Origin: Clostridia bacterium
GTDB taxonomy: Bacteria; Bacillota; Clostridia; Christensenellales; CAG-138
Assembly: GCA_036652795.1 (NCBI GenBank)
Contig: JAVVVD010000003.1
Coordinates: 42,864 to 106,863, forward strand
Direction of reading: 5' to 3'
Length of the DNA stretch: 64,000 nucleotides
Position 1 is the stretch's first letter, and every line of letters begins with the position of its first letter. The position numbers were made by a program, and so were the translations under genes. The notes under the pieces are model-generated. The model was not told the DNA's origin, did no database searches, and saw nothing but the letters and a program-made list of their open reading frames with translations. Positions 1-64,000 of this stretch are shown here, piece by piece.

Positions 1-379
1 CATCGCGTGAATAGATAAGCTTGGGCGCATCATTTATATCCGGCAATTTTGCTTCGTCCATATTATAATTTAGCATACTGCTCATCATTATGCCGTTCTC
101 ATCTGTAAGCAGCATGTTAAGATCCCAATTCGTGTTCTGCTCGCTTAGCAAAAAACCATTGTCCAGTGAAACGCCCTCGTTTAGCTCCTCCTCGATATGA
201 TTCGCCACCAGTCCACTGATATTAAGTATATTCTCGCGCTGCTTCTGCATAAGAAAATGGTTGGCTACCATAAACACCACACAGGATAATACAAGCAGCA
301 CAATACTAAACAGCATAGCGTATGCTGCTGTAAGCCGCTTGGAAAGTTTGCTCCTTTTATGTGTGGTCCCGTATAACAT
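1..379 (-). CDS. sensor histidine kinase, N-terminal part only (gene runs off the left edge)
   Basis: Not in the ORF track because no stop lies in the window. Manual minus-strand translation from the ATG at 379 gives MLYGTTHKRSKLSKRLTAAYAMLFSIVLLVLSCVVFMVANHFLMQKQ... SD AGAGGTG lies 6 nt upstream, and the start overlaps the 3' end of the response-regulator gene. A basic stretch plus one TM helix is typical of a sensor N-terminus. The kinase domains lie outside the window, so the call rests on context. Confidence 0.5.
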   Translation of the reverse strand, partial: MLYGTTHKRSKLSKRLTAAYAMLFSIVLLVLSCVVFMVANHFLMQKQRENILNISGLVANHIEEELNEGVSLDNGFLLSEQNTNWDLNMLLTDENGIMMSSMLNYNMDEAKLPDINDAPKLIYSRD

Positions 380-1040
380 AGCCCACACCTCTTACGGTTT
401 CAATAAGCCTGCTCTGCGGAGTATCACCAAGCTTGGTACGGACATATCTTACATATACGTCCACTATATTGCTATCTCCCAGATAGTCGTATCCCCAAAC
501 CACATTCAATATCTGTTCCCGCGTAAGCACAACATTGCAGTTGCGCACAAGGTATTCCAGCAGATCGTATTCTGTTTTGGTTAGTGCAGCATACCGTCCT
601 GCACGTATCACAGTGTGTTGCGCGATATCCAGCGTAAGATCGTCTATCTTAAGCACGTTGCCCGCCATTCCAGATATTTTCGTTCCGCCTGAGCGCGTAG
701 CGGCGCGCACACGGGCAAGCAGTTCCTCTATATGAAATGGCTTTGTTATGTAGTCGTTTGCGCCTACATCCAGCCCCGTTACCTTATCCATAACAGTGTC
801 GCGCGCTGTAAGCATTATTACAGGCGTATCCTTTTCCTTGCGTAGCCTACGCAGTATCTCCATCCCATTTAGCTCAGGCAGCATAACATCTAACAGAATA
901 AGGTCATACTCATGTTCCAACGCCATACTCAATCCCGTGCGTCCGTCATACGCCGCTTGAACCATATATCCCTCATGATCCAGTTCCAGCGTTAGAAAGC
1001 GCACTATTTCTTTTTCGTCTTCGATTATGAGTATACGCAT
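357..1040 (-). CDS. OmpR/PhoB-family response regulator
   Basis: ORF 357..1133 trimmed to the ATG at 1040 (MRILIIEDEKEIV...), which has SD GGAAAGGCGG upstream. Receiver domain (LLDVMLPELNG) plus a winged-helix C-terminus (GVGYVIR). Confidence 0.9.
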   Translation of the reverse strand: MRILIIEDEKEIVRFLTLELDHEGYMVQAAYDGRTGLSMALEHEYDLILLDVMLPELNGMEILRRLRKEKDTPVIMLTARDTVMDKVTGLDVGANDYITKPFHIEELLARVRAATRSGGTKISGMAGNVLKIDDLTLDIAQHTVIRAGRYAALTKTEYDLLEYLVRNCNVVLTREQILNVVWGYDYLGDSNIVDVYVRYVRTKLGDTPQSRLIETVRGVGYVIRDHT

Positions 1041-1264
1041 AGAACCGCCTTTCCATATGAGATTGTACATCATATCCGCTTTGCAATCCACCGGAAAATT
1101 CATATTTACCCATATTTTTAACTTAATTCTCATTAATCGCTAAAGCATTTATCATTACATGCCTATATGATTGAGCGATATGGGGTTTGATGCTTCCTGC
1201 GTCCATTTTTTATGAGACGCAATTTCTATAGATAAAGGCGGGTTATATCGCGCCGGAGGGACCA

Positions 1265-2272
1265 ATGAATTCACAAAAGCGTCCGCGTTTATTTCGCGGC
1301 TATCTTTTTCTTATTCTTGATGCAATTGCACTCGGCGTAGCCCTGTGCGTATTTTCGTTGTTCCACCATGTACTGCCAATGAAAGGCGGCGGACCAATAC
1401 AGAGTGTGCCTGGAGCAAAGGATATAATAACGCAGACCGTTCAAAGCACCCCTGAGGCTCAGTTATCGCCAACTGATCTTATTCAGAGTACGCCAGAACC
1501 CGCTCTGCCCGCTACTGGTGATTTTTCGCAGACATTTCCAAGCAACGATACCGGTACAAACGCTGTGCACAGCTATCAGAGCGACTCCGTGCGCATAGCC
1601 GTAAATCAAGTACAGCGCGACAGCATAACCTATTATGTAGCCGACGTATGGATACGCAACATAAGCTCGTTCAAGACTGCCTTCGCCAAAGATGAATATG
1701 GGCGCGGCATACACGAACAACCCGTTAGTATGGCACACAACAACAATGCGCTTATAGCAGTAAACGGAGATTACTATGGTGCAAGGGATTTAGGCGTGGT
1801 TATACGCAATGGCGACGTTTACCGCAACAGCATATCCACAGATGTGTGTGTGGTATACGCCGATGGCGTAATGGAGACTATAGCAAAGGATGATTTTTCT
1901 ATAGATGCAGCTATAGCCCGCGGCGCCTATCAGGCGTGGTCTTTCGGGCCCAAGCTGCTGCTTAACGGACAACCCATTGCCACATTCAACAGCTCCGTAG
2001 AGGGGGCAAATCCGCGCACCGCTATCGGTTATTACCAGCCTGGGCATTATTGCCTTGTTACCGTGGATGGCAGACAGCCCGGTTATTCCGCTGGTATGAC
2101 TATGCAAAAGCTGTCTATGCTGTTTTATGAGCTTGGCTGCGCCGATGCGTATAATCTTGATGGTGGGCAATCCTCAATGATGGTATTTCAGGATGAGCTG
2201 GTCAACAAGCCATTTAAGGGCGGCCGCCAGTCCAGCGATATAATCTATTTCACAGATCCAGCGGCTAAATAA
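1265..2272 (+). CDS. phosphodiester glycosidase family protein (NAGPA/DUF2233-like), membrane-anchored
   Basis: SD GGAGGG lies before the ATG. N-terminal TM helix. Motifs ALIAVNGDYYG, LVTVDGRQPGYSAGMT and AYNLDGGQSS are typical of this family. Confidence 0.7.
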   Translation: MNSQKRPRLFRGYLFLILDAIALGVALCVFSLFHHVLPMKGGGPIQSVPGAKDIITQTVQSTPEAQLSPTDLIQSTPEPALPATGDFSQTFPSNDTGTNAVHSYQSDSVRIAVNQVQRDSITYYVADVWIRNISSFKTAFAKDEYGRGIHEQPVSMAHNNNALIAVNGDYYGARDLGVVIRNGDVYRNSISTDVCVVYADGVMETIAKDDFSIDAAIARGAYQAWSFGPKLLLNGQPIATFNSSVEGANPRTAIGYYQPGHYCLVTVDGRQPGYSAGMTMQKLSMLFYELGCADAYNLDGGQSSMMVFQDELVNKPFKGGRQSSDIIYFTDPAAK

Positions 2273-2312
2273 CATTGGGCAGGTTCATTCAGGCCCATGG
2301 ATAGAAAGGTTT

Positions 2313-2573
2313 TTGTTATTTATGAAATCGCATAAATATTGGCGCGTGCTTTGTCACCTCAACATCATACTTGGCGGCATGTTCCTTACATTCTTTATAA
2401 TCGACAGATTTAACACAGCTATGAATTTTCTTGGTAATGAGATAAGTAAATGGCTGCTGTGCATATTCAGCGTATGTGCAATACTGCTAGGCGCTGTTAC
2501 CGCGCACGCAATATATTCGCATAACCGGCGTGAGCACCGCCGCAACCGCCAGCAGCACGACGATAATAAATGA
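2313..2573 (+). CDS. small membrane protein, unknown function
   Basis: 86-aa ORF with two hydrophobic helices and a basic tail (HRREHRRNRQQ). Followed by a hairpin terminator. Start is ambiguous (TTG 2313 or ATG 2322). Confidence 0.4.
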   Translation: MLFMKSHKYWRVLCHLNIILGGMFLTFFIIDRFNTAMNFLGNEISKWLLCIFSVCAILLGAVTAHAIYSHNRREHRRNRQQHDDNK

Positions 2574-2587
2574 CCTTGGAAAATTTG

Positions 2588-2619
2588 GCGCCCTGATTAA
2601 TTTCTATCAGGGCGCTTTT
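2588..2619. terminator. bidirectional intrinsic terminator between the convergent small ORF and trxA
   Basis: GCGCCCTGAT-N8-ATCAGGGCGC hairpin flanked by an A-run upstream and TTTT downstream. Confidence 0.6.
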
Positions 2620-2626
2620 CATTCAG

Positions 2627-2935
2627 CTATTTTAGCATTTTCAATATGTCTGCTTTTGGTCTTGCACCTACCGCCTTGTGCATTACCTCGCCGCCCTTTA
2701 GCACAATCAGCGTTGGTATACTCATCACCCCAAAGCGTGAAGCGAGCTGTGGTTGTTCATCCACATTCACCTTGCCCACCTTAACGTCATCCTGCTCGTC
2801 CGCTATCTCATCCACCACTGGCGACACCATGCGGCATGGCCCACACCACGGCGCCCAGAAATCCACCAGCACTGGTTTATCCGCATTGAGTACCTCTGCT
2901 TCAAAGTTCTCGTTAGTTATCGTAATGACTGCCAT
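2627..2935 (-). CDS. trxA: thioredoxin
   Basis: 102 aa with the WAPWCGPCR active-site motif and typical thioredoxin length. Confidence 0.95.
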
Positions 2936-3164
2936 CGTCTTTCCCTCCTGTTGTTTAATATCTATATAATACCCTGCTCGTACACTGTTGTATGTGATTA
3001 TATCACATTTCAGTTTTAACCTTCAACATCGCCATTACAAACATTCAATCCATACGCATATGGCTATAATTGCTTTATTGCAATTATTTGTCGTTTGTTG
3101 CAATATTTCATGCTATAATACGGTAATAATTTATGCACTATTCTATAGGTTAAGGAGGATTACC

Positions 3165-4283
3165 ATGATGTGTTGCTTGGCAGACTCGCTGAAAAAATTA
3201 GCTCATTCTGAATTTGACAAAGCCTTTTTCAAAGAAAACCGCTGCAATATTCAAATCGCTAATCTAAACGTTCTGTGCAGAACCAGCGCACTTGCCACCG
3301 CATTATGCTTATTGCTTGCGCTTGCCAGTCTGGTAATTCCCCCCCTTCTCCCGCTAATGCCGCTGTATTTTATATTTTGCGGCATGTTTGGCCTTATTTT
3401 TATAATTAGCAATACGCTTGCATACCGTGTGCCCGCATTCATACTGCCATTGTTCTATGTGTTTCTTTTCGCTGCCTTTGTTTACAGCACCATACTCGGT
3501 ATAGTGAACACGCCAAACGGCACAGCCACAACATTCATGGTAGTACTCGTAATTATACCGCTACTAATACTTGACAGGCCATGGCATACCAACCTGTTTG
3601 TCATGCTTACGGGTTTGGCGTTTTGCATATTCACTTATATATTTAAAGCGATTAACTTTGCCATGGTAGATATGATCAACTGCGTCAGCTTTATGCTCTT
3701 GAGCATGTTCATCAATCATCTGATTACCAACATCAAGCTCAGGGATATAAGCAACCAACGCCTATTGGTCATCCAGCGTGATACCGACAGCCTTACGATG
3801 CTGCCCAATCGGCGCAAGCTATACGAAACGCTCGCAGCAAGCGAATCCGGCGCATGTGCGCCAATAACGGGTGTAATAATGGTTGATATAGATTATTTTA
3901 AGCTGTATAACGATTCCTATGGTCACCAGGCAGGCGATGATTGTTTGCGACTGCTTGGCAAACGCTTTGCCATATTTGCCAAGGCTAACTCGCTCAGCAT
4001 ATTCCGTTATGGCGGCGAGGAGTTCATTGCGCTAAGCTATACCCATAACTATGAAGCACTCGGCGCCGTATCCAATGAGCTTGTCAGCTCCATACGCACA
4101 GCGAACATTCCGTTTGATGCTGCTCCAAAAGGGAAAATCACAATATGCTGTGGTTTTGCCTATGCTAACAACTGCCGCCCACAAAGCTATGAAACACTTA
4201 TATCCATGGCCGACAAGGCACTATATCACGCCAAGGGCAATGGCAAAGATACTGTAGCCGGATACCTTGATTGCATTGACTAG
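3165..4283 (+). CDS. membrane-bound diguanylate cyclase (GGDEF domain)
   Basis: ORF 2988..4283 trimmed to the ATG at 3165, preceded by SD AAGGAGG. Multiple N-terminal TM helices. C-terminal GGDEF domain with RYGGEEFIAL. Confidence 0.85.
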   Translation: MMCCLADSLKKLAHSEFDKAFFKENRCNIQIANLNVLCRTSALATALCLLLALASLVIPPLLPLMPLYFIFCGMFGLIFIISNTLAYRVPAFILPLFYVFLFAAFVYSTILGIVNTPNGTATTFMVVLVIIPLLILDRPWHTNLFVMLTGLAFCIFTYIFKAINFAMVDMINCVSFMLLSMFINHLITNIKLRDISNQRLLVIQRDTDSLTMLPNRRKLYETLAASESGACAPITGVIMVDIDYFKLYNDSYGHQAGDDCLRLLGKRFAIFAKANSLSIFRYGGEEFIALSYTHNYEALGAVSNELVSSIRTANIPFDAAPKGKITICCGFAYANNCRPQSYETLISMADKALYHAKGNGKDTVAGYLDCID

Positions 4284-4325
4284 CCCATTGTCCTCTGGAG
4301 CGATAAGCGCGCACACTATTGCAAA

Positions 4326-5447
4326 TTAATCGGCTTCATGCCGTTCGCGAAAATACTGATACAGCGTGCATGGGATTCCGCCATTAGAAAGCTTACGACG
4401 TTTATCGGCATGCTTACCGTATATCTTTTCAAAATCAGTGTGGGATGTAATTATGCTCACAGCCCAATTTGGCAGCGCATCAAAGGTATGGTGCATATCG
4501 CGATAAAGCGCATCGCTCTCCCTGCGTGAAAGCATACGTTCGCCATATGGAGGATTGCATACCAGCAGCCCGTCAGGCTTGTCCGTATGCAGTTGTTTTA
4601 CTGGCGCCACCGCCCACTCCACCATTATACCCGCCTTTTTAGCGTGCTTCTTACACAGATCTACTGAATGCGCGTCAATATCTATGCCCAATATATCTAG
4701 TTTTGCGTCTATCACGCAATCCCGTGCCTGCTCGCGCGCAGCGGCAAACACGCCCGCGTCCACAAATGGCCATTCCTCCGCGGCAAATTCGCGGTTGAGC
4801 CCCGGGGCCATATGCTTTGCTATCATAGCGGCCTCAATTGGCATGGTACCTGATCCGCACATTGGATCAATAAGAGGCACATCCGCGTGATAACGCGATA
4901 GCAGCAATATCGCGGCGCCAAGCGTTTCGGATAGTGGTGCTGCCACATTAAACGTGCGATATCCACGGCGTGATAGTCCTGCTCCGCAGCAATCCAGTGT
5001 AAGCGTAGCCGTGTCCTTTAAAATACCCACCTCAACTATTACCTTTTTACCATTCTCAGGTATTATATTGGTTCTATATGCGGTTTTGAGGTTTTCCACT
5101 ATCGCTTTTTTAACTATACTCTGGCAATCAGACACAGAAAACAGCGTACTTTTGGCGCTCTTGCCGTTAACATGTATCATGGCGCTTTGGCAAAGGTAGT
5201 TCTTCCATCCCAGCGCCTTCGTCCCCTCGAACAATTCGTCAAATGTGGCCGCATGGAATTCGCCTACCACCAGCAGCACACGCTCCGCGCTACGCAGCCA
5301 TAGGCAGGCGCGCGCCATCTCAAGATATCCACCCGAAAAGCAAACGCGCGCATCAAATGCGCTCACATTTTGTATTCCAAGCATACGCAGCTCCATTGCC
5401 ACTACAGACTCAAGCCCAAGCTTGCATGTTGCGATAAAATCCATCAT
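4326..5447 (-). CDS. THUMP-domain class I SAM-dependent RNA methyltransferase (RlmL/YpsC-like)
   Basis: 373 aa. N-terminal THUMP-like region, SAM-binding DPMCGSGT, and catalytic NPPYG (LVCNPPYGERM). Confidence 0.8.
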   Translation of the reverse strand: MMDFIATCKLGLESVVAMELRMLGIQNVSAFDARVCFSGGYLEMARACLWLRSAERVLLVVGEFHAATFDELFEGTKALGWKNYLCQSAMIHVNGKSAKSTLFSVSDCQSIVKKAIVENLKTAYRTNIIPENGKKVIVEVGILKDTATLTLDCCGAGLSRRGYRTFNVAAPLSETLGAAILLLSRYHADVPLIDPMCGSGTMPIEAAMIAKHMAPGLNREFAAEEWPFVDAGVFAAAREQARDCVIDAKLDILGIDIDAHSVDLCKKHAKKAGIMVEWAVAPVKQLHTDKPDGLLVCNPPYGERMLSRRESDALYRDMHHTFDALPNWAVSIITSHTDFEKIYGKHADKRRKLSNGGIPCTLYQYFRERHEAD

Positions 5448-7150
5448 ATCTCCTTATTGGGGCTGTTCATAAGCTGCGCCAACGCATTATTGAAGCGCAC
5501 CAGCGTTACGCCATACTTTTTGCACATCGAAGCTTTTGTAAGCTTCTCGTCCTTTTCTCTGCATACTATATATTCCAGCGCTGCCGCCAGTGCCATAATG
5601 CGCTGGTCGCTAAGCCGCGCAAAGCCGGAAAGATTCCCAACATATTCGCCCCACAGGTCGGCTGCTGCAAGCAAGCAATCCTCACTGCGCTCGCCCTGCA
5701 TCGCCGCAAAGCACACCTCTATTACCTCCTGATACGCATCCGGCACGGTATCCGGCAACATGCGTATAAGGTTTACCCGGCTCTCAACAAGCTCGCCGTT
5801 AATATAGCCAAGATATGGTTCCTTTGCATCCATGTGCTTTAACAAGCCAAACGCCTCACGCTTCATCTCCGGAGGCTGGCCGCGCTGAAGCACAAAATCG
5901 CGCAGAAACAGCTCCGCCTTTTCATCCTCAAATGATGATACCATTGTCAATATTGCGTGCTTAACGCTTAGCTCAGTAAGTTCAGCTCCCCAACGCATCA
6001 ATGATTCCAGCTCAGTGCCATCATTCCACATCGCAAGCAGCTCACTGTGCGGCTTACCGATCAGCTCGTTTAGCCTATGCACCCTTGTAAGCATCTCCTC
6101 AAGGGGAACCTGATAGTTAAACATAAATCCACACCGCTTATGCGCTCCGGCTGCGGCTGCTCTGCAAATTCCACAGTAGTAGCGCGCCACACTATCCTTG
6201 TCGTCAAGCTTAATAAGTCTATCGTAACAATCCATCGCCTTGTAATAATCGCCATTCTCATATGCGCACACTGCCAGGCGGTGCGTTATGCCTGTGTCGT
6301 ATGGCATCTGCATGAACAAACGCTTTATAAGCGGATATGCTTCCCTAAATCTGCCAAGCTCCATCAGCGTTATGGACATACGGTTAAGATCATCTGTATC
6401 GTCTGTTTTTGCCCGGCACAGGAATTCCGTTTCCCTCTCCACGCCCTCTTTATCCTTTACGGCGCGTAAGAATATTGCAAGATTACAGTGCGCCTGTATG
6501 TTGTCCTGCTCGTCAGCAAGTATAAGCTGCACCTGCTCTGTTGCGCTTTTAAAGTCGCGGTTGCAGAAATACGCCAGCGCTAGATTGTTGCGTGCGTAGC
6601 TCAGATCCGGCGCTTCTTTTAGAAGTGCGTTAAACACCTTTATCGCGCCTACATAGTCATCCCGCTCCAGCAGCTCCTTGCCCTCCCTTGCAGTATGCTG
6701 CAAGCGCGCCTCGTTTATTTCCTCCTGCGTGCCATCTTCAAGCACATCAAGCATATCATACGCTTCGCACATAAACTCGCCCTCGGGATCAAGCTCTAAA
6801 TAATGTATAAAGCTGTCCTTCGCGCGCTCATATTCTTGCATTCCAACAAAATTGCAGCCCATGCCAAAATAGCACTCGCTGGGGCGGCTCTTTTCAGCCG
6901 AAAAGAGCGTAAATAGCATACGATTTGATTCCTCAAACCGGTTCATCTCAGTCAGCGTTTCCGCTATGGCAAGCTTTACCTCGGAATTTTCGGGGTCCTT
7001 TGATAGCGCCACGCGATAATATGCCATGGCGTCCAGCAGCTTGTTGCTATCCAGCTTGTTCATGCCACGCCTGAAGAAGAAATCCCCCTCCTGGTCGAAT
7101 GGCAGCACCTTGCTGCCAAACATTGCGGCCGGTCTTTCCATCCTTTTCAT
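5444..7150 (-). CDS. tetratricopeptide-repeat protein
   Basis: 568 aa with repeated 34-aa A/Y/L-pattern helices (AMAYYRVALSKDPEN, AKDSFIHYLELDPEG, etc.). Start and stop are coupled to the flanking genes. Confidence 0.7.
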   Translation of the reverse strand: MKRMERPAAMFGSKVLPFDQEGDFFFRRGMNKLDSNKLLDAMAYYRVALSKDPENSEVKLAIAETLTEMNRFEESNRMLFTLFSAEKSRPSECYFGMGCNFVGMQEYERAKDSFIHYLELDPEGEFMCEAYDMLDVLEDGTQEEINEARLQHTAREGKELLERDDYVGAIKVFNALLKEAPDLSYARNNLALAYFCNRDFKSATEQVQLILADEQDNIQAHCNLAIFLRAVKDKEGVERETEFLCRAKTDDTDDLNRMSITLMELGRFREAYPLIKRLFMQMPYDTGITHRLAVCAYENGDYYKAMDCYDRLIKLDDKDSVARYYCGICRAAAAGAHKRCGFMFNYQVPLEEMLTRVHRLNELIGKPHSELLAMWNDGTELESLMRWGAELTELSVKHAILTMVSSFEDEKAELFLRDFVLQRGQPPEMKREAFGLLKHMDAKEPYLGYINGELVESRVNLIRMLPDTVPDAYQEVIEVCFAAMQGERSEDCLLAAADLWGEYVGNLSGFARLSDQRIMALAAALEYIVCREKDEKLTKASMCKKYGVTLVRFNNALAQLMNSPNKEI

Positions 7151-8052
7151 CAGTTATCTCCTGTTTTCGCCTCGCTGAGCAAGCTGCTCAGCTCCATCTC
7201 GTTAAAATCATATTTGGAATTGCAGAACTGGCAAGTAAGCTGTGCGCCATGATCCTTTTGTATCATATCGCAAAGCTCATTCTCGCCCATGCTTATTAGC
7301 ACCTGCTCCAGCCTTGCCCTGCTACAATCGCACTCAAACCTCGGTTCTGTCCGCTGTACTATCTCCATATCCATCCCTGAGAGTAGCTTACCTAGCGAAT
7401 CCTCAAGCGTAAGCTCCTCCAGCATGCCCGAAAGCAGTTTTATGCCCTCCGCTGCATTAGTAAGCCTTGTTATCACCTCATCCGGACACTGCGGCATCGG
7501 CTGCAATATCAAGCCACCTGCGGCTATTACCTCGCCGCTAACAGGCGCCACCCTGACGCCCAGATAAACCAATGATGGCTGTTGCTCGCTTACAGTAAAA
7601 TACTGTGCAAAATCCTCTGCGATCTCGCCCGATACCATGCTGCATCGCCCTACGTACGGTTCCTTCATATGCATATCACGTATTACCGTAAGCTCACCAA
7701 ACCAGCCCACAGCCATGGATACATCCAGCTTGCCGTCAGGTCCCAATGGCAACTCCAGCTTTGGATTTTCTATATAGCCCTTCACTGTGCCATCAGGCCG
7801 CGCACAGCACACTATATTGCCCGCCGGACCCTCGCCCTTGACTATTGTTGTTAGCTTATCGCCTTCGCCCTTAAGCTGCGCACCCATCATGCATGTTACC
7901 ATCAGAGCGCGCCCTAGTGCGGCCGTACACACACGTGAAAGTCCGTGCGTCTTGCGCGCGCATTCACATATGGCCTTTGCGTCTATGGCAATAAGTTTAA
8001 CTGACTTATCCGCCAACAGTCCTCTTATCATTATATCATTATGTATGCACAT
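7150..8052 (-). CDS. hslO: Hsp33 family redox-regulated chaperone
   Basis: 300 aa with the C-terminal zinc-centre cysteines CDCSRARLE ... CQFCNSKYDF. SD GAGGTAAG lies 8 nt upstream of the ATG. Confidence 0.9.
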   Translation of the reverse strand: MCIHNDIMIRGLLADKSVKLIAIDAKAICECARKTHGLSRVCTAALGRALMVTCMMGAQLKGEGDKLTTIVKGEGPAGNIVCCARPDGTVKGYIENPKLELPLGPDGKLDVSMAVGWFGELTVIRDMHMKEPYVGRCSMVSGEIAEDFAQYFTVSEQQPSLVYLGVRVAPVSGEVIAAGGLILQPMPQCPDEVITRLTNAAEGIKLLSGMLEELTLEDSLGKLLSGMDMEIVQRTEPRFECDCSRARLEQVLISMGENELCDMIQKDHGAQLTCQFCNSKYDFNEMELSSLLSEAKTGDN

Positions 8053-8063
8053 TTGCGCTTACC

Positions 8064-8684
8064 TCAAACCCGTGTCACGGGCAATCTTCCTTTTTGGGCG
8101 CATCCACGCAGTTTAAGTATGTGATATTCCATCAGATGTTGGCACGCTCCGGTACGGTACATTATATCACCGTCCGCAACATCCTCGCTGCGTTTTCCGC
8201 ACACCTTGCCGCGATACCTATATTTATCAGCAAAGCCCAGCACATGTCCAAACTCGTGCAGCACCACCGAACACGTCTGCGCATATCCAAGCGGTTGCGT
8301 AATATCCCTTCCCGCAATATTTATAAACACATCTGGGAAGCGCATCAAAAAGCGCGACAGCTTAAACGGACCTATCCATTTTGCCCCAAAATACGCGCGA
8401 GAAACATTTACCCTTGGATCATACATCCTGCGTACTATAGGCGTTTTATCATATACTCTAACGTTTACGCAGTCAAGAGCAAACCTGTCTGCCATCGTAA
8501 GCTCAACCTTTAGCGCTGTGCTCTTTCCACATACCTGATAGGGTGAGTGGCTTTCAATAAGGCGGATACCGTCGGCTATCATTTCCCGGGCAATTTTGCT
8601 ATCGCCCGCGCGCGCATCTATATATACACGCAGCGCAACCACTATCGTATCACCCTGCATATACAGCCTTAATATCCTATTCAT
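8064..8684 (-). CDS. hypothetical protein with zinc-metalloprotease motif (HEFGHVLGFAD)
   Basis: 206 aa with no signal peptide. HExxHxxGxxD motif. The ATG overlaps the upstream methyltransferase stop (ATGA). Confidence 0.5.
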   Translation of the reverse strand: MNRILRLYMQGDTIVVALRVYIDARAGDSKIAREMIADGIRLIESHSPYQVCGKSTALKVELTMADRFALDCVNVRVYDKTPIVRRMYDPRVNVSRAYFGAKWIGPFKLSRFLMRFPDVFINIAGRDITQPLGYAQTCSVVLHEFGHVLGFADKYRYRGKVCGKRSEDVADGDIMYRTGACQHLMEYHILKLRGCAQKGRLPVTRV

Positions 8685-9421
8685 AGCGGCCGCCTCGCAA
8701 CGAATTGTATGCGCTGCGTCTGCGTTTGGGGCTGCTGCTTAGTAAATGCTTCGTATGCGTGGCAATCCTCAAAGCCTACAGCGTCTAGCGCCGCCTCAAC
8801 CTCGGATTGTGAGTGAGCGCGCTGAAGATGGTGCTCTGTAAAGCGCTTATATGAATCCCCCTCCTTGACGAAAAAGCTTAGTCGCATTGATATAAGGCAG
8901 CTCTGCTCGTCACAGTCATTGTGCCAAATATATGCGCGCACGCCATCATCCTGTGCAAATGTGTTGTTTCCGATTATATTAAATAGCTTATATCTGGATG
9001 ATATATCAAACAGTAGCAATCCCCCCGGCTTAAGATGCGCAAATGCCGCGTTAAAAAACCGTTTCATATCCCCAGTCGATGTAAGGTAGTTCACCCCATC
9101 GCAGGCGCACGTCACCACGTCCACGGGACGGTGAAGCTCAAGAGCACGTATGTCCTGGCGCACAAATAGTATCTGTTTGCCACACTTTCTAGACTTCTCC
9201 CCTGCCACCGCCAACATGCTCTCTGATATATCAACGCCTGTAACAATATGTCCGCGCCCAGCAAGCTTTATAGCCAATTTCCCCGTGCCGCAGGCACAGT
9301 CCGCTATATATAATTTCCCCTCCGGCATAAATGCCGATATGTATTGCGCCCATGTCTCATAGTCCACATCCCGCATAAGCGGATCATAAATATCTGCAAA
9401 ATGGCCATATTGATCCTGCAT
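8681..9421 (-). CDS. class I SAM-dependent methyltransferase
   Basis: 246 aa with SAM motif I IADCACGTGKLAIKLA and a typical Methyltransf_11/25-like layout. Confidence 0.8.
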   Translation of the reverse strand: MQDQYGHFADIYDPLMRDVDYETWAQYISAFMPEGKLYIADCACGTGKLAIKLAGRGHIVTGVDISESMLAVAGEKSRKCGKQILFVRQDIRALELHRPVDVVTCACDGVNYLTSTGDMKRFFNAAFAHLKPGGLLLFDISSRYKLFNIIGNNTFAQDDGVRAYIWHNDCDEQSCLISMRLSFFVKEGDSYKRFTEHHLQRAHSQSEVEAALDAVGFEDCHAYEAFTKQQPQTQTQRIQFVARRPL

Positions 9422-9476
9422 AAATCTTCACCTCGTACCTGTATTTTACAATAATACCACTGCCTCCGCAAGCGCA

Positions 9477-9505
9477 TTGACATGCACTTGTGCTGCGTGT
9501 ATACT
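9477..9505 (+). promoter_or_regulatory. sigma-A-like promoter for the LCP gene
   Basis: TTGACA, a 17-nt spacer, then TATACT, about 45 nt upstream of the start codon. Confidence 0.5.
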
Positions 9506-9556
9506 GCAAGTGCAAGCGCAGCCGTCTGCCGCGCTAAACTATAGAGGTGTATGCAT

Positions 9557-10840
9557 ATGGAAAACGCTCCGCGTCAAAAGAAGAAACTGCCCATTTGGGC
9601 ATTGATATTGATTGTGCTTGGCTCGATAATAATAATCTTTATTATCGTTATCGCCATACTGGGCTTTGGTCTGTTAAACAGGCTTACACGTCCCGGCACC
9701 ATCGTCCCTACGGCCTCGCCCACGCCGGCCATTACCGTATCGGCAGAAACGCCCTCCCCTTCGGCCACACCCACACCCACAAAAACACCGCGGCCCGATA
9801 CTGAGCTGCCGCTTAACGATGTATACGCGCAAACCCGTTTGCCGGATGATGTGTTGAACGCGATGGAAACTAACCGTTTAAACGATGCCCAGTACATCAA
9901 CGTGCTTCTTATCGGCTCTGACAGGCGGGGTAACTCTGGAAATTCCAACTCTGACACGATGATGATAGCCACTATCGATAAAAAGCATAACTCGCTCAAA
10001 CTGACCACCATAATGCGCGATATGCTTGTTGATATCCCCGGCCATGGCTACGCAAAGTTAAATGCCGCGCCAGCTTACGGCGGATACGATCTGCTTATGC
10101 AAACAATAAACCAAAGCTTCTGCCTCAACATAAACCAATATGTTATGGTGGATTTTAAGATGTTTGAAAAAATAGTCGACCGTTTGGGCGGCATTACAAT
10201 ACGTATGAGCGATGCTGAAATAAGCGCAGCCAATGACTGCATAGCGGGTCTAAACCGGCAGCGCGGGCTTGAGGATGTTTGGGATGGGTTCATATTTGCT
10301 CAAGCTGGCAATGTTAAGCTTACGGGCAAACAGGCGCTTGGTTATGCTCGCATACGCCATATGGACAGCGACTTTGTTCGCACAAAGCGCCAGTTTAACG
10401 TTCTCAACACCATCTATTCAAAGTTCATGCGGATGAGTCTCACCAACCGCTATGCTATACTCTACGATCTGCTACCCATGGTGGAAACAAATATGACCAA
10501 CGATAATATCCTGCTTGCAGGTGTGGTGGCGCTAAATCTTAATGTGGATGGCCTGGTTCATCACCGCATACCTGAGGACAATATGTACAAGAGCGGTCGC
10601 TATGATCGCAAGATGGTATTGCTTACAGACCTTCCCGCTAATGCATGGTCGTTGCATAAATTCATCTACGAATCCGTAGAGGTTGGCTCCTCCGTGCCTG
10701 AGCTTGCGCCTGGCGCATCGCTTCCGCCACGCACACCCACGCCCGAATGGCTGCTGCCAACACCTACGCCGTATTATGACGAAAACCAGTTTTTCCTTGA
10801 CAGCGAAGGGAATCTCGTTCCTATTGATCCAGGCATATAG
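9557..10840 (+). CDS. LytR-CpsA-Psr (LCP) family cell-wall polymer ligase
   Basis: N-terminal TM helix and a Pro/Thr linker. LCP motifs VLLIGSDRRG, DTMMIATIDKK and GYARIRHMDSDFVRTKRQ. ATG 9557 is preferred over 9551 on SD (GAGGTG) spacing. Confidence 0.85.
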   Translation: MENAPRQKKKLPIWALILIVLGSIIIIFIIVIAILGFGLLNRLTRPGTIVPTASPTPAITVSAETPSPSATPTPTKTPRPDTELPLNDVYAQTRLPDDVLNAMETNRLNDAQYINVLLIGSDRRGNSGNSNSDTMMIATIDKKHNSLKLTTIMRDMLVDIPGHGYAKLNAAPAYGGYDLLMQTINQSFCLNINQYVMVDFKMFEKIVDRLGGITIRMSDAEISAANDCIAGLNRQRGLEDVWDGFIFAQAGNVKLTGKQALGYARIRHMDSDFVRTKRQFNVLNTIYSKFMRMSLTNRYAILYDLLPMVETNMTNDNILLAGVVALNLNVDGLVHHRIPEDNMYKSGRYDRKMVLLTDLPANAWSLHKFIYESVEVGSSVPELAPGASLPPRTPTPEWLLPTPTPYYDENQFFLDSEGNLVPIDPGI

Positions 10841-10893
10841 AAAATGTATTATTTCACAGAACAGGTTTTGCTTGTGCGCCATACATTAAAGGT

Positions 10894-11538
10894 ATGGCGC
10901 ACGTTTTTATATGCGAATCATCAAACCATACACCTCAGCTGCTTAGGCCGAGTAATAACATCCGCTTCTGCCGCGGTCTTTCGCCGCGTTCCTATGCACC
11001 CAGTGGTTTTATTGCATGGATTGACGCATCGATGCTAGTCGCCTATAACGATTGTTGTGCAGCCTTCGGAATGCCCATATACGCCACTGGTTTCCACAAT
11101 TTATCCAGCGGATCACATCCGGCAGGTTCGGCACATTATGCCGGGCTAGCATTCGATATGGGGCAGGGACTTGATGATAATGAACTGCATATATTGCGCA
11201 AGCTGTGTTTTGAGTTCTTTGATTATGTGCAGCCCAACTATCTGACCCCCAGATGGGTACACGCTGAGCTGTTTGCAAAGGATTTGTGCGGTTATTTTTC
11301 TTATCCGTTCCTTGAAATCGGAAGCTTCGGCACGCATGTTTATTTATTGCAGGACGCGCTTTGCCTTTCAGGCTTTCCAATCGCTCTTACAGGCCGATTC
11401 GGCACGGACACACACGATGCGCTATGTCGCTTCTGCTACGAAAACGCACTATCGGTAACGTCTGGTCTTGTCGACTGTTCCGTATGGCAGGCGCTGATGG
11501 GCAAGGTTATATCCGTCAACCATAAAATAATAACATAA
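10894..11538 (+). CDS. peptidase M15-like zinc peptidase with C-terminal peptidoglycan-binding domain
   Basis: H-x6-D (SAHYAGLAFD) and a later WVHAE are typical of M15/VanY-type D,D- or L,D-peptidases. The C-terminus has a PG_binding_1-like segment (LQDALCLSGFPIALTGRFGTDTHDAL). The start is uncertain and there is no signal peptide. Confidence 0.5.
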   Translation: MAHVFICESSNHTPQLLRPSNNIRFCRGLSPRSYAPSGFIAWIDASMLVAYNDCCAAFGMPIYATGFHNLSSGSHPAGSAHYAGLAFDMGQGLDDNELHILRKLCFEFFDYVQPNYLTPRWVHAELFAKDLCGYFSYPFLEIGSFGTHVYLLQDALCLSGFPIALTGRFGTDTHDALCRFCYENALSVTSGLVDCSVWQALMGKVISVNHKIIT

Positions 11539-11554
11539 GCCGAGCAGGCGTTTT

Positions 11555-12229
11555 TCAGATTATTCCACGCGCATAAAGTGCATCCAGCGTCGCTGCGGCT
11601 ATTGCCTCCACAGCAAGGAACGCTCCGGCCTTCATGCATGGCACAACTATTATCTCCCTATAGCGTGCCGCACACTCAAGATATTTATCTCTCGCGCGCT
11701 GCTGTATACCGCGCGAAGCCTCATATACATCTTTTCTGTCGCCAACATATTCTCTAAATCCCTTTTGGGTAATGTTCGTCTGCGCCTGCCGGGTATCCAC
11801 ATCATAAAAGATTATGGCATCAGGCCGCGGCAGACCAAAATGCCCATATTCCAGTTCGAACACCCAATCCACTATCTCCGGCTTACCAAGATCTATGTCG
11901 CGTATGCTCTGGTATACTGCGTTTGAAAGCACAAAGCGGTTAATGATTAGCACGTCAGCATCGCCATCATGATAGTCCTTGAAATCCTCAAACCTATCCA
12001 GGGCAAACCACAGCGCCATGCTCTTACCGTCCACTTCGCTGGCCGACACCCCATCTGCACTGGATAGCAACTTACCCACCTGCCTGCCAAAAAAGCTTTC
12101 ATAGCACGGATATTCACGCGTGGCCACATCAAGTCCACGCGCGCACAACGCATCATGCAGCATGGCAAACTGCACGCTCTTGCCGCTGCCGTCTATGCCT
12201 TCTATCGCTATTACCTTAGTCTTTCCCAT
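11555..12229 (-). CDS. tmk: thymidylate (dTMP) kinase
   Basis: 224 aa with P-loop IAIEGIDGSGKSVQ and typical length. Overlaps the hflX 3' end. Confidence 0.75.
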   Translation of the reverse strand: MGKTKVIAIEGIDGSGKSVQFAMLHDALCARGLDVATREYPCYESFFGRQVGKLLSSADGVSASEVDGKSMALWFALDRFEDFKDYHDGDADVLIINRFVLSNAVYQSIRDIDLGKPEIVDWVFELEYGHFGLPRPDAIIFYDVDTRQAQTNITQKGFREYVGDRKDVYEASRGIQQRARDKYLECAARYREIIVVPCMKAGAFLAVEAIAAATLDALYARGII

Positions 12230-14003
12230 CGGTTACATCCCCCAGTATCCGTTTTAATCGCCACATAGTTGCATCATCCATCTGCGCTTTAACGAGTGTA
12301 CCGCCGTCCTGATGCACTTCTTCCAATATAAGTCCGTCTGTTCGCAGCAGCGTCATTGCCTCATATTTATCATATGGTATAACGAGCTCCACCGTAGTGC
12401 GAACGCTGTTTAACATCTGTTCAACCCTATCCAGCAACGCCTCCATACCCTCTCCCGTCTTTGCGCTGATTAGGCAGGCTCCGTTAGCGTGTGGTGGCTC
12501 TGTAAGCTTATCTATCTTGTTATACACGTTTATGCGCGCAGTATCTCCCGCCTTGAGTTTAAGCAGCACATCCTCCACCACTGCCATCTGACTATCATAA
12601 TAGGATGACGAGCAATCGACCACATGTAGTATCAGATCTGCCGCCGTGACCTCCTCCAATGTGGATTTAAACGCCTCCACAAGGTCATGCGGCAGCTTGT
12701 TGATAAAGCCCACCGTATCTGAAATCAAAGCCAGTGTTCCGTGCGGGAATTGTACCTGCCGCACAACCGGGTCAAGCGTGGCAAACAACTTATCCTCCGC
12801 AAGAACTCCGGCGTTGGTGAGCGCGTTTAGCAATGTTGACTTGCCTGCGTTTGTATACCCTACAAGCGCAACAAGCGGCGCTATATTGCGTTCCCTACGT
12901 TCCCGACGCAAACCGCGCTGCTTTTCTATCTCATAGAGTTCTTCTTTAAGCTCCGTTATGCGGCTACGAATACGCCGGCGGTCTATCTCCAGCTTTTTTT
13001 CACCTGGGCCGCGCGTACCTATTCCTGCGCCTTGCCGTGATAGCACCGTACCCTGTCCCAATAATCTTGGCAGTCTATATTTGAGCTGTGCAAGTTCAAC
13101 CTGCAACTTACCCTCGCGGGATTGGGCCCGGGATGCGAATATATCCAATATCAATGCAGTGCGGTCAATCACTCGTGCGCCTATTATGGATTCAAGATTC
13201 CTTATCTGCACTGCGCTAAGCTCATCATCGAATATAAACAGCTCCGCTTCCAGCTCACTACCCAGCAAAGAAAGTTCCTCAGCCTTGCCGCTGCCTATAT
13301 ACGTCGCATTATCCACATCCCTGCGGCGCTGCAAAACGCGCCCTACCACCTGTGCGCCCGCTGTTGCCGCAAGTTCTGCAAGCTCTGCAATCGTATCGTA
13401 TCCTTCGTTATTCTCTATCCCCACAAGCACAGCGCGCTCGGGCCTTGCCTCATCCACAGCCTTTGTGCCGCTTTTAAGCCGTGTATCGGCATTGCGTATC
13501 TCTTTGATCAGCTCGCTCTGCGGCAGCTTATACGGGCGCATAGGCCCGAATATTATTACCTGCCGTTCTTCGCCCAACATATCGCCAAGATATCCCGCAT
13601 ACAGCGCGCCCATGCTGCCATCATCATTCACACCTAACGCAGCCATGCAGTCAAGCCGCATACTGCGCAGAGTACCAATATCCACTCCGGACAAGCGTCC
13701 ATCGCCATTGGGATGAGTATGTATGCAGCGCACCCCGCAAAGCCTGTCCTCATTTCTGGAAAGCCGCATATTTGGCATATTCACCTTGCCCGAATCCCCT
13801 ATAGACACATCCACTATCCGTCCATCGCGCGATATGTATACAGATATTTCGCGCCGCAGCTTTGCTGTAAACCTTGCAAGCAGCTCAAGCATCTCAAAGG
13901 GTGCAAACTCGCTCGCATCCATCGTATAATCATACAAGGCAGCCATTTCATTGAGCAGCGTCGTCTTTATTCCGTCCGTATTCCCATTTACCTTATCTGC
14001 CAT
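12216..14003 (-). CDS. hflX: GTPase HflX, long form with N-terminal JAB/MPN-like extension
   Basis: The HflX core starts near ERAVLVGIENN. G1 is GYTNAGKSTLLNAL and G2 is FATLDP. ATG 14003 (SD GAGGG) is preferred over TTG 14021. The N-terminal ~190 aa carry HTHPNGDGRLSGVD. Confidence 0.9.
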   Translation of the reverse strand: MADKVNGNTDGIKTTLLNEMAALYDYTMDASEFAPFEMLELLARFTAKLRREISVYISRDGRIVDVSIGDSGKVNMPNMRLSRNEDRLCGVRCIHTHPNGDGRLSGVDIGTLRSMRLDCMAALGVNDDGSMGALYAGYLGDMLGEERQVIIFGPMRPYKLPQSELIKEIRNADTRLKSGTKAVDEARPERAVLVGIENNEGYDTIAELAELAATAGAQVVGRVLQRRRDVDNATYIGSGKAEELSLLGSELEAELFIFDDELSAVQIRNLESIIGARVIDRTALILDIFASRAQSREGKLQVELAQLKYRLPRLLGQGTVLSRQGAGIGTRGPGEKKLEIDRRRIRSRITELKEELYEIEKQRGLRRERRERNIAPLVALVGYTNAGKSTLLNALTNAGVLAEDKLFATLDPVVRQVQFPHGTLALISDTVGFINKLPHDLVEAFKSTLEEVTAADLILHVVDCSSSYYDSQMAVVEDVLLKLKAGDTARINVYNKIDKLTEPPHANGACLISAKTGEGMEALLDRVEQMLNSVRTTVELVIPYDKYEAMTLLRTDGLILEEVHQDGGTLVKAQMDDATMWRLKRILGDVTDGKD

Positions 14004-14139
14004 ACAACCCTCGCTTATCAAAATTACGTTTATTATAGTATTATCTCAAAAGGGATTTGATATTTCAGCCATCGTTCCCGATTCTTTCAAAAGGAGTTGG
14101 AAGGCGGATATATGTTCCTTATGGCGCACAATAAACGCA

Positions 14140-15480
14140 TTATACATGGTTATTATAGCATAATTTCCCTCTTGCGCCCACTGCCGCGCACACTTTTGGC
14201 CCCAACACCATCATCATTATTATGTTTGGCAGCGCCATAAGCGAATCCAGTGTTTCGCCAACCCTCCACACAGCGGATACACGCATAGGCGCACCAATTA
14301 TAAGGCACAGTATGAACACCGCACGATATACCCATACCCATTTATCCGGTAAAAGGAATTCAGCGCACCGTACCCCATAAAACGACCAGCCAAGTATCGC
14401 CGTAAATGCAAATAACATTATGGACACAGCAAGAAATGGCCGTGCAAATCCAGAGAATGCCGTTGCAAGCGCCGCACCGGCAATATTCATCCCATCCGCG
14501 TCCATGTTACCATATGGAATAGGCACGCCTGAGCAAAGTATCATAAAGCCTGTAAGCGTGCACAGCACCATAGTGTCCACAAATACCTCAACTATACCCA
14601 GCATCCCCTGCGCTTTTGCCGTGCACTCCGCTGAGGCATGGGCGATAGGGCTGCTGCCCATGCCAGCCTCATGCGTAAACACGCCACGTATAACTCCGCA
14701 CTTTAGGGTTTGAATAAATGTAAAGCCGGCTATTCCGCCTGCCGCCGGCCGAAGCGTGCCGAATGCCGAGCGCATTATCAGCATAAACATCTCCGGTAGC
14801 ACGCTGATATTTGGTATTATCACAGTCAGCGTAGCAACGATATACAATATGCTCATAAATGGAACAAGCATAGCCGTTGCATGCGTAATTCGATTAAGTC
14901 CGCCAAACGTTATCACCGCCACAGCAACGGCCACAATCGCGCCTACTGTAATATCCACCATAGGCGCACTGACTCCTGTTGCCTCGCTTACCGCCGCAGC
15001 TATGGTGTTCACCTGCACCATGTTCCCCGCACCCAGCGCTGCACCCATGCCGAATATACAGAACAACACCGCCATAAAGCCAAAGCGCTTATCCATTCCA
15101 TATTTAATGCAGTACATCGCCCCACCCACGCGCTCAGCGCGCTTGTTTACCGTGCGGTAACGCACTGCCAGCACCACCTCAAGATACTTCGTAGCCATAC
15201 CCAATAGCGCACTTATCCACATCCAAAACAACGCGCCTGGGCCACCTATGGCCAAAGCCGAAGCCACCCCTGCAATATTGCCTGTACCCACAGAGCCTGC
15301 AAGCGCTGTGCTCAGCGCTTCAAACGGTGTTACCCCGCTATGCTGCCTGACGCCGCGCCCTAACATAGATCTGAATATTCCCCGCGCATCGCAAAATTGC
15401 ACAAAGCGCGTGATGTATGTAAAATACACCCCGCTTATCAGCAGAAATGCCGACATTATAAGATTGAATTCCTCGTACAT
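14140..15480 (-). CDS. alanine/glycine:cation symporter (AGCS family amino acid carrier)
   Basis: 446 aa and polytopic. Signature GVTPFEALSTALAGSVGTGNIAGVA. Confidence 0.9.
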   Translation of the reverse strand: MYEEFNLIMSAFLLISGVYFTYITRFVQFCDARGIFRSMLGRGVRQHSGVTPFEALSTALAGSVGTGNIAGVASALAIGGPGALFWMWISALLGMATKYLEVVLAVRYRTVNKRAERVGGAMYCIKYGMDKRFGFMAVLFCIFGMGAALGAGNMVQVNTIAAAVSEATGVSAPMVDITVGAIVAVAVAVITFGGLNRITHATAMLVPFMSILYIVATLTVIIPNISVLPEMFMLIMRSAFGTLRPAAGGIAGFTFIQTLKCGVIRGVFTHEAGMGSSPIAHASAECTAKAQGMLGIVEVFVDTMVLCTLTGFMILCSGVPIPYGNMDADGMNIAGAALATAFSGFARPFLAVSIMLFAFTAILGWSFYGVRCAEFLLPDKWVWVYRAVFILCLIIGAPMRVSAVWRVGETLDSLMALPNIIMMMVLGPKVCAAVGARGKLCYNNHV

Positions 15481-15517
15481 AAAAGCAACACCCCTGCAAG
15501 CTTATGCAGGGGTGCTG
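15481..15517 (-). terminator. intrinsic terminator after the beta-propeller gene
   Basis: 10-bp GC-rich stem CACCCCTGCA/TGCAGGGGTG with a 6-nt loop, followed on the minus strand by TTTT. Confidence 0.6.
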
Positions 15518-15529
15518 TTGTTATATTAC

Positions 15530-17308
15530 TTATTTGAGCTTAATACCATATATCTTGGATTTACGCGTCCCTATTACTATCATGTTGTCAAAGGCTGCCG
15601 GGCTTGCCTCGAAGTTGCCCTCCAACTCCAGCTTATCAAGCAGTGTACCATCCTTGCCGTCAAACAGATACATCTTACCCGCCGAGTCAAACGTTACTAC
15701 ATAGCCATTTCCCACATCGTCATACATCACTATCGGCGATGACCATGAATATCCGTCAAGGTTTTTCTTCCATCTTTCGGCACCAGTATTCTTATCATAT
15801 GCAACTATTATTCCGTGCGTATCTATATCTATGGTCTTTGCATAGTTTACAAATACAAGATCACTGAGGTTGTTTTTGCCTATCGCCGCGGTGTCCTGTA
15901 TACCGCCTGAAATGTTGCTGTTACGAGAGCAGCGATATGGCTCCGACTTCCATTCGATTTCGCCCGTTATACCGTTTATCTTCCAGAATGGGATATACCC
16001 TGTATCGTTGCCATCAGCCATCCAGTGCAGCGATGTTCCAATGTAGATATATGGCGTACGCGTCTTCTCATCCACCTCAAACACAGGCGTACAGTTGGTA
16101 TCATCCAGCACATCCTGAATCCACACCACCTGCATCGTATTTGTATCTATGCACAACAGGTCGCCGCAATTATCTGAAACATACATGTAGTTGCGCCAGA
16201 TTATCGGGCTGGATTCAAAGCCAAGCCAATAGGTGTTATTTTCAAGCCCCTTGCGTGAGCGCTCCGTGGTATAGCGCCACTTCATAATATCTGTGGGATT
16301 TACGCTTATCGTACCTGCTTGCTCGTCATATAACGTGTTGAGTTTAAACTGGTATATTATTCCTGATTCCGATGCGTACGTAACCATATCACTGCCTGCA
16401 TGCACCAGCGTGGCAGCATCGAACGCCTTGAATGAGCGATGCGCAAACGGATCGTCGGCACCATAGCTGTATAGTTTCTTTCCGTCTATAAGGCTGAATA
16501 TCATGTTTTGAGCATGACCGTTTGGGCCGTCATCGCCTGCGCCAACGTACAACAGCGGATAGCCGCGCGGATCAAGGCTGCCTGAACCCTTGAACGTCCA
16601 CTGTCCGTTTATTTTATCGCGGGTGGACTCTCCATCATTCAGATCGTAGAAGTAAATGTATCCGTTCTCCGTAGCATATATTACCTCAATCAATCCATCC
16701 TTGCTCTTTTTGCCGTCGAATATATTCATCACGCGGCGCGTGGATTCCGGCCAACGCACTATCAATGGCTGGCCCGTCCAGCCGCAGCCGAACCATGATC
16801 CATCGCTTGGATTGCCCTTGGCTATTGTTCCAGGAATATCCTTGGCCCACACCACCTCAAGCTTTTTTTCACTCACAGCGCCCGCCGTGCCGTAGGTAGG
16901 ATCACTTCTAAAATTATTGCCACGGAATGTGATAACGCCTTCCATGTTACTATATTCGTTTGTTTCACCAAAGCTCAGATCAGCTGGAGCCGTATAGCTG
17001 CTTATTGATTCTCCGTTAAGCTGCATTTCCGGCTGTAATCCGAAGTTTTCCGCCTTTGTGCCGTCTACCGCCGCAGGATTTGGTATTGGCGGTAGCGTTG
17101 GCGTTGGCACAGGCGTAGGTTCCGGCGTTTCCGTTGGATCTTCTCCAAACCACCCGTCTATACCCGGCTTTTGGCCGCCATTGGGCATTTTGCTTTGGCA
17201 ACTGTTTGTTATTAGCAAAATAGCAAGCACTAGCGCGATTATGAACAGCACCAGTATTGTTATTGCACGTGCTATGCGTTTGCTTCGCCTTATAGTCTGT
17301 TTTCTCAT
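15530..17308 (-). CDS. membrane-anchored PQQ-like/BamB-like beta-propeller repeat protein
   Basis: 592 aa. N-terminal TM helix, a Pro/Thr-rich linker (PTETPEPTPVPTPTLPPIPNP), then repeated beta-strand-rich W/G/D segments resembling PQQ-like repeats. Confidence 0.6.
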   Translation of the reverse strand: MRKQTIRRSKRIARAITILVLFIIALVLAILLITNSCQSKMPNGGQKPGIDGWFGEDPTETPEPTPVPTPTLPPIPNPAAVDGTKAENFGLQPEMQLNGESISSYTAPADLSFGETNEYSNMEGVITFRGNNFRSDPTYGTAGAVSEKKLEVVWAKDIPGTIAKGNPSDGSWFGCGWTGQPLIVRWPESTRRVMNIFDGKKSKDGLIEVIYATENGYIYFYDLNDGESTRDKINGQWTFKGSGSLDPRGYPLLYVGAGDDGPNGHAQNMIFSLIDGKKLYSYGADDPFAHRSFKAFDAATLVHAGSDMVTYASESGIIYQFKLNTLYDEQAGTISVNPTDIMKWRYTTERSRKGLENNTYWLGFESSPIIWRNYMYVSDNCGDLLCIDTNTMQVVWIQDVLDDTNCTPVFEVDEKTRTPYIYIGTSLHWMADGNDTGYIPFWKINGITGEIEWKSEPYRCSRNSNISGGIQDTAAIGKNNLSDLVFVNYAKTIDIDTHGIIVAYDKNTGAERWKKNLDGYSWSSPIVMYDDVGNGYVVTFDSAGKMYLFDGKDGTLLDKLELEGNFEASPAAFDNMIVIGTRKSKIYGIKLK

Positions 17309-17520
17309 CCGTTAATTACCTCATATTTTCGGTCATTTTCCGCTCCGATTACGCAAAACTCCGTGATATTGCACGTAAGATTATACTCTAATTCTACTTT
17401 ATGGGCAACATCATTAACGAGGTTGTTCACTAATGGCGCATTGTTTACAAATCGGTAAATATATAGCCTGACTATCAATATTCCTCGCTATCCGATAGAG
17501 CCAATCATCAAGCGGCAATA

Positions 17521-17703
17521 TCAAGCAACCTTGCTTACCGCCTCATCACGAAGATCGCACACATAGAGCCTGCGCTTTGACTTTTTCACAAACGCTGTCT
17601 GCCTGCTTTTACGCGTTGTACGCCGCATCAACACAGACGCACACATTATGCCCAAAATTATGCCCGGAACCATAAAAGTAAAAAATAAGCCAAAGTAGTT
17701 CAT
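17521..17703 (-). CDS. small membrane protein, unknown function
   Basis: 60 aa with one TM helix and a basic tail. SD AAAGGGG lies before the ATG. Confidence 0.45.
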   Translation of the reverse strand: MNYFGLFFTFMVPGIILGIMCASVLMRRTTRKSRQTAFVKKSKRRLYVCDLRDEAVSKVA

Positions 17704-17727
17704 GATAAGCCCCTTTCAGATGCTGTG

Positions 17728-17745
17728 ATTTCTTTTTAGGATACA
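17728..17745 (+). repeat. upstream copy of the 18-nt direct repeat ATTTCTTTTTAGGATACA
   Basis: Identical 18-mer recurs at 17878-17895, exactly 150 bp downstream, where it overlaps a promoter. Confidence 0.7.
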
Positions 17746-17868
17746 TTATGCACATAACTCAGGTATCGCGCCTGTAAACTATTGCTCTTTTATGCCTGTA
17801 AACAGATTATAGTATCTTATTCCGATACTGTCAATCCTATTTATGGTACTTTACCTGCTAAATTTTGC

Positions 17869-17897
17869 TTGATTAGTATTTCTTTTTAGGATACAAT
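17869..17897 (+). promoter_or_regulatory. sigma-A-like promoter of the small-ORF/repressor operon, overlapped by the second 18-mer repeat
   Basis: TTGATT, a 17-nt spacer, then TACAAT, about 30 nt upstream of the ATG at 17926. Confidence 0.5.
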
Positions 17898-17925
17898 ATA
17901 ATTGAAAAAAAGGAGATAGAAATTA

Positions 17926-18147
17926 ATGCGAACGGAAGAAGAAATGAAAAGGCTGACAATGCCAATAAGGGCGACGGTTCCGCAATGCGCGAAGTGCGCT
18001 CTGTTTCAGACGCCGGGCGAAAGCAGGATGCTCACTTGCAAGGCGTTCCCGAACGGGATACCAAAGGAGCTGATGTTAAACAAAGTGGATCACTTCAAGG
18101 AAAACTACCCGGGGGACAACGGAACACTGGGAAAACCGAAGAATTAA
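17926..18147 (+). CDS. small Cys-containing hypothetical protein
   Basis: 73 aa. SD AAAGGAG lies upstream. Contains CAKC...C. Lies directly upstream of the repressor gene on the same strand. Confidence 0.45.
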   Translation: MRTEEEMKRLTMPIRATVPQCAKCALFQTPGESRMLTCKAFPNGIPKELMLNKVDHFKENYPGDNGTLGKPKN

Positions 18148-18182
18148 AGCCGCATACAAATAAACATATGTTGGAGGATTGC

Positions 18183-18812
18183 ATGGATCGTTTAAAGGAA
18201 TTGCGTTTGAAGCGCGGCATCACCCAGGACGAGCTTGGCCATATGCTCGGCGTACAAAAAGCCGCTATATGCAAATATGAAACAGGGCGTGTGTCATTGC
18301 CAAATGAAATTCTTATGAAGCTGTGCAACATATTCAACGTATCGGCGGATCATCTTTTGGGCCGTGACAGCGTTAACCCGCTGTTTAAAAGCGCCGGCAA
18401 CCTATCCTCCGCCTTTATGCCGGTTATCGATACCGTGGGCGTGCCACTTGTTGGTAAGGTCCATGCCGGTATGCCAATACTTGCGAATGAAAACATAACC
18501 GAATACATACCATTGCCGGCAAATGATGTTTCGGTTGGCGAGTACTTTTATATGGAAGTAGAAGGCGACTGCATGACCGGCGAATATATCCCCGAGGGCG
18601 CGCTGGTGCTGATACGGCTACAATCCCGCGTTGAAAATGGGCAGATTGCAGTCGTACGTCTTGATGATGAAGTGCTACTGCGCAAGGTCAAATGGATGGA
18701 TGAGCATCTGATACTTATCCCCGCCAACATCAAATATGAACCACTTATCGTTACAGGCGGAGATGTAGAGATAGTTGGTCGCGTTGTTGAAGTGCGTATA
18801 CGCGGATTATAA
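18183..18812 (+). CDS. XRE-HTH / peptidase S24 (LexA/CI-like) repressor
   Basis: ORF 17985..18812 trimmed to the ATG at 18183 (SD GGAGGA 4 nt upstream). HTH is LRLKRGITQDELGHMLGVQKAAICKYETG. S24 domain has an Ala-Gly site (KVHAGMP) and LLRKV lysine, but GDCM instead of GDSM. Confidence 0.85.
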   Translation: MDRLKELRLKRGITQDELGHMLGVQKAAICKYETGRVSLPNEILMKLCNIFNVSADHLLGRDSVNPLFKSAGNLSSAFMPVIDTVGVPLVGKVHAGMPILANENITEYIPLPANDVSVGEYFYMEVEGDCMTGEYIPEGALVLIRLQSRVENGQIAVVRLDDEVLLRKVKWMDEHLILIPANIKYEPLIVTGGDVEIVGRVVEVRIRGL

Positions 18813-18871
18813 TGTTATTATACATATGTTTTGTATGCACTAAAATGCGCTGAAAATCCGCTTGTTTACCC

Positions 18872-18900
18872 TTGACAACGTGTTTCGTATGCGCTACAAT
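18872..18900 (+). promoter_or_regulatory. sigma-A-like promoter of the tRNA operon
   Basis: TTGACA, a 17-nt spacer, then TACAAT, 34 nt upstream of tRNA-Gly. Confidence 0.6.
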
Positions 18901-18933
18901 ATCCAAGTGCGAAAAAGATTGCAATCTTTTCCT

Positions 18934-19009
18934 GCGGGAGTAGCTCATTCGGTAGAGCGCCGCCTTGCCAAGGCGGAGGTGGCGGGTTCGAACCCCGTCT
19001 CCCGCTCCA
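18934..19009 (+). tRNA. tRNA-Gly (anticodon GCC), CCA encoded
   Basis: Manual cloverleaf: acceptor GCGGGAG/CTCCCGC, D arm GCTC..GAGC, anticodon arm CCGCC-TTGCCAA-GGCGG, T arm GCGGG-TTCGAAC-CCCGT. Confidence 0.9.
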
Positions 19010-19034
19010 TTTTACACTTTGGTAGTTTAGTACG

Positions 19035-19270
19035 AGCTTGTTGGCTCAGTTGGCCACTTTGGCCTTGCGGTGTGAGGGAATGAGCCGGTTTTGGTAGTTT
19101 TATATGGGTTGTTGGCTCAGTTGGCCGCCTTGGCCTTACGGTGTGAGGGAATGAGCCGGTTTTGGTAGTTTTAAATGAGCCGGTTTGATAATTTTGTATG
19201 GGTTGTTAGCTCAGCTGGCCACCTTGGCCTTACGGGTGTGAGGAATGAGCCGGTTTTGATAATTTTATAT
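19035..19270 (+). repeat. three tandem tRNA-Lys-derived degenerate units (about 71, 94 and 71 nt)
   Basis: Units start near 19035, 19106 and 19200. Each opens with the first ~19 nt of the downstream tRNA-Lys (GGGTTGTTRGCTCAGYTGG), then ..CCTTGGCCTTRCGGTGTGAGGGAATGAGCCGGTTTTG.. The middle unit has an internal 23-nt duplication. Confidence 0.8.
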
Positions 19271-19346
19271 GGGTTGTTAGCTCAGCTGGTAGAGCACCTG
19301 ACTCTTAATCAGGGTGTCCAGGGTTCGAGCCCCTGACGACCCACCA
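19271..19346 (+). tRNA. tRNA-Lys (anticodon CTT), CCA encoded
   Basis: Acceptor GGGTTGT/ACGACCC, D arm GCTC-AGCTGGTA-GAGC, anticodon arm CCTGA-CTCTTAA-TCAGG, T arm CCAGG-GTTCGAG-CCCTG. Confidence 0.9.
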
Positions 19347-19350
19347 AAAT

Positions 19351-19381
19351 AAAGCAGCGTCTGAATGACGCTGCTTTATTT
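19351..19381 (+). terminator. intrinsic terminator of the tRNA operon
   Basis: AAAGCAGCGTC-TGAAT-GACGCTGCTTT hairpin followed by a T-rich tail. Confidence 0.75.
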
Positions 19382-19503
19382 ATGTTATATGTATATGAAC
19401 ACACCATGAATACATAGCATGGCTACTTGACTGACCCAATCATAGAAGGTATCATGAAATATATAGCGAATTCGGTTTATTCTTGTAGATTTTGGGTATA
19501 ATA

Positions 19504-21261
19504 ATGAAAAAAAATATTCGGCGTATAACAATAGTAGTCGTCCTTATTGTGGCATTGACATTTGCGATGCCCGTGTTTGCGGCTGCCTTTCATACAGATA
19601 TACGTGTTTTGCTCTCCGTTGGCTCCGCTTCCTCAATCACTTTTACCGTGTCAGGTGATTATTACGTAGCACAATACCCTGATTTTTCAGTTTCATCCGG
19701 TAAAGCCACCGTTTTTATCAAGGGCAATAGACCTGTACTCGCCTGCGATGGAAAAGAGATTACGTCATCAGCTATAACGCTTATCAACCGCGATTATGCA
19801 AAAACCTCATCACACATAGTTATAGATAACGATAAGTACGGCAAATGCGCATACCTTGGAAACGTTACGTTTGATGCTTCAGATGGTGCTGTGCGCGTGA
19901 TCAACACGCTACCAATAGAACAATATCTCTATGGTGTAGTCCCCTATGAGATGAGCAACACATTCCCACTTGAAGCGCTCAAAGCGCAGGCTGTCTGTGC
20001 ACGCGGCTATGCGGTATCCAACTGTTCAGCATACGGGCCGCGCGCATATGATATAGGCGATACCTCTTCAGATCAGGTCTACCATGGCTATGTCAGCAAA
20101 TATACCCGCGCGATCTCCGCCGTAGATGAAACGCACGGACAGGTGCTTACATACGATGGCGATATCATACAGGCGTATTATTCCGCCTCAAACGGCGGAC
20201 AGACTGAGCTTACCGGGAATGTGTGGAAAAGCAACCTCCCATACTATGTTCATAGGGACGATATATACGATCTGCAAAACGCATCCAGCCTTGAGGAAAG
20301 ATCCTTTATACCCGCCACATTCACGTATGAAACTATGGGGCTTATGGATAGGCCAGTGCTAAGCGCACTGCAATCTGGCGCAAACATCGCCGCCGGTGAA
20401 GCTGTAAAACTGCTTTCCGTTGTGCGTATCAAGGCTCACACATCAAAGTTTGATGCGCCCAGCCGCATCTATACAAAAGCCGATATAGTCCTTAATGTCG
20501 CAAACAGCGCCAATCATGAGGGGCAACTCACTTTTACTATAGATCTCAACAATTTCGTGAAGACGGACGCCAACCCATCCGGCATATTCAACTCGCAAGG
20601 GCGCACACTGCGCATGCGCGGCGCGGAGCAAGGCATTTTGAGCGTTGATAATATCCAATACCCTGGCTGGTTTCTTACAAACCGCAGATATGGGCATGGA
20701 GTCGGCCTGAGCCAACGCGGCGCACAGCAACGCGCTACAGGCGGACAGCCATATGCCGATATGCTTGACTTTTATTATGCCGATACACAGCTTTGCTCGA
20801 TAGGCACATATGCCGATGCGCCCACGCTTACAAGCAGCACCTATATCATTTCAGAAAGCGGTGTAAGCGGCATCTCTCCTGGCACGTCGCCGAGTGAGCT
20901 TATTGGCCGTCTGAAAACAGCTGGAGAGCGCATATATCTGGTTTCATCACATGGTGCGCAAAAAACCGACGGACTCGTTTCTACCGGCAGCTACGTGCGC
21001 ACTGTATATGGCGATGGTTCCTCTTATTTTGATCTTCCCGTGATACTGTACGGTGATATAAATGGCGATGGACAAATTACCACCGACGATATGGATGCTC
21101 TGATGCAGCATCTTTTGAACGCACGAAGGCTTACCGGCGCATATCTGCTTGCGGCGGATATCAATCACGATGGCACAGTGGACGCTATCGACGCGCTGCG
21201 ACTGCAAAAGCATCTGCAGCATGTGCTTATCATAGAGCAACATGGAGGTATCACAGAATGA
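19504..21261 (+). CDS. secreted SpoIID/LytB-domain protein with C-terminal dockerin
   Basis: Signal peptide MKKNIRRITIVVVLIVALTFAMPVFAAA. SpoIID motifs EQYLYGVVPYEM, YYSASNGGQTE and GHGVGLSQRGA. Two dockerin EF-hand-like repeats: DINGDGQITTDDMDALMQHLL and DINHDGTVDAIDALRLQKHL. Confidence 0.85.
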   Translation: MKKNIRRITIVVVLIVALTFAMPVFAAAFHTDIRVLLSVGSASSITFTVSGDYYVAQYPDFSVSSGKATVFIKGNRPVLACDGKEITSSAITLINRDYAKTSSHIVIDNDKYGKCAYLGNVTFDASDGAVRVINTLPIEQYLYGVVPYEMSNTFPLEALKAQAVCARGYAVSNCSAYGPRAYDIGDTSSDQVYHGYVSKYTRAISAVDETHGQVLTYDGDIIQAYYSASNGGQTELTGNVWKSNLPYYVHRDDIYDLQNASSLEERSFIPATFTYETMGLMDRPVLSALQSGANIAAGEAVKLLSVVRIKAHTSKFDAPSRIYTKADIVLNVANSANHEGQLTFTIDLNNFVKTDANPSGIFNSQGRTLRMRGAEQGILSVDNIQYPGWFLTNRRYGHGVGLSQRGAQQRATGGQPYADMLDFYYADTQLCSIGTYADAPTLTSSTYIISESGVSGISPGTSPSELIGRLKTAGERIYLVSSHGAQKTDGLVSTGSYVRTVYGDGSSYFDLPVILYGDINGDGQITTDDMDALMQHLLNARRLTGAYLLAADINHDGTVDAIDALRLQKHLQHVLIIEQHGGITE

Positions 21262-22466
21262 ATAACCTATCATTGCCAGGTGCCGTATGGCGGCGCAAGG
21301 CGTTTGCGCTAATACTCGTCTTGATTTTTGCTATTTTACCCACTGCCACAGTCCTTGCAACAGAGGTGTCCGTAGAAGCGGATTCCACAGCTGTTAAGGC
21401 AGGCGATAATGTTACGCTTACTGTGGTGGTTTCAGGCGATGGCCTTGCCGCGGTTCAAGGCGCTTTTTCATATGATCCTGCAATCCTCACGTTTGTTAGC
21501 GGCCTTGGCGGCGCATCTGATGGATACATAAGCATCGTATCGGCACAAAAGGGTGGATCGCCATCCCTTACCGCCGTAGTTAAATTTATTGCCATAAGCG
21601 CGGGTGAAGCGCCCATATCAGTATCAATTGATAGTGCGCTAGATTATAATGAGCAGCCGCTTGGCACAGCCCAGAGCGCAGTGAATATCACCGTCACGGG
21701 AACTGCTCCCCTTGCATCAGGAACTGATGATGAAAGCACCCCGCCACCTATTACAGTGGATTATTCGCAGACCGGCGTACCCGCAAACAACGTTGATGGC
21801 GCCACCGTGCCTATGTATATATGGCGCTCGTTGACCGACCTTACTCTACCCTCCAACTATGCGGACAAACAGGTAAGTTATGCTGGCGAATTCGTTGGCG
21901 GGGCTATCATCCCCGATACCGACGCCCCTACATTGCTTTATCTTTCTGATGCTCATGGTGAAAATGCCGGCTATTATATATATGATATCAACCACGATAC
22001 GCTCTACCCCTATATCACGCTAAGTTCAGTGCTAGCTTCATTCACTCTTATCAAGCCTGATAATGGCGTAATGCCACCCTATGGTTACGAGGCAACAACC
22101 CTTGAGCTAAACGACAAGCAGCTCCCCGCATGGAAGCTAATCGGCAGTGACGACGCTTTTTATCTTGTTTATGCGCGCAATTCAGCCGGTGAAACAGGTT
22201 TTTATATCTATAGCAAAGCGGACAAGTCAGTGCAACGGTATATCGCCCCGCCCGCACCCATTCCAGCGCCCACCTCTCAGCCAGAGAATACGCCGGATAA
22301 GGTCTCCGTTATCACGCTTAGCCGCACGCTGCTCATTGCACTTTGCTCGACCACCTGCGCCTTACTGCTTACCACGCTTTATCTCATCATATGGCCGCCA
22401 CGCAGGAAAAAGCGCCGCAAGAAGGCTAAACCTCAACCGCCGGTATCCGCGGATCAATCAAGCTGA
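21258..22466 (+). CDS. cohesin-domain protein with C-terminal membrane anchor
   Basis: The ATG overlaps the SpoIID stop (ATGA). N-terminal signal/TM helix. Cohesin-like VSVEADSTAVKAGDNVTLTVVVSGDGLAAVQGAFSYDPAILTFVSG. Pro-rich linker, C-terminal TM helix and RRKKRRKK tail. Confidence 0.7.
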   Translation: MNNLSLPGAVWRRKAFALILVLIFAILPTATVLATEVSVEADSTAVKAGDNVTLTVVVSGDGLAAVQGAFSYDPAILTFVSGLGGASDGYISIVSAQKGGSPSLTAVVKFIAISAGEAPISVSIDSALDYNEQPLGTAQSAVNITVTGTAPLASGTDDESTPPPITVDYSQTGVPANNVDGATVPMYIWRSLTDLTLPSNYADKQVSYAGEFVGGAIIPDTDAPTLLYLSDAHGENAGYYIYDINHDTLYPYITLSSVLASFTLIKPDNGVMPPYGYEATTLELNDKQLPAWKLIGSDDAFYLVYARNSAGETGFYIYSKADKSVQRYIAPPAPIPAPTSQPENTPDKVSVITLSRTLLIALCSTTCALLLTTLYLIIWPPRRKKRRKKAKPQPPVSADQSS

Positions 22467-22684
22467 TATCCCCCACACACAAAATTCCAGCGCCCTGCAT
22501 TTAATCTGCGGAGCGCTTTGATTTTTTATTTATTTTGCAATACTTCCGTATGTTTTTCAACAAATGCACTCATGCACTCAATCTTATCTATCGCTGTTGA
22601 TGTGCTTGGCAGTTGTATTCATCTGCCAAAAAAATAACGCCTTTACGGTTCAAATTATCTTTTAAATCATGTTATAATTACCAT

Positions 22685-23362
22685 ATGGAAATACTACATG
22701 TGTCCAATGCAGGGGTATTGATAAAAGCAAATGAATGCCGTATACTGATCGACGCGCTGCACACAGACGCCGTGCCGCCCTATACCGGCAGTGACATGCG
22801 GCTCATCCGTGATGTATCTGTGGATTATTTGATATTCACTCATATGCATCGGGATCATTTTGACGCGGCACTTACGGTGGATTATCTTGAGCGTCACAGG
22901 TATACGCGTGTAATATGCGGCAGCGATGTGCAAAACGCACTATGCCTTGCAGGCGTTGACGCGTCACGCTTTGTGTATGGCGATAAGGTGTGCATAACAA
23001 GCGATATTGCCGTATATCGGTTTTCAACAAGGCATATAGGTGCTAAATATGCAAATACCGAACATTATTCGTTCATAATAAGTACATCGCCATCACTGCT
23101 TATAGCAGGCGATGCTTCGCCTATACTCTCAAATTTTTCCGGTGTCACCGCTGATGTGGCGATTGTTCCCTTTGCGTATGCCATGACTGTGGCGGCATTT
23201 CGCATCATAAGGGATGTAATACGGCCCATGGCGGCCGTTATCGTCCATTTGCCAGAACCATCCGCCGATCCTGATGGTCTTAATGGGCAAATATTGTGCG
23301 GAATAGATACGCGTGGAATTGATATCTACCGCCCACTTATAGGGGAAACGGTAATACTATAG
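22685..23362 (+). CDS. MBL-fold metallo-hydrolase
   Basis: Trimmed to MEILHVSNAGVLIK. Contains the HxHxDH motif (HMHRDHFD). Confidence 0.7.
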   Translation: MEILHVSNAGVLIKANECRILIDALHTDAVPPYTGSDMRLIRDVSVDYLIFTHMHRDHFDAALTVDYLERHRYTRVICGSDVQNALCLAGVDASRFVYGDKVCITSDIAVYRFSTRHIGAKYANTEHYSFIISTSPSLLIAGDASPILSNFSGVTADVAIVPFAYAMTVAAFRIIRDVIRPMAAVIVHLPEPSADPDGLNGQILCGIDTRGIDIYRPLIGETVIL

Positions 23363-23419
23363 TATTCTAGCCGCCGCAAAAGTAGCATTGCATTGCTTAT
23401 GCGGCTTGTTTGTGCGCGG

Positions 23420-23448
23420 TTTACATTTGTTTGCGCGGATGATATACT
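23420..23448 (+). promoter_or_regulatory. sigma-A-like promoter of the cobU operon
   Basis: TTTACA, a 17-nt spacer, then TATACT, 29 nt upstream of the cobU ATG. There is no room for a riboswitch. Confidence 0.45.
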
Positions 23449-23476
23449 TGCATCAAAATTCAAAAGGCAGATTGAA

Positions 23477-23989
23477 ATGCTTATTCTTGTTTCAGGTAAA
23501 AACAGCAGCGGCAAAAGCGCGTATGCGGAAAAGATCGCAGTGCGCTTTGACGGCACACGCTATTATATCGCCACAATGATCCCACACGGAAGCGGTGGGC
23601 TTGAGCGTATTGTCAAGCATCGGCGTCAACGTGAGGGGATGGGCTTCATCACACTTGAGCAAACGCAAAATATCAGCTCTTTGCAGCTTGAAGATGGGTG
23701 TGCAGTGCTGCTTGAGGATGTTTCGAATCTACTTGCAAACGCCATGTTTGCAAGCGACAATAGCTCTGACGCAGTATTAGCTGATATCCGTGCTCTATGC
23801 GCGCGCTGCTGCCCCGTAGTTGCCGTAACCATCAGCGGGCTTTGCGCCGATGATTACAGCGGCGAAACGCGTGCCTATGTCACCCAGCTTAACCGATTAA
23901 ATACCGAGCTTTATGCCATTGCGGATACCGTAGTGCAGCTTGACGGCGGCAATCCTGTGCTGTTGAAGGGAGCTGTGTTACCGGTTTGA
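23477..23989 (+). CDS. cobU: adenosylcobinamide kinase / adenosylcobinamide-phosphate guanylyltransferase
   Basis: Trimmed to MLILVSGKNSSGKSAYAE (P-loop). About 170 aa as expected. First gene of the cob cluster. Confidence 0.8.
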   Translation: MLILVSGKNSSGKSAYAEKIAVRFDGTRYYIATMIPHGSGGLERIVKHRRQREGMGFITLEQTQNISSLQLEDGCAVLLEDVSNLLANAMFASDNSSDAVLADIRALCARCCPVVAVTISGLCADDYSGETRAYVTQLNRLNTELYAIADTVVQLDGGNPVLLKGAVLPV

Positions 23990-24744
23990 TCAAAGCATTG
24001 TTCATTGCGCTATCCACCTATTCCGTGCTACCTGTCCCGCATTTTGACTGGGCTGAGCGCAACATGCGCTATTCCATTTGCTTTCTGCCCGCTGTTGGAA
24101 TATTCTCAGGCGGCGCACTGTTATTGTGGTCCTATATCTGCGCACGCATAGGCGTTGGCAGTATACTGTTTGCGGCAGTGGCTACCATACTTCCACTGCT
24201 TATCACCGGCGGCATCCATATGGATGGCTTTATGGACACCGTGGATGCGCTGGCTTCCCATAAAAGCAAAGAGCTTAAACTGCAAATTCTAAAGGACCCG
24301 CATGCCGGCGCATTCGCCGTGATCTACTGTGGTGCATATCTGTTGATATGCTTTGGGTTGTATACTCAGTTATACCGCTCAGCCGCGTTGCCCGTGGTGT
24401 GCATTGGGTTTGTGCTTTCCCGCGCACTGTCCTCATTCTGTGCTTGCGCACTCGTCGGCGCGCGCACTAGCGGTATGCTCAATGCTTTCACCCAGCATAT
24501 TAACAAGTGCGCAGCGCTAAGCGCCATGGGAATTGTTATTGCCCTGTGCATAGCCAGCATGATATGGCTGCATCCGCTTGCTGGTGTGCTGTGTGCGCTG
24601 CTGTGCATGCTATGCTGCATAATTTATCGCGCGGTGGCGCTAAATCAATTTGGCGGTGTTACAGGGGATACGGCGGGCTTTTTTTTGCAGCTTGCTGAAT
24701 TATTAATACTTATCGGCACATGTGCGGCGGGGTTTGCAGCATGA
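23986..24744 (+). CDS. cobS: adenosylcobinamide-GDP ribazoletransferase (cobalamin synthase)
   Basis: Polytopic, 252 aa, with the GGIHMDGFMDTVDAL motif. The TTG start overlaps the cobU stop. Confidence 0.85.
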   Translation: MIKALFIALSTYSVLPVPHFDWAERNMRYSICFLPAVGIFSGGALLLWSYICARIGVGSILFAAVATILPLLITGGIHMDGFMDTVDALASHKSKELKLQILKDPHAGAFAVIYCGAYLLICFGLYTQLYRSAALPVVCIGFVLSRALSSFCACALVGARTSGMLNAFTQHINKCAALSAMGIVIALCIASMIWLHPLAGVLCALLCMLCCIIYRAVALNQFGGVTGDTAGFFLQLAELLILIGTCAAGFAA

Positions 24745-25310
24745 AGATACTATTGATTCGCCACGGCCAGACCCGTGGCAACTTCGAAAAGCGCTATATA
24801 GGTAGAACCGATCAACCACTTGATGCGCTAGGTGAGCAGCAAGCACGCGCACTTTTGCTATCTGGCGCGCTGCCGCATGCCGATTCGCTTACGGTTAGCC
24901 CCTATCTTAGGTGCAGACAGACCGCCGCACTTGTTTTTCCCAATATGCCCTTTACAATTGAAGATGATATACGCGAATGCGACTTTGGCGAGTTTGAAGC
25001 AAAAACGGCTGATGAGTTGACTGAAAACAGCGCATACAATGCATGGCTGGCATCCGGATGCACCGCAGCCATTCCCGGAGGCGAGAGTATAGTTGAATTC
25101 AAAGCTCGCTGCGCCCGTGCCTTTAAGCGCCATGCCGTCCTTGGCGAATACGCGGCGTTCGTTACACACGGAGGCTGCATAATGGCCATATTGGAGCAGT
25201 TTGCTTTGCCCAAGCGCAGCTTTTACGAATATTACATCCCCAATTGTGGCTTTGTGCTGTGTGATTACGATGGTTCAAGCCTCACAATAGCTAGCGGTGC
25301 GTTATGTTGA
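24741..25310 (+). CDS. cobC: histidine-phosphatase family alpha-ribazole phosphatase
   Basis: Trimmed to MKILLIRHGQTRGN (RHG motif). The ATGA overlaps the cobS stop. Lies within the cob cluster. Confidence 0.75.
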   Translation: MKILLIRHGQTRGNFEKRYIGRTDQPLDALGEQQARALLLSGALPHADSLTVSPYLRCRQTAALVFPNMPFTIEDDIRECDFGEFEAKTADELTENSAYNAWLASGCTAAIPGGESIVEFKARCARAFKRHAVLGEYAAFVTHGGCIMAILEQFALPKRSFYEYYIPNCGFVLCDYDGSSLTIASGALC

Positions 25311-26275
25311 TCTACTCAAGTGCGGCCATCGCGATAGGCTTTATTCTGGATCTGCTTCTTGGAGATCCGCATAACTTTCCCCATATAATACGTATGATTG
25401 GCTGGCTTATTGCCCGCCTTGAATGTGCGCTTAGAAAGGCACTGCCCCATACGCCGCGCGGCGAACGTGCTGGAGGTGTGCTGCTGATGCTGTTTGTGGC
25501 GTTGATTTGCACCGGAGTGCCCTTTGCGCTGCTATTTTTTGCATACAGCGCTTCACCGTGGTTCGGCATGGCAATTGAAAGCCTGATCTGCTATCAGCTG
25601 CTTGCCACAAAAAATCTCAAAGATGAGAGCATGAAGGTATATTTAAGCCTTGTGCGCGGCGACCTTATGCAAGCGCGGAGTGATGTTTCCATGATAGTTG
25701 GACGGGATACTGATGAACTTGATGAAGCGGGCATAACCCGCGCGGCTGTTGAAACCGTTGCGGAAAACACCGCGGATGGCTGCATTGCGCCAATGCTGTA
25801 TATCATGCTTGGAGGCGCTGCGCTCGGGTGCCTATATAAGGCGGTAAACACGATGGACTCCATGGTTGGCTATAAGAATGAACGGTATATTGACTTTGGC
25901 AGATGCGCCGCCAAATTAGACGACGCTTTAAATTTTTTTCCGGCACGTATCGCTGCCATGCTGATGATATTTGGCGCGGCATTGTGTGGCCTTGACGCCG
26001 GAAACGCCCTGCGCATATACAGGCGAGATCGCAAAAAACATGCAAGCCCAAATTCTGCCCACACCGAAGCCGTAACGGCGGGCGCACTTAACGTACAGCT
26101 TGCTGGCAACGCGCATTACTTTGGTAAGCTGCATGAAAAACCAACTATAGGCGACGCACTACGCCCCATCGAACCAGTCGATATCCGCCGTGTACACAAG
26201 CTGATGTATACCGCCTCAATACTTTCACTTCTGCTGGCATTGCTTGTAAGGGGGTGCTTATATGCTGCGCTATGA
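25304..26275 (+). CDS. cbiB: adenosylcobinamide-phosphate synthase
   Basis: 323-aa membrane protein with the CbiB/CobD-family segment MDSMVGYKNERYIDFG. Overlapping starts and stops with its neighbours. Confidence 0.9.
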   Translation: MLIYSSAAIAIGFILDLLLGDPHNFPHIIRMIGWLIARLECALRKALPHTPRGERAGGVLLMLFVALICTGVPFALLFFAYSASPWFGMAIESLICYQLLATKNLKDESMKVYLSLVRGDLMQARSDVSMIVGRDTDELDEAGITRAAVETVAENTADGCIAPMLYIMLGGAALGCLYKAVNTMDSMVGYKNERYIDFGRCAAKLDDALNFFPARIAAMLMIFGAALCGLDAGNALRIYRRDRKKHASPNSAHTEAVTAGALNVQLAGNAHYFGKLHEKPTIGDALRPIEPVDIRRVHKLMYTASILSLLLALLVRGCLYAAL

Positions 26276-27296
26276 GCATGGCGGCGACGTCTACTCCACC
26301 GCTGGAATACGGCTGGATTTTTCTATAAACCTAAATCCGCTGGGCATGCCGGATGAAATAAAGGCTGCCATCATCCAAAATATCAATAGCTATTGCGCCT
26401 ATCCAGACCCGCTTTGTCGTACACTGTGCGCCGCCATTGCCCATAAAAACAATATAAAAGCCGAACATGTACTGTGTGGCAACGGCGCTGCGGATCTTAT
26501 ATTCAGGCTATGTCTTGCCCTAAGGCCAAATAACGTGCTTCTATGCACACCCACTTTTTCTGAATATGAAAAGGCCGCGCTGCTCTCAGGAGCTAAAACC
26601 ATCTATCACACGCTGCGCGAACAGGACGGCTTTGGCCTTACAGATCGCATACTGGATGCGCTTACCCCAGATATCGACATGCTGTTCTTATGCAATCCCA
26701 ACAATCCCACCGGAGCGCTTGCACCTCGTGGCCTTATCGAAGATATTGCGATGCGCTGCAATAAAAACGGCACGCTGCTTGTGCTTGACGAATGCTTTAT
26801 TGATTTTACAGATGAAAATTCCTATCTGCCATTGATTATTGAATATCCCAACCTCGTTATACTCAGGGCTTTCACCAAGCTATACTCCATGGCAGGACTG
26901 CGGCTCGGCTATATGCTTTGCAGTAATATAACCCTGCTTGCGGCCACAGCGGGCGCGGCACAAACGTGGAGCGTTTCCTCCGCCGCCCAAACCGCCGGAC
27001 TTGCGGCGCTTTCGCTTGACGGATGGGAGGAGAGGACAAAGCGGCTTGTGCGCGCTGAACGCAGCTTCCTAATGGATGGGCTTAGCGCGCTCGGCCTTAC
27101 CGTGTTCCCTTCTAATGCCAACTTCATGCTGTTAAAAAGTGATATATCGCTGTATGAACCCCTGTTGGCGCACGGCATACTCATACGCAGATGCGAAAAT
27201 TTTGCCGGGCTTGACACGCATTTCTTCCGCATAGGCATAAAAACAAGAGAAAAGAATATTGAACTTCTAAGCATGATCGCCAAGTCATTAATGTGA
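26262..27296 (+). CDS. cobD: threonine-phosphate decarboxylase (class I/II aminotransferase fold)
   Basis: 344 aa. PLP-lysine context AFTKLYSMAGLRLGY. Sits immediately downstream of cbiB, as is usual. Confidence 0.8.
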   Translation: MLRYEHGGDVYSTAGIRLDFSINLNPLGMPDEIKAAIIQNINSYCAYPDPLCRTLCAAIAHKNNIKAEHVLCGNGAADLIFRLCLALRPNNVLLCTPTFSEYEKAALLSGAKTIYHTLREQDGFGLTDRILDALTPDIDMLFLCNPNNPTGALAPRGLIEDIAMRCNKNGTLLVLDECFIDFTDENSYLPLIIEYPNLVILRAFTKLYSMAGLRLGYMLCSNITLLAATAGAAQTWSVSSAAQTAGLAALSLDGWEERTKRLVRAERSFLMDGLSALGLTVFPSNANFMLLKSDISLYEPLLAHGILIRRCENFAGLDTHFFRIGIKTREKNIELLSMIAKSLM

Positions 27297-27333
27297 GATT
27301 AATCATAGTACACGCTTATAATATTGATATATA

Positions 27334-27362
27334 TTGACCTTGAATATGCATGGTGATATACT
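27334..27362 (+). promoter_or_regulatory. sigma-A-like promoter preceding the cobalamin riboswitch
   Basis: TTGACC, a 17-nt spacer, then TATACT. Confidence 0.55.
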
Positions 27363-27380
27363 GCGTGTAAATGAATAGCT

Positions 27381-27640
27381 TGTGTATCTGCACAAATTGT
27401 GCTGGCGCGTATGCGCCAAGGGAACACGGATGCAAATTCCGGACTATCCCAGTAACCGTGAAGCGGACGAAATGGCAACAAGTCACTGTCAGTAGATGGG
27501 AAGGCGCCAAAGTAGGATGATGCTAAGTCGGGAAACCTGTTTACACACCAAAACTCCTGGGGATGGGATATCGCTTGCATAGATCATTATATTTCTGTGC
27601 GTACTGGGTTGCCCCTCACTCTTGGGAGGGCAGCTTTTTT
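27381..27640 (+). promoter_or_regulatory. cobalamin (B12) riboswitch with terminator expression platform
   Basis: Conserved blocks AAGGGAACACGGATGCAAATTCCGG, GTCACTG...GGGAAGGCGCC and a B12-box-like GCTAAGTCGGGAAACCTG. Candidate P1 is TGTGTA (27381)/TACACA (27542). Terminator TGCCCCTC..GAGGGCA plus TTTTTT lies at 27609-27640. Confidence 0.8.
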
Positions 27641-27687
27641 GTGCTCCTTCTCAATCTATTCATTGATATTTGAAGGGGGTATTTACT

Positions 27688-28662
27688 ATGAAAGCCATCA
27701 AACTTATTTCTATTTTCACTGCGTTGCTTATGCTGTCAGCTCTGGCTACAGGCTGTACACAGCCCGTCAAGCAACCGCTTCCGACACAATCCGCTTCTCC
27801 CGCAGCATCTGACGACACCTCGGTGGCATTGACCGACATGGCAGGCCGCGAGATCACACTTTCCGCACCGGCAGAGCGTATTGTAGCGCTAACCGCATCG
27901 GATTGTGAGATACTCTATGCCGTTGGCGCCGGCAGCACGCTGGTTGGCCGCGGTGAATACTGCAACTATCCTGCCGAAGCGCTTGAAGTAAAATCAGTCC
28001 AGTCCGGCGATGAAACGAACATCGAACAGATTATAGCACTTGAGCCGCAGGTAGTGCTGATGAGCACCATGGCTCAAAGCACCGAGCAGATTGCCGCACT
28101 TGAAAACGCCGGTATAAAGGTGGTAGTTAGCGATGCTAAGACCATAGCCGATGTATATACCGCTATAGAGATGATCGGTGAGTTAGTCGGCAAAAAGGCA
28201 GAAGCAACCGCCGTTATAGACGGCATGAAGAAAACATTTGCCGATATCGCCAGCAAGGTGACCGGCAATGGCGAAAAGACCGTATACTTTGAGGTATCCC
28301 CGCTTGAATATGGCCTTTGGACAGCCGGAAGCAACACGTTCATGGATGAGCTTGCCGCCATGCTTGGCCTGAAAAACGCCTTCAGCGATGTAGATGGCTG
28401 GGCTCAGATCAGCGAGGAGCAGGTGCTTGAAAATGACCCCGACTATATTGTAACCATTTCAATGTACTATGGAGACGGCCCCACCCCCGTGGACGAAATA
28501 ATGGGGCGCACCGGTTGGCAGAAGCTTAAGGCCATTAAGAATGGCGCCGTACTAAATGCGGATTCCGATGAGATATCCCGCCCCGGTCCACGCCTTGCCG
28601 ATGCCGCAATGATACTGTATTCGTTTGTATACGAAGCCGACGAGCTTGCCCCAGCGGCATAA
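27688..28662 (+). CDS. btuF: corrinoid/iron-siderophore ABC transporter substrate-binding lipoprotein (BtuF-like)
   Basis: Trimmed to MKAIKLISIF.. (SD GAAGGGGG). Lipobox LSALATGC. Class III SBP fold pattern. Lies downstream of the B12 riboswitch. Confidence 0.8.
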   Translation: MKAIKLISIFTALLMLSALATGCTQPVKQPLPTQSASPAASDDTSVALTDMAGREITLSAPAERIVALTASDCEILYAVGAGSTLVGRGEYCNYPAEALEVKSVQSGDETNIEQIIALEPQVVLMSTMAQSTEQIAALENAGIKVVVSDAKTIADVYTAIEMIGELVGKKAEATAVIDGMKKTFADIASKVTGNGEKTVYFEVSPLEYGLWTAGSNTFMDELAAMLGLKNAFSDVDGWAQISEEQVLENDPDYIVTISMYYGDGPTPVDEIMGRTGWQKLKAIKNGAVLNADSDEISRPGPRLADAAMILYSFVYEADELAPAA

Positions 28663-28668
28663 CTTGAA

Positions 28669-28703
28669 TTAGCAATCGGGATGCAGAGCATCCCGATTGC
28701 TAA
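28669..28703 (+). other. 16-bp perfect intercistronic stem-loop between btuF and btuC
   Basis: TTAGCAATCGGGATGC-AGA-GCATCCCGATTGCTAA with no U-tail. Likely an mRNA-stabilising or partial-termination element. Confidence 0.5.
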
Positions 28704-28739
28704 TTAACATTTCATAAAACTTGCTGTGAAGGTGACAGT

Positions 28740-29771
28740 GTGAAAATACGCCGTGCGGGCTTTTCGCCCACCGAATATCTGATTTTTTCAGCCATTACTC
28801 TGTCTGCCATGCTGCTATGCATATGCGCGGGCAGCGTTGGCGTGCCGGTTGGCGATACCGTTTTGGCCATATGGAACACAATATTTTCAAAGCCTATACC
28901 GGATGGTGTCTCGCAATCAATAATCGTTTTTGTCCGGCTTCCACGCGTGTTATGCGTAGCGCTTGTGGGTGCATCACTTGCACTTTGCGGCGGCGCCATG
29001 CAAGGGCTTTTGAAAAACCCGCTTGCGGATGGCTCCACGCTGGGCGTATCCTCAGGCGCATCGCTCGGCGCTGTGTTGGCCATTGCCCTTGGCATAACGC
29101 TGCCCGGCGTACCGTTTGCCGGCACAATGCTGATGGCCATGCTGTTTGCTTTTATTTCACTGGTGATTATACTATCTCTTGCATATAAGCTTGACTATTC
29201 GCTTGCCACAAACACAATAATACTAATCGGCGTAATCTTTTCAATGTTTGTTAGCAGCATAATCAGCCTTATAATCACATTCGCCGGGGATCGCGTAAAG
29301 CCCATCATGTTTTGGACAATGGGCTCATTATCCGGCAGCAGCTTTGCAAACGTGGTTGCACTGTCAATCGCGCTGGCGCTGTTTGGCGGCGTGATTCTAC
29401 GCTATTCCCGCGAGCTAAATGCCTTTGCCATCGGCGAGGATAACGCGCGGCATTTAGGCGTAAACGTAAAGCGTGTAAAGCTTGTTATACTCATATGCGT
29501 ATCCGCGCTCACAGGCGTGTGCGTTTCAGTCAGCGGCACAATCGGCTTTGTAGGGCTAGTTATACCGCATATGGTGCGCATTATCACGGGTCCAAGCCAT
29601 GCACGTTTGCTGCCTGCAAGTCTATTTTCCGGCGCTGTTTTTTTGCTGCTGGCTGATCTTATTGCGCGAACACTGCTAAACCCCTTAGAGCTTCCAATAG
29701 GCGTTGTTACCTCGTTCATAGGCGCCATTGTGTTCGTATATATATTCTATCAATCACGAAAGGCGGCATGA
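28740..29771 (+). CDS. btuC: FecCD-family ABC permease (BtuC-like)
   Basis: 343 aa and polytopic, with a typical FecCD pattern (GASLALCGGAMQGLLKNPLADGSTLGVSSGA). GTG start after SD GAAGGTGA. Confidence 0.85.
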   Translation: MKIRRAGFSPTEYLIFSAITLSAMLLCICAGSVGVPVGDTVLAIWNTIFSKPIPDGVSQSIIVFVRLPRVLCVALVGASLALCGGAMQGLLKNPLADGSTLGVSSGASLGAVLAIALGITLPGVPFAGTMLMAMLFAFISLVIILSLAYKLDYSLATNTIILIGVIFSMFVSSIISLIITFAGDRVKPIMFWTMGSLSGSSFANVVALSIALALFGGVILRYSRELNAFAIGEDNARHLGVNVKRVKLVILICVSALTGVCVSVSGTIGFVGLVIPHMVRIITGPSHARLLPASLFSGAVFLLLADLIARTLLNPLELPIGVVTSFIGAIVFVYIFYQSRKAA

Positions 29772-30529
29772 GCATGTTGGATGTGAATCACCTTACAGTG
29801 CGCTACGGCAGCCTTACAATACTCAGCAATGTAAGTTTTTCTGTTTCCGCTGGACAATGGCTTATGATAGTCGGCCCTAACGGCGCTGGCAAAAGCACAA
29901 TAGTAAATGCGATATCGCAGAGTACCCCATATACAGGCCATGTGTGCATTGACGGAATTAATGCTGCAAAGTACAAGCCTAATATACTCGCAAAGCACCT
30001 TGGTGTGCTAACGCAGAGCCACTTTGTAGGCTATGCCTTCACCGTTGAGGAAATAGTTAGGCTTGGGCGCTATGCATACCGCCCCGGTATATTCGATACT
30101 ATTAGCGATGAGGATGCTGGAATTGTGGAGAATGCGCTGGAGCTTACCGGTATGAAGGAGCTTCGCTCCCAGTCAGTGCTTACACTATCCGGCGGAGAGC
30201 TACAAAGGACATTTCTTGCGCAGCTGTTTGCGCAAAATCCCAAGCTGCTTATACTGGATGAACCTACAAATCACCTTGATCTTGTGTACCAAAAGCAAAC
30301 CTTCGAGCTTATACGGCAATGGCTTAAAATACCTGGGCGCGCTGTAATATCCGTTGTACATGACCTTAGCCTTGCAAGGGCCTACGGCACTGACGCGCTG
30401 CTGCTAAACCATGGCCACACCGCCGCCGTTGGCAGCGTTTCGGATGTGTTGAATGAAGATAACCTGCACGCGGTGTATTCAATGGATGTATATGGATGGA
30501 TGCGCGATATGCTTTCTCAATGGAGCTAA
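29768..30529 (+). CDS. btuD: ABC transporter ATP-binding protein (BtuD/FepC-like)
   Basis: Walker A GPNGAGKST, signature LSGGELQR, Walker B LLILDEPT. Confidence 0.85.
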   Translation: MSMLDVNHLTVRYGSLTILSNVSFSVSAGQWLMIVGPNGAGKSTIVNAISQSTPYTGHVCIDGINAAKYKPNILAKHLGVLTQSHFVGYAFTVEEIVRLGRYAYRPGIFDTISDEDAGIVENALELTGMKELRSQSVLTLSGGELQRTFLAQLFAQNPKLLILDEPTNHLDLVYQKQTFELIRQWLKIPGRAVISVVHDLSLARAYGTDALLLNHGHTAAVGSVSDVLNEDNLHAVYSMDVYGWMRDMLSQWS

Positions 30530-30573
30530 CGCCAATCAAGCCATAAATGTCGGATCAGTATAAGGAGTTTTAT

Positions 30574-31647
30574 ATGGATATCGTTGAGCTTAACAAGCAA
30601 ATACCACCTCAGGATGATAGCGCGATGGAATCGGCACGCGCGCACTGGAATGCGATTGCAAAACCATTAGGCAGCCTTGGCCTACTTGAGGATGTGGTTG
30701 TGAGCCTTGCAGGGCTTTGCGGCACGGCGGATGTGAGGATAGATAAGCGCGCCGTGCTGGTGTTGTGTGCTGATAATGGTGTGCTGGCGCAGGGCGTAGC
30801 GCAGACTACCGCCGATGTAACATCCACTATGGCGGACGTTATCTCGCGTGGATGCTCCACTGTAGGCTGCATGGCGCGTGCCGCGAATACGGATGTAATA
30901 GCAGTGGATATGGGTATGCTGCATCCGATAACGGGCAACATCCTCAATAGACGCATTGCAAGCGGTACACATGATATATCTTGCGGTCCCGCAATGACAC
31001 GCGACCAGGCCGAACAGGCCATACTTACCGGTATAGACCTTGTACGCTGCTGCAAGCAGCAAGGCTATAATATGCTGGCCACCGGTGAAATGGGTATAGG
31101 CAACACCACCACCTCCAGCGCCATCGCGGCTGTATTGCTGGGATTGCCTGTTAATGAGGTCACCGGCAGAGGTGCAGGGCTATCCGACGATGGTCTTATG
31201 CGTAAGATATCCGCAATCCAGCGGGCGATTGCCATCAACCGCCCCGATCCATCTGATGCTTTAGATGTGCTGCACAAATTGGGCGGCTTTGATATTGCCG
31301 GGCTTGCCGGCGTATTCATAGGCGGTGCACTGTATCGTGTGCCAATATTGATAGACGGCTTCATAAGCGCAGTCAGCGCATTGATTGCAAGGCGACTATG
31401 CACCAATTGCGGACATGCCATGTTTGCAACCCATGTATCCGCCGAACCTGCAGCGCGCATGGCTCTTTGCGCCCTGTCGCTCAGCCCGCTTATCAGCGCA
31501 AACATGCGGCTTGGTGAGGGCACAGGCGCTGTGTGCGCGCTGCCACTTATAGACATGGCATTATGCGTTTACCATGATATGCACACGTTTAACGATGTTG
31601 GCATCGCCGCATATGAGTTGCAGCAAAAGGAAGGCAAGTCGCGATGA
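30574..31647 (+). CDS. cobT: nicotinate-nucleotide--dimethylbenzimidazole phosphoribosyltransferase
   Basis: Trimmed to MDIVELNKQ (SD AAGGAG). GEMGIGNTT motif and typical length. Confidence 0.9.
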   Translation: MDIVELNKQIPPQDDSAMESARAHWNAIAKPLGSLGLLEDVVVSLAGLCGTADVRIDKRAVLVLCADNGVLAQGVAQTTADVTSTMADVISRGCSTVGCMARAANTDVIAVDMGMLHPITGNILNRRIASGTHDISCGPAMTRDQAEQAILTGIDLVRCCKQQGYNMLATGEMGIGNTTTSSAIAAVLLGLPVNEVTGRGAGLSDDGLMRKISAIQRAIAINRPDPSDALDVLHKLGGFDIAGLAGVFIGGALYRVPILIDGFISAVSALIARRLCTNCGHAMFATHVSAEPAARMALCALSLSPLISANMRLGEGTGAVCALPLIDMALCVYHDMHTFNDVGIAAYELQQKEGKSR

Positions 31648-32705
31648 GGTCATATAAATTCGAAAATGGAGATGTTGCGCTATGGAGGGACAAGGCTATA
31701 GTCGTAAGCTTTGCCGCTGCGCGGCGTGTACTTAGCACAGCGCCGCTTGGTGGTGGCCTGCGCGAAGATCTAATTTGCGTGTTCAATCAGGATTGCAAAC
31801 TTGAAGGCGTTGAGGATACGCCGCTCAAGGCGGCCACCTATTCCGGCCATATGGCCGTTATCGCAGATGAGCTTGGTCTTGATCCTGCACTTTCATGCGG
31901 ATTATCCACCGCGGCGGATATGTGCAACGCAGCCATAGTCTCAAACACCTATCTTGATACCTCAGTTACAGCCATAGTCACAGCCGGCATAGACATAAAC
32001 GGCAGCCGCGTGGGAGATCCGGCCCTATGGCATGAATCATGCGGCGAATTTTACCCCGCATCGGGTACAATCAACATACTGCTTTTCATAAATGCAAGTC
32101 TCACACCGGATACGCTTGTGCGATCTCTTATTACCTGCACAGAGGCAAAGACCGCCGCATTGCAGGAGCTGCTCGCTCCCAGTCTATTTTCCAACGGCAT
32201 CGCCACAGGATCCGGTACTGACGGCACAGCAATCATATGCGATCCTTCCTCGCCCGTTAAGCTCACATGCGCGGGCCAACACTGTAAGCTTGGTGAGCTT
32301 GTTGGCCGCACTACAATTTCCGCCGTTAAGGAAGCACTGTTTCTGCAAACCGGATTATGTGCTGCACGACAAGCGGATATATTCAGCCGCATGGGCAGGT
32401 TTGGCATAACCGAAAGCACAGTTCTGGGCATGTGCGCTGATGCGGGCAAATCACGCACACGGCTTTTAAAAATAAAAAACAAAAGCGAGCATGTGGTGCT
32501 CGCATCGCTGTATGCGCATATTATGGATCAGCTCCAGTGGGGGTTGATAAGTCCGCAAGCCGCCTTGCCGGCCGTTAATCTGCTGCTTGGCGGCATGGGT
32601 GCATTCGAGCATATATATAGCTTACCGCCCGCGATAGATGTGGCCATCCACGAACTTGCAAAAGTCTATTCATTGGCACTATTCGAGCTGATCTGCGATG
32701 GATAA
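31644..32705 (+). CDS. cbiZ: adenosylcobinamide amidohydrolase (CbiZ-like) with extra C-terminal region
   Basis: The ATGA overlaps the cobT stop. N-terminal two-thirds resemble CbiZ (VVSFAAARRVLSTAPLGGGL..., GSGTDG). Assignment is by memory of the family pattern plus context only. Confidence 0.55.
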   Translation: MRSYKFENGDVALWRDKAIVVSFAAARRVLSTAPLGGGLREDLICVFNQDCKLEGVEDTPLKAATYSGHMAVIADELGLDPALSCGLSTAADMCNAAIVSNTYLDTSVTAIVTAGIDINGSRVGDPALWHESCGEFYPASGTINILLFINASLTPDTLVRSLITCTEAKTAALQELLAPSLFSNGIATGSGTDGTAIICDPSSPVKLTCAGQHCKLGELVGRTTISAVKEALFLQTGLCAARQADIFSRMGRFGITESTVLGMCADAGKSRTRLLKIKNKSEHVVLASLYAHIMDQLQWGLISPQAALPAVNLLLGGMGAFEHIYSLPPAIDVAIHELAKVYSLALFELICDG

Positions 32706-32813
32706 TAATCGCGTGTTTCTAAAGTAATACGCGATTAAATCTGGCCGTATTTTTTCCTGTATGATGCGCCTGTACGGCGCAATGCCAATTTTAGAAGCAC
32801 ACCCTGAATCAAA

Positions 32814-32848
32814 TGCACACTGCCGCCCCGTTTGGGCGGCAGTGTGCA
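32814..32848. terminator. bidirectional terminator between the convergent cbiZ and adh
   Basis: TGCACACTGCCGCCC / GGGCGGCAGTGTGCA, a 15-bp stem. Confidence 0.65.
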
Positions 32849-32861
32849 TTTGGTATGTATA

Positions 32862-34052
32862 TTAGAAGTCGACTTCGGTGTTGTAATAGCAGCATTTGAG
32901 CAGTTTTTCCATCTGTGCCGGGGTTATGGATCTTGGGTTGGAACCTGTGCAGGCATCTCCCACGGCAAGCTCTGCAACCTTTGGCAGTTTTTCAAGGAAC
33001 TCAGCCTCATCTATGATGCCGCCCTCATAATCCTTGATGCAGGTGGGTATGCTCAGCCTACGGTTGAGCATGTTGATATGCGCAATCAGCGCCGTAACCA
33101 GCTCGTCCGTGTTATTGCCCGCAAGCCCAAGTATCTTTGCTATCTCGGCATAGCGCTTAGCGGCGGTATCATCCTTTGCGTTAAAGCTTATTACCTTGGG
33201 TAGATACATTGCGTTTGCGCAACCGTGCACAATGTGCCCGCCGGAGTATGCGGCGCCTGTCTTATGCGCCATAGAGTGAACTATGCCCAACAGCGCGTTG
33301 GAGAATGCCATGCCGGCCAGGCACTGTGCGTTATGCATTCTATCGCGTGCGGCCATATCGCCGTTGTATGAATCCACAAGGAATTCAGAAACCATCTTAA
33401 TGGCATGAAGCGCGAGAGGGTCTGTATAATCGCTGTTTAGCGTGGATACATATGCCTCGATGGCGTGGGTAATCGCATCCATACCGGTATGTGCTGTAAG
33501 CTTCTTGGGCATGGTTTCCGCGAGGTCAGGATCGACTATCGCCACATCCGGTGTTATGTTAAAGTCAGCAAGAGGATACTTTACACCCTTCTGGTAATCC
33601 GTTATCACGGAGAAAGCAGTAACCTCCGTGGCCGTACCTGAGGTTGAGGGGATCGCGCAGAACTTTGCCTTTGTGCGCAATGTAGGGAAGTTAAACGGTA
33701 TGCACAGCGACTCGAAGGTGATGTTTGGATATTCATAAAATGCCCACATTGCCTTTGCAGCGTCTATGGGGGATCCTCCTCCGATTGCCACTATCCAGTC
33801 AGGCCCAAACTCGCGCATCGCCTGTGCGCCCTTCATAACGGTTTCAACCGATGGATCTGGCTCTACGCCTTCAAACAAGCGCACTTCCATGCCCGTTTCC
33901 TTAAGGTTTGCAACTACCTTATCCAAGAAGCCAAAGCGCTTCATAGAGCCGCCGCCCACCACAACCATTGCTTTCTTTCCTGTCAGATTTTTCAACGCAT
34001 CCAACGAGCCTTTGCCATGATACAGATCTCTTGGTAATGTGAACCTTGCCAT
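32862..34052 (-). CDS. iron-containing (group III) alcohol dehydrogenase
   Basis: 396 aa. GGGSPIDAAKA NAD motif and metal-binding His cluster (HSMAHKTG, HGCANA). SD AAGGAGG. Confidence 0.9.
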   Translation of the reverse strand: MARFTLPRDLYHGKGSLDALKNLTGKKAMVVVGGGSMKRFGFLDKVVANLKETGMEVRLFEGVEPDPSVETVMKGAQAMREFGPDWIVAIGGGSPIDAAKAMWAFYEYPNITFESLCIPFNFPTLRTKAKFCAIPSTSGTATEVTAFSVITDYQKGVKYPLADFNITPDVAIVDPDLAETMPKKLTAHTGMDAITHAIEAYVSTLNSDYTDPLALHAIKMVSEFLVDSYNGDMAARDRMHNAQCLAGMAFSNALLGIVHSMAHKTGAAYSGGHIVHGCANAMYLPKVISFNAKDDTAAKRYAEIAKILGLAGNNTDELVTALIAHINMLNRRLSIPTCIKDYEGGIIDEAEFLEKLPKVAELAVGDACTGSNPRSITPAQMEKLLKCCYYNTEVDF

Positions 34053-34165
34053 ATTAATATCCTCCTTGAATTATATTTGTATTTGTATTAGTTTTTCCAA
34101 GGTTTTTCATATCATCCTTGATTGATTTAAGTTTAGCGCAAAACGGTAATTTCAGGAAATATAAA

Positions 34166-34201
34166 ACCGGTATATCGATATTCCTATATCGATATACCGG
34201 T
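34166..34201 (-). terminator. 16-bp perfect hairpin (lysR terminator and/or operator) built from two ATATCGATAT palindromes
   Basis: ACCGGTATATCGATAT-TCCT-ATATCGATATACCGGT. On the minus strand it is followed by TTTATATTT. Confidence 0.5.
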
Positions 34202-34275
34202 ATCGAAAGTTTGCTTCACTTTAGTGTGTTTCGCTGCAACTTATCCGCCACGCCGCATCGCGGTCATATAAAAAT

Positions 34276-34302
34276 GGAATATCGATATTCCATTATCGAT
34301 AT
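34276..34302. promoter_or_regulatory. GGAATATCGATATTCC palindrome plus adjacent TTATCGATAT copy at the 3' end of lysR
   Basis: A perfect 16-bp palindrome at 34276-34291 is followed by a 9/10 copy of the same core at 34293-34302. Confidence 0.35.
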
Positions 34303-35231
34303 TCCGTAAAGGCTATTTCGTTTTTTACTTCGTATAGTTTATCCATAAATCGCCTATCAAGCTTGCCAAGCGCATAACCCTGCGGGTATATCAGCAAGTC
34401 GCGCTGGCGGTTATTTTCCAGTTTGCACACGCGCTGAACAAGGCCATATCTGTCCAACAGTTCCTGCGGTATAGGCGATACCCACATATATGTGCTGGGC
34501 ACATGGGTAAGCAGATCAAACTGGCTACACCTTTCGTATACGTATATCCGCTTATTTACGCATTGTGAAAAATCCTGGCGTTTAAATTCGCTGGGCGGCA
34601 GATATGGCACGCTCAGGTCGCCATGAGCAATCTGTGTGTAGTCCTTTAGCTCATTGTATAGTACCTCATCGCGTTGCGCCAGCGGATGATCCTTGTTCAT
34701 TACTGCAAGATATTCAAATTCCCATATCGGCTCATATTTAATTTCTTTTTGTGCAAGAAAATCCATAAAATAGTTTTCGTAGGCCAGTTTATACCTTATC
34801 ACACCAAGATCAAACTTTCCCTCCTCTATGTTGCTTATAGTCTGCATAGCATTGGTTTCCTGCACGTTCACGTCTATCTCCTGCATGTAATCCAGCGTTG
34901 ACACAAACCGTGTTACCGCAGTTGCAATATAGCTTACCCGTGGTATTGATATTGAAAACTGCTGCCTATCCGAGCTTTCAGGCAGATATAGTGATTCTAT
35001 CTGGTCAATTTGAAGCAGCACATTTTTTGCATAACTTAAAAATTCAGCGCCCTTGGGTGTTGTAACAACCCCCTTGGGTGTGCGCTTGAATATTGTTATT
35101 CCTAGCGTGTCTTCAAGCTCCTTAATCGCTTTGCTCAAGTTTGGCTGTGCCATGTATAGATTATCTGCCGCCTGCGTTATCGAGCCTGTACGCGCGACCT
35201 CGGCGGCATATTTAAAAAGCTGTGTATTCAT
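34293..35231 (-). CDS. LysR-family transcriptional regulator
   Basis: 312 aa. N-terminal HTH GSITQAADNLYMAQPNLSKAIKELE plus a LysR substrate-binding region. Confidence 0.85.
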   Translation of the reverse strand: MNTQLFKYAAEVARTGSITQAADNLYMAQPNLSKAIKELEDTLGITIFKRTPKGVVTTPKGAEFLSYAKNVLLQIDQIESLYLPESSDRQQFSISIPRVSYIATAVTRFVSTLDYMQEIDVNVQETNAMQTISNIEEGKFDLGVIRYKLAYENYFMDFLAQKEIKYEPIWEFEYLAVMNKDHPLAQRDEVLYNELKDYTQIAHGDLSVPYLPPSEFKRQDFSQCVNKRIYVYERCSQFDLLTHVPSTYMWVSPIPQELLDRYGLVQRVCKLENNRQRDLLIYPQGYALGKLDRRFMDKLYEVKNEIAFTEYR

Positions 35232-35246
35232 TGATCTCCTCTGCCG

Positions 35247-35906
35247 CTATCTCGTAAGTTTTTCGCCAAGGTGCTTCGAGAGCATCGCAAGCGAGGCGGC
35301 CATGTTTTCGTTTTGCACAAGTATGTTTTCCGGTGTGCGCAGATGTGAAGGCGCAAAATTCCATATCGCTAGTATGCCGCTCTCCACCATTTTGTCGCAT
35401 ACGCCTTGAGCCTGATCAGCAGGGACTGTGATTATCCCTATACGCACATTAAGCCGTTTGCATATTTCTATCAGCTCATCCATATGAAACACATATTTGC
35501 CGCATATCTGGCTTCCCACAAGCCCTTCATTTATATCAAAAGCAGCCACAATATTCATCCCGCACTCGGCTATTCCCTTATAGCACATCAATGCCCTGCC
35601 AAGTGAGCCAACGCCTACAAGTATAGCTTCGTCAATATTATTATAACCCAGGAATTCTTCCATGTTAGCAATAAGCTCATCCACGTTGAACCCTGTCTTA
35701 GGCTTTCCCTTTGTGGTGCTTATTGCCGCCAGATCCTTGCGCACCTGCACCTCGTTAAGGCCCAGCGCCGCCGCAAGCGCAGGAGCCGCAATTATGGCTA
35801 TTCCATTTTTATGCATAGTTCTAAGATGCTGAATATAATACGGCATACGCTGTAGCGCTTGCTTTGATATTGTTATCGGCTTATCCTGACTTTGCAACTG
35901 TATCAT
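35247..35906 (-). CDS. rex: redox-sensing transcriptional repressor Rex
   Basis: 219 aa. Winged-helix N-terminus (RMPYYIQHLR) and Rossmann motif VGVGSLGRAL. Confidence 0.9.
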   Translation of the reverse strand: MIQLQSQDKPITISKQALQRMPYYIQHLRTMHKNGIAIIAAPALAAALGLNEVQVRKDLAAISTTKGKPKTGFNVDELIANMEEFLGYNNIDEAILVGVGSLGRALMCYKGIAECGMNIVAAFDINEGLVGSQICGKYVFHMDELIEICKRLNVRIGIITVPADQAQGVCDKMVESGILAIWNFAPSHLRTPENILVQNENMAASLAMLSKHLGEKLTR

Positions 35907-35922
35907 TCACCTTTCGTTGGTT

Positions 35923-35932
35923 ATATCGATAT
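35923..35932. promoter_or_regulatory. fifth ATATCGATAT palindrome, immediately upstream of rex
   Basis: Exact 10-mer lying 17 nt upstream of the rex start codon. Confidence 0.3.
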
Positions 35933-35981
35933 TGTATTACTGACTTCGTGTGTTGTCAACAGCATCGCCTATTTTATAAAG

Positions 35982-36713
35982 CTAAAATCCCAGTTTGCTG
36001 CATATATCATCGGCCTGTGTGGCGACTTCGCTGCTCCATGCTTCAATCAATCCGCGACTCTGGCATACGCGCTCCTCAAGCATTGCGGCCGTCTGCCGCT
36101 GCATGGCGCTCGCGTGCGCAACCATCTCAATAATATTAAGCTTAAATGCCTTGGTGTCACCCTCAAGCGCATCAAGTTTTTCATTAAGTGTACGATTTTC
36201 CTCGCGCAAGCGGGCTATTGTCGCCTCAGCCTGCTCTGTGCCGTTCTTAAACGCAGCAAGCCTTCCCTCAAGCTCGCCGCGTTCCTTATGGTATATCGCT
36301 ATATCATCGGCGGCGCTTTGTCTGCGGTTCAGCTCATTGCGTAGGGTTATTATCATTTCATTATATTTATTTAGCTCTTTTGTATATGCCCGTTCCTTAT
36401 TCTGATACTGCTCTAGCTTCGTATCCCTTAGCTGTATCGCTGTCTCATATCCGGTTATGCTTGTATTTAGCGCCAATATAACGCTATTCTTCGCGGCAAG
36501 CTCGCTTTTAAGCGCTTCACTCTCCGCCATCAGCGAATCCTGTTCAGTCTTTGCATCCCGGCTCTGGCTTTGAATCGACTTTTTCATCTCAGTTATCAAA
36601 TCGTTTACCGCCTTGGGCTCATAGCCATTGAACACGCGCTTAAAGCGAGCCTCATCCTCTATCTTTGCACGCAGATTATCAACTGTTATTGATGCAGTTG
36701 TTTCATAATTCAT
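35982..36713 (-). CDS. DivIVA-domain coiled-coil protein (last gene of the tad operon)
   Basis: Trimmed to MNYETTASITV. FKRVFNGYEPKAVNDLI matches the DivIVA N-terminal motif, and the rest is heptad-rich coiled coil. The ATGA overlaps the upstream DUF192 gene. Confidence 0.6.
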   Translation of the reverse strand: MNYETTASITVDNLRAKIEDEARFKRVFNGYEPKAVNDLITEMKKSIQSQSRDAKTEQDSLMAESEALKSELAAKNSVILALNTSITGYETAIQLRDTKLEQYQNKERAYTKELNKYNEMIITLRNELNRRQSAADDIAIYHKERGELEGRLAAFKNGTEQAEATIARLREENRTLNEKLDALEGDTKAFKLNIIEMVAHASAMQRQTAAMLEERVCQSRGLIEAWSSEVATQADDICSKLGF

Positions 36714-37051
36714 AGCTTTGCCTCCAGTATGTCGCCCGGCACAATATTCTTGCGTTCGATACTGCCTATAGACAGCTCCAGCACATGCACTGCCCCTTTT
36801 ATCGCGCCACATATTTGCCTTTGTATCACATTTGGTTCGGTTTTGATTACACACATATTGCCATCTAGATATATTACGTCAATCGAATATCCCATGAAGT
36901 ACGTGTGTATTTGATTGCATGGGGTCAGAAGTATTCCTCCGTTTTCTTCAAGCGTATGCCCGATAAGTCCGCGCAACCGCTGAAAATAGTGTTTTGCATC
37001 CCATACATCCGCAATATGTAAATTGTTCTTATACAGCCGTATTGTTTTCAT
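36710..37051 (-). CDS. DUF192 domain protein
   Basis: 113 aa. The pattern FQRLRGLIG...LLTPCNQIHTYFMGYSIDVIYLD is typical of DUF192 (COG1430). Confidence 0.65.
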   Translation of the reverse strand: MKTIRLYKNNLHIADVWDAKHYFQRLRGLIGHTLEENGGILLTPCNQIHTYFMGYSIDVIYLDGNMCVIKTEPNVIQRQICGAIKGAVHVLELSIGSIERKNIVPGDILEAKL

Positions 37052-37058
37052 AATACAC

Positions 37059-37985
37059 TCACTTAAACGCCTCCATCAGGCTCATTGCCGCAGGTCCCAA
37101 TAATACTATAAACATCACCGGAAATATAAAGCCCACTGTTGGCAGCATCATTTTAACAGGCGCCTTCATAGCCTTCTCCTGTATGCGCTGCCTACGCTCT
37201 ACACGCAGCCTGTCCGCCTGCGTTGTAAGCACATTTTTCATCGATACACCCAGCTGCTCCGCCTGTATGAGCGATGATACCAGCGATGTAAGCTGCTTTA
37301 CATCGCATCTATCCGCCATCTCCTTAAGCGATGTCTTTCGCGCTACACCCATCTGCACGTCGCGCACAGAACCCATCAGCTCCGTAAGAACCACACATTT
37401 ATTCTTCGCATACAGCCTCGTTATTGCAGCATCCAATCCCAGCCCCGCCTCAACGCTCACCACAAGCAGATCCATCACGTCTGGCAGGTCAGCCACTATG
37501 GCCGCTTTGCGTTTTTTTACCCTACTGTTCAAATAGTACTTCGGCCCAAATACGGGTATGCACATGCATACAAGCAATATCAGCAGCCTTTGCATAGACT
37601 CCAGCTTAAGTAAAAAAGCCAATGCGGCACCACCGAAAACAAATATCACCGAGATCATGCCCTTAACGAATGTGAACTCCTGCGCCGAAAGCGGTATTGC
37701 TGCCGCGCGTAGCGACCTTTCGAGCTTTTCCATATTTTTGTCCACACGTTTACTTTTGTTTTTCCCGGCCATTGCCCGCAGCATATCCTCAAGTTTTCCC
37801 ACAACCGGCTTAAGCACACGCTCGGCAAACGGCTTTTTCAACTCCTCATCGCCAAAGCAGCGCTCCACGTCCTTCACCGCCGCTAAGCGATGTCTTTCAT
37901 GATCTTTTTTGCGGCCAAGTCCGTTTAGCAACGCAGTAAATATTAAAAACACCGCAAATGCTGCGATCAATACAACTATTCGCAC
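37059..37985 (-). CDS. tadC: type II secretion system F-family protein (TadC)
   Basis: 308 aa with the T2SSF domain topology (N-terminal TM, cytoplasmic helical domain, C-terminal TMs). GTG start after GGGGGCGGAG. Position follows tadB. Confidence 0.8.
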   Translation of the reverse strand: MRIVVLIAAFAVFLIFTALLNGLGRKKDHERHRLAAVKDVERCFGDEELKKPFAERVLKPVVGKLEDMLRAMAGKNKSKRVDKNMEKLERSLRAAAIPLSAQEFTFVKGMISVIFVFGGAALAFLLKLESMQRLLILLVCMCIPVFGPKYYLNSRVKKRKAAIVADLPDVMDLLVVSVEAGLGLDAAITRLYAKNKCVVLTELMGSVRDVQMGVARKTSLKEMADRCDVKQLTSLVSSLIQAEQLGVSMKNVLTTQADRLRVERRQRIQEKAMKAPVKMMLPTVGFIFPVMFIVLLGPAAMSLMEAFK

Positions 37986-38002
37986 AACTCCGCCCCCTTT
38001 TT

Positions 38003-38926
38003 TCAGAATTTAATATTGATTATCTTTTTGACTATTGTAAAGCCGATCACTTCCAGCACCACGGATATCACCAGCATTACACGCCCGGCCTGTGTGACGA
38101 AAAATACATTCACATACCCCGGATTCAGCAGCATTAGCGCCACCAGCAGCAGCACCGGAAGTGCACCTATTATATAACCACTCATTGAGCCGGATGCCGT
38201 CATTGCCTTTATTTCACCCCGCAGCTGAATACGCTGGTTTATCGTGCCCGATATATTCTCTATTATCTGTGCAAGATTTCCGCCTATCTGGCGCTGTATT
38301 ATCACCGCGGAGCACACAAGCTCTAAATCCTGATTGCCAGTGCGCCGCACCATTCTATTAAGGCTTGTTTCAAGCGGCATCCCCATTTGGCATTCACGAT
38401 ATACGCGGCCAAATTCCTTGGATATGGGCTCCTCCATCTCGGTTGATATTGTTTGCATCGCTGTCTGAAATGAAAGCCCTGCCCTGAGTGCATTACAGAT
38501 TATCGTAAGCGCATCTGTAAGCTGCTTGCCAAATAGCGATAGCATTTTGTTGCGCTTGAATTTCACTATGCCTATCGGTGCTGCCGCACCAAGTGCTACC
38601 ATACCCACTGCAAACGTGGCCGGAGCACCTAAAAACAGCGCCAGGGTCGGTATCAGCGCAGATACTATCACCCATATGGATATAAATTCCTCTGCTCGCA
38701 GCGCGATTCCCGCAACGTATAGCTCATCCGCCAGCCGTTCAAGTCTGCGCAGCGGAACTCCATCCTTGCTTTTTATGCGTCTGCCTCTAGTTCGTCCCAT
38801 GTCCCCGTCTGTCAGCATAGCCAATCTGCGCTGCTCATTTATTCTTCCGCGCTTGGCTATATACAATATCCCGCTCAATGCACAGAACGCCGCACACATT
38901 GCGGGTATAATAATCAGAAGTCTCAT
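38003..38926 (-). CDS. tadB: type II secretion system F-family protein (TadB)
   Basis: 307 aa, a T2SSF-domain paralogue, directly downstream of the CpaF ATPase. Confidence 0.8.
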   Translation of the reverse strand: MRLLIIIPAMCAAFCALSGILYIAKRGRINEQRRLAMLTDGDMGRTRGRRIKSKDGVPLRRLERLADELYVAGIALRAEEFISIWVIVSALIPTLALFLGAPATFAVGMVALGAAAPIGIVKFKRNKMLSLFGKQLTDALTIICNALRAGLSFQTAMQTISTEMEEPISKEFGRVYRECQMGMPLETSLNRMVRRTGNQDLELVCSAVIIQRQIGGNLAQIIENISGTINQRIQLRGEIKAMTASGSMSGYIIGALPVLLLVALMLLNPGYVNVFFVTQAGRVMLVISVVLEVIGFTIVKKIINIKF

Positions 38927-38960
38927 ACCTGTTACCTCATTTCAAGCCTTACAGCAGCAT

Positions 38961-40271
38961 TCAGCTAAACCATTCATCCTTTATCATCGCGCCGTTTGTA
39001 AGCAGCTTTTCACAGCAGCGCGGCTTTATACCCGTAGCCCTAAATTTACCCTGAAATCGCCCTTCAGCGCCATATTCATATACGAATATCTCCTGCATGG
39101 TTATTACGTCGCCCTCCATGCCTAATATCTCGCTTATTCCGGTTATCTTGCGGCTTCCGTCACGCAAACGCGTCTGCTGCACGATAATATCTATAGCGCC
39201 CGCTATCTGCTGCCTTATCGCGCTTACGGGCAAATTCATACCTGCCATAAGAACCATTGTCTCCAGGCGCGCAAGCATATCCCGTGCAGAGTTGGCATGG
39301 CCCGTTGTCATAGAACCATCATGGCCTGTATTCATGGCCTGAAGCATGTCCAATGCTTCGCCGCCACGCACCTCGCCTACCACAATTCTATCCGGCCGCA
39401 TGCGCAGCGCATTCCTTACAAGATCGCGTATTGCTACCTGACCCTTACCCTCAAGGTTTGGCGGACGGGATTCCAACGTAAGCACGTGCTCCTGACGCAG
39501 TTGAATTTCTGCCGCATCCTCGATTGTGACTATACGCTCATCATGGGGAATGTAGGCGGAAAGCACGTTTAACAGCGTAGTTTTTCCGCTGCCTGTTCCG
39601 CCGGATACCACTATGTTAAGTCTGCCTTTTACGCATGCTTCAAGGAAGGAGGCCATCTTAAATGTGAGGGAGCCAAGGTTGATAAGATCCTGTATTGTAA
39701 GCGGATTTTTTGAGAACTTTCGTATTGTAAGCAACGGACCTTTTAGCGAAAGCGGAGGTATTACCGCATTCACGCGAGAACCATCCATCAGCCGCGCGTC
39801 AACCATGGGGGTTGCCTCGTCTATATGCCGCCCAAGCGGTGAAACAATGCGATCTATTACGTTAAGCAGCTGATCATCATCTATAAATGTAACATCGCTG
39901 AGTGTAAGTTTACCCTTTCTCTCAATATATATCTGCTTCGCGCCGTTTACCATGATCTCGCTTATTGTTGGATCATCCAGCAGCTTTTCCAGCGGTCCCA
40001 GCCCGCGTATCTGATCGTATATCTCCCCTGATATCCTGCTGCGCTCTGGCCGCGCTACTCCCTGACCATGCATTTCCAGTGCGGCATCGATTACTGCGCG
40101 CGTTTCAGGTTCCGACAGCGTCACGCCCTGCTTATCCTCACGCTTATTTAGGGCGTCCACAACCTCCATGTGCACCTTGTCACGCAACATGCTGAATTCA
40201 TCCGTGTGCACATGCACGGCGCCTGTCACAACCGTGTTATTGCGTTTATCCATCCGTTCAAGTAGTCCCAT
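38961..40271 (-). CDS. tadA: CpaF/TadA-family secretion ATPase
   Basis: 436 aa. Walker A GGTGSGKTTLLN, Asp/His boxes, and GHDGSMTTGHANS. Confidence 0.95.
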   Translation of the reverse strand: MGLLERMDKRNNTVVTGAVHVHTDEFSMLRDKVHMEVVDALNKREDKQGVTLSEPETRAVIDAALEMHGQGVARPERSRISGEIYDQIRGLGPLEKLLDDPTISEIMVNGAKQIYIERKGKLTLSDVTFIDDDQLLNVIDRIVSPLGRHIDEATPMVDARLMDGSRVNAVIPPLSLKGPLLTIRKFSKNPLTIQDLINLGSLTFKMASFLEACVKGRLNIVVSGGTGSGKTTLLNVLSAYIPHDERIVTIEDAAEIQLRQEHVLTLESRPPNLEGKGQVAIRDLVRNALRMRPDRIVVGEVRGGEALDMLQAMNTGHDGSMTTGHANSARDMLARLETMVLMAGMNLPVSAIRQQIAGAIDIIVQQTRLRDGSRKITGISEILGMEGDVITMQEIFVYEYGAEGRFQGKFRATGIKPRCCEKLLTNGAMIKDEWFS

Positions 40272-40274
40272 TTG

Positions 40275-41408
40275 CTATGTCTCCCGTACAAGTTTTTTAG
40301 CAAATTCCAATATTGCCTGCGCAATTGCTGAGCGCTTATCCCCCAGCACCACCGGCACACCGCGGTTTATCGCGCGAACCGCCGTTTTTTGATCATTCGG
40401 CACTATCAGTACCGCCTTACGATCGAGTATCCCCTCAACATCCTTAACTGATATAGTGGATATACCATCTTTATTTATAGCAAGCTGCACCTTATCCATA
40501 AGGTTTAGCGCCTCTATTACCTTCAGGCTGCGTTTTGCGTTGTGCAGCGCAGATATCTCCTGCGTAACAACAAAAAACACCGTATCGGACTGCTCAAGCG
40601 CAGCAATCGCGCAATCTGAAAAGTTTGGCGTCATATCCAGTACGATATAATCAAATTCGCTGCGCAATGTTGCAAGTATCGACTCTATATGCGGCGGTTT
40701 TATCAGCTCGGCGTATTCGGGCGCATTTGATGCAAGCAGCACATGCACGCCGCTATAATGCCTTACCATATAGCTTTTTAATGTTTTAAGCTCAAAATTA
40801 TTTTCCTCGACCAGATCCGCTATTGTATCGCCCTTATCTATATCCAAGAATATGCCCACATCCCCGAATTGCAGATTCAAGTCTATCAGTGCCACCTTTT
40901 TGCCCAACGCGGCAAGGGCTACCGCAAGATTTACCGCCAGCATGGTCTTTCCTGTTCCGCCCTTGGGGCAAAAAAATTGAATTATCTTGGAGCTGTATGT
41001 GCTTACGCTATGCTGTATACTCTGGCGGTTTTTCTCCCTGCTGGCAGCCGCGAACACCTCTGTTTTTACTGCATCAGCGCCCATATTTACATCTATTACA
41101 CGAGAGATGCCTGCAAGCATAGCGCTGTGTATGACCGCAGGCGTTGTATCGCTACACAACAACACTATCGCAAGATCTCCGCGCGTCATATACAGTCTTT
41201 CTGCAAAGTCAAATTCTGCCTCCGGCGTTTTAGTTGTGCAAAGCGCCAGCACATCCGCTTGGCACGTGCCGGCCTTACGCAATCCATCGCTATCCGGCCG
41301 TAAGGACGCTACCACATTGAATGCATCGTTGGCAAGCAGTCTTGCAGCAAGCAGTTTATCCTCGGCGGCAAATGCCGCCGTCATCACACGGATCGTATCC
41401 ATATTCAC
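40275..41408 (-). CDS. tadZ: CpaE/TadZ-like pilus localisation protein (receiver-like N-domain plus ParA/MinD ATPase)
   Basis: Deviant Walker A KGGTGKTMLAVNLA. Start is GTG 41408 or ATG 41402. Confidence 0.8.
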   Translation of the reverse strand: MNMDTIRVMTAAFAAEDKLLAARLLANDAFNVVASLRPDSDGLRKAGTCQADVLALCTTKTPEAEFDFAERLYMTRGDLAIVLLCSDTTPAVIHSAMLAGISRVIDVNMGADAVKTEVFAAASREKNRQSIQHSVSTYSSKIIQFFCPKGGTGKTMLAVNLAVALAALGKKVALIDLNLQFGDVGIFLDIDKGDTIADLVEENNFELKTLKSYMVRHYSGVHVLLASNAPEYAELIKPPHIESILATLRSEFDYIVLDMTPNFSDCAIAALEQSDTVFFVVTQEISALHNAKRSLKVIEALNLMDKVQLAINKDGISTISVKDVEGILDRKAVLIVPNDQKTAVRAINRGVPVVLGDKRSAIAQAILEFAKKLVRET

Positions 41409-41409
41409 C

Positions 41410-42165
41410 TCATGAAGGAAGTATCAGCAAGTCATCACTTGCGAGCGGCTTCTGCCTGTTGTTTTTATGATCGCCTGTAGCGCGCAATACCGCCGATACC
41501 ACGCCACTCCTGTATGCCGCAACAATTCGCATTGCGTCCTCCGGCGTAACTATCAGCGTCATAAATCCATATATTGCTGTGTTAGGCGCCTCTTGAGCGC
41601 CCTCAATTGCCTGTGCAGCAGTCTGTGTAAGCGCGCTATCCAGCGCGGCCACAAGTATATCCTGCGCCACCAGCAGCGTGGTTCCATTCTGTGTTTGAGC
41701 TGTAAACGGCTCAGCCGGATATCCTGTAGGTGCATATGCGATAATATCCACGTAGTCGCCCTGTTTTATCAGCCCATCTACCCCGGACACCTCATCCACA
41801 GCTATCGTAACTGCGCGCATCCCCTGTGGAACTATATACGAAAGCCCGCTTGCATTTTCGCCCATATCCTTTAGCTTTGCCGGCAATATCTGCTCGCCTG
41901 CAAGTATTAGACCCTCCGTCATTTTTCCCACGGCTTCCTCCGCGGAATGCGCCGCCTGCGCATGCGCGCTGCCATCCGGCACCTGCGCAACTGTCACCAT
42001 ATCCTCCGTAAGCTGCGTATAGGCAGGAATATCCCTGCCCGCAACCAGCACACTTTCGCTCTGCACCTCCACTGTGGCTTGATCTTCCAGTTTGCCAAGA
42101 TAGGCATACAGCAACACGCCAGCTATTATCGCCGCAATAGCGGCTATTATATATATTTTTTTCAT
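41410..42165 (-). CDS. cpaB: Flp pilus assembly protein CpaB (SAF domain)
   Basis: N-terminal TM helix, then a SAF-like segment VLVAGRDIPAYTQLTEDMVTVAQVP. Confidence 0.8.
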   Translation of the reverse strand: MKKIYIIAAIAAIIAGVLLYAYLGKLEDQATVEVQSESVLVAGRDIPAYTQLTEDMVTVAQVPDGSAHAQAAHSAEEAVGKMTEGLILAGEQILPAKLKDMGENASGLSYIVPQGMRAVTIAVDEVSGVDGLIKQGDYVDIIAYAPTGYPAEPFTAQTQNGTTLLVAQDILVAALDSALTQTAAQAIEGAQEAPNTAIYGFMTLIVTPEDAMRIVAAYRSGVVSAVLRATGDHKNNRQKPLASDDLLILPS

Positions 42166-42174
42166 GCAATCACC

Positions 42175-43206
42175 TCATTTGCTCAGCGTTAGGCTATATA
42201 CCCCATAATTTTCCGCCGTCCCAGTCAGATCTCCGCCAGCAGCGCCAACATTCACCATATCCACATATGTACCTATCACGTACCCTTGAGATGAATATGT
42301 TGTATAATCCTCCAGCACAAACGCAGCAAAGCCTACAATCTCAACATATTTATTGCCACAGCCTGTATATCTTACGACCGGAACCTTCATCACGCGCGGG
42401 CAATCCGGCTCGTATTTCTCTGCATTGCAGCCGCCACAGCTTTTGTTGTGTACGCACGAATTGTATCTTGTAGAGATGCCGCTAAGCGTAGGCCCAACCA
42501 TGTTGCCAGATTCCACCGGCAGCGTATCGCCCACACTCAGATTGCCCTGATACCCATTCGCCAGCCAGCTCCTATAATCGTTGGCACCACCACCCTTAAC
42601 CCCATCAAGATCTATGGCGCCAAAAGATCCGCCCACAACCTCGTCTGTCTTTTTGCCGTATTTTAGCACCACGTGCTTGGTTGCCCCTGATGCTATTAAT
42701 CCTTCAAGCACGCTCTCCTTCACGCTCAGTGGCACGACATCGGATAGCATTATGCATGGAATCGTTCGTGCCTCCGCAGCTCGTGCAAATGTTATCTGTT
42801 TCAATCCAAATATGCGTGCAAATCCCATCTGCGTTGTTGCTTGAGCACGTACGCCTATGCGAAAATATCTCCCCTGTTTAAGTTCATCCAGATACACCTC
42901 TACGCCGGATGTATCATCTATACCATTTTTACCAAGATATTCAATGGCGCTCGCGCGCACCTGCTGCAAGGCGATTGCATCATTCGCGTCAACAGGCAAT
43001 TGCAAGCCCGCAGCCATCACCGCCGCGTCCGCCGCGCTCTGCAATTCCGCTGTGCGCACATATGCCTTGCCAATATCCACAACCAATGCGGCAATACCTA
43101 TCAGCGCCGTCAGTGCAAGCGCTACTATAATAAGGGTCTCCCCCGTTTGTTCGGTTTTAAGTTTTTTTAAATGTCTAATCATAATCAACTCATTTTCATA
43201 GTGCAT
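42175..43206 (-). CDS. TadG-like pseudopilin / pilus assembly protein
   Basis: N-terminal Tad-like hydrophobic segment GETLIIVALALTALIGIAALVVDIGKAY. An alternative start at ATG 43182 lies just after the tadE stop. Confidence 0.65.
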   Translation of the reverse strand: MHYENELIMIRHLKKLKTEQTGETLIIVALALTALIGIAALVVDIGKAYVRTAELQSAADAAVMAAGLQLPVDANDAIALQQVRASAIEYLGKNGIDDTSGVEVYLDELKQGRYFRIGVRAQATTQMGFARIFGLKQITFARAAEARTIPCIMLSDVVPLSVKESVLEGLIASGATKHVVLKYGKKTDEVVGGSFGAIDLDGVKGGGANDYRSWLANGYQGNLSVGDTLPVESGNMVGPTLSGISTRYNSCVHNKSCGGCNAEKYEPDCPRVMKVPVVRYTGCGNKYVEIVGFAAFVLEDYTTYSSQGYVIGTYVDMVNVGAAGGDLTGTAENYGVYSLTLSK

Positions 43207-43595
43207 TCGGCCCGAAGTCCAAATGCTCCGTCACGTGTAAAAAGCCCTGCAAGCGGTGTTATTGCAGGCAACCTATATAGGGTTACAACCTTTATATCCC
43301 CCGCTCTAAAATCAGAGATGTTCGTATATGATACGGTTACGCTCAGTTGATTTTTCATGTATGCGGGTTTCATTTCGCATATGCGCGTGGTAACAAGCTC
43401 ACTGTTGTTTGCAGCACTAGTTGCCACTATACCCGCACGCACGCCCTCGCGCGTTATATTTTGCAGTGTCAGCTTATTGGCGCTTACCCAGCCCATCTCA
43501 AGCATGCCGCATATAAGCAGCAATAAAAGAGGGAGCGTCAGCGCCAGTTCAACGGCGGATTGCCCGCTTTGGTTATTCCAGATGCGTTTGAACAT
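43185..43595 (-). CDS. tadE: TadE-like pseudopilin
   Basis: Trimmed to MFKRIWNNQSGQSAVELALTLPLLLLL (TadE N-terminal motif). SD AAGGGGG. Confidence 0.7.
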   Translation of the reverse strand: MFKRIWNNQSGQSAVELALTLPLLLLLICGMLEMGWVSANKLTLQNITREGVRAGIVATSAANNSELVTTRICEMKPAYMKNQLSVTVSYTNISDFRAGDIKVVTLYRLPAITPLAGLFTRDGAFGLRAECTMKMS

Positions 43596-43628
43596 CGCGT
43601 ATACGCCCCCTTCTTTTGTTTTCAACGT

Positions 43629-43790
43629 TTATTGCACAGTCAGTTTTTCCGCGGTCTTGGTGAATATATCCTTGATCTTACCGCTCATGGCTGTAAGCGC
43701 AATTATCACACCTATCGCCACCAGCGCGATAATCAGCCCGTATTCAACCATGCCCTGTCCGCTCTCATCCCTCAAAAACTGCTTCAACAT
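43629..43790 (-). CDS. flp: Flp-family type IVb pilin (53 aa; below the ORF-track size cut-off)
   Basis: Manual translation: MLKQFLRDESGQGMVEYGLIIALVAIGVIIALTAMSGKIKDIFTKTAEKLTVQ. The G/MVEY cleavage motif is followed by a hydrophobic helix. SD GGAGGA lies 8 nt upstream. Confidence 0.8.
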   Translation of the reverse strand: MLKQFLRDESGQGMVEYGLIIALVAIGVIIALTAMSGKIKDIFTKTAEKLTVQ

Positions 43791-43911
43791 ACTTGTTTCC
43801 TCCTGTTATATTATTTTTTTGGTTGTTGGTTTAGGACGCTACCACGTCCCTGTTTGGTATTGCTTGATGTTGTGCACAGTATACTATTATCGTTTTGTTA
43901 CCGCCCCCCTT

Positions 43912-44535
43912 CTATACTGCCTGAACCACCAGCAGAGCCACGGCTATAAACGGCCCCATAGGTATAATCTGTTTCACAGCCGCAGCCAGCGGAATGTTAT
44001 CCTGAGCAACGGTGTAAAGCAGTATAAGTCCTCCCATAATTGCAACGGCATACATACTGCCGGTTAGACCTGTACAAAATCCCATTGCTGCTGCCAGCTT
44101 AACATCCCCTGCACCCACATTTTTTTTTAGCAGCACCGGGGTTAAAAACAATATAAAGCAGCACACAAAGCCCAGCAGCGAGGATGTGAGCTTAAAACTT
44201 ATCAGTCCCGGCAGACCGAATGCCGCCGTTAGCGCCATTATCGCTATAACCATCTCGTTTGGAATTATGCGCTTGTGCGCATCTATCACCGCAATGGCCG
44301 TTGTGGCCACCAGCAACAACAACATGTACAGTAATCTCCACGATAATCCTGCACGCCACGCAAGCAAACCGCCTGCAATGGCCATTATTATGGGCAGACC
44401 GATACGCTCAATACGCTTCTGCTGGATCGCCATATCCCGCTTTTTTAGCAGTACCGCGCATAGCAGCATCATAGGGTACTTTAATGCCGCGCCAATCGCC
44501 GCGCTTCCAGTTATTATCAATATCTCTTTTATCAT
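43912..44535 (-). CDS. tadV: A24-family prepilin peptidase (TadV/CpaA)
   Basis: Trimmed to MIKEILIITGS (SD GGAGGA). Polytopic, with catalytic-Asp contexts AVIDAHKRIIPNE and GAGDVKLAAAMG. Confidence 0.8.
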   Translation of the reverse strand: MIKEILIITGSAAIGAALKYPMMLLCAVLLKKRDMAIQQKRIERIGLPIIMAIAGGLLAWRAGLSWRLLYMLLLLVATTAIAVIDAHKRIIPNEMVIAIMALTAAFGLPGLISFKLTSSLLGFVCCFILFLTPVLLKKNVGAGDVKLAAAMGFCTGLTGSMYAVAIMGGLILLYTVAQDNIPLAAAVKQIIPMGPFIAVALLVVQAV

Positions 44536-44554
44536 GGTATCATCCTCCGAAATA

Positions 44555-44750
44555 CAACAAAACGGTCCGGAAAAAACTCTCCGAACCGTAAATGCCTGCA
44601 TCGCGTACAACACAACGAACATACCCTTTGTCCAATGTATCGTACCTCAGAAAAGCGTCCTTCGTTCGGCAACTGGCAACCATAGGCTTGCACCCTTAGG
44701 CCCTGTAGCTTTGCGTCGCCCGTTTTCGCGGGTTATGCTTTTGACTAATG
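44555..44750 (-). promoter_or_regulatory. c-di-GMP-I (GEMM-I) riboswitch plus terminator-like hairpin in the tad operon leader
   Basis: Minus-strand aptamer (about 44746-44659): AAAGCATAACCCGCGAAAACGGGCGACGCAAAGCTACAGGGCCTAAGGGTGCAAGCCTATGGTTGCCAGTTGCCGAACG. Hairpin CGGTTCGG-N10-CCGGACCG plus TTTTGTTG lies at 44588-44555, just before the tadV SD. Confidence 0.8.
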
Positions 44751-44785
44751 GGAAGAAACGTTTTATTTATTTAATTGTATCCGTA

Positions 44786-45250
44786 TCAGTTGCCGGGATG
44801 TATCTGCGGTATTTCCACCTGCGGCTGGAAGGATCTAAGCCATGCCACAAAATCCACGGCCTTTGCATATAGCTCAAGCGCAAGCGCCTCGTCAACAAAA
44901 CGACTGCTTATATTCTTATATGAGAATGGATAGTCCGACATATAATAGAACATCGCATCCACCAGAAAATCTTCACACTCAGCCTTGCGTACCTCAAAGC
45001 GGACCACATCGGCCTCTTTTTTAAATTCATCACTATTAATTATCTTACTGAACAAAAAGTTAACATTATGCGTCTTTGGCGGTTCTGCATCCATGTAGTA
45101 TACGTACATGCTCTTGAGCTGACGCTCCACAGCTTGCTGGCATAAGAATGCAACATATACCCAGCGTTTACCGACTATCAACGCATCTATTGTTCCAAGA
45201 TCATAGTCCGAAAGCATTAACCAATAACCATATTTCTCAATGCGCTTCAT
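44786..45250 (-). CDS. HEPN-domain protein
   Basis: 154 aa. Classic HEPN pattern LSDYDLGTIDALIVGKRWVYVAFLCQQAVERQLKSMYVYY...KTHNVNFL. The ATG overlaps the HD-GYP stop (ATGA). Confidence 0.75.
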   Translation of the reverse strand: MKRIEKYGYWLMLSDYDLGTIDALIVGKRWVYVAFLCQQAVERQLKSMYVYYMDAEPPKTHNVNFLFSKIINSDEFKKEADVVRFEVRKAECEDFLVDAMFYYMSDYPFSYKNISSRFVDEALALELYAKAVDFVAWLRSFQPQVEIPQIHPGN

Positions 45251-46176
45251 TTTAAGCAGTCCCCATTTTCTTTCAGCACTCCATTTTCAGTCAGTTCAAC
45301 CAGTTTGTTTGTAACCACCTTATCAAATAGCTGGCTTAGCTCCTGCAATTCCTTTGCTGACTCCATAAATCCCTTTACTTCATTATAACCGCGATCAGAC
45401 GTCATAGCGTCAAACACATCCGCAACCGCAACTATCTTTGCAGGAAAACTTATATCATCGCCGCAAAGCCCCCTTGGGTAACCGCTCCCGTCAAGGCGTT
45501 CATGGTGATTATACGCCACTTCGGCTATGCGCTCACCGAAGCGCGGCTTCAACAGCCTTGCACTGTTCATAGGATGGCGTATTATCTCGCGATAGTCGCT
45601 GCGGGAAAGTTGCGACTTTTTTTTCAGCACCTCATCAGGTATATAGCATTTTCCAACATCGTGGAACAGTGAAGCTATCACAATATCATCTAGTGAAAGT
45701 CCCATGCAATATTCCTTAAGGCCTTCATACAATCTCATCGAATAGTGCATGACGCTGCAACTGTGCCTATATGTGTAATTATCTTTTTGGTTTATTTGAA
45801 TCAGTAGATTTTTAAGGTCGTTTTGAAAGCTGAACACAGAATCAAACATCGGCCTGTTTGTGATATAGAGCAATTTTGTCTCCACGCTTGTTTTAAGTAT
45901 TATCTCCTGTTTAAGCCCCATCACCTGAAATGATTCACCCGGTCCAAGGCGTACAGGTCCTTCGTCAAGCATAAGCTCCACTTCGCCCTCGTGTATGAAA
46001 AAAAACTCCATGGTATGGCTATCCTCAGCAGGTATCAACCACACCGCAGCCCCCGCTATAAGGGTCTGAGTCATTATCTCCACTTCATCCTGTTTAGCCA
46101 GCAATCTGATATTGCTTGTTGCAAAATCTGCGTTCAGGCCATCCGTATTCCGTTGGCTTATACAAATGCCTTCCAT
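45247..46176 (-). CDS. cupin-domain / HD-GYP phosphodiesterase
   Basis: ORF 45247..46272 trimmed to the ATG at 46176 (SD GGAG), which removes the overlap with the MNT gene. Cupin-like FFFIHEGEVELMLDEGPVRLGPGESF. HD-GYP motifs LFHDVGK and HHERLDGSGYPRGL. Confidence 0.85.
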   Translation of the reverse strand: MEGICISQRNTDGLNADFATSNIRLLAKQDEVEIMTQTLIAGAAVWLIPAEDSHTMEFFFIHEGEVELMLDEGPVRLGPGESFQVMGLKQEIILKTSVETKLLYITNRPMFDSVFSFQNDLKNLLIQINQKDNYTYRHSCSVMHYSMRLYEGLKEYCMGLSLDDIVIASLFHDVGKCYIPDEVLKKKSQLSRSDYREIIRHPMNSARLLKPRFGERIAEVAYNHHERLDGSGYPRGLCGDDISFPAKIVAVADVFDAMTSDRGYNEVKGFMESAKELQELSQLFDKVVTNKLVELTENGVLKENGDCLK

Positions 46177-46208
46177 AAAACGACTCCGTTCATAACAGGT
46201 GCGCCAAT

Positions 46209-46550
46209 CTATGCCGTCATAGGCACAGATATCTCGATGCCGAATGCTAAAATCTCCTCTATTATTCCGCATGGATCATCCAGCTCTGCCTCATTAAAAG
46301 CCTGTATCTGAATATCCATATCCGAACTAGAGCATATCCTAACCAATTGGCGATATTCGTCCAGCAGACAATGCTTATCCAAACTGAAGAATACCGCCAA
46401 ATCGACATCACTCTCACGCGTTTGCGTTCCCTTTGCACAAGAGCCAAAGAGAATGATACGCGATACGCCCGGCAAGCAGGCAATACTGTTCAAAAAGCCT
46501 GAACAACTATTACGTATTGATTCAGGTATGCGTTGCTGTTTGCCGACCAT
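46209..46550 (-). CDS. minimal nucleotidyltransferase (MNT, Pol-beta superfamily)
   Basis: Trimmed to the ATG at 46550 (SD AGGTG). Motif ILFGSCAKGTQTRESDVDLAVFF (GS...D.D). Confidence 0.75.
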   Translation of the reverse strand: MVGKQQRIPESIRNSCSGFLNSIACLPGVSRIILFGSCAKGTQTRESDVDLAVFFSLDKHCLLDEYRQLVRICSSSDMDIQIQAFNEAELDDPCGIIEEILAFGIEISVPMTA

Positions 46551-46578
46551 AATTTTGCACCTGCTTGACAAACCTAAA

Positions 46579-46977
46579 TCACACGTTCACTACGCGCAGT
46601 GGATCCACCATAACATACTGTCCATCGATATAGTACTCCACATATTCACATACGACCTTTGCACCGATAATATCAGCATAGATGAATACCGGCGTTATTA
46701 CAAGCTTAATCTTGAATTGCATCCACGCTATATCATTCCATGGCGTAGCTTGCGCATTCTTTACCAGTGCCTCAACGCGCTTGTTGGCTTGATCTACCAT
46801 ACGGATAAGTGTCTTCATCTCGATGCTGCCAGCATGACCTTTGTTGCCGGTCATCATCTCGATGTTGCTGTTGTAGTTTGCATATGCACCTTCATTGCCG
46901 CGCGCCATGGCGATGCTAGAAAGTGACATAACCAAAATTACAGCAACCAACAGGGTAGTAAACAGCTTTTTTTTCAT
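46579..46977 (-). CDS. small secreted protein, unknown function
   Basis: Trimmed to MKKKLFTTLLVAVILVMSLSSIAMA-RG (signal peptide). SD GGAGGAG lies 8 nt upstream. First gene after a c-di-GMP riboswitch. Confidence 0.6.
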   Translation of the reverse strand: MKKKLFTTLLVAVILVMSLSSIAMARGNEGAYANYNSNIEMMTGNKGHAGSIEMKTLIRMVDQANKRVEALVKNAQATPWNDIAWMQFKIKLVITPVFIYADIIGAKVVCEYVEYYIDGQYVMVDPLRVVNV

Positions 46978-47132
46978 TTCGAGCACTCCTCCTGCATTTG
47001 ATTTTAGTTGGGCCGGAGTTTATACACGAAGTGCCAACAAATTAAAAAACAGCCCGCCTTTTAATCTGCCAAGCTGCTGAAAATCGTACTTCCGCACCCA
47101 CAAAAAAAATCTGTGGTATCGGATTATACTTT

Positions 47133-47218
47133 GCTTTCGGCAACTGGCTGCCATAGACATTACGTCCGTAGGCCCTTTAGCTTCGCGTCACCCGTTTTCG
47201 CGGGTTTTGCCTCTTTCG
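47133..47218 (-). promoter_or_regulatory. c-di-GMP-I (GEMM-I) riboswitch aptamer
   Basis: Minus strand: AGAGGCAAAACCCGCGAAAACGGGTGACGCGAAGCTAAAGGGCCTACGGACGTAATGTCTATGGCAGCCAGTTGCCGAAAGC. It is collinear with the copy at 44659-44746 and with the GCAAA..GAAA..GACGCAAAGC..GGCC..GCC consensus. Confidence 0.8.
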
Positions 47219-47243
47219 TGGGGATAACTCCTTATCCGTCACC

Positions 47244-47272
47244 AAAATACCATAATTTGTACAAGCTGTCAA
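47244..47272 (-). promoter_or_regulatory. sigma-A-like promoter upstream of the second c-di-GMP riboswitch
   Basis: Minus strand: TTGACA, a 17-nt spacer, then TATTTT, about 25 nt before the aptamer. Confidence 0.45.
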
Positions 47273-47347
47273 TATATAATGTTACATATAACACAATATA
47301 TTATATTTTGTTACACTGCATTTTTTATCTGTATACGTTTTGCACGC

Positions 47348-48685
47348 TTATCGCCTGAATTCCACCCTTACCGATGTGCCAACGCCTACCTCGCTACTGA
47401 TGCTTATATTTGCGCCATGCACCTGTGCCGCATGTTTTGCTATTGATAGTCCAAGCCCCGTCCCGCCTGTTTCCTTGGAATGGCTTTTATCCGCGCGGTA
47501 GAAGCGCTCGAACACATGCGGTATATGCTCTGCCGATATACCAATGCCTGTGTCCGTTACCGTGAGCGTAACCGTCTCCTGTTTGCAAATCGTGCTTATC
47601 GTAACGCTGCCACCAGGCACATTGTATTTTATCGCATTATCGCACAAGTTAAAGAGCAATTCATCCAATACATGCGGTATGCCCTCTATCAGCGCAGGAT
47701 CGCCCTGCGTCAAAAGAATTACGCCGTGCTTTTGAGCCTCGTTGGCAAGGCGCGCGCATACATGTCGTGCCAGTGAATCAAGCTCCACGCTTTCCCACAC
47801 CATCGTGAGCCCATCGCCCTCATCCAGCCGCGATAGTCGCAGTATATCGTCCACAAGCAGCATAAGTCTGTTCGCTTCCTGATATATGCGGCCTGCAAAC
47901 CCCTGCATATCCTCTGGCCGTACAAGGCCATTCATCATGATCTCCGCAAAACCCGAGATCGAGGTAAGCGGTGTTTTAAGCTCATGTGAAACATTCGCGC
48001 TAAACTCTCTGCGGCTCTGTTCTGCCTGCTGCCTATCTGTTATATCTAGCATCAGTATTACCATGCCGCCCATTCCATTTTTTTTACCAACAGCGTTGGC
48101 AAGCAGCTGATAAGTGCGGCCACGCAGATCAAGTAACGACTCTGCGCCTCCGCTTTGCCTTACGCCCTCAACAACGCTTTGCAGCTCGCTTCCCCTATTT
48201 AGCATCAGTATCGACATGCCGACGCACAAGGCCGCATCAACGCGAAATATCTCCGCCGCGCGATCATTTATCGTCAATACATCCGCATTGCCATCCAGCA
48301 GTACCATACCCTCGCGCATGTTCTTTGTCACGGCGCCCCATTCCTGCTGTTTTTCAGCAAGCACGGCCATGCGCGCACGAATTTCCTGCTTCTGTCGCTC
48401 TATGCGCAGCAGCAGTGGGGAAAGCTCGTCATATGTATCATTATCCATTGGTGTGTCCAGATCAACGGCGTTTATCGGTGCTATTATCCGCTTTGCAATA
48501 GCCCTTGCCACTATAAGTAAAACCACCGCCATAGCGGCAAGCATCAGCGCTATGCATACCTGAGTACCCTCACGCGCCACCTGCGCTCCTATTGGGTCAT
48601 ACACCACTAACAGCACCAGCGCACCAGTGGCCAGCATCGTTAATAGCGCCGTTATAAATATGCTGATAAATATGCGCCTTCTCAT
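47348..48685 (-). CDS. phoR: PhoR-like sensor histidine kinase
   Basis: 445 aa. Two TM helices, a PAS-like region, H-box VSHELKTPLTSI and G2 box GGTGLGLSI. Lies in the pst/phoU operon. Confidence 0.85.
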   Translation of the reverse strand: MRRRIFISIFITALLTMLATGALVLLVVYDPIGAQVAREGTQVCIALMLAAMAVVLLIVARAIAKRIIAPINAVDLDTPMDNDTYDELSPLLLRIERQKQEIRARMAVLAEKQQEWGAVTKNMREGMVLLDGNADVLTINDRAAEIFRVDAALCVGMSILMLNRGSELQSVVEGVRQSGGAESLLDLRGRTYQLLANAVGKKNGMGGMVILMLDITDRQQAEQSRREFSANVSHELKTPLTSISGFAEIMMNGLVRPEDMQGFAGRIYQEANRLMLLVDDILRLSRLDEGDGLTMVWESVELDSLARHVCARLANEAQKHGVILLTQGDPALIEGIPHVLDELLFNLCDNAIKYNVPGGSVTISTICKQETVTLTVTDTGIGISAEHIPHVFERFYRADKSHSKETGGTGLGLSIAKHAAQVHGANISISSEVGVGTSVRVEFRR

Positions 48686-48686
48686 G

Positions 48687-49355
48687 TCAGTCCCCCAGCC
48701 GGTATCCCACTCCGCGCACAGTGTGTATCAGCTGCGCACAGCAGCCCAGCTTTCCACGCAGCGTTTGGATGTGCACATCCACAGTACGTGTGCCGCCGTC
48801 ATAATCATAATCCCACACCGTTTGCAGCAGATGCTCACGCGTAAACACTATATCGCGGTTCTGCATCAAAAAATGCAGCAGCTCAAATTCCTTATACGTA
48901 AGCAGCACATACTCGCCATCCACGCTAACTGTGTGCCGTTTCGTGTTCATACTAAGCTTGCCGCAGCTAAGGTTATCGTCAGTCTGTACCGTTACGGTGC
49001 GCCTTAGCATTGCGCGCACCCGCGCCACAAGCTCCATCATGCCGAATGGCTTGGTTATATAATCATCCGCTCCTGCGTCCAGCCCAGTCACTTTATCGTA
49101 TTCGCTCCCCTTTGCCGTAACCATTATTATTGGCAGCCCCGCTGTTTTGGGGTCGCTTCTGAGCCGTTTGAGTATGCACATCCCATCCTCGCCCGGCAGC
49201 ATTATATCCAGCAGTATTAGCTCCGGCATACATTCGCCACATGCGCACAAAAACGCCGCACCCTCGGCAAAGCCCATCGCGGGCAGTCCGGTCTGGTTCA
49301 GCGTATACACGACCAGGTCGCGTATATTGTTATCATCTTCTACATAATAGATCAA
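48687..49355 (-). CDS. phoP: PhoP/PhoB-type response regulator
   Basis: 222 aa, OmpR family (LLDIMLPGEDG; GVGYRLG). Adjacent to phoR and phoU. Confidence 0.9.
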   Translation of the reverse strand: MIYYVEDDNNIRDLVVYTLNQTGLPAMGFAEGAAFLCACGECMPELILLDIMLPGEDGMCILKRLRSDPKTAGLPIIMVTAKGSEYDKVTGLDAGADDYITKPFGMMELVARVRAMLRRTVTVQTDDNLSCGKLSMNTKRHTVSVDGEYVLLTYKEFELLHFLMQNRDIVFTREHLLQTVWDYDYDGGTRTVDVHIQTLRGKLGCCAQLIHTVRGVGYRLGD

Positions 49356-49379
49356 TATGACCTCCCATGGCGCATAACG

Positions 49380-50033
49380 CTATGCATCAAGTGCCTTGTG
49401 CTTACCGGTTATAGAGTATTCTACCCATTCGGCTATATTCTGCGCATGGTCGCCTATGCGCTCGAAATACTTTGCTATCATAAGCAGGTCAATAGCCTGT
49501 TCCCCATTGTTTTCGTTTTTGCCTATAAGCGCTATCAGTTCCATCTTTATCACATCAAACAGGTCGTCTATTATATCATCCATAGCTATTACCTTGCGTG
49601 CAAGCTCAACATCCTGCGCGACAAATGCGTCTATGCTGCTGCTCACCATCAGTATTGCCGCATCCGCCATCTGTGGCAGATGTTCAAGCGTTTTTATATA
49701 TGGCGTGCCCGCAAGATATATCACTATCCCCGCTATATCGGCCGCCTGATCCCCTATGCGCTCCATATCCGTTATCATTTTGAGCGCCGCAGATATCTGC
49801 CGCAGATCCCGTGCCACAGGCTGTTGTTGCAGCAGCAGCTTAAGGCACAGCGTTTCAATATCCCGCTCCTTCTGATCCACCTTTTGATCAAACTCTATTG
49901 CCCTGTTAGCCGCCTCAACATCCTGCTGTATCAGCGCATCTGATGTGCTTTGTATCGCGTGCTCTATCAGCGCACCCATCTCCGTAAGCTCGATTTTGAG
50001 CAGGCGAAGCTGTTCATCGAATTTGCTTCTCAT
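49380..50033 (-). CDS. phoU: phosphate signalling complex protein PhoU
   Basis: 217 aa with duplicated PhoU repeats ([11 protein letters not shown] / [11 protein letters not shown]). Confidence 0.9.
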
Positions 50034-50779
50034 CCGAACCTCCCTGTTATATAATCCTCCGTGCGCTTGTCCTGCGGTACATCAAACAGCCTTTCGGTTT
50101 CACCGAACTCCACTATCTCTCCCAGCAGAAAAAATGCCGTCCTATCGGATATCCTTACAGCCTGCTGCATATTGTGCGTCACAATAATTATAGTGTATTT
50201 TTGCTTCAATGTCACTGCAAGCTCTTCTATTTTCAGCGTGGATATTGGGTCAAGTGCACTCGTGGGTTCATCCATAAGCAGCACCTCCGGCTCTACCGCC
50301 AACGCGCGGGCAATGCATAGCCTTTGCTGCTGTCCGCCGGACAAGCCCAGCGCATCCTTTTTAAGCCTATCCTTCAATTCATCCCATATCGACGCATCTC
50401 TAAGCGAGCGCTCCACCACATCGTCCAATCTGGCCTTGTTCATAAGTCCATGTGTGCGCGGTCCAAACGCAACGTTGTCATATATGCTCATAGGAAACGG
50501 GTTCGGCTTTTGAAACACCATTCCCACCCGTTTGCGCAGCAACGCTGTATCCATTCCGCCGTATATATCCTCTCCATCCAGCAGTACTCTTCCGCTTATG
50601 CGGCAGCCCTCCACCAGATCGTTCATTCGGTTGAGCGTTTTAAGCAGTGTGCTCTTACCACAGCCCGAAGGGCCTATGAACGCTGTTATCTCGTTTGCCG
50701 CAATATTCAGCGACACGCCCTTTAGCGCTTCAAGCTCACCATAAAGCAGCTTAAGATCCTTTATTTCAAACTTATGCAT
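50030..50779 (-). CDS. pstB: phosphate ABC transporter ATP-binding protein
   Basis: Trimmed to [11 protein letters not shown] (SD GGGGAGG). Walker [10 protein letters not shown] and signature LSGGQQQRL. Confidence 0.95.
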
Positions 50780-51605
50780 TATACCTCCCCGCAATCCTTC
50801 GCGCCGCCGCAGCGGATAGCGCGTTTATTGCAACCACTATCACCAGCAAAACCACAGCCGTGGCATATGCCTGATCAACATACAATCCCTCACTCGCCAG
50901 CGCATACATATGCACAGACAGCGTACGCGTTGAATCCAATATGTTTTGCGGTACCTCCGCCACCGTACCTGCCGTGTAGATAAGCGCGGCGGTCTCGCCA
51001 ACGATACGCCCTATGCCAAGTATCACGCCAGTCAGTATTCCCGGTACGGCAGATGGCAGCACCACCTTAAACACCGTGCGCAACCTGCCTGCACCCAGGC
51101 CAAAGCTTCCCTCACGGTATGCATCCGGCACTGCGATAAGCGCTTCTTCCGTGGTACGCATTATAAGCGGCAATATCATTATTGTTAGAGTAAGCGCACC
51201 ACTTAGCAGCGAAAGGCCCAAATTGAGCGTGTTAACAAAAAACAGCATTCCAAACAGCCCATATATGATAGACGGTATGCCAGATAGCGTTTCCGCCGTC
51301 ATGCGCACAAGCTTTACCAGCTTGCTGCCGCGCCGCGCATATTCCACAAGATATATCGCCGCGAACACACCCAACGGCACCGCTAGCAACAGCGAAAGTG
51401 CCGTCATCAGTACTGTGTTAATCAGCGCCGGCATCAGCGATACATTGAGCGAATTGTAATTCCATTCAAACAAACTTAGCGACAGCCTTGGTACCCCCTT
51501 GTATATGATATAGCCTACAATCAGCAGCAGCACGGCAGCTGTAATTGCAGCCGCTCCATACACCAGTATGCGCAGCAGTGCAGCGGCATTTTTTGTGTGT
51601 CTCAT
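50772..51605 (-). CDS. pstA: phosphate ABC transporter permease PstA
   Basis: 277 aa and polytopic. EAA-loop context [21 protein letters not shown]. Gene order fits. Confidence 0.9.
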
Positions 51606-52438
51606 ACCTTTGCCCTCCTTTTTATTACGGCAAACAATATGTTGATCGCCAGTATAAACACAAACAATACTACGGCAGTGGCTATAAGCGCCTCACGGTG
51701 CAGGTCGGCTGAATAGCCCATCTCCATTACTATATTCGCAGTAAGCGTGCGAACACCCTTCAACAGCCCCTGTGGCATACGTGGTTGATTCCCCGCCACC
51801 ATCATCACAGCCATAGCTTCGCCTATCGCGCGGCCTATACCAAGTATCACGCTTGCCGTAACACCCGAACCCGCCGCGGGCAGCAGCACTTTGAACACGG
51901 CACGCTCATGTGTGGCGCCCAGCGCAAGCGCACCCTCATAATAGCTCTGAGGTACTGCATTTAGCGCCGATTCACTTACGGTTATCACCGTTGGCAATAT
52001 CATTATGCCAAGCAATATGCAGGCAGCGAGCATACTTCCCCTTGCACCCAGCAGCGGCACAATCACAATCATACCGAAAAAGCCGTATACCACCGATGGT
52101 ATCCCGGCAAGCAGCCTCACTGCCGGCTTTAACAGCCTTGCTGCCGTTGATCCCGCAAAGCGGGAAAGATATATGGCGGTAAGCACACCGATTGGCACGC
52201 CTATTACTAGTGCGCCGCCCGTCACATAAACGCTGCCCAGTACCATAGGCAGTATGCCGTATATGTCATTGCCCGGCCTCCATGTTTTGCCAAGCAGAAA
52301 ATCTAGGACGCCAATCTTTGCCATCGCCGGCAGCCCGTTTACAAACAGGAAAACGCATATCAGCGCCACAGCCAATATGCATATACATGCGGCCGCCGTA
52401 AATACAGCTTTGGCCGCCCTTTCCTTAAAGTTTCTCAT
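51602..52438 (-). CDS. pstC: phosphate ABC transporter permease PstC
   Basis: 278 aa and polytopic. YEGALALGATHERAVFKVLLP. Gene order fits. Confidence 0.9.
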   Translation of the reverse strand: MRNFKERAAKAVFTAAACICILAVALICVFLFVNGLPAMAKIGVLDFLLGKTWRPGNDIYGILPMVLGSVYVTGGALVIGVPIGVLTAIYLSRFAGSTAARLLKPAVRLLAGIPSVVYGFFGMIVIVPLLGARGSMLAACILLGIMILPTVITVSESALNAVPQSYYEGALALGATHERAVFKVLLPAAGSGVTASVILGIGRAIGEAMAVMMVAGNQPRMPQGLLKGVRTLTANIVMEMGYSADLHREALIATAVVLFVFILAINILFAVIKRRAKV

Positions 52439-52478
52439 ATGCCTTCCCCTTCAGCTAAGGAATAGATATTCAGGCCGT

Positions 52479-53336
52479 TCAAGCTATGTCGCTCCATACG
52501 CTCATTTCTCCGGTGAATATTGCCCTTACCTGTTCGCTGGTAAGTGTAGTAACGCTCGAATCGTTGCTGACTATCACCGCTATGCCATCCATAGCAATCA
52601 CCGTAGGCGTAATCCCTGCCGAAAGCTCGCTCTCCTTCAATTCCCTTGACGCCATACCTATGTCACATGCACCCTCAATTACAAGGTTCATACCGGTGGA
52701 TGAATCGCTCTGCTGAATCTCTATCTGCGCATTGGGATTAATTGCGATATATGCTTCCTTCAGTTTTTCCATTATCGGTGTTACAGAAGATGAGCCTGCT
52801 ATCACAACCTTGCCTGAAACCGTGCTGCCTGCAAAAGGCGCACCAGGTTGCACTGCGATATACCCATTTGCCTCTATTACCGTCTGACCCTCTGCGCTCA
52901 TTATGAAATCCACAAACGCCTGCACCGCCTCTGACGCTGTGGCACCCATAGCTATATTAAACGGACGGGCTATAGCATATTCACCCGATTTGATATTATC
53001 CACATTTGGCTGCGCACCATCGATGTCAATCGCCTTAACGGTATCATTAAGCGACCCAAGCGATATATATCCTATGGCGTTCTCGTTTCCGGCCACCGAC
53101 GTCATCATTACCGATGTGCTGTTTGTTACATCCGCGTCCAGTGTGGTATGGTCCACATTGTTGCCGCTCTCATCCTTTTGCGCTATACCAAACAGCTCTA
53201 TGAACGCTCCGCGCGTGCCGCTTCCCTCCTCGCGTGAAATCACCACTATTTCATCGTTACCAGCATTGCTGCTGCAACCTGCCACACACATCGCACCCAT
53301 CACCAAAGCTGTCATTATCAATAATACTTTCTTCAT
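52479..53336 (-). CDS. pstS: phosphate-binding lipoprotein PstS (PBP-like_2)
   Basis: Lipobox CVAGCSS. SREEGSGTRGAF motif. Confidence 0.9.
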   Translation of the reverse strand: MKKVLLIMTALVMGAMCVAGCSSNAGNDEIVVISREEGSGTRGAFIELFGIAQKDESGNNVDHTTLDADVTNSTSVMMTSVAGNENAIGYISLGSLNDTVKAIDIDGAQPNVDNIKSGEYAIARPFNIAMGATASEAVQAFVDFIMSAEGQTVIEANGYIAVQPGAPFAGSTVSGKVVIAGSSSVTPIMEKLKEAYIAINPNAQIEIQQSDSSTGMNLVIEGACDIGMASRELKESELSAGITPTVIAMDGIAVIVSNDSSVTTLTSEQVRAIFTGEMSVWSDIA

Positions 53337-53425
53337 TTTTCTCCTCCTCTAATTATCTTAATGATCTTATGATAACCACCGTCTGTTTGAAACAAATACA
53401 CAAAACATCAAATGTTTGTAAAATC

Positions 53426-53458
53426 GCAACGCCCCCTGCCTGAGGCAGGGGGCGTTGC
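53426..53458 (-). terminator. intrinsic terminator after ftsH
   Basis: GCAACGCCCCCTGCC-TGA-GGCAGGGGGCGTTGC, followed on the minus strand by GATTTT. Confidence 0.7.
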
Positions 53459-53483
53459 ATATTAAATGAGATATCTTTAAGTT

Positions 53484-55313
53484 CTATTTAGCATTGCCGA
53501 GCATCTGCATAAATTCATCGCCCGTAATGGTTTCTTTTTCAAGCAGATAGTGGGACAGGCTGTGCAGCGCATCCATATCTGCCTTTAATATCTGCACGGC
53601 TACCGAATGTGCTTCCTTGACTATATTGACGACCTCCTGATCTATCTTCGTGGCTGTCTCCGCAGAGCAAGCCAGAGACGCATCCCCGCCAAGGTATTGG
53701 TTGCTCACAGTTTCCAGTGCAACCATGCCAAACTGTTCACTCATGCCATAGCGCGTCACCATAGCGCGGGCTATTCGCGTTGCCTGTTCGATATCATTGC
53801 TTGCGCCTGTTGTTATTGATCCGAACACAAGCTCCTCTGCTGTACGCCCTCCCGTAAGGGTGGATATTTTATTTTTTGCCTCCTGTTTACTCATAAGCTG
53901 CCGCTCGCCTTCGTCCAGCTGCATTGTATAGCCCAGTGCTCCTGAGGTGCGCGGCACGATTGTGATCTTATGCACCGGAGCCGATTCGCTCTGTCGCGCC
54001 GCAACGATAGCATGGCCAATCTCATGATAAGCCACGATCTCCTTTTCTTTTGGCGATATCACCGCACCTTTGCGTTGATAACCTGCAATAACCACCTCAA
54101 CGCACTCCTCAAGGTCGCTCTGGGTAACGATATTTCTACCCATGCGCACAGCTCTTAGTGCCGCCTCGTTCACGATGTTGGCAAGATCTGCGCCTGAAGC
54201 GCCGCTAGTCGCGCGAGCCACCGCGTTATAATCCACACTTTTGTCCATTTTAACATCAACAGAATGAACCTTAAGTATATCCTCGCGCCCTTTCAGATCG
54301 GGCAGTTCCACTGGAATTCGCCTGTCAAAACGGCCGGGGCGCAGCAGCGCCTTATCCAGCGTTTCTGGGCGGTTGGTGGCGGCAAGTATCACCACCCCAT
54401 TTTTACCATCGAAGCCATCCATCTCCGTAAGCAACTGGTTTAGCGTCTGCTCGCGCTCGTCGTTGCCACCCATGCCTCCGTTGTCGCGTTTTTTACCTAT
54501 TGTATCTATTTCGTCTATAAACACGATGCAGGGCGCCTTTTCACTGGCCTGTTTGAACAGATCTCGCACCTTGGCCGCGCCCATGCCAACGAACATTTCA
54601 ACAAATTCCGAACCTGATATTGAAAAGAAAGGTACCTGCGCTTCCCCCGCAACCGCCCTTGCAAGCAGCGTTTTGCCTGTGCCCGGTGGGCCCACAAGCA
54701 ATGCTCCCTTTGGCAGCTTCGCACCAATGGAAGCATACTTTGACGGGTTGTGCAGAAAATCTACAATTTCAAGCAATGCCTCCTTGGCCTCATCCTGCCC
54801 CGCCACATCTTTAAATGTTTTTCCGGTTTGAGCCTCAACATATATCTTTGCATTGGACTTGCCGAACGTCATTGCGTTAGCGCCGCCCATGCTACCTTGC
54901 ATCTTACGCACAAGCATACGCCCCAACGCAGCAAACAGCAGCACCGGCAATATCCATGTGAGCACAAATGAAAGCAGCGGCGAGGCCTGGGTAGGTATCT
55001 GTTCGGTAAATTTCACCCCTGAGGCATGCAATCTGTCCACAAGGCTATCATCCGGCCATATTCCAGTTTCATACATGCGTTCTTTGCCGTCTTCATCCTT
55101 TGATATAAAGCTTATTAGCCCTTCGGTTTCACTGCGCCCAACCTGAGTTACTGTGCCTGCATCCAGCATGTCAATAAATTCATCATAGCCCACCTCATGC
55201 ACCTGCGCCTCCATTATGGATGGAAACACGATGGCATTTAGCAGCAATATTACAAGGCCGGCCACGATACAATAATAGATCAGCGGCTTCTTGGACGGTT
55301 TTTGTTCTTTCAT
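53484..55313 (-). CDS. ftsH: ATP-dependent zinc metalloprotease FtsH
   Basis: AAA+ Walker [15 protein letters not shown] region, and HEIGHAI zinc motif. ATG 55313 is preferred (9 nt from GGAGGA). Confidence 0.95.
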
Positions 55314-55580
55314 CAACACATATCCTCCTATGCGTATATCATTTTATATTTACATTATATCGTCAAAAATTATCAAAGCAAGCAGAGATGCGCTCGCGAA
55401 GGTGTTTTGCACGGATATTGCGTTAATCTGGCAGATTCAATTTTTACGGCTGCCTAAAATTACTTTTAGGCAGCCTTGCTTTAGGTGAGCTGTACGGTAT
55501 TACAAGCATATTGAGGTGGCAGGCAGAATTTTCGTGTGTTTCTTAAGTGCGTTTGCGCTACCTTTTTTTGCAAACGCATC

Positions 55581-56027
55581 TTAGTCATCCTGCAATATCT
55601 TATCCAACAGTTCGCATGCCAGCGCTATACAGCTTGGGCATACGCGTTTGCGCGCACCGCTGTTCATAGCGTTTGCGCTGCCCTCCGGCGTAGCGATATC
55701 GTGGCCTAGCAGCGCGCTGCAATCCACATAGCCCAACTCCTGTTTAAAGCCCGCAAGCAGCTTGTTGCACAGCATATTGGTACGTGCCTTAGCTTGCTTT
55801 GCATCCTGCCCTTGTGTTCTTCCGGCATAAAGCCCCAGCACCGCTACAGCGCCGGAGAGCGCGCCGCACAGCATACCATTGCCGGCAACTCCGCCGCCAA
55901 AGCCCTCGCAAAGTCGAAGCGCCGTGGGTTCATCAAGGCCGAAATCCTCACAGTATGCTATAAGCACCGATTGCGCACAGTTGCAGCCCGCCGCCGATGA
56001 GGCAAGCGCCATATCTTTACGATTCAT
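55581..56027 (-). CDS. C_GCAxxG_C_C family redox-active protein
   Basis: 148 aa with the GCNCAQSV motif and a C-terminal CPSC. Confidence 0.8.
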   Translation of the reverse strand: MNRKDMALASSAAGCNCAQSVLIAYCEDFGLDEPTALRLCEGFGGGVAGNGMLCGALSGAVAVLGLYAGRTQGQDAKQAKARTNMLCNKLLAGFKQELGYVDCSALLGHDIATPEGSANAMNSGARKRVCPSCIALACELLDKILQDD

Positions 56028-56104
56028 ATCATTTGCCTTTCATTATTTACTTTCATATGCCTATGATAACATCTGGCGCACATCCATTACAACCTATAAG
56101 CGCT

Positions 56105-57076
56105 TTAATCATACAGATGGCATGCTACTTGCCTTCCCTTTACCTGTTTCATCTGCGGCTCCTGAGTAGAGCAGACATCCGTTGCATATGGGCAACGCGT
56201 ATGGAAGCGGCAACCTGATGGCGGGTTTACAGGGCTTGGAATCTCGCCATTTAGCATACTCTTGTCCTCCTTGCGCATTGTAGGATCAGGTTTTGGCACC
56301 GCCTCAAGCAGAAATTTGGTGTATGGGTGAAGTGGCTCTACATATATATCCTTTGTGTTTCCAATCTCGCACACCACACCAAGGAACATCACACACACCC
56401 TGTCTGAAAGGTATCTCACCACCGAAAGGTCGTGCGAGATGAACAGATATGTCAGCGCCATCTCCTGCTGTAGGTCGCCAAGAAGGTTAAGAATTTGGGA
56501 TTGTATTGAAACATCCAGCGCGGATACTGGCTCATCACATACGATAAGCCGCGGATTAAGCGCAAGCGCACGCGCGATGCCAACACGTTGCCGCTGCCCG
56601 CCGGAAAACTGGTGCGGATACCTGTACATAAATTCAGTGCGTATACCTGTTTTGCGCAACAGCTCCTCAACGCGGGCTGTAACCTCAGCCTTTGTGGAGC
56701 ATACCTTATGTGTTATTAGCGGCTCAGCAACTACATCGTGTATCCTCATGCGCGGATTGATTGAAGCATATGGATCCTGAAAAACGATCTGCATCTGCTT
56801 GCGAAGTATGCGCATCTGCTCCGGCTTCAGCTTTGAAAGATCCTGCCCATCGAATTTAACCGTTCCACTCGTAGGTTCGATAAGATTAAGTATGAGCCGG
56901 CCTAGAGTGGACTTTCCGCATCCTGATTCACCCACAAGCGCAAGTGTTTCACCTTCATATATATTGAAGCTAACGTCTGTAACGGCATGCACAACGGCCC
57001 TTCCGCCCGACCACATACTTGAGGACGCCTTAAATTCCTTTGTAAGTCCTGATAGCTCAACAAGTTTTGTGTTCAT
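56105..57076 (-). CDS. oligopeptide/dipeptide ABC transporter ATP-binding protein (OppF/DppF type)
   Basis: Walker [10 protein letters not shown], signature FSGGQRQR, and the C-terminal oligopeptide-type extension with a Cys cluster. Confidence 0.9.
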   Translation of the reverse strand: MNTKLVELSGLTKEFKASSSMWSGGRAVVHAVTDVSFNIYEGETLALVGESGCGKSTLGRLILNLIEPTSGTVKFDGQDLSKLKPEQMRILRKQMQIVFQDPYASINPRMRIHDVVAEPLITHKVCSTKAEVTARVEELLRKTGIRTEFMYRYPHQFSGGQRQRVGIARALALNPRLIVCDEPVSALDVSIQSQILNLLGDLQQEMALTYLFISHDLSVVRYLSDRVCVMFLGVVCEIGNTKDIYVEPLHPYTKFLLEAVPKPDPTMRKEDKSMLNGEIPSPVNPPSGCRFHTRCPYATDVCSTQEPQMKQVKGRQVACHLYD

Positions 57077-58050
57077 TTCATCACCTCATCATCAAGCAGG
57101 AAGCAACGCGCGTAGTGCCCGTCGCCCGCCCGGTACAGCTCCGGCTCGCGCATAGTGCATATCTTCATCGCCCTATCGCAGCGCGGGCAGAAACGGCAGC
57201 CCTTGGGGAGCTGCAATAGATTTGGTACAAGGCCGCGTATGGTATGCAGGCGTTCCTTTTCTGCGGTAATTTTAGGTATTGAGCTTAACAGCCCGGATGT
57301 ATACGGATGCAGCGGGTTTTTAAACAGCTCGTATATATTTGCCTGTTCAAGTATCTTGCCTGCATACATCACATAAACGTAATCGCACAGTTCCGCAACA
57401 ACGCCCAGATTATGCGTTATCATTATTATTGAGGTATTCTTCTCCCGTTGAAGCTTGCGCATTAGATGGAGGATCTGTGCCTCTATCGTCACGTCCAGCG
57501 CGGTAGTCGGTTCGTCCGCAATCATCAAAAGCGGGTTGCACACCATCGCCATGCCTATCATCACGCGTTGGCGCAGGCCGCCCGAAAGCTGGTGCGGATA
57601 GGATTTATACCGCTTTTCGGGTTCCGATATTCCTACCTGTTCGAATATTTCTATCGTGCGCCGCTTTGCCTCGGCGGGATTCGCATTTTGGTGCAGCAAT
57701 ATTGCTTCCGACACCTGCCTGCCAACAGTATATACGGGGTTAAGCGACGTCATCGGCTCCTGAAATATCATTGATATCCTGTTGCCGCGTATATCGTCCA
57801 TTTGCGCCCTGGTTTTTTCGAGTAGATTAGCCCCTTCAAGCGTTATCGTTCCCTCAGCAACACGGCCGGGATACTGCAATAGCTGCATTATAGACATAGC
57901 CGTCATGCTTTTTCCACAGCCGGACTCGCCTACAATACCCACAACGCTTCCGTATGGTACATCTATATCTATCCCATCTACGGCAGGAACTACGCCATTT
58001 TTTGTGAAAAATTGAGTTTTAAGTCCTCTTATTTCAAGCAGATTTTCCAT
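57073..58050 (-). CDS. oligopeptide/dipeptide ABC transporter ATP-binding protein (OppD/DppD type)
   Basis: Walker [10 protein letters not shown], signature LSGGLRQR, C-terminal CRFCPRC. Confidence 0.9.
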
Positions 58051-58063
58051 ATTCAGCCTCCCC

Positions 58064-59053
58064 TCAATCCTTCATATACGGATCGAGCGTATCGCGCAGC
58101 GCATCCCCAAGGAAGTTGAATGCAAGCACCAATATCAATATTACCACACCTGGGCAAAGCGTTGATACCGGGGTTTGTGATAGATATTTTTTGCTGCGAA
58201 ATACCATCAGTCCCCAGCTTGTGGATGGTGGCTGTGCGCCGACGCCAAGAAAAGACAGGCTTGATTCGGAAAGTATGTTTCCTGGTACGTTTATGGTAAA
58301 GAGCACTATCAGCGATGGTATGCAGTTTGGCAGTATGTGGCGAAATATCAGCGTCATGTTCTTTACGCCTATGGATTTGCCCGCCTCCACATATTCCTTC
58401 TCACGCAGCGACAATGCCTGCGCCCGCACAACCCTGGCCGTTCCCGCCCAGCTCACAAAGCTGAGTGCAATAAATATTGTAAGCAGTCCGGTGCCTATCG
58501 TGTATGCAATCAGCATCGCCAGCAGCAGCGATGGGAATGCCAGCAGCACATCCGCAACACGCATTATGATAAAATCCACCTTGCCGCCGTAAAATCCCGC
58601 TATTAACCCCAGTAGCGTGCCTATCGTCATAGCTATAAGCGTTGGCAGAAGGCCGACCAGCAACGATACGCGTGAACCATATATTAGGCGCGAAAATACA
58701 TCCCGCCCAAATTCATCCGTGCCCAGCCAGTGAGCAGCCGACGGCTTTTGCAGCCTTTCAGAAAGCTGTTGCGCATTGGGATCGTATGGCGCTACAAGCG
58801 GTGCAAATATTGCAGCCAATATAAACATCAATATGATGATTGCGGATATCAGCGCAAGCTTATTAGTGCAAAACATATCCTTGAGTTTATCCCACAGCGT
58901 ATCGCTTTGAGCAAGCTCCGCCTCCGCGTTTTCTTCCATATGCACAGGCGTAGCGGCGTCCTGAGGAATATCTCGGTTTATGCTTGGGTTGAATTTGTCG
59001 TTGTGATTTTCATTCATGCTTTTGACCTGCCTATTCTCTAATCCGTGGATCAA
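58064..59053 (-). CDS. ABC permease (OppC/DppC type)
   Basis: Polytopic with a BPD_transp_1-type EAA region (YVEAGKSIGVKNMTLIFRHILPN). A shorter alternative start is ATG 59017. Confidence 0.85.
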   Translation of the reverse strand: MIHGLENRQVKSMNENHNDKFNPSINRDIPQDAATPVHMEENAEAELAQSDTLWDKLKDMFCTNKLALISAIIILMFILAAIFAPLVAPYDPNAQQLSERLQKPSAAHWLGTDEFGRDVFSRLIYGSRVSLLVGLLPTLIAMTIGTLLGLIAGFYGGKVDFIIMRVADVLLAFPSLLLAMLIAYTIGTGLLTIFIALSFVSWAGTARVVRAQALSLREKEYVEAGKSIGVKNMTLIFRHILPNCIPSLIVLFTINVPGNILSESSLSFLGVGAQPPSTSWGLMVFRSKKYLSQTPVSTLCPGVVILILVLAFNFLGDALRDTLDPYMKD

Positions 59054-59948
59054 GGAAGGAATATAGTATATCAGCCGCCATATTACCCAGTATTATTATT
59101 GCGGTTGAAAATACCACCGCGCCTTGAAGCAGCGGCATATCCCTGTTGTTGATTGCGCTCACCGTCAGCATACCTATACCGCCTATACCAAACACGCTTT
59201 CCGTTATTACAGCGCCGGATAGCAGACTTGCAAATTGAATCGCCATCATCGTTACTACCGGCATCATTGAGTTTTTTAGCGCATGTTTGGGCACGATACG
59301 CCGCTCCGTAAGCCCCTTTGCGCGAGCCGTGCGGATATAATCATTGCGCATTACCTCAAGCAGATTTGATCTTGTCATGCGCGCGATAGAGCCTGCCGAA
59401 GACCAGCCCAATATCAGCGAAGGCATCACCATATGCTTCCATGATGAAAAGCCCGATATTGGCAGTATCCCCAGCACATAGCCAAATATATATTGCAGCA
59501 GCATTGCCCCCCAAAATATCGGCAGCGATATTCCGGCAAGTGAAAAGCCCATGAGAATACGATCCAGCAGGCTGTTTTTCTTTATTGCGGAAACTATGCC
59601 TACGGGTATTCCGATCACCCACGAAACCATTGCCGCCACCACTGCGAGCTTTACGGTATTGGGGAACGCTTCCGCTATCAGCGTGGATACCTGCCTGTTA
59701 AGCTTGTAGGAGCGACCAAAATCGCCCTGAACGGCATTACCCACATACCTTGCAAAGCGCGTAAGCACGGGGTCGTTTAATCCCATCTCCTCCGTTACCC
59801 GCTCTATCACCGCATCGCTTGCCTTTTCACCCATCATTATGGCTATAGGGTTGCCCGGAAGCACCTGCAAAAGCAGAAAGATTATCAATACAACAACCAA
59901 TATAAGCGGTATTGAGATCAGTATCCTCTTGATGATGTATTTGACCAT
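59031..59948 (-). CDS. ABC permease (OppB/DppB type)
   Basis: 305 aa. Typical N-terminus MVKYIIKRILISIPLILVV and EAA region YIRTARAKGLTERRI. Confidence 0.9.
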   Translation of the reverse strand: MVKYIIKRILISIPLILVVVLIIFLLLQVLPGNPIAIMMGEKASDAVIERVTEEMGLNDPVLTRFARYVGNAVQGDFGRSYKLNRQVSTLIAEAFPNTVKLAVVAAMVSWVIGIPVGIVSAIKKNSLLDRILMGFSLAGISLPIFWGAMLLQYIFGYVLGILPISGFSSWKHMVMPSLILGWSSAGSIARMTRSNLLEVMRNDYIRTARAKGLTERRIVPKHALKNSMMPVVTMMAIQFASLLSGAVITESVFGIGGIGMLTVSAINNRDMPLLQGAVVFSTAIIILGNMAADILYSFLDPRIRE

Positions 59949-60064
59949 TATATGGTAGTCACCCGTCCCTTCGTCAGAGATATATATCAGAAGACTGAGC
60001 GAGAATAGTAAGCTCTCCCAGTCTTCTGATAATCAGCTATTTTAATTACCCTTTATTGTGGCTC

Positions 60065-61753
60065 TTAGCCATCCAGTGAGACGCTCCAATAACGGCTATC
60101 ACTCCAGCCTGCCCAATGAGGCACATAATTCTGCACCCTGCTGTTGAAAGCAAACACATGCTCAAGGTTGAACAGCGGTAACCACGCCGCATCATCCTGG
60201 ATAACAAGCTTTTCAAGCGCCTGATACTCAGCTATACGCTCATCAACATCAACTATATAGCGGGCGTTTACGATGCGCTCCATAGCCTCTGCATTGGTAT
60301 AGTTAAAGGAGCGTGTAACCGTGCCGGTGGGATTAAAGAACGTATATATGAAGTTGTCCGGATCATTGAAATCAGCCGACCAGCTGCTCATGTACATACC
60401 CAGTTCACCAGTGCGGCGCACATCAAACCACGTCGCCTCGTCCATCTGCTCAATCTTTACATTTATGCCTATTTCGCCAAACTGTGCCTGAACGATCTCA
60501 TTTATAGCCAATGTGCTTGGCGAATCAGTGCTTTGGGATATTACCATATCAAAGCCGTCTGGATAGCCTGCCTCTTTGAGCAGCGCCTTTGCCTGTTCAA
60601 CATTATACTCTATTGCCGGCAGTTTTGCATTATAGCCTACCAATCCCGGCGGGAATATACCGTTTGCAACAGTGCCTTTGCCATAATACATGGAATCCAG
60701 TATTGCCTGACGGTCTATCGCCATCTGCATCGCCTTGCGTACCAACACATTGTTGAACGGCTCAATGCTTTCGTTGATTGAATAATAATACGTTCCAAGG
60801 CGCGGAGCCTCGACTAGATATCCATTCCAATCTGTAAGGTTCTGATAGTATTCAATTTGCTCGCGGGAATCATCAAGATCAAGCATATCTATCTTGCCTG
60901 CATCAAACATCATGCGGCGCGTATCGTTATCCGCAACCACAAACCTAAGTATGCCATCGATTGCCGAAGCTCCGCCCCAGTAATCTTTAAATGTCTCAAG
61001 ATATATGTGATCGTTGAGCACCCATTCTTTAAGCATGAACGGGCCTGTGCCTACAGTAAATTTAGGATCTACGCCAAGCAGGCTGCCAGTTATCCCACCG
61101 CCCTCTTTATCTGCCAGCTCGCCGGCTTCGCGGTTATATATTGAAAACCCAGGCACGCAGCAGTTTGCCAGGAATGGCGCATAGGCCTGCTCTAGCACTA
61201 TTTCAAATGTAAGGTTATCGATTATATTCAAACCCACGCCCGCTATTGTTGTGGCTTTACCATCCAGCATATCCTGCGCACCGGCGATCATATTCATGCA
61301 ATCGGTATTTTTTGCAAGCCTTGCAGGGTTGAGCATCCTATCAATTGTATACAGCACATCGTCTGCCTCAAGCGTCTCACCATTGTGGAACAATACGCCA
61401 TCGCGCAGATGGAAGGTATAGGTCAGTCCATCAGCGGATATTTCCCATTTTTCGGCAAGCGATGGAACAAGCTCCGAGCTGCCGCCTTCAGTGGCTTTTA
61501 CGGTTACGAGCGTATCGTAAATATTCTGAGGGACCATGTAATCTTCTGTAGTAAGCTGCACATCCGCAGTTTCTATTTCTGTGGCGCCCGCAATACGCAT
61601 CACGTTTTTCTCATATCCATCGTCATAGGCGATCTGTGTCGGCGTGCCGGTGCCGCTATCTTCATTATCGTCCGTGACCGGGCCGCCAGAACAGCCAACG
61701 AGCAAAGCTATCCCCATAATAACAACCATAAATAAGGCTATTTTCTTTTTCAT
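60065..61753 (-). CDS. family-5 ABC substrate-binding lipoprotein (peptide/nickel type)
   Basis: 562 aa. Lipobox LLVGCSGG. SBP_bac_5-like sequence. First gene of the operon. Confidence 0.85.
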   Translation of the reverse strand: MKKKIALFMVVIMGIALLVGCSGGPVTDDNEDSGTGTPTQIAYDDGYEKNVMRIAGATEIETADVQLTTEDYMVPQNIYDTLVTVKATEGGSSELVPSLAEKWEISADGLTYTFHLRDGVLFHNGETLEADDVLYTIDRMLNPARLAKNTDCMNMIAGAQDMLDGKATTIAGVGLNIIDNLTFEIVLEQAYAPFLANCCVPGFSIYNREAGELADKEGGGITGSLLGVDPKFTVGTGPFMLKEWVLNDHIYLETFKDYWGGASAIDGILRFVVADNDTRRMMFDAGKIDMLDLDDSREQIEYYQNLTDWNGYLVEAPRLGTYYYSINESIEPFNNVLVRKAMQMAIDRQAILDSMYYGKGTVANGIFPPGLVGYNAKLPAIEYNVEQAKALLKEAGYPDGFDMVISQSTDSPSTLAINEIVQAQFGEIGINVKIEQMDEATWFDVRRTGELGMYMSSWSADFNDPDNFIYTFFNPTGTVTRSFNYTNAEAMERIVNARYIVDVDERIAEYQALEKLVIQDDAAWLPLFNLEHVFAFNSRVQNYVPHWAGWSDSRYWSVSLDG

Positions 61754-61894
61754 TTAATTTTCCCCCTCCATTGTGTTTCTTTGCTTATTGTAATCCAGCA
61801 GTTTTACAATGTGTACTGTATATATTGCTTGAAATGTTGCAAAAACTGCTATACGCTGCTTTTGTACGCAAAAAAAGTTTTTCGATATCAGAAG

Positions 61895-61923
61895 CTGTCA
61901 AAAAAACGGCCCAAGGGCCGTTT
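61895..61923 (-). terminator. intrinsic terminator after the anti-sigma gene
   Basis: AAACGGCCC-TT-GGGCCGTTT followed by TTTTTTT on the minus strand. Confidence 0.6.
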
Positions 61924-61944
61924 AAATGCGCATATATTGTTATT

Positions 61945-62886
61945 TCACTTTGTCCATCCAAGCAATCTGCATACAATCAGGAGTACGCAATATATTGGAA
62001 GCATCAGCAGCAGTATCCCCGTAAAGTCCCGCAGCAGTGTGTATGATGCGAATTCCAGCCCCTTAACACATATTTGACTAACCATATATGCAATAGGCAG
62101 CATCGTAAAGCGTATAATGTTTTTTCGTATTGCGATTTTTTTTCTAAATATTATCCATGCGGCTATTCCTGCCGCACTTACACACATAGCAAGTGAAAAA
62201 TAGTATGACAACGCCAATCTTGGCAGCGTGACTATATTTTCTTCGCCATTCCCGAATATCAAAACATCGCCGGTATTTCCGTGTGTTTCACTATAAACGC
62301 CAGGCGTCGTCTGATCCACGGAATAATAGTAGATCGCCTTCACGCTGCGGTACCCTCCGCCATCATCCCCATTCAAAACAAAGCTCTTTTCTTTGCCCTT
62401 TGAAACGTATCTGTTCCAAAGCGAATCCCACAGCGTAATATGGTACGTATATTCTTCGATCTCATCGCCATCCACGACATCCGAACGATACTCTGAAACA
62501 TTCCACCCCGCCGTCTCCGGGCCCACATTCACAAGGATGCATCCATCGCCCAGCTCACTTAAGCTAACCATGCTGCTATCATACTTTAGCGGTATTGGCT
62601 CTGTGACATATATTATTCCAAGCAGCATCATGGCAACAACCAGCGCACTCGATATGCCTACTACCATCAGTTTATTTCTAAAAAGCTTTTTTTTGATCGA
62701 TGCCAACGGCGCCTTATCGCTATCCGGCGGCACCTTCATGCTTTTGCGCATATTGCTTAATCTGTTTTTACATTCGCTGCACCCATTTAGATGCTCCTTT
62801 ACCAGCGCCTTACTATCCTCACTAAGCATCTCCTCCGCATATAGCGGTAGCAGATCCCCGATAACATCACAGGTGATTTTATCCAT
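61945..62886 (-). CDS. zf-HC2 anti-sigma factor, membrane protein
   Basis: Trimmed to MDKITCDVIGDLLPLYAEEM...HLNGCSECKNRL (H-x3-C-x2-C). The TAATG overlaps the sigma-gene stop. TM helices follow. Confidence 0.75.
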   Translation of the reverse strand: MDKITCDVIGDLLPLYAEEMLSEDSKALVKEHLNGCSECKNRLSNMRKSMKVPPDSDKAPLASIKKKLFRNKLMVVGISSALVVAMMLLGIIYVTEPIPLKYDSSMVSLSELGDGCILVNVGPETAGWNVSEYRSDVVDGDEIEEYTYHITLWDSLWNRYVSKGKEKSFVLNGDDGGGYRSVKAIYYYSVDQTTPGVYSETHGNTGDVLIFGNGEENIVTLPRLALSYYFSLAMCVSAAGIAAWIIFRKKIAIRKNIIRFTMLPIAYMVSQICVKGLEFASYTLLRDFTGILLLMLPIYCVLLIVCRLLGWTK

Positions 62887-63368
62887 TATATATCCTCCAT
62901 TTGCATCTGAATCTTCCTTTTTGCGCGGTAATATGTGACGCAAGCCCAATTTTCACTTTTATCAAAAACATTCGCTATCTGCGAAAATGACAGCTCTCCG
63001 AAAAGCCTTAGCATGAAAACCTCCTTATACGGTTCGCCAAGTCCATGGATTATCTCATGTATACGCAGCGAGGATTCTTTATCCTCCAATTTTTGCGCCA
63101 TATCCCAGCTGTCGGCGATTGTTTCTGCATCTACGTAATCGGCTATTTTCCGTTGTTTTCTAATATGCGAATAATAACTGTTTTTCGCTATCTGGCATAG
63201 CCAAACACGAATGTCGCAATTCCCCTTAAATCCGTCAAGCCCTTTCATTGCTTTAAAAAATGTCTCGTCGGCAATTTCTTCCGCAATACTCTCATCCCCA
63301 GATAAACCCTTTATATATAGAAATATGTCTTTGAAATATGTTTTATATATCTCTTCAAGCTCTGTCAC
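62886..63368 (-). CDS. ECF-type sigma-70 family RNA polymerase sigma factor
   Basis: GTG start 7 nt after AGGAGG (MTELEEIYKTYFKDIF...). Region 2 and region 4 patterns (FSQIANVFDKSENWACVTYYRAKRKI). Confidence 0.85.
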   Translation of the reverse strand: MTELEEIYKTYFKDIFLYIKGLSGDESIAEEIADETFFKAMKGLDGFKGNCDIRVWLCQIAKNSYYSHIRKQRKIADYVDAETIADSWDMAQKLEDKESSLRIHEIIHGLGEPYKEVFMLRLFGELSFSQIANVFDKSENWACVTYYRAKRKIQMQMEDI

Positions 63369-63506
63369 ATTTTCACCTCCTCTTATATATAAGACTCGGA
63401 TATACAATTAATCTTACAGCAAAATGCCGCGCAGGATAAAAATAATCCTTATCCGTATAAAACGGGCGCGGCATAGTCTGCCTAAGTCGTTGCCCATATC
63501 GGGCTA

Positions 63507-64000
63507 TTATTGGATCTTATTAAGTCTTTTTATGAATTCATCCTCTGGCATCGGCCTTGCATAGTGATATCCCTGCACGATATCGCAGCTCAAAAGCCTT
63601 AGGAACTCCACATGCGCTTCATCCTCCACGCCTTCTGCCACCGTTTTGATGTTCAGTTTTTTCGCCATACCGATAATGCTCTCGATCACAACGCGCTCCC
63701 GTTCCTCATCCATGGCGTCAATGAAGAAGCTTCGGTCGAGCTTCAATTCATCGAACGGAAGGTTCTTTAGCAGTCCTAATGATGAATAGCCACGGCCAAA
63801 ATCATCCATAGAAAGTGTAAATCCCGCATCGTGTAATTCATGCAGCACCCGAACCAAAATATCCCCATAATCGAAGAAGGCGGTTTCCGTCAGTTCAATC
63901 TCAAGCAAGCAATGCGGGACATCGTATTTATCCGCCAGCACACAAAGCTCATGCACAAACGAAACATTCCCCAGATGCAGACGTGAAAAATTGATAGAAA
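63507..64000 (-). CDS. EAL-domain c-di-GMP phosphodiesterase, C-terminal part (5' end beyond the right edge)
   Basis: EIELTE, DDFGRGYSSL, LKLDRSF, VAEGVE and QGYHYARP motifs. The reading frame stays open upstream to position 64000 (..INFSRLHLGNVSFVHELCV..). Confidence 0.85.
   Translation of the reverse strand, partial: SINFSRLHLGNVSFVHELCVLADKYDVPHCLLEIELTETAFFDYGDILVRVLHELHDAGFTLSMDDFGRGYSSLGLLKNLPFDELKLDRSFFIDAMDEERERVVIESIIGMAKKLNIKTVAEGVEDEAHVEFLRLLSCDIVQGYHYARPMPEDEFIKRLNKIQ

Follow-up and report, generated by a model that had tools for sequence, protein, structure and literature searches.

We have found that a four-gene operon, in which the gene for an HD-GYP phosphodiesterase stands between a minimal nucleotidyltransferase (MNT) gene and a HEPN gene, is conserved and vertically inherited in uncultured Clostridia. 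Here c-di-GMP signalling appears to have recruited one MNT/HEPN lineage: a phosphodiesterase gene stands permanently between the two partners, a c-di-GMP riboswitch always precedes them, and a Tad pilus operon is often connected to them. We give roughly even chances to the reading that the cassette is a c-di-GMP-repressed operon, with feedback from an active HD-GYP enzyme and with a domesticated MNT/HEPN pair as regulator. If this model is true, the cassette is an instance of toxin-antitoxin domestication that can be put to a concrete test, with a latch made of riboswitch and phosphodiesterase and perhaps a HEPN function of a new class, and it offers a natural comparative series of little-studied GEMM-I variants (G47 and A20) at orthologous positions, a series that could settle whether pocket variants alter ligand specificity.

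Layout and inheritance of the cassette

In the window (the whole stretch of DNA analysed, 64,000 nucleotides) the four genes lie on the minus strand in the order signal-peptide (SP) protein (46977-46579; 132 aa, with an AGGAGG ribosome-binding site upstream), MNT (46550-46209; 113 aa, with a GSx10DxD motif), a 309-aa protein with a cupin-like N-terminal domain and an HD-GYP phosphodiesterase domain (46176-45247), and a HEPN protein of the classical PF05168 type (45250-44786; 154 aa), whose start overlaps the HD-GYP stop as ATGA. An earlier, sequence-only reading of this DNA had placed the genes at these same positions, and its junctions of 28, 32 and -4 nt (the last being the ATGA) were reproduced on recomputation; profile-HMM assignment agreed with its protein identities, finding Polbeta/NTP_transf_2 in the MNT, HD_5/HD in the HD-GYP protein and PF05168 in the HEPN. 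The promoter-like element and GEMM-I aptamer that it saw ahead of the cassette are both present. The former is a σ70-like promoter (TTGACA-17-TATTTT with a TG extension, 10/12 matches) at 47272-47244 on the minus strand, and its -10 element ends 18 nt upstream of the leader aptamer; since the promoter scan overall showed no enrichment over shuffles, this position is the main argument for the promoter.

Clostridia genomes and metagenomes contain at least 26 non-identical loci with the order SP, MNT, cupin-like HD-GYP, HEPN (it is present in L004-L007, L084, L087, L138, L139 and about 25 metagenome loci), and this order is kept down to 43% HEPN identity. The same order in dozens of independent loci puts the arrangement far beyond chance, and when 17 complete, non-identical cassettes are compared, pairwise identity in any one of the four proteins tracks that in the others (r=0.74-0.90). 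In the HEPN tree the full order occupies the deepest branches, with loci that have only MNT and HEPN nested inside, and the only relatives with adjacent MNT and HEPN genes, L114 and L118, are derived. The interleaved order thus looks ancestral to the HEPN subfamily. Both the synteny survey and the tree speak against the HD-GYP gene being a recent insertion unique to one genome, and the survey points to a conserved, co-inherited arrangement. The HD-GYP and HEPN genes meet at a junction of -4 nt in 14 loci, and nearly all the remaining junctions fall within -17 to +7 nt, so that the translational coupling proposed from the window, as judged by junction length, extends to almost all loci. The HEPN subfamily occurs essentially only in the cassette context. 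The HEPN is found both without the HD-GYP and without the MNT, and hence no single partner is indispensable. The sequence-only reading knew of no HEPN-MNT system with an embedded HD-GYP, and our literature search agrees, in that it returned no description of a module joining HEPN, HD-GYP and nucleotidyltransferase, and HEPN and HD-GYP occurred together in a single paper, on an unrelated topic.

Two riboswitch variants and the Tad/Flp operon

The leader aptamer (47131..47226, minus strand; Rfam match 47135-47220) has as its best Rfam match RF03167, c-di-GMP-I-GGC, at 63.4 bits (gathering score 59), and scores 97.1 bits with a purpose-built covariance model. Position 47 of its pocket, which contacts the ligand, is G in place of A (GACGC-G-AAG), and G20 is kept; the G47 variant did not figure in the sequence-only reading. 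We know of no established ligand for G47 GEMM-I variants, and binding of c-di-GMP by this aptamer might be absent altogether. The ligand-contacting nucleotides of GEMM-I aptamers are G20, A47 and C92 (PMC4744006). Each of the 32 distinct cassettes whose 5' DNA reaches far enough has a GEMM-I aptamer upstream, the MNT-HEPN-only versions included, so that the placement of the cassette behind such a riboswitch, first noted in the window, is general.

Downstream of the leader aptamer is an intrinsic terminator (47044..47077, minus strand; GCAGCUUGGC...GCGGGCUGU followed by U6; dG -11.0), the 5' arm of which and the 3' strand of the aptamer, GCCAGUUGCC, are complementary and can form an antiterminator; this pairing appears in the minimum-energy fold of the leader. 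The terminator (GGCAGCUUGGC...GCAGGCUGC-U6) is kept in nearly all orthologous leaders. When the aptamer was enforced during folding, the terminator formed only under that constraint in 13 leaders, and one leader behaved oppositely; the automated test was noisy, with many leaders giving the same call with and without the enforced aptamer. The conserved expression platform therefore looks like a transcriptional OFF switch, a polarity taken from thermodynamic folding and complementarity alone. The GEMM-I riboswitch operons known in Clostridia, such as those with the class I OFF switches of Clostridioides difficile, share the aptamer fold and likewise have terminator-based platforms, but here two pocket variants flank one cassette and an MNT/HEPN pair is among the regulated genes.

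The second aptamer (44660..44754, minus strand; Rfam match 44665-44749) lies 36 nt past the HEPN stop and heads a Tad/Flp pilus operon; neither this aptamer nor the operon had been noticed in the sequence-only reading. It matches RF01051 at 64.8 bits (gathering score 35), scores 91.8 bits with a purpose-built covariance model, and has A20 and A47 in its pocket, so that, with G47 upstream and A20 downstream, both aptamers are pocket variants. A20 GEMM-I variants bind both c-di-GMP and cGAMP (PMC6140456), and the aptamer fold is common to this aptamer and the bispecific GEMM-Ib aptamers of C. beijerinckii (Cbe 1-2). An intrinsic terminator with a 12-bp stem and a U-tract follows (44562..44589, minus strand), and its arm GGUUCGG is complementary to the aptamer strand GCCGAAC; this antiterminator spans just 6-7 bp, which makes the polarity here less certain than that of the leader. 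The first gene of the operon encodes a prepilin (A24) peptidase (43912..44535, minus strand; 207 aa, with a GGAGG ribosome-binding site), for which we favour the start at 44535 over that at 44622, as the longer reading frame would include the terminator. It is followed by a Flp pilin gene (43629-43790) and then by TadE, TadG, RcpC, a CpaE-like gene and CpaF.

The combination of second aptamer and Tad genes recurs in at least 11 loci (13 other distinct loci have the same aptamer placement). In the window and in L087, L089, L095, L098, L108, L109, L121, L128, L131 and L135 the cassette is followed directly by an A24 peptidase-Flp-TadE operon, and the MNT-HEPN-only loci L119, L120 and L124 also have such an operon directly downstream; in L116 the cassette is divergent from it. 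Since the cassette is found away from Tad genes as well (L004, L006, L007, L084, L086 and L139), the link to the pilus is frequent and not obligatory.

Phosphodiesterase, nucleotidyltransferase and HEPN

The HD-GYP protein is matched by the Pfam models HD_5 (106.6 bits) and HD (66.8 bits). H172, D173, H201, H224, H225, E226, G232, Y233, P234 and D253 are invariant in 35 homologues, and K176 and G230 are likewise invariant in the alignment. The closest solved structures are V-cGAP3 (5z7c; E=6.5e-37), PmGH (4mcw; 8.4e-30) and PA4781 (4r8z), with which the protein shares all of the HD...H...HHE...D and GYP residues, and from this complete set of catalytic residues we infer that it is an active cyclic-dinucleotide phosphodiesterase. 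It differs from these enzymes in having obligate operon partners (SP, MNT and HEPN) and in its N-terminal sensor, which is cupin-like rather than a REC domain or a tandem HD-GYP. Cupin_2 scores 25.1 bits there, under the gathering score of 27.2, a precomputed PF07883 hit exists for roughly one third of the listed homologues, and the canonical cupin metal-binding His residues are not conserved in the homologue alignment. The MNT is recognised by Polbeta (E=3.9e-10) and NTP_transf_2 (E=2.9e-9), and its motif GSCAKGTQTRESDVD conforms to GSx10DxD, with the residues G, S, K and SD.D at least 90% conserved in 33 relatives. Against the NCBIfam MntA_antitoxin equivalog model it scores 39.8 bits, under the cutoff of 60.

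The HEPN protein matches PF05168 at 37.9 bits (cutoff 22), the only match in the Pfam search, which gave none to DUF86, and neither its sequence nor the alignment of its relatives contains R-x(4-6)-H (Rx4-6H). The sequence-only reading was correct in noting D in place of R in the RYP segment, and this is a property of the whole subfamily: Asp106 of 'SDYPF' is invariant in 36 members, whereas distant HEPNs have 'RYP', with Arg in at least 90% of 32 aligned sequences that include the distant relatives. PF05168 belongs to the KNTase_C clan, and the protein has the four-helix HEPN fold: an AlphaFold model (pLDDT 90.8) gave Foldseek matches at probability 1.00 to 1wol (ST0689), 1ufb (TT1696), 2hsb (AF0298) and 3o10 (the sacsin HEPN). 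With the classical MNT-associated HEPNs (TT1696 1ufb, ST0689 1wol, AF0298 2hsb and TM0613 1o3u) the protein shares the fold (TM 0.56-0.76) and W10, D17, E42, K46, H61 and Y107; E42-x3-K46, which may be equivalent to KNTase residues, and H61 are kept from distant relatives into the subfamily. It departs from them in the subfamily-specific R-to-D change, an insert of about 20 residues (67-90), the invariant loop SDYPFSYKNI..RF and the c-di-GMP-tied genomic context. The segment S105-D-Y-P-F-S-Y-K-N113 of this loop is invariant and flexible and contains the conserved Y107 and Y111. HEPN is the best conserved of the four proteins, with a mean pairwise identity of 0.72 against 0.61, 0.54 and 0.52 in the 17 complete non-identical cassettes; it has no PADLOC hit, and neither the plasmid nor the phage collections searched contain a relative of it.

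These observations bear on the proposal, made from the sequence, of a toxin-antitoxin pair with a HEPN RNase as its effector, which they do not support: Rx4-6H is missing, the family is PF05168 and not DUF86/HepT, and Asp occupies the Arg site. The conservation of the protein also argues against a toxin, as does its persistence in two lineages with a wrecked MNT. In an ordinary toxin-antitoxin system the toxin could not be kept without the antitoxin, yet in L086 and L105 the MNT survives as frameshifted remnants and the HEPN is full-length with all invariant motifs. A canonical adjacent bicistronic MNT-HEPN pair was also rejected, as the HD-GYP gene (45247-46176) separates the partners. According to a passage in PMC3710099 that cites a genome-wide screen, some HEPNs without Rx4-6H were toxic, and so the missing motif does not exclude toxicity. 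The Type VII HepT/MntA systems (Shewanella SO_3166/3165, Aphanizomenon, Legionella) resemble the cassette in having a GSx10DxD Pol-beta-type MNT gene 5' of a small HEPN gene on the same strand, and conserved tyrosines near the HEPN C-terminal helix. The cassette, in contrast, encodes a HEPN that is of the PF05168 and not the DUF86 type and lacks the RX4HXY RNase motif, has a 930-nt HD-GYP gene between the partners that is translationally coupled to HEPN, is chromosomal, vertically inherited, under a c-di-GMP riboswitch and often leads a Tad pilus operon, and contains a HEPN that outlives the MNT in some lineages. A toxin-antitoxin reading of the cassette is thus poorly supported; what is seen points to a signalling module of domesticated origin more than to a toxin system. 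The view that MNT-HEPN pairs can be domesticated for regulation or substrate binding is well established (PMC3710099).

Competing readings and a proposed circuit

One alternative retains the HEPN as a growth-arresting effector (an RNase or RNA binder) that the MNT switches off by AMPylation and the HD-GYP enzyme re-arms, by removing the modification or degrading a nucleotide signal, with the whole gated by c-di-GMP. HD domains such as that of the GlnD-type uridylyl-removing enzyme are able to cleave nucleotidyl-protein phosphodiester bonds by hydrolysis, and GlnD, CCA-adding enzymes and RelA/SpoT unite, as here, an NTase, an HD-superfamily phosphohydrolase and a helical KNTase_C/HEPN-clan module, although these are single polypeptides with known substrates, whereas the cassette spreads these parts over three separate genes and has an HD of the GYP subtype. 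The intact GSx10DxD of the MNT and its resemblance to MntA, the tight coupling of HD-GYP to HEPN, and Y107 and Y111, candidate acceptors in the invariant HEPN loop, fit this account too; for MNT-associated HEPNs the acceptor has been suggested to be a conserved C-terminal tyrosine (PMC3710099). We nevertheless consider it unlikely, given the absence of Rx4-6H and the invariant Asp at the family's Arg, an HEPN that stays intact beside a defunct MNT in L086 and L105, where an unneutralised toxin should be lethal, its evolution as the slowest of the four genes, unlike conflict toxins, and its lack of relatives in the plasmid and phage collections searched; the HD-GYP signature, moreover, is that of a complete canonical cyclic-dinucleotide phosphodiesterase.

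Quite improbable, in our view, is a split KNTase-like enzyme in which the HEPN binds substrate and NTP, the MNT/HEPN pair modifies a small molecule by nucleotidylation or else produces or changes a nucleotide signal, and the HD-GYP handles the same nucleotide pool. The HEPN of sacsin, its structural neighbour 3o10, is reported to bind nucleotides, and E42-x3-K46 and H61 have been retained, but the KNTase/ANT(4') C-terminal domains (1kan, 6p01) are weak Foldseek hits (E about 3, TM 0.38), the RYP arginine, a plausible phosphate ligand, is Asp, survival of the HEPN without the MNT in two lineages is odd for an obligate subunit, and the neighbourhoods examined hold no candidate substrate genes. 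This account returns to the first interpretation of MNT-associated HEPNs, as substrate-binding subunits structurally related to the kanamycin nucleotidyltransferase C-terminal domain (PMC3710099). MNT-HEPN pairs are in general very abundant and mobile (PMC3710099), and c-di-GMP turnover genes are commonly preceded by GEMM-I riboswitches (PMC7266159), so an ordinary addiction module might have been split by, or have inserted itself around, an HD-GYP gene of a generic kind under riboswitch control, the two being functionally unconnected. That such a coincidence would keep its order to 43% HEPN identity in at least 26 non-identical loci, with four co-diverging genes, conserved translational coupling, a riboswitch retained in the MNT-HEPN-only derivatives and a HEPN subfamily essentially confined to this context, is hard to credit, and we regard it as very improbable.

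In the c-di-GMP-repressed operon that we favour, c-di-GMP bound to the leader aptamer would hold GCCAGUUGCC, which otherwise pairs with the terminator 5' arm, as conserved complementarity and folding suggest; the result would be termination, with the operon transcribed at low c-di-GMP. HD-GYP enzyme made only at low c-di-GMP would push the level lower still, and under this double-negative latch the pilus genes and the second riboswitch would also stay in the low-signal state. The feedback loop through the phosphodiesterase that the sequence-only reading had envisaged is plausible, but with a platform that looks like an OFF switch it would not be homeostatic negative feedback. More speculatively, the MNT and HEPN would be a domesticated nucleotidyltransferase and its non-RNase HEPN partner built into the circuit, with translational coupling keeping HEPN in a fixed ratio to the phosphodiesterase. 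The MNT would nucleotidylate a tyrosine in the HEPN loop S105-N113, or a target presented by the HEPN, and so tune the HEPN in nucleotide or RNA binding or in control of the phosphodiesterase. A further possibility, tentative and on balance doubtful, is that the R-to-D HEPN is a non-catalytic regulator of a new kind that binds a nucleotide (c-di-GMP, pGpG or cGAMP) or the leader RNA, its state set by MNT nucleotidylation and the co-translated HD-GYP. In concert with the G47 and A20 riboswitches, whose dinucleotide ligands may differ, this HEPN would then make up a two-signal latch that decides whether the Tad pilus is produced. Were this true, a domesticated toxin-antitoxin pair would have been turned into a second-messenger signalling device.

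Lastly, the SP protein, small and predicted to be secreted, had no Pfam match in a profile search. It has a Sec signal peptide (AxA site), its C-terminal ~80 aa are conserved, and it accompanies the cupin-like HD-GYP even in loci without MNT and HEPN.

Organization of the cassette and its proteins

The cassette comprises four minus-strand genes whose layout, first made out from the sequence alone, was borne out when the ORFs and sequence were re-read. These encode a signal-peptide protein, SP (46977-46579; 132 amino acids), with a Sec-type signal peptide ending IAMA-RG and no Pfam family; a minimal nucleotidyltransferase, MNT (46550-46209; 113 amino acids; Pfam Polbeta E=3.9e-10, NTP_transf_2 E=2.9e-9), with the motif GSCAKGTQTRESDVD (GSx10DxD); a cupin-like protein with an HD-GYP domain, HD-GYP (46176-45247; 309 amino acids; HD_5 106.6 bits, HD 66.8 bits); and HEPN (45250-44786; 154 amino acids; PF05168 37.9 bits against a cutoff of 22). 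For the cupin-like part, Cupin_2 reached 25.1 bits, short of its gathering score of 27.2. Recomputed junctions are, as claimed, 28, 32 and -4 nt (an ATGA overlap), and the promoter and GEMM-I aptamer ahead of the cassette are likewise present on the minus strand: TTGACA-17-TATTTT with a TG extension at 47272-47244, and the aptamer at 47135-47220 (best Rfam model RF03167, c-di-GMP-I-GGC, 63.4 bits against a gathering score of 59). The terminator of this leader (riboswitch 1) lies at 47077-47044 (minus strand). We note that just upstream of the promoter is a phosphate-regulon block (47348-50033, minus strand) encoding a pst ABC transporter, PhoU, a PhoB-like response regulator and a PhoR-like histidine kinase. 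The other cassette loci do not retain this block, and several carry genes for an APH kinase and a GH3 glycosidase in its place. Elsewhere in the window, and unrelated to the cassette, are a cobalamin riboswitch (71.5 bits; 27367-27558, plus strand) and two tRNA genes (18934-19006 and 19271-19343, plus strand).

A second GEMM-I aptamer (44665-44749, minus strand; RF01051, 64.8 bits) lies 36 nt past the HEPN stop, and its 12-bp terminator (riboswitch 2; 44589-44562, minus strand) is followed by a Tad/Flp pilus operon encoding an A24 prepilin peptidase, Flp pilin, TadE, TadG, RcpC, a CpaE-like protein and CpaF. HEPN and riboswitch 2 have no terminator between them, so cassette transcription is likely to run on into the pilus operon. 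The longest ORF for the A24 peptidase (minus strand), with a start at 44622, would include the riboswitch 2 terminator; translation probably begins from the ATG at 44535, which follows a GGAGG site and gives 207 amino acids, in agreement with two of three gene calls.

To judge from its sequence, HD-GYP is very likely a working phosphodiesterase for cyclic dinucleotides: its metal-ligand and GYP residues are all invariant among 35 homologues, and the solved structures nearest to it are those of V-cGAP3 (E=6.5e-37), PmGH and PA4781. The catalytic motif of MNT is conserved in 33 relatives, and with the NCBIfam MntA equivalog model the protein scores 39.8 bits, below the cutoff of 60. A HEPN profile had no match among PDB sequences even at E<1; the AlphaFold model of HEPN (pLDDT 90.8) is matched by Foldseek, with probability 1.00, to the classical MNT-associated HEPNs ST0689, TT1696 and AF0298 and to the sacsin HEPN. 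HEPN lacks the Rx4-6H motif, and it has W10, D17, E42, K46, H61 and Y107 in common with distant relatives. The caveat that this HEPN has Asp in place of the Arg of the ..RYP.. segment holds, and every member of the subfamily has Asp there. The invariant stretch S105-DYPFSYKNI..RF118, with two invariant tyrosines, forms a lower-confidence loop in the model and is probably flexible.

SP has 19 detectable homologues and a conserved stretch of 80 residues at its C terminus, with a highly conserved motif, TPWNDV..., GAxVVCEYVEYYIDGQYVLVDPLRVV. Its AlphaFold model has a pLDDT of 71, and Foldseek matched it to nothing below E=0.8. A resemblance to CpxP, at 22 bits where the cutoff is 238, lies far below threshold, is not trusted and is probably meaningless. 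Even in Kosmotogaceae and Fusibacter SP is found beside a cupin-like HD-GYP, so SP is the phosphodiesterase's older partner.

Recurrence, co-divergence and ancestry

We drew loci from species-representative genomes, from metagenomes (by HEPN profile search) and from exact-protein look-ups, located the four proteins in these loci by iterated HMM searches and tblastn, and measured junctions by a tblastn-anchored method. The proposed synteny survey shows that MNT-HD-GYP-HEPN recurs: at least 26 non-identical loci have the full order SP-MNT-HD-GYP-HEPN, their HEPNs being 81% to 43% identical to that of the window. In 14 loci HD-GYP and HEPN meet at -4 nt (ATGA), and almost every other locus falls within -17 to +7 nt. 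For the 17 cassettes that are both complete and non-identical, mean pairwise identity comes to 0.52 for SP, 0.54 for MNT, 0.61 for HD-GYP and 0.72 for HEPN, and the pairwise identities of the four co-vary (Spearman r 0.74-0.90), indicating that the genes have diverged together as one unit. HD-GYP homologues number in the thousands, the best 120 being about 305-310 amino acids long and 48-65% identical. HEPN belongs to a small, tight family (196 matches at 64-81% identity), and a search of 1.84 billion representative proteins returned only 6 clusters below E=1e-30. Two HD-GYP homologues suspected of lacking HEPN turned out to have the full cassette.

Partial architectures also occur. SP and HD-GYP are found without MNT or HEPN in more distant lineages, among them Christensenella, Kosmotogaceae and Fusibacter (loci L008-L010, L012, L013 and L015), and our own covariance model found no GEMM-I match in these loci. 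Conversely, loci L114/L115, L118 and L119/L120/L124/L127 retain MNT, HEPN and the riboswitch without SP or HD-GYP, and in L119, L120 and L124 the MNT-HEPN pair immediately precedes a Tad operon. In a neighbour-joining tree of HEPN rooted on proteins with Arg in the ..RYP.. segment, which has no support values and is indicative only, every one of the deepest Asp-type branches has the interleaved order and the loci with only MNT and HEPN nest inside them. The interleaved order is therefore probably ancestral to the subfamily, with HD-GYP and SP lost later; the cassette is thus neither unique to this genome nor, on the tree, the product of a recent HD-GYP insertion. Two further loci, L086 (4671-5041) and L105 (1294-1502), keep only frameshifted pieces of a decayed MNT gene (such as ..YRLLARFARAF..TPCGMIKGKEID..). 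Their HEPN is full-length and preserves all the invariant motifs, and the adjoining HD-GYP is intact too; L105 lacks the SP gene as well.

The MNT-HEPN spacers of L119 (4665-5000), L120 (4688-5000) and L124 (2444-2766) are conserved noncoding DNA of about 330 nt. A decayed HD-GYP was considered for them, and tblastn found no significant remnant; nor did they match any Rfam family. Conserved blocks (GCUGUCGCUACGGGGGCAA) recur in them, as does an extended hairpin that is likewise conserved, GCCGAUGCCGG..AAUCUCAG..UUGAGAUU..CCGG.ACCGGC, and, judging from these three sequences, may be a structured RNA not yet described.

Aptamer variants and the expression platform

The GGC variant of GEMM-I was reportedly defined by Weinberg et al. 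in 2017 (PNAS). Rfam's GGC and canonical labels do not track position 47: the aptamer of locus L004 (4989-5099) is labelled GGC and has A47, and that of L005 (1293-1392) is labelled canonical c-di-GMP-I yet has G47. We therefore built our own covariance model from nine aptamers, which found 54 aptamers in 62 sources, and read position 47 directly. A GEMM-I aptamer lies upstream of every cassette with enough 5' DNA. These amount to 32 distinct sequences, all with G20, of which 25 have A47 and 7 have G47. The window's leader is among the latter, with GACGC-G-AAG against the canonical GACGC-A-AAG. G20, A47 and C92 are the ligand-contacting nucleotides of GEMM-I (PMC4744006). That A47 and G47 both occur at orthologous leaders suggests that the G47 variant probably still responds to c-di-GMP. 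Among the 14 distinct aptamers directly after HEPN, A20 is found in half (7/14) and G47 in one. The window's second aptamer (taken as 44660-44754, minus strand) has A20, familiar from cGAMP or bispecific riboswitches of the GEMM-Ib type; A20 confers binding of both c-di-GMP and 3'3'-cGAMP, and the clostridial aptamer Cbe 1-2 is bispecific (PMC6140456).

We note three other arrangements of paired aptamers. In L011 (2018-2286), from a Clostridiales MAG, a tandem GEMM-I pair (69 and 82 bits) precedes an SP-like ORF and a cupin-like HD-GYP, with MNT and HEPN absent on the available contig. In L116 (2594-2945) aptamers lie divergently, back to back, one heading the cassette and the other an opposite-strand Tad operon (A24 peptidase, Flp). 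L118 (290-632) has a similar divergent pair, and no Tad gene maps to its short contig.

Nearly all leaders have a terminator, GGCAGCUUGGC...GCAGGCUGC-U6, about 40-80 nt past the upstream aptamer. The 5' arm of this terminator can pair with the 3' strand of the aptamer, GCCAGUUGCC, to which it is complementary, and precisely this antiterminator helix appears when the window leader is folded to minimum energy without constraints. When aptamer pairs were enforced, 13 leaders gained a terminator not formed in the free fold and one, the minus-strand aptamer of L118, showed the opposite (ON) folding, the rest being uninformative; automated terminator detection is noisy, and we use it as supporting evidence only. 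From these folds we read riboswitch 1, with moderate confidence, as a transcriptional OFF switch. In the riboswitch 2 terminator one arm, GGUUCGG, is conserved and complements the GCCGAA(C/U) strand of the aptamer, which suggests the same polarity, at lower confidence because the antiterminator is short.

A proposed circuit and its alternatives

In the circuit we propose, the operon would be transcribed when c-di-GMP is low and HD-GYP would then drive the signal lower still, from which we infer a double-negative latch. More speculatively, the MNT/HEPN pair, made in fixed ratio with the phosphodiesterase, might modulate this circuit or its output. The sequence-only reading instead suggested that MNT, HD-GYP and HEPN could be writer, eraser and effector of one module, which we regard as unlikely. 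Somewhat less likely again is that MNT and HEPN together make a split KNTase-like enzyme. That the genes are coincidental neighbours is very improbable; their order is conserved and they have diverged as a unit. The familiar interpretation of HEPN/MNT as a toxin-antitoxin pair does not fit this cassette either: the HEPN family is the wrong one, the RNase motif is absent and the partners are non-adjacent. Nor does HEPN look like a toxin, being the slowest-evolving of the four genes, kept where MNT has decayed, and without relatives in plasmid (72,556) or phage (50,697) records. PADLOC matched MNT only to generic MNT candidate models (PDC-S09) and HEPN to none, so we do not file the cassette as a defence system.

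The sequence-only reading knew of no HEPN-MNT system with an embedded HD-GYP, and none was found in the literature we searched; there, no paper brings HEPN, HD-GYP and nucleotidyltransferase together, HEPN with HD-GYP appeared only on an unrelated topic, and HEPN with c-di-GMP only in other systems. We read the cassette as an HEPN/MNT module, probably domesticated, that is gated by a riboswitch, interleaved with a phosphodiesterase and linked to Tad pili; it is not categorically new, since every component belongs to a known family. Anantharaman et al. proposed that MNT-HEPN pairs have been repeatedly domesticated, with inactive HEPNs becoming substrate-binding or regulatory partners of the nucleotidyltransferase, or regulators that bind RNA (PMC3710099); the present cassette matches that pattern and adds to it a fixed association with c-di-GMP control.
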